A stretch of 12,707 nucleotides of DNA from Candidatus Nanopusillus sp. (lineage in GTDB: Archaea > Nanobdellota > Nanobdellia > Nanobdellales > Nanobdellaceae): contig JAPWTZ010000013.1 in the NCBI GenBank assembly GCA_028275775.1, positions 1-12,707 of the forward strand, written 5' to 3'. This document shows, in pieces, positions 1-12,707 of this stretch (within the stretch, counting starts at the first letter, position 1; each line of letters opens with the position of its first letter). The notes under the pieces are model-generated. The model was given only the letters and a program-made list of their open reading frames with translations. It searched no databases and had not been told where the DNA came from. The position numbers and the translations under genes are program-made.

Positions 1-18
1 TTTATTGAAAGAGTAAGA

Positions 19-219
19 ATGTCTTTTAGAGTTGGAATGCTAATGGAAATTATTGCATTATATACATTGCTTTTATTATATTTTATAGTTCCAGAACCTT
101 CTGTTGATGAATTTGCATTTGTATTATCTATTGCAATAATATTAGATTTATTATATTATCTTATTGGAAATATACCATTATATAAATATTTCGAAGCTAA
201 AAAAGAACAGGAAAGTTAG
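19..219 (+). CDS. Small hydrophobic protein with about two TM helices; may be 5'-partial
   Basis: The 66-aa ORF is rich in L/I/Y/F (MLMEIIALYTLLLLYFIV, LSIAIILDLLYYLIG). The reading frame stays open upstream to base 1 (ttt att gaa aga gta aga ATG), so the true start may lie outside the window. No family recognised. Confidence 0.45.
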   Translation: MSFRVGMLMEIIALYTLLLLYFIVPEPSVDEFAFVLSIAIILDLLYYLIGNIPLYKYFEAKKEQES

Positions 220-674
220 ACATCAACAACAATTTCTGCACTCCAATATGTTTTCATTATTTTTGTAATATTTATATCATGTAAAGTAACTGCTTTAACT
301 TCCTTTTTAAATCCATGTTTTTCTTTATCATATTTTTCTCCATAAACTTCAAATCTACATACCCATTTATATTTTTTGCTTTCAACTCTAACTTTCTTTA
401 AGTTTTTTACCCTTATATCCCTTACAGCAAACTTATCTTTATAAAAAACTTCTTCTAAACATATTTTAGCAACATTATATATAATTTCTAATACATTTTT
501 TCCTTCAATTACAAATTGTTTTGATTCTTTTTTCTCAACTTTTTCATTATCATATATAATATTAAACATTCCCAATATTAATGCCTCAATTGCCCTCTTT
601 GGTGTATTTCCATATCCAACAATCTTTATATCTGCAGTATGATCTTCATATTCATATTCTCTTAAAACAGTCAT
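216..674 (-). CDS. Archease (RtcB tRNA-ligase cofactor family)
   Basis: The N-terminus YEYEDHTADIKIVGYGNT matches the conserved archease motif (E-H-T-A-D-h-h-h-x-G), and the 152-aa length is typical. A TATA-like TTTATAAAA lies at -29..-21 from the ATG. Confidence 0.85.
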   Translation of the reverse strand: MTVLREYEYEDHTADIKIVGYGNTPKRAIEALILGMFNIIYDNEKVEKKESKQFVIEGKNVLEIIYNVAKICLEEVFYKDKFAVRDIRVKNLKKVRVESKKYKWVCRFEVYGEKYDKEKHGFKKEVKAVTLHDINITKIMKTYWSAEIVVDV

Positions 675-694
675 ATTAAAATATTTTTAAATAA

Positions 695-703
695 TTTTAT
701 AAA
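695..703 (-). promoter_or_regulatory. TATA box for archease, positioned for a leaderless mRNA
   Basis: TTTATAAAA on the minus strand lies at -29..-21 from the archease ATG (674), immediately after the sRNA D box. Confidence 0.5.
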
Positions 704-751
704 TCAGTAGACCGACAATTCATCATTTTTCAGATTTTATATTCTCATCAT
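704..751 (-). ncRNA. C/D box sRNA (2'-O-methylation guide); coordinates give the core from C box to D box
   Basis: The minus strand reads ttatctttt-ATGATGA-gaatataaaat-CTGA-aaa-ATGATGA-attgtcggtcta-CTGA-tttataaaa. C box is 745-751, D' 730-733, C' 720-726 and D 704-707. All four boxes are perfect. Guides are 11 and 12 nt, with a 3-nt D'/C' linker, which is the standard archaeal architecture. It lies entirely in an intergenic spacer. Confidence 0.85.
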
Positions 752-790
752 AAAAGATAAATATATTAAATTTTTAAATAAATATATTTT

Positions 791-1297
791 ATGGAAATAT
801 TAGATATAAAAATACCTGATAATGCAATAAAAGTAAATATATATTCAAGTTCTTTTAGGGATTTAGAAAAAATACCAGAGGATTATACATGTGAAGGAAA
901 AAACATATCATTTCCAATAGTAATTGAAGAAATACCAAACAATGCAAAAAGCATGTTATTATTTGTAGAAGATCCCGATGCACCTGGTGGTATATTTAGA
1001 CATTGGGTTGCATATATAAATAAACCAATAAAAAGTATACCTCCAGGAATTAAAAAAGAAAGAATTGTTAAAATAGATGATGTACAAATTATTCAGGGTA
1101 GAAATGATTTTGGAAAAATTGGATATGATGGACCATGTCCTCCAAGAGGTCATGGTAAACATAGATATTATACAATAGTATTATTCTTAAATAAAGAATT
1201 ATATATAGATGGATGGTTCTTTGAAGATTTTATTAAATATGTAAAAGAAGAAGATATTGTTGGATATGGATATTTTATAGGTACGTATGAAAGATAA
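791..1297 (+). CDS. PEBP / YbhB-YbcL family (Raf kinase inhibitor-like) protein
   Basis: Family signatures are present: VEDPDAPGG..FRHW and GPCPPRGHGKHRYYTIVLF (the DPDxP and GxHRY motifs). Length is 168 aa. Confidence 0.85.
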   Translation: MEILDIKIPDNAIKVNIYSSSFRDLEKIPEDYTCEGKNISFPIVIEEIPNNAKSMLLFVEDPDAPGGIFRHWVAYINKPIKSIPPGIKKERIVKIDDVQIIQGRNDFGKIGYDGPCPPRGHGKHRYYTIVLFLNKELYIDGWFFEDFIKYVKEEDIVGYGYFIGTYER

Positions 1298-1328
1298 TTT
1301 TTTCAATATTTTTATCATTTAAACTAGT

Positions 1329-1721
1329 ATGGAAAATAATCAAATATCAAAAGAACAAATTAATGATATAATAAAAGAATTATGGAATAAAGGATATACA
1401 CCATCTCAAATTGGAAAAGAATTAAAAGAAAAATATGGAATAAATGTTAAAGAAATATTAAATAAAAAATTGGTAAAATATGCAACAAAAGAATTAAATT
1501 TAAAACAAGAAATACCAGAAGATTTATTATATTTATTTAAAAAAATAAATAGGATGTTAAAACATTTAGAATTACATAAAAAAGATATTGTAACAAAGAA
1601 AAAATTAGAAGAACTTGAAAATAGAGTAAAAAGTTTAATAAAATATTATAAGAAAAATAAAAAATTACCACAAACATTTGAATATAGTAGAGATATAGCA
1701 AAGATGTATGGATATTCATGA
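1329..1721 (+). CDS. rps15: Ribosomal protein uS15 (S15P/S13e), N-terminally short form
   Basis: KGYTPSQIGKELKEKYGI and EIPEDLLYLFKKINRMLKHLELHKKD...LIKYYKK align with the archaeal S15 core (EGYSPSMIG...YGIP, EIPEDL...LRKHLE..KD...YYK). An in-frame TAA at 1320-1322 blocks any upstream extension. Confidence 0.85.
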   Translation: MENNQISKEQINDIIKELWNKGYTPSQIGKELKEKYGINVKEILNKKLVKYATKELNLKQEIPEDLLYLFKKINRMLKHLELHKKDIVTKKKLEELENRVKSLIKYYKKNKKLPQTFEYSRDIAKMYGYS

Positions 1722-3100
1722 ACAATAGATTTTTATCTTATATAGAAGAAATATCTAATAGAATAAATAAGGCAGTAGAAAATAAACAAAATTTTTTAAT
1801 CATATCTTCATTAAATCCTGATGGTTTGTCTTCTTCAATATTTTTATTAAAATATTTATATGAAAAAAATTCTGAAGTTCATTTAACATTTTTAGATTAT
1901 ATAAGTAAAAAGGAAATTAATAATTTATTTTTAGGTGAAAATGGATATGAATATGATAATATAATATTGTTAGATACTGGATCTATATTTTCAGATGATA
2001 TAATAAAATTGAATAAAGATTTAAATAAAAATATTTATATAATAGATCATCATTTTTTAATAATAAAAGATATTGAATTAAATAATGTTGTAAATCTTAA
2101 TCCAAATATTTTTAATTTAGATGGTTATAAAGAAATATCTACATCAAATATATTATATTATATATATCAGAGTTTAAATCCATATGATAAAAATATTTTA
2201 TATTTATCATTAATTGGAAATTTATATGATTTTAATAAACCAAATAATGAAATATTGAATGAATTAATTGATAGAGAAATATTATCAAAATATACTGGAA
2301 TAAATCTACCAGGTATATTTACAAAACCCTTATATAAAGTATTAAGTTCTCCTTTTAATTTTTATATCCCAAACATTACTGGGAGTGATGAAAAAGCTTT
2401 AGAACTAATAAAAGAATTAAATATAAAGGATAAAGGAACTGCAAATGTATTTTATAAAGATTTATCTGAAGAAGATATTAAAAAAATAGTTAGTAATATA
2501 ATAAAATTAAAATTAAAATATAATTTACAAAGAACAGATGATCTAGTAAGTGAAATATATAAGATTAATAAGAATGAAGAGATTGGGGACTTGTTAGAAT
2601 TATTATATGATATTGAGGGATTGATTGAGAGTAATAAAAAAGAAGGGATATTATATTTCATTAAAAAATATAATGTTGATATTTTAAGAGAATCTGAGAA
2701 TAATTTGAGATTACAATTTTCAAAATTATTATATGATATAATAAATAATAATGTAAAAATAAAAGATGAAAACGGATTAAAGATAATAACAATTGAGAAA
2801 AATTATGGAAATGGATATTTCTTATCTCTATTATTGGATCTTCTAATTAGAGAAAATATAATAAATGGAAAGGTTTTCATTTTACTATATAAAGTAAATA
2901 ATTTTTATAGAGGAATAATTAAGACAAATAAGGATGAAAACAAAAAACTAATAAATAATATATTGAAAAGATTATTTGATAATAATTTAATTTATTATTC
3001 TAGCTTTGATAATTTTGGAGGTTTTTTATTAGATATAAATAATTATGAAGAATTTATTAAAAAATTAAAAATAGATTTGAAACAAGAAAATCTTATATAA
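1718..3100 (+). CDS. DHH-family RecJ/Cdc45(GAN)-like protein with partly degenerate catalytic motifs
   Basis: DHH motif III is intact (IYIIDHHF) and motif II is LLDTGS. Motif I reads SSLNPDGLSS, so the second Asp of DxD is replaced by Leu. In place of the C-terminal GGGH there is only FDNFGGF. The start overlaps the rps15 stop (ATGA). Confidence 0.7.
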   Translation: MNNRFLSYIEEISNRINKAVENKQNFLIISSLNPDGLSSSIFLLKYLYEKNSEVHLTFLDYISKKEINNLFLGENGYEYDNIILLDTGSIFSDDIIKLNKDLNKNIYIIDHHFLIIKDIELNNVVNLNPNIFNLDGYKEISTSNILYYIYQSLNPYDKNILYLSLIGNLYDFNKPNNEILNELIDREILSKYTGINLPGIFTKPLYKVLSSPFNFYIPNITGSDEKALELIKELNIKDKGTANVFYKDLSEEDIKKIVSNIIKLKLKYNLQRTDDLVSEIYKINKNEEIGDLLELLYDIEGLIESNKKEGILYFIKKYNVDILRESENNLRLQFSKLLYDIINNNVKIKDENGLKIITIEKNYGNGYFLSLLLDLLIRENIINGKVFILLYKVNNFYRGIIKTNKDENKKLINNILKRLFDNNLIYYSSFDNFGGFLLDINNYEEFIKKLKIDLKQENLI

Positions 3101-3653
3101 TCTTCTTTTCCTTTAATCTATAAAATCCTTTCTTTAATATTTTTCTAATAATATATCTTTTATTTAATCCTCCCAATTTAATTGCAGCTTTTCTTAAGCT
3201 TCCACTTTCAATTAATATATTTAATAATTTCCTTTCCTTTTCATTCAATTTTTCATCATATTTTAATATTAATTTTGCCAATTCTATTAAATCAATCTTT
3301 TTTCCACCCCATGCAAATTCTTCAGAGGATATATTATTTATTATTTCTATAGGTTCAAATTCTATAATTGCAACCTCTTTATTTAGATCTAATCTTTTAT
3401 ATATTCTTTTTAAATCATTTATTAATTCTTCTTTATTATTATAACCATCTCTTTTTGCTTCTTCATCTGTTATTTGATATAATTTTTTTGTATATATATT
3501 TTTTACCTTAAATTTTCCAATTACCTTTCCTCCAGCATGTAAAATAAAAATATCTCCAGGTTTTAAATTTGCTTTTGATAATCTTATAGTTAAATTTTTA
3601 TTTCCCTTTATTATATCATCTATATATTTCCCCAAAAATTGTAAATGCTTCAT
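3093..3653 (-). CDS. ASCH (YqfB-like PUA-fold) domain fused to a C-terminal helix-turn-helix
   Basis: The N-terminal YIDDIIKGNKNLTIRL...PGD...ITDEEAKRDGY...VAIIEFEPI parallels E. coli YqfB (FQDDILAGRKTITIRD...GD...AEQEN...FYVIEF). The C-terminal LNEKERKLLNILIESGSLRKAAIKLGGLNKRYIIRKIL fits a LuxR/sigma-70 region 4-type HTH pattern. The start overlaps the upstream gene's stop (TAATG). Confidence 0.65.
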   Translation of the reverse strand: MKHLQFLGKYIDDIIKGNKNLTIRLSKANLKPGDIFILHAGGKVIGKFKVKNIYTKKLYQITDEEAKRDGYNNKEELINDLKRIYKRLDLNKEVAIIEFEPIEIINNISSEEFAWGGKKIDLIELAKLILKYDEKLNEKERKLLNILIESGSLRKAAIKLGGLNKRYIIRKILKKGFYRLKEKKII

Positions 3654-4264
3654 TAACTTTCAATTGGAGATGGCTGTATAGATAACCTTTCTATCTTATA
3701 TACAGAAGCTTTACCATATTTAAATGCTCCATATACCATAAATACTGCAATTAATACTGCAGCAATTATTATTAAAACAAATATCCCTTGCGAATTTTTC
3801 TCTTCATTACTAAGTTGATTTCTTAGTATATTAAATGCCGTAGAAAATCCTTCTATATAATTATATATATCCCAAATAACAGCAATACTATTATATATTG
3901 CAATAAATATATCAAAGAATCTTTTTGTCTTTGATGCAACAATTATACTATTAACAGTTACAACAATTCCAAACAATATTATTAAAAATCCAAATACCAA
4001 AAATGAGAATGAAAGAACTCCTAATAATGTATATATATCAATATATCCTAAATAATATGCTACAATTGATAATAATGATGCATTACCATATGCTGCACCT
4101 GCAAATGATAATATTAATGTAGAATATGCAACCATTCTCGGCCAATCACTTTCTATATTATTTAATTTCATATATTCCAAAGCTTTTCCAGCATTATATG
4201 CATTCCATATAGATATTAATATGTCAAATATTACAATTAGTATATAGAATATATCTAGACCCAT
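3653..4264 (-). CDS. Polytopic membrane protein of unknown family, about 5-6 TM helices
   Basis: The 203-aa ORF has several long hydrophobic segments. The motif DIF...IW(N/D)xYN occurs at the start of both halves (residues about 4-24 and 118-135), which weakly suggests an internal duplication. Confidence 0.6.
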   Translation of the reverse strand: MGLDIFYILIVIFDILISIWNAYNAGKALEYMKLNNIESDWPRMVAYSTLILSFAGAAYGNASLLSIVAYYLGYIDIYTLLGVLSFSFLVFGFLIILFGIVVTVNSIIVASKTKRFFDIFIAIYNSIAVIWDIYNYIEGFSTAFNILRNQLSNEEKNSQGIFVLIIIAAVLIAVFMVYGAFKYGKASVYKIERLSIQPSPIES

Positions 4265-4332
4265 AATCTTTATTCTATGATTTATATTTAAAAATTAATA
4301 TTTTAATATTTCAAAATTTTTTACTTATTATA

Positions 4333-4992
4333 ATGATAGATATAGCATCATTGTTTCAGGCATTCTTAACAATATTTATATCTACAATTACAAATGTAGA
4401 AATTATATGGATTACATATCCAGTTTATATAACATGGTTTGCAATGGAATTCTTAGTAGAAAGAAAAGAAATTAGATATTCACATTCATTAGCAAATAGT
4501 ATTATATTTTCATGGGTTTCTATAGATTGGTTAAGACATTTATATTTAGATAATGAACTTAATGATTATAATAAATTAATTATAACAATTTTTTTCCTAT
4601 TTTTATCTATTTTTATATTAATAGCATCTATAAAAAGAAAAAAGATTGCAAAACTACTTGGAAAAACTGGATTTTTTTCATATTTTCAGATTATGTTTAC
4701 ACCATTTATATATGGAATAATAGAATTTAATTATATAGATTTTCTTTCTGTAATAATTTTCTTTCCATTGATATATATAGCAGTATATGTAATAGATAAA
4801 GTAATACCAGAATTCATTGAAGAAGAAGAGAAAAAATTTGAAGAAGAAAATGAGGAAAATTTTGAAGAAGATACTGATAATTTTGCTGAAAGTAATTTAC
4901 AATATAATCAACAAAACTATAGTAGTTATTATAATTATTATGGATATAATTATGGAAACTACTATGGAAATTATTACAAATATAGAAGATAG
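4333..4992 (+). CDS. Polytopic membrane protein with an acidic then Tyr/Asn/Gly-rich low-complexity C-terminal tail
   Basis: The 219-aa ORF has hydrophobic segments through about residue 155. The tail is EEEEKKFEEENEENFEEDTDNF followed by NYSSYYNYYGYNYGNYYGNYYKYRR. A TATA-like ATTTTAATATT lies about 23-33 nt upstream. Confidence 0.6.
   Translation: MIDIASLFQAFLTIFISTITNVEIIWITYPVYITWFAMEFLVERKEIRYSHSLANSIIFSWVSIDWLRHLYLDNELNDYNKLIITIFFLFLSIFILIASIKRKKIAKLLGKTGFFSYFQIMFTPFIYGIIEFNYIDFLSVIIFFPLIYIAVYVIDKVIPEFIEEEEKKFEEENEENFEEDTDNFAESNLQYNQQNYSSYYNYYGYNYGNYYGNYYKYRR
4939..4974 (+). repeat. Three tandem 12-bp units encoding the YG(Y/N)(N/Y) repeats
   Basis: The units are tatggatataat / tatggaaactac / tatggaaattat, in frame within the tail of the 4333-4992 CDS. 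Confidence 0.8.
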
Positions 4993-5061
4993 CCCCGACC
5001 GGGATTTGAACCCGGGCCTGTGGATTACGAGTCCACCGCTCTACCACTGAGCTATCGGGGC
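4991..5061 (-). tRNA. tRNA-Thr (anticodon CGU), no encoded CCA
   Basis: The reverse complement is GCCCCGA-TA-GCTC-AGTGGTA-GAGC-G-GTGGA-CTCGTAA-TCCAC-AGGC-CCGGG-TTCAAAT-CCCGG-TCGGGGC-T. It forms a full cloverleaf with a 7-bp all-paired acceptor stem. The anticodon loop CT-CGT-AA gives anticodon CGT. Confidence 0.93.
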
Positions 5062-5096
5062 CCATATTTTTAAATATTATTATATTTCAATATTAA

Positions 5097-6170
5097 ATGG
5101 ATTTTTCAGATATAGCAAAAGAGATAAAAGATTCAAATGAAGAAATATTAATAGTAGCAGATTCTGATCTGGACGGAAAAATGGCATTGGGATTAATGAA
5201 AATAATATTAGAAAAATTAAATAAGAAATATATGGAATATTTTAGAATTGCTGGAGAAAATAATTTAGATCTAATAAAGATATTGGATGGAATAATATTT
5301 AATAAGAAAACAATAAATACAATAATATTTCTAGATACACCAATGGATGACAAATATTTAATTAATTTTTCTAAAAGGCATGAAAAAATAAAGATAATAT
5401 ATTTAGACCATCATAAAAGAAAGGTTCCAAGAATTTTACCAAAAAATTTAATATATTTTGATGTAAGAGCATTATTTAATTTAGAAATATGTACAACAAG
5501 TATATCATATAGAATTGGAAAAATATTATTTGGTGAAAAATTTTCAAAATATTCTTTATTAGCATCTATTGGAGCTGTAGGAGATTTTATGTTAGAAAAT
5601 GATAAAGAACTATTAGATGATTTATTAAAGAATTACAAAGGATTTTATAATGGTAAATATTTTTATGTTCCATACATATTATATTTTTATCTATTTTTAA
5701 TATCAGATCCATATAAAATATCAAAAAATATTGATAAAGCATTAAATATTGAAGAATTTATAAAAGAATTTGATACAAAAAAATTAAAGAATGAAGCAGT
5801 AAAATATTATGATAGATTAAAAAGCGCTAAAAAAATATATGAATCTGAAAAATTGTTAGTATTTAAAGCAAAGAAATCTTCAGTTATATCTACAATTTTA
5901 TCATCATTTTATCCTGAAAAAATAATATTAGTATTATCTTTAAAAGAAAAATTATTTGGAAGATTATTTAAAGGAAAATATAAAAGATATAGCATATCTT
6001 TAAGGAATCAATCAGGAAAATATGATTTGGGAATATTAATGAGAGAATTTACAAAAGAATATGGAATAAATGGCGGAGGACATCCAAAGGCAGCAGGTGG
6101 GTTAATATATGAAAAAGATATAGAAAATTTGATAAAATTTTTAGAAGAAAAAGCAAATGGAAAGAATTAG
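5097..6170 (+). CDS. DHH/DHHA1 phosphoesterase (RecJ-like or NrnA-like nuclease) with intact catalytic motifs
   Basis: Motif I is IVADSDLDG, motif II IFLDTP, motif III IYLDHHKR, motif IV GAVGDF, and the DHHA1 signature is NGGGHPKAAGG. Length is 357 aa. Confidence 0.8.
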   Translation: MDFSDIAKEIKDSNEEILIVADSDLDGKMALGLMKIILEKLNKKYMEYFRIAGENNLDLIKILDGIIFNKKTINTIIFLDTPMDDKYLINFSKRHEKIKIIYLDHHKRKVPRILPKNLIYFDVRALFNLEICTTSISYRIGKILFGEKFSKYSLLASIGAVGDFMLENDKELLDDLLKNYKGFYNGKYFYVPYILYFYLFLISDPYKISKNIDKALNIEEFIKEFDTKKLKNEAVKYYDRLKSAKKIYESEKLLVFKAKKSSVISTILSSFYPEKIILVLSLKEKLFGRLFKGKYKRYSISLRNQSGKYDLGILMREFTKEYGINGGGHPKAAGGLIYEKDIENLIKFLEEKANGKN

Positions 6171-6226
6171 ATTTTATTTATATGCAATAAAGAGAATAAT
6201 TAAGAAAATATTAAAGAAGATTCTGT

Positions 6227-6232
6227 AAAAAA
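6227..6232 (-). terminator. Oligo-T tract immediately after the rps11 stop
   Basis: The minus strand reads TAA-TTTTTT-acag. Archaeal termination typically uses oligo-T tracts. Confidence 0.4.
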
Positions 6233-6628
6233 TTATAATCTTCTTCCTCTCTTTCCTCCCTTCCTTCTACAATGATCATGTGGTATTGGAGTTATATCTT
6301 CAACAACTCCAATCTTTAATCCGGAAGTAATCAATGTTTTAATTGCAAATTGTGCAGATGGTGTAGGAACCCAAGGACCATTATGTCCACCAGGTGCCCT
6401 TACCCTAACATGAACAGCATTTATTCCTCTTTCTAAAGCCTTTTGAGCAGCTTGTTTTGCAGCTAAAATTGCAGCAGTTGGAGTACCTTTTAATCTTTGG
6501 GCTAAAACAACCCTACCACCAGAACTAAATGCAATTGTTTCCCTACCAGTTATATCTGTAATATGAACTATAGTATTATTTTTACTTGAATATATATATG
6601 CAATACCCCATCTCTCCTTTTCAGCCAT
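6233..6628 (-). CDS. rps11: Ribosomal protein uS11
   Basis: WGIAYIYSSKNNTIVHITDITGRETIAFSSGG...VHVRVRAPGG...IEDITPIPHD..RRKGGKRGRRL matches the S11 consensus throughout. G+C is visibly higher than in the flanking sequence. Confidence 0.93.
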   Translation of the reverse strand: MAEKERWGIAYIYSSKNNTIVHITDITGRETIAFSSGGRVVLAQRLKGTPTAAILAAKQAAQKALERGINAVHVRVRAPGGHNGPWVPTPSAQFAIKTLITSGLKIGVVEDITPIPHDHCRRKGGKRGRRL

Positions 6629-6650
6629 TAAATTTAAAATTGTAAATAAT

Positions 6651-6660
6651 CTTATAAAAT
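6651..6660. promoter_or_regulatory. Single TATA element shared by divergent rps11 and tRNA(CAU)
   Basis: CTTATAAAAT is the only strong TATA-like element in the 53-bp spacer. Its centre is about 27 nt from the rps11 ATG (6628) and about 27 nt from tRNA position +1 (6682). Confidence 0.45.
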
Positions 6661-6681
6661 TAAAAATAAGGAATTTATTAA

Positions 6682-6782
6682 GCCGCCGTAGCTCAGGGGT
6701 TGGAGCGCCTGGCTCATAACCTCTAAAATCGATGAGTTTGTGGGAAACCAGGAGGTCCGGGGTTCAAATCCCCGCGGCGGCA
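6682..6782 (+). tRNA. Intron-containing tRNA with anticodon CAU (elongator Met, or Ile2 if C34 is modified), no encoded CCA
   Basis: The sequence is GCCGCCG-TA-GCTC-AGGGGTTG-GAGC-G-CCTGG-CTCATA[intron]A-CCAGG-AGGTC-CGGGG-TTCAAAT-CCCCG-CGGCGGC-A. The mature length is 73 nt. It is not initiator-like because it has a G1-C72 pair and a U29-A41 pair in the anticodon stem. Confidence 0.9.
6719..6746 (+). other. 28-nt tRNA intron at the canonical 37/38 position with a bulge-helix-bulge motif
   Basis: Nucleotides 32-35 (CUCA, 6713-6716) pair with UGGG (6741-6744) to form the 4-bp central helix, which includes one G-U pair. Three-nt bulges flank it: UAA (6717-6719) and AAA (6745-6747). The inner helix is weak (CUC 6721-6723 with GAG 6734-6736). 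Confidence 0.75.
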
Positions 6783-6791
6783 TTTATAAAT

Positions 6792-7136
6792 TCATTTTAA
6801 TAACTTTTTCTCTATATATTCTCTTAATGCAATAGCATTATTATATGGAGATTTAGAAGAATAAAGTAAAGTGATATTTTCATTTTTTCTAATTAATTGT
6901 ATAAGTTCATTAATTTTTGAATTTTTATCTAATTCATCAAAATATTTCCTTTTAAATTCTTCCCATTTATTAGGATCATGATTATACCATTTTCTTAATT
7001 CATTACTGGGTGCTATATCTTTAAGCCAAATATCTACTTTATCCTTTTTAATACCCCTTGGCCATAATCTATCTACTAAAATTCTAATTCCATCATCTTT
7101 TTCTATAGGATCATATACTCTCTTAACTTTTATCAT
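6792..7136 (-). CDS. DUF488 / YeaO-family protein
   Basis: [27 protein letters not shown]...APSNELRKW...TLLYSSK closely parallels E. coli YeaO ([27 protein letters not shown]...TPSTELRK...TLLYSAK). Confidence 0.88.
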
Positions 7137-7168
7137 ATCATATTATTTAGACCTCATTAACTAAAAAA

Positions 7169-8251
7169 TTAACTAGATGCATTGTATACTTGTTGCGGAT
7201 TAGTAAATTTGAAAAAGGCCCAACCAGAAGGACTAGAAGTTATACCATACGGAATAATAGTTTCATTATTTGGTAAGACCAATACATATCCTCCAATAAA
7301 ATCTGATCCATACTGATATAGTTTTGTTTCGAATGCTACTGTTCCTGTTGCATTTGGCCAATAAAATACAGGTGAATTTTCTGGTAAAAATACTGTTGTA
7401 TTTCCTGATAGTTGTGGTAATAATGCTGCCGTTGTTCCCGGTGTATTCATTGCTGCTACAAAGTTGGGTATCCATCCTTGGTATGTGTAGAATCCTGCAA
7501 TATTTGCTAAGTTTATTATATTTGCTTGTATTACATAATATGTTTGCCCATTTATTGTTATCTGTTGAATTGGTATTGGACCTTTAATTACATAAACATC
7601 TTGTAAAGGTAAATATGATTGTCCATTTAATGGATCTACAGGCCTTGCCCATGAATTATTACTTACCCACACACCATTTAATTGAGTTATTTCATTATGA
7701 TTATAAACTATCATGCCTGAATATTGACCATCCCATATTGTATTGTGTATTATAGTTCCATTATTTAGTATTAAATCACCTTCAGGATCTATATGTCCAT
7801 CATAATTTATTACACCTTTTGGTACAAATCCTTCATATCCAGTAGATCCTATATATTGTATATGTCCATTATTTGGAGGTATTAATCCATGTATTCCAGA
7901 TAATGTAAATAATACAAAAAAGGCAATACCAACTCCTACTAATGCATATCCTACAATTCTGCCTACAAGGCCTCCATATGCTCTTGTTGCATATAATCCT
8001 GCCATAAAAGAAGTTCTCATATAAAGCGGTAATGCTGCCATTGCAGCGCCTCCTATTATTGGCCAATATTCTGATATTCTATCTTTAACTTTTTTAAGTC
8101 CATAATAAGTTTTATCTCTTATTTCTCTTAATCTTTCGTCTAAATATTTTGGAAATTCTTTAATATTATTTTTAATTTTCCTAAAGTTAATTTTTGCATT
8201 ATTTTCTATTTTATTTAAAATACTGTCTAAATCATCATCAAATAGTTGCAT
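7169..8251 (-). CDS. Membrane-anchored protein of unknown family: N-terminal cytoplasmic helical region, 2-3 TM helices, and a C-terminal beta-rich exported domain of about 230 aa
   Basis: The 360-aa ORF has a charged N-terminus (about 60 aa) and a hydrophobic block from WPIIGGAAMAAL to IAFFVLFTLSG. The following domain is rich in G/P/Q/W/T/N and has only about 4 Lys, plus several N-x-S/T sequons. TTTTAAAG lies at -28..-21 from the ATG. Confidence 0.65.
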   Translation of the reverse strand: MQLFDDDLDSILNKIENNAKINFRKIKNNIKEFPKYLDERLREIRDKTYYGLKKVKDRISEYWPIIGGAAMAALPLYMRTSFMAGLYATRAYGGLVGRIVGYALVGVGIAFFVLFTLSGIHGLIPPNNGHIQYIGSTGYEGFVPKGVINYDGHIDPEGDLILNNGTIIHNTIWDGQYSGMIVYNHNEITQLNGVWVSNNSWARPVDPLNGQSYLPLQDVYVIKGPIPIQQITINGQTYYVIQANIINLANIAGFYTYQGWIPNFVAAMNTPGTTAALLPQLSGNTTVFLPENSPVFYWPNATGTVAFETKLYQYGSDFIGGYVLVLPNNETIIPYGITSSPSGWAFFKFTNPQQVYNASS

Positions 8252-8271
8252 ATTATATAGATTTGATAAAG

Positions 8272-8279
8272 CTTTAAAA
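8272..8279 (-). promoter_or_regulatory. TATA box for the 360-aa membrane protein gene (leaderless geometry)
   Basis: The minus strand reads cTTTTAAAGc at -28..-21 from the ATG at 8251. Confidence 0.5.
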
Positions 8280-8387
8280 GAATATCAATCTCCATAACCA
8301 TTAAATAAATAAACCTTTTTACGTAAGTTTTATAAATATTATTAACACTCTTTAAATGCATTAATAAAAATACATAACATCACTATT

Positions 8388-8402
8388 AAAAAGATAAATA
8401 AA
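8388..8402 (-). terminator. T-rich tract directly after the metallophosphoesterase stop
   Basis: The minus strand reads TAA-tttatttatcttttt, an oligo-T archaeal terminator candidate. Confidence 0.35.
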
Positions 8403-9074
8403 TTATATTTCAAAAATTAAAGGTTTCTTATGTATAGGAAATGCAACATTATATATTTCAGTATTATTTATTTTTGTTTTATAATTTTTTGAATGATGTA
8501 CATGTCCATGAAATCCATAAATAATTTTATCAGAATATTTTCTAATCATATTTTCTATATATTTTGAATATAATGACCATTCTGGTGCAGGATCTCCTAA
8601 AACAGTATCTCTAATCAAACCATAATGAGAAAAAACAATTATTTTTTTATTCAAACTATTAAATATATTTTCCAATTTCTTAGAATAATATTCTTTTATA
8701 TTTTCAATATTTATCATTTTCCATGTTCTCTCAGGAAAACCTTCAAATCCCAATAAATAATATTCTCCTAAATCATAATATTCATAATCCAACCAATTAA
8801 TAAAATTATATTCCTTTCTATAAAAATCTTTATCCTTTTCTCCACTTAATAAAAATGATGCTTCATTATTTCCAAAAGTTGAAAATATTTTTATATTTCC
8901 AAATTTACTATTTAATAAATAATATAGTTTCTTTATATAAATATGTTCCTTATTATCAATTATATCTCCACATAATATAACAAAATCTATTTTTTCATTA
9001 ATATTATTTAAACTCTCATAAAATTCTTTATAATATGTTGGTAAATGTAAATCTCCAGTTACCAAAAATTTCAT
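8403..9074 (-). CDS. Calcineurin-like metallophosphoesterase
   Basis: The ordered MPE motifs are present: GDLH (motif I), CGDIID (II), GNNE (III), FSHYG (IV) and GHVHH (V). Confidence 0.85.
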   Translation of the reverse strand: MKFLVTGDLHLPTYYKEFYESLNNINEKIDFVILCGDIIDNKEHIYIKKLYYLLNSKFGNIKIFSTFGNNEASFLLSGEKDKDFYRKEYNFINWLDYEYYDLGEYYLLGFEGFPERTWKMINIENIKEYYSKKLENIFNSLNKKIIVFSHYGLIRDTVLGDPAPEWSLYSKYIENMIRKYSDKIIYGFHGHVHHSKNYKTKINNTEIYNVAFPIHKKPLIFEI

Positions 9075-9094
9075 TGATAATCTATGAAGAAAAC

Positions 9095-9104
9095 TTTTAT
9101 ATAT
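9095..9104. promoter_or_regulatory. Single near-palindromic TATA element shared by the divergent metallophosphoesterase and 102-aa genes
   Basis: TTTTATATAT sits at the centre of the 48-bp spacer, about 21-29 nt from the ATG at 9074 (minus strand) and about 20-28 nt from the ATG at 9123 (plus strand). Confidence 0.45.
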
Positions 9105-9122
9105 TTAATATAACTATTCATA

Positions 9123-9431
9123 ATGGAAATATCTATAGAATTATTAAGGCCTGTAAATCCAACAGGTAGGAGTTTTATTACAAATGTATATGGAGCAATA
9201 GCAGCAAATAATAGGGAAATAATAGATAAATATAAAAAAGATGTAACAAAATTAATACAAAGGCTTGGATTTAAAATAGAAGAATCAATTGGGACTGGAA
9301 AATTAATAACTGGCACAATTGTAATTGTATTAGATGACAACACTAAAGAACCAAAGAAAATGTATACAAAAGATATTAAAATATGGAATATTGAAAAGGA
9401 ATATAATGAAAGAATAGAAGTAAGTTTATAA
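9123..9431 (+). CDS. Hypothetical soluble protein, 102 aa
   Basis: The K/E/I-rich composition is typical of cytosolic proteins in this window, and a well-placed TATA lies upstream. I prefer it to the overlapping antisense ORF 9071-9343. No family recognised. Confidence 0.6.
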   Translation: MEISIELLRPVNPTGRSFITNVYGAIAANNREIIDKYKKDVTKLIQRLGFKIEESIGTGKLITGTIVIVLDDNTKEPKKMYTKDIKIWNIEKEYNERIEVSL

Positions 9432-9454
9432 ATTCCAATGGTTTTTTATTTTTT

Positions 9455-9757
9455 ATGGATCCTGAGAAAGATGCAATAGAGCATGATAAAAGATTAAATG
9501 AAGAAGAATTAAAAATTATTAAAGATATTAAAAGAAATATTGATAAATTAAAAGATGGTATTAGTGAATTAGAAGCATTATTAGAAGAATTGGAAAAATT
9601 TGATAGTGAAGAAATAAAAAGACCTTTATTAAAAGAGGATGAGTATAAAATATTTATTAGAGTACTGGATATACAAAAGGTTTTACATAATAATATTGTA
9701 CTAATTACACAAGATCTATTAAGATATAAAATGCTATTAGATCAAGAAGTATTTTAA
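9455..9757 (+). CDS. Hypothetical coiled-coil protein, 100 aa
   Basis: Heptad-like charged and hydrophobic spacing is present (LKIIKDIKRNIDKLKDGISELEALLEELEKF). The stop abuts the next gene's ATG (TAA-ATG). No family recognised. Confidence 0.55.
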   Translation: MDPEKDAIEHDKRLNEEELKIIKDIKRNIDKLKDGISELEALLEELEKFDSEEIKRPLLKEDEYKIFIRVLDIQKVLHNNIVLITQDLLRYKMLLDQEVF

Positions 9758-10393
9758 ATGATAATTTCTATAGATTATGATGGAACACTCGTAGATAGCT
9801 ATACAGTTATACCTCTAATTTATGAAAAAATAAGAGAAGAATTAAATTTATATGAAGGATTTACTGAAGCAATGCTTGCAGTAGAAGATCTTGGAGATTA
9901 TTTTGGAATTTTTGAAAGAGGAAAATGGATAAGATTTTTAATAAAAGATAATCCTGATGAAATAATTGAATATTATTGGAAAACGAGAACAGAAAACCAA
10001 ATAATATTACCTGGAACCATTGAATTCTTAGAAAAATATAAAAATAAAGATCTATACTTAGTAACATCTAAAGATGATACAAAGGATATTAAAATAAAAA
10101 GAATTAAGAAAACAAATTTGGAAAAATATTTTAAAGATATATTAATTTATGGTACTGAGGAATTTAAAACAATTATTGATGTATTTGAATATTTAATAGA
10201 TATAGATAAAGATATAATATATATAGATGATAAAAATACAAATTTGTATCAAATAAAAAATAAATTAAATATAAAATTATTTAAAAGAATATATTATCCA
10301 CCATATCCATTAAAATTGGCATGGTATTATCCGGAAATAGATGTTCCGAAGATAATAAATATTTTTGAAATTGAAAAATATATTAAATTATGA
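9758..10393 (+). CDS. HAD-superfamily hydrolase
   Basis: Motif I is IISIDYDGTLVDS (DxDxT), motif II LVTSKDD, and a motif IV-like IIYIDDK follows. Length is 211 aa. Confidence 0.75.
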   Translation: MIISIDYDGTLVDSYTVIPLIYEKIREELNLYEGFTEAMLAVEDLGDYFGIFERGKWIRFLIKDNPDEIIEYYWKTRTENQIILPGTIEFLEKYKNKDLYLVTSKDDTKDIKIKRIKKTNLEKYFKDILIYGTEEFKTIIDVFEYLIDIDKDIIYIDDKNTNLYQIKNKLNIKLFKRIYYPPYPLKLAWYYPEIDVPKIINIFEIEKYIKL

Positions 10394-11088
10394 TAGTTAA
10401 ATTGGAAAATGTTGAAAAAATATATTATGTCGGGGGATATCCTATAAAGGCATTGGATAATGTAAGTTTAAAAATTAAAGAAGGAGAATTTTTATCAATA
10501 GTTGGACCATCCGGATCTGGAAAGTCTACATTATTAGCAATAATGGGTTGTTTAGATAGACCAACAAAAGGAAAAGTATATTTATTTGGCAAAGATATAT
10601 CAAAGTTAAATGATAATCAATTATCAGAATTAAGAAGAAAATATATTGGATTTATATTTCAACAATATTATTTATTTAATTATCTAAATGCATTAGAAAA
10701 TGTACAAATTGGTTTAAGGATTTCTGGAAATAAAAATTTAGAAAAAGCAAAAGAATTATTAAATAAAGTTGGATTGGGTGATAGATTATATAATTATCCA
10801 AATCAATTATCGGGAGGACAACAACAAAGAGTTGTTATTGCTAGAGCATTGGTAAATGATCCCAAATTAATTTTGGCAGATGAACCTACTGCAAATATTG
10901 ATGAAAAATCTGCAAAAGAATTATTAGATATATTAAAAAAATTAAATGAAGAAGAAAATAGAACAATTGTAATAGTAACACATGATTTAAGAGTAGCAGA
11001 AAAAACTAATAGGATAGTAGTAATAAGAAATGGAAAAATATTAAAAGATAATGCTACAATAGATGAAACATTAGAATTATTAAAATAA
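10390..11088 (+). CDS. ABC transporter ATP-binding protein, MacB/LolD (MJ0796-like) type
   Basis: Walker A is GPSGSGKST, the Q-loop FIFQQ, the signature LSGGQQQRV, Walker B LILADEPT and the H-loop VTHD. The start overlaps the HAD gene's stop (ATGA). Confidence 0.93.
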   Translation: MIVKLENVEKIYYVGGYPIKALDNVSLKIKEGEFLSIVGPSGSGKSTLLAIMGCLDRPTKGKVYLFGKDISKLNDNQLSELRRKYIGFIFQQYYLFNYLNALENVQIGLRISGNKNLEKAKELLNKVGLGDRLYNYPNQLSGGQQQRVVIARALVNDPKLILADEPTANIDEKSAKELLDILKKLNEEENRTIVIVTHDLRVAEKTNRIVVIRNGKILKDNATIDETLELLK

Positions 11089-11090
11089 TC

Positions 11091-11100
11091 TTATAAATAT
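11091..11100 (+). promoter_or_regulatory. Internal TATA box upstream of the CARDB-like gene
   Basis: TTATAAATAT lies at -30..-21 from the ATG at 11121, in the 32-nt gap after the ATPase gene. Confidence 0.45.
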
Positions 11101-11120
11101 TTTTCAAATATAATAATCTC

Positions 11121-12551
11121 ATGAAAAAAATTATCTATATATTTTTATTAACTCTTCTACTTTTTAGTATATATTCTTTACAAATAAATATTACAAAAAT
11201 ATCACCAACAATAGTAAATACAAATAATAATATAAATTTAGAAGTTTGTATAATAAATAATGGATTATCTCAGGCAAATACAATTAATTTAAATATATAT
11301 TATCCAAACTGTATATATTCAAATCAATCCTCAATTTATGTTCCATATTTAAATCCTGGAGATTCTTATTGTACTTCATTAAATTTATATGAAAACTGTA
11401 ATCCTGGAAGTTATGATATAATAATAAATGGGAGTTATTCAAACAATAATGGAGTTAGTGAAGTTTCACAGATATATCCAATATTTGTAGAAAATTTACC
11501 ATATATAACAATTAGTAATTATTATTATTCAAATAATTATTATGGAAGTATTGCAGATTTAATATTAAATATAACAAATTATGGAGAAGAAATATATAAT
11601 GTATTAATTCAATCAAATTTCTCCGCATGTTCATTAGAACCTTCTTCAATATATTTATCTAATTTATCTGGTTCTACATTAATTAATTTTCAATTATTAA
11701 TTCCACCAAATTATGCAAATAATTATTGTACAATTCCATTATTTATAATTTATCAAGATCCATTAGGAAATATTAACAATTATACAACATTTATTAATGT
11801 ACCAATTTTACCATCAAATAATAGATTAGAAGTTTTATATAATGTTGGATATTTAAATACTGGAGAAAATATAATTAATTTAACATTATATAATCCAACA
11901 AATTCAAATATATCAGATATTTCATTAACATTTACAGGTACAAATATTTCAATTGCAAATAATAACATTTATATTAATAATATATTACCAGGACAGGAAA
12001 TAAATATTCCAATAACAGTAATTGTAAATAATAATTTATATGGAACTATAACTATTCCATTTAATATTCAATATTATTCAAATTCAATATTATATAATTT
12101 AAATGGATATATTGTTGAAAATATAAATGCATATCCAAATATAACTTTATCTGGATCATATAGTTCTGGAACATTAACATTTAATATATTCAATTATGGA
12201 AATGCACCAGCATATAATATGTATATAAATGTTTATAGTTCTGGTAAGTGTATAATTTCACCAAATCAAGGATATATAGGAGAATTAGATCCTGGAAATT
12301 CAAATTCTGTTGTATTTACATTAAATAACAATTGTTATCCAAATACAACGATATATATACAAATATATTATAATGATATTTTTGGAAATAAATATACAAT
12401 GCTTTATAATACTTCTCTAGAATATCTTGGATATAATATTTATTATACAAAATCTTCTGGAAATATCTTAGTTGGTATAATAATATTGATTTTGATTTTT
12501 ATAGGTATAATATATTATATAATAAAAAGAAAGAAAAATGAAAATAAATGA
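11121..12551 (+). CDS. Secreted, C-terminally anchored surface protein with four CARDB/COG1361-like beta-sandwich repeats
   Basis: An N-terminal signal-like segment (MKKIIYIFLLTLLLFSIYS) and a C-terminal TM helix plus basic tail (ILVGIIILILIFIGIIYYIIKRKK) are present. Four units of about 105 aa each contain an hxhxhxNxGxxxhxNhxh strand pair (e.g. FNIFNYGNAPAYNMYINV) and an L(N/D/P)PG(D/Q/N)S turn. There are many N-x-S/T sequons and very few Lys. Confidence 0.7.
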   Translation: MKKIIYIFLLTLLLFSIYSLQINITKISPTIVNTNNNINLEVCIINNGLSQANTINLNIYYPNCIYSNQSSIYVPYLNPGDSYCTSLNLYENCNPGSYDIIINGSYSNNNGVSEVSQIYPIFVENLPYITISNYYYSNNYYGSIADLILNITNYGEEIYNVLIQSNFSACSLEPSSIYLSNLSGSTLINFQLLIPPNYANNYCTIPLFIIYQDPLGNINNYTTFINVPILPSNNRLEVLYNVGYLNTGENIINLTLYNPTNSNISDISLTFTGTNISIANNNIYINNILPGQEINIPITVIVNNNLYGTITIPFNIQYYSNSILYNLNGYIVENINAYPNITLSGSYSSGTLTFNIFNYGNAPAYNMYINVYSSGKCIISPNQGYIGELDPGNSNSVVFTLNNNCYPNTTIYIQIYYNDIFGNKYTMLYNTSLEYLGYNIYYTKSSGNILVGIIILILIFIGIIYYIIKRKKNENK

Positions 12552-12707
12552 TTATTTATTTTTAATATTAAAATATTTGAGGACAAAAAAGTTAAGGACT
12601 TTTTTAACATCTTTAGGAATTACAATTGGTATAGCTACAATATTTACATTAATTGCATTATCACAAGGATTACAATATTATGTTCAAAGTGAATTAAATA
12701 AATTTGG
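12538..12707 (+). CDS. FtsX/MacB-type ABC transporter permease, 3'-truncated by the window end
   Basis: This ORF is absent from the ORF track. It translates as MKINDYLFLILKYLRTKKLRTFLTSLGITIGIATIFTLIALSQGLQYYVQSELNKF. That matches the characteristic MacB/FtsX N-terminus (LRxxKLRxxLTxLGIxIGIA, TM1, then the start of the extracytoplasmic domain). It overlaps the preceding gene by 14 nt. Confidence 0.8.
   Translation, partial: MKINDYLFLILKYLRTKKLRTFLTSLGITIGIATIFTLIALSQGLQYYVQSELNKF

Follow-up and report, generated by a model that had tools for sequence, protein, structure and literature searches.

What lies in the 116 bp (positions 675-790) between the divergent archease and PEBP-family genes of a nanoarchaeal genome, and what could it do there? 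We refer to the whole stretch of DNA analyzed, 12,707 nucleotides, as the window. It comes from the genome of a terrestrial nanoarchaeon in the Nanopusillaceae group; archease homologues carry the source names Nanopusillaceae, Nanoarchaeota, or Nanobdella aerobiophila, and the exact archease protein also occurs on contigs of JGI and ENA metagenome assemblies. Archaeal genomes are under-annotated for C/D box sRNAs, and an initial annotation, made from the sequence alone, had placed the gene of such an RNA in the spacer (range 700-756, comprising a 48-nt core and short flanks). We conclude, with a probability of about 0.82, that the minus strand at 751..704 encodes a single-guide archaeal C/D box sRNA of about 50-55 nt, which would guide 2'-O-methylation in this Nanopusillaceae nanoarchaeon. 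Our confidence that it is a real, conserved C/D box sRNA is high; our confidence in any specific methylation target predicted from the guide is low.

A four-box element in the archease-PEBP spacer

The minus strand from 751 to 704 reads ATGATGA-N11-CTGA-AAA-ATGATGA-N12-CTGA (Table 1). An archaeal C/D box sRNA is recognized by two terminal boxes, C (RUGAUGA) towards the 5' end and D (CUGA) towards the 3' end, by well-conserved internal counterparts D' and C' with only a short linker between them, and by spacers of 10-13, typically about 12, nt. All of these are present in the element, whose spacers measure 11 and 12 nt and whose linker measures 3 nt; its relatives have spacers of 10-13 nt and linkers of 3-4 nt (AAG, UAAA, AAA, UAA, UUA, or GGG). 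No open reading frame of at least 20 amino acids was found across 680-790. The predicted fold was no better than that of shuffled controls (z = +0.8); a K-turn RNA whose guides are unpaired should behave in this way.

Table 1. Features of the archease-PEBP spacer in the window and corresponding segments of related elements
Feature	Sequence	Position	Strand	Remarks
Archease gene		216-674	minus	PF01951, E=7e-29; same strand as the sRNA, directly downstream of it
PEBP-family gene		791-1297	plus	PF01161, E=1e-27; divergent from the sRNA and archease
Palindrome	TTTAAA	773-778		22-27 nt ahead of box C; candidate box A/TATA for a promoter of the sRNA's own
Candidate PEBP TATA element	AATATATTAA	760-769	plus	22-31 nt upstream of ATG 791; predicted from sequence
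Box C	AUGAUGA (ATGATGA)	751-745	minus	Read directly; invariant in the five window-clade sequences
D' spacer/guide	GAATATAAAAT (RNA GAAUAUAAAAU)	744-734	minus	Read directly; 11 nt, 9% G+C
Box D'	CUGA	733-730	minus	Invariant in the window clade
D'-C' linker (K-loop)	AAA	729-727	minus	Read directly; 3 nt
Box C'	AUGAUGA	726-720	minus	Invariant in the window clade
D guide	ATTGTCGGTCTA (RNA AUUGUCGGUCUA)	719-708	minus	Read directly; 12 nt, 42% G+C
D-guide conserved core	UGUCGGUCU			Positions 2-10 counted from box D
Guide nucleotide G712	G	712	minus	Fifth nucleotide upstream of box D
Box D	CUGA	707-704	minus	Invariant in the window clade
Element 3' of box D	TTTATAAA	703-696	minus	Follows box D immediately; archease TATA box candidate (-29..-22 from ATG) and/or T-rich end of the sRNA transcript
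L005, same-species variant	D' spacer GAATCTAAAAT; D guide GTTGTCGGTCTA
L012 (MAG)	D' spacer GAAAAATAATT; D guide ATTGTCGGTCTT
L008 (AP031373.1)	D' spacer GATAAAAAAT; D guide AATGTCGGTCTA			Own guide string AAUGUCGGUCUA
L010 (Nanobdella)	D' spacer AAGAATTATGT; D guide TCTGTTCGGTCTC			Own guide string UCUGUUCGGUCUC, 1-nt insertion
L245 element	ATGATGA-ACTGCCAGTCTC-CTGA-TAA-ATGATGA-TAAAAATCTTG-CTGA	L245:409-456
L247 element	GTGATGA-ACTGCTTGGTCTT-CTGA-TTA-GTGATGA-ACTGAACTGCCT-CTGA	L247:2918-2967
L252 element	ATGAAGA-ACTGTCGGTCTC-CTGA GGG ATGATGA-GAACTGCCTCGA-CAGA TAA ATGAAGA-AACGAACTGCCA-CTGA	L252:1880-1975		Logan SRR29446202_2434

Strict and relaxed four-box patterns were searched on both strands of the window, and each returned a single site, the 751..704 element. 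A looser scan of the 12.7 kb, in which box C could have one mismatch and the internal boxes could be degenerate, again gave no second site. UGA-containing motifs are frequent in A/T-rich DNA, and no Rfam family is matched at its gathering score (see below); one could thus take the boxes for a chance arrangement or for a decaying, functionless pseudogene. Against this, neither the strict nor the loose pattern occurred once in 3000 first-order Markov simulations of the window, and in related genomes the four boxes and the guide core are kept while the flanking spacer sequence has diverged. The conservation described below effectively refutes this reading.

The initial annotation stands on its main points: direct reading bears out the four perfect boxes with archaeal spacing, and the ORF coordinates confirm both the 116-bp spacer and the 29 nt (703-675) from box D to the archease ATG. 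The gene call itself is upheld by boxes and spacing, by syntenic conservation, and by sub-threshold Rfam matches that are almost all to C/D families. That box D abuts a TATA-like element of archease also holds, and in relatives too: TT.TAAA follows box D invariantly in the alignment of five window-clade sequences, and TATA-like strings lie 3' of box D in L245 and L252 as well. The description of this packing as unusual does not hold, since sRNA genes within 25 nt of their neighbors, or overlapping them, are common in archaea, and maturation needs the boxes only (PMC7994747). As judged from these sequences, it is plausible that the sRNA 3' end and the archease promoter share the same DNA, and the arrangement is conserved. 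A TATA box at -29..-22 from the archease ATG would imply a leaderless archease mRNA.

Upstream of box C, the TTTAAA at 773-778 agrees with box A of N. equitans in both sequence and distance; the consensus there is TTTAAA, some 26 nt ahead of the transcription start (PMC3491384). T/A-rich elements lie at a similar distance in relatives. The sRNA is probably transcribed from this putative promoter of its own and would end in the T-rich stretch after box D. It could equally well be matured from a longer sRNA-archease transcript, as RNP formation sets the mature ends; most archaeal sRNAs have no promoter of their own and are cut from longer transcripts (PMC7994747). Since TATA-like strings abound throughout a genome with a G+C content of about 22%, promoter and terminator motifs count as weak evidence here.

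The two tRNAs of the window have 60-63% G+C, and such a contrast with the ~22% of the window is expected of a thermophile. One of them, with anticodon CAU (6682-6782, plus strand), has a 30-nt intron in the anticodon loop; it was detected by Rfam (59 bits) and missed by ARAGORN, and it is conserved in L008, L010, and L012. The intron contains a GAUGAG string and lacks a full C/D box set. Between 6000 and 8000 the window has 30-33% G+C compared with about 20% elsewhere. This segment contains a DUF488 ORF (6792-7136, minus strand); a 360-amino-acid ORF at 7169-8251 (minus strand) has no Pfam entry in the contig gene table. The segment may be variable or acquired, since different ORFs are found there in relatives. 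Two DHH-family proteins are encoded less than 4 kb apart (1718-3100 and 5097-6170, both plus strand), and both are conserved in relatives; one combines DHH with DHH-CID (Arc_Cdc45 matches in relatives), the other DHH with DHHA1.

Conservation of the boxes and guides upstream of archease

The element was found directly upstream of archease in eight further lineages, including Nanobdella aerobiophila, in which archease is 54-98% identical to that of the window; the linkage is kept despite a changing upstream neighbor. Three named genomes share the gene order around archease and have the element in the archease-PEBP spacer: AP031373.1 (GCA_042850255.1, 773 kb), a Nanopusillaceae MAG, and N. aerobiophila AP019769.1 (GCA_023169545.1), with archease identities of 86%, 87%, and 74%, respectively. 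We aligned five sequences of this window clade: the window itself, L005, L012, L008, and L010. The box conservation that the initial annotation had proposed to look for in relatives is complete, with all 22 box nucleotides invariant. Its contrast between a G+C-rich D guide and an A/U-rich D' guide (42% versus 9% G+C) extends to conservation: 9 of 12 columns are invariant in the D guide and 3 of 11 in the D' spacer (Fisher p = 0.039 in the five-sequence alignment).

The window, L005, L008, and L012 share the nine-nucleotide core UGUCGGUCU without change, as does the distant L252; Nanobdella has UGUUCGGUCU. Variation in the D guide is limited to positions 1, 11, and 12, at which pairing is dispensable. 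Two changes in the same-species variant L005 are instructive: an A-to-G change at D-guide position 12 keeps pairing with U, whereas one pair would be lost through an A-to-C change midway along the D' spacer. The D' spacer drifts in both sequence and length (10-11 nt) among close relatives that share an invariant D-guide core, which fits the earlier suspicion that the D' guide is non-functional. Its further remark that such asymmetry is unusual can be set aside, because orphan guides are common in Pyrobaculum (PMC6009581) and in N. equitans (PMC3491384). Invariant boxes together with one conserved guide are the signature of a functional C/D box sRNA with one selected guide. As judged from the aligned genomes, these patterns show that the boxes and one guide have been under purifying selection in the related genomes.

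The boxes are also retained in L245, L247, and L252, in which archease is only 54-59% identical; the element still lies directly upstream of archease, and the upstream neighbor is different. Box C in more distant relatives is R/AUGAUGA or AUGAAGA, and in L252 three C-guide-D half-units follow one another in tandem, some of their boxes being the variants AUGAAGA and CAGA. In these three relatives the conserved guide (...YUG..GGUCU.) comes first, in the D' slot; in the window clade an A/U-only spacer precedes it, and it takes the second (D) slot. This shift of slot indicates that the locus underwent half-unit turnover or circular permutation. From the sequences compared, the window RNA looks like a former dual guide turned single guide. 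Circular permutation, guide replacement, and orphan guides are documented in Pyrobaculum (PMC6009581), and N. equitans is known to have a permuted, circularized sRNA (PMC3491384). Another guide family, GAACUGCC, was seen in relatives only; it is complementary to LSU rRNA GGCAGUU, a candidate target present next to the P-loop and, in rRNA of the N. equitans type, in the H93/A2602 region.

Always found right before archease, on its strand and 29-42 nt from its ATG, the element might instead be a cis-acting leader, co-transcribed with archease, whose K-turns bind L7Ae to control archease translation or stability. The persistence of the linkage while the upstream neighbor changes (PEBP, S15, and others) is in keeping with such a leader, as is the excision of most archaeal sRNAs from longer transcripts (PMC7994747), and L7Ae-bound K-turns in archaeal mRNA leaders are reported (PMC5539422). 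A cis-acting K-turn, however, would require neither two complete box pairs at an exact spacing of 11-12 nt nor a 9-nt guide core that stays identical between lineages whose archease is only 54% identical. The core has no complement in archease or nearby, and a TATA-like element separates box D from the ATG in all lineages. Moreover, three archease loci have no element in the upstream spacer: Ca. Nanopusillus sp. (L243/L244), L250, and Nanoarchaeota NZ13-N (L251). We consider a leader of this kind improbable and retain the trans-acting sRNA. The three loci without the element have different upstream neighbors, and L251 has a 457-bp gene-free spacer.

Archease is a cofactor of the RNA ligase RtcB. 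One may speculate that the archease-upstream locus is a modular array of C-guide-D half-units, subject to duplication, loss, and circular permutation, in which turnover proceeds via circular sRNAs and the archease linkage reflects functional coupling. The arrangements could then be written as orphan-conserved for the window clade, conserved-orphan (or conserved-second guide) for L245 and L247, and a row of three half-units for L252. If this were true, the stable linkage to archease would stand for ligase-dependent maturation or circularization of the sRNA, and not for mere synteny; we regard the proposal as a long shot.

Predicted mode of action and candidate targets

By the established mechanism of archaeal C/D RNPs, L7Ae would bind the C/D K-turn and the C'/D' K-loop, and Nop5 and fibrillarin would assemble on the sRNA. 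The D-guide core would pair with a target containing 5'-AGACCGACA-3', and fibrillarin would 2'-O-methylate the first C of this string, which pairs with G712, in line with the N+5 rule (PMC6009581). The A/U-rich D' segment would serve only to maintain the 10-12-nt distance between K-turn and K-loop. From its composition and drift it is most likely an orphan spacer, and the sRNA probably works as a single-guide RNA. In Pyrobaculum 28% of guides are orphans (PMC6009581), and several N. equitans sRNAs have one guide without a predicted target (PMC3491384); N. equitans expresses 26 sRNAs that closely resemble the window element, and it has fibrillarin and Nop56 (PMC3491384).

The drift of the D' segment, which at 10-11 nt falls short of 12 nt, could instead be a sign of a fast-evolving target. 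Both guides would then be functional, the D' guide acting on a fast-changing A/U-rich RNA such as an mRNA or a tRNA intron. Boxes D' and C' are indeed as perfect and as conserved as C and D, and the ancestor was probably a dual guide, given that both spacers of L247 contain G and C and that L252 has three half-units. Yet neither the sequence nor the length (10-11 nt) of the D' spacer is constant among close relatives, and it varies even within the species; an 11-bp A-U duplex would be unstable at hot-spring temperatures. Nor can a specific target be defined: complements of the D' guide with up to two mismatches occur by chance dozens of times per 12 kb of genome. For archaeal orphan guides in general, no conserved targets outside rRNA and tRNA were found (PMC6009581). 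Function of both guides thus appears very unlikely, and we return to the single-guide reading.

The target of the D guide most likely lies in rRNA. Searches of the rest of the window and of about 90 kb from related loci gave no complement of either guide, and no local target of the D guide was seen; the two local tRNAs are not targets of the guides. Two LSU rRNAs of unrelated archaea (L249 and L255, flanking G+C about 55% and 31-39%), retrieved via spurious ORFs inside rRNA genes, gave guide matches of only 8-9 bp. A/U-only D' spacers scored equally well, so that 8-9 bp marks the noise floor. An rRNA search with a concatenated six-frame query gave no match. Probe and primer sequences for nanoarchaeotal 16S rRNA (Wurch, 2016) matched viral contigs by chance only, and a full-text literature search for guide or target strings returned irrelevant papers only.

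Four candidate sites were taken from the rRNA of other species, using alignments of seven archaea (PMC4644070, supplements). The junction of helices h32 and h33 in 16S rRNA fits the lineage variation of the guides best, as a resemblance to other species' rRNA only (Sulfolobus acidocaldarius GAGACCGCAGUAUGA, N. equitans CUGACAGCACAAUGA, consensus GCGACAGCAGGAUGA); in guides and junction alike, the GAC and CA(R)N flanks stay constant and the middle between them varies in length. A second candidate is GAGACCGAUAGCG in domain I of 23S rRNA (E. coli ~445), with which the window guide pairs at positions 2-11, including two G.U pairs. By our own estimate about 0.16 matches of this type are expected by chance per rRNA set. 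The corresponding N. equitans site is GAGUCCGAUAG, and the published sRNA lists of seven archaea contain none of the complementary guide strings tested. The 5' strand of 23S H93, UUUAGACCGUCGUGAG (UUUAGACCG...; E. coli 2584-2597), offers only 7 contiguous pairs with the archaeal consensus; it would fit only if pair 2593-2600 were swapped in the nanoarchaeal lineage, and H93 does vary in N. equitans.

A site in 23S domain III (E. coli ~1605-1620; archaeal GAGAACCGACACAGGU, N. equitans GAGAACCGUGACAGGU) was also considered and is not supported. Its GAGA...CAG(G)U flanks resemble predicted targets, but a scan of genome contigs returned bacterial 23S and chance matches, a scan of metagenomes returned chance matches, and neither gave nanoarchaeal rRNA. 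With both scans negative we disfavor the site.

N. equitans 23S rRNA (PMC4644070, supplementary file 2) and the archaeal LSU rRNA L249:1-2401 both have AGUAGGGUGACCGAA where other archaea have AGUACCGUGAGGGAA, which looks like a flipped stem of a small GNRA hairpin. In N. equitans H93 there are compensatory changes, GUACGCC-GCGA-GGCAGUGU. As "universal" rRNA helices thus vary in N. equitans and L249, target prediction from the rRNA of other species becomes harder.

Comparison with known C/D box sRNAs

Among Rfam families, no non-tRNA match reached gathering score. A search with archaeal C/D models, suggested along with the original gene call, was informative only below threshold: the best match on positions 600-900 was sR5 (RF01304; 24.5 bits against a threshold of 40, E = 7e-4), and sR2, sR3, snoPyro_CD, and others were matched too, almost all of them C/D families. 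Boxes and spacing align with sR5 over the full model (1-53 of 53). The likeness is confined to the boxes and the guides are unrelated, so the element is not a member of this family.

The 26 C/D box sRNAs of N. equitans (Randau, 2012, PMC3491384), from the same phylum, are closer in form. They are compact (50-60 nt) and have no terminal stem, with D'-C' linkers of 3-4 nt and spacers of about 12 nt. Some have TTTAAA box A promoters, their genes are packed against or overlap neighbors, and several have a single guide with a predicted rRNA target. Their AUGAAGA and CAGA box variants are those seen in L252. They differ in their guides, none of the 26 published sRNAs having a ...CGGUCU... guide; hence the element is not an orthologue of a described RNA. 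The hosts differ as well, the present one being a terrestrial Nanopusillaceae member with about 22% G+C.

No C/D box sRNA of Nanopusillaceae or Nanobdella was found described in the literature searched. With no curated Rfam membership and no orthologue among the described N. equitans sRNAs, the element is effectively a new family of a well-known kind of RNA. It leaves our understanding of how C/D box sRNAs work unchanged. What it provides is a clean, conserved example in genomes of 0.6-0.8 Mb that could seed a lineage-specific sRNA model, and one predicted 2'-O-methylation, at the first C of AGACCGACA, for comparison with rRNA. The relatives add a natural series at a fixed locus, from dual guide to single guide and with half-units permuted, which illustrates a known mode of evolution.

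That mode has been described for the C/D families of Pyrobaculum (Lui et al., 2018, PMC6009581). There, as here, a conserved guide is accompanied by a diverging orphan guide, short indels occur at guide ends, and guide replacement and circular permutation distinguish homologues. The present family belongs to another phylum and has other guides, and its permutation took place at a fixed locus upstream of archease, whereas in Pyrobaculum it followed transposition.
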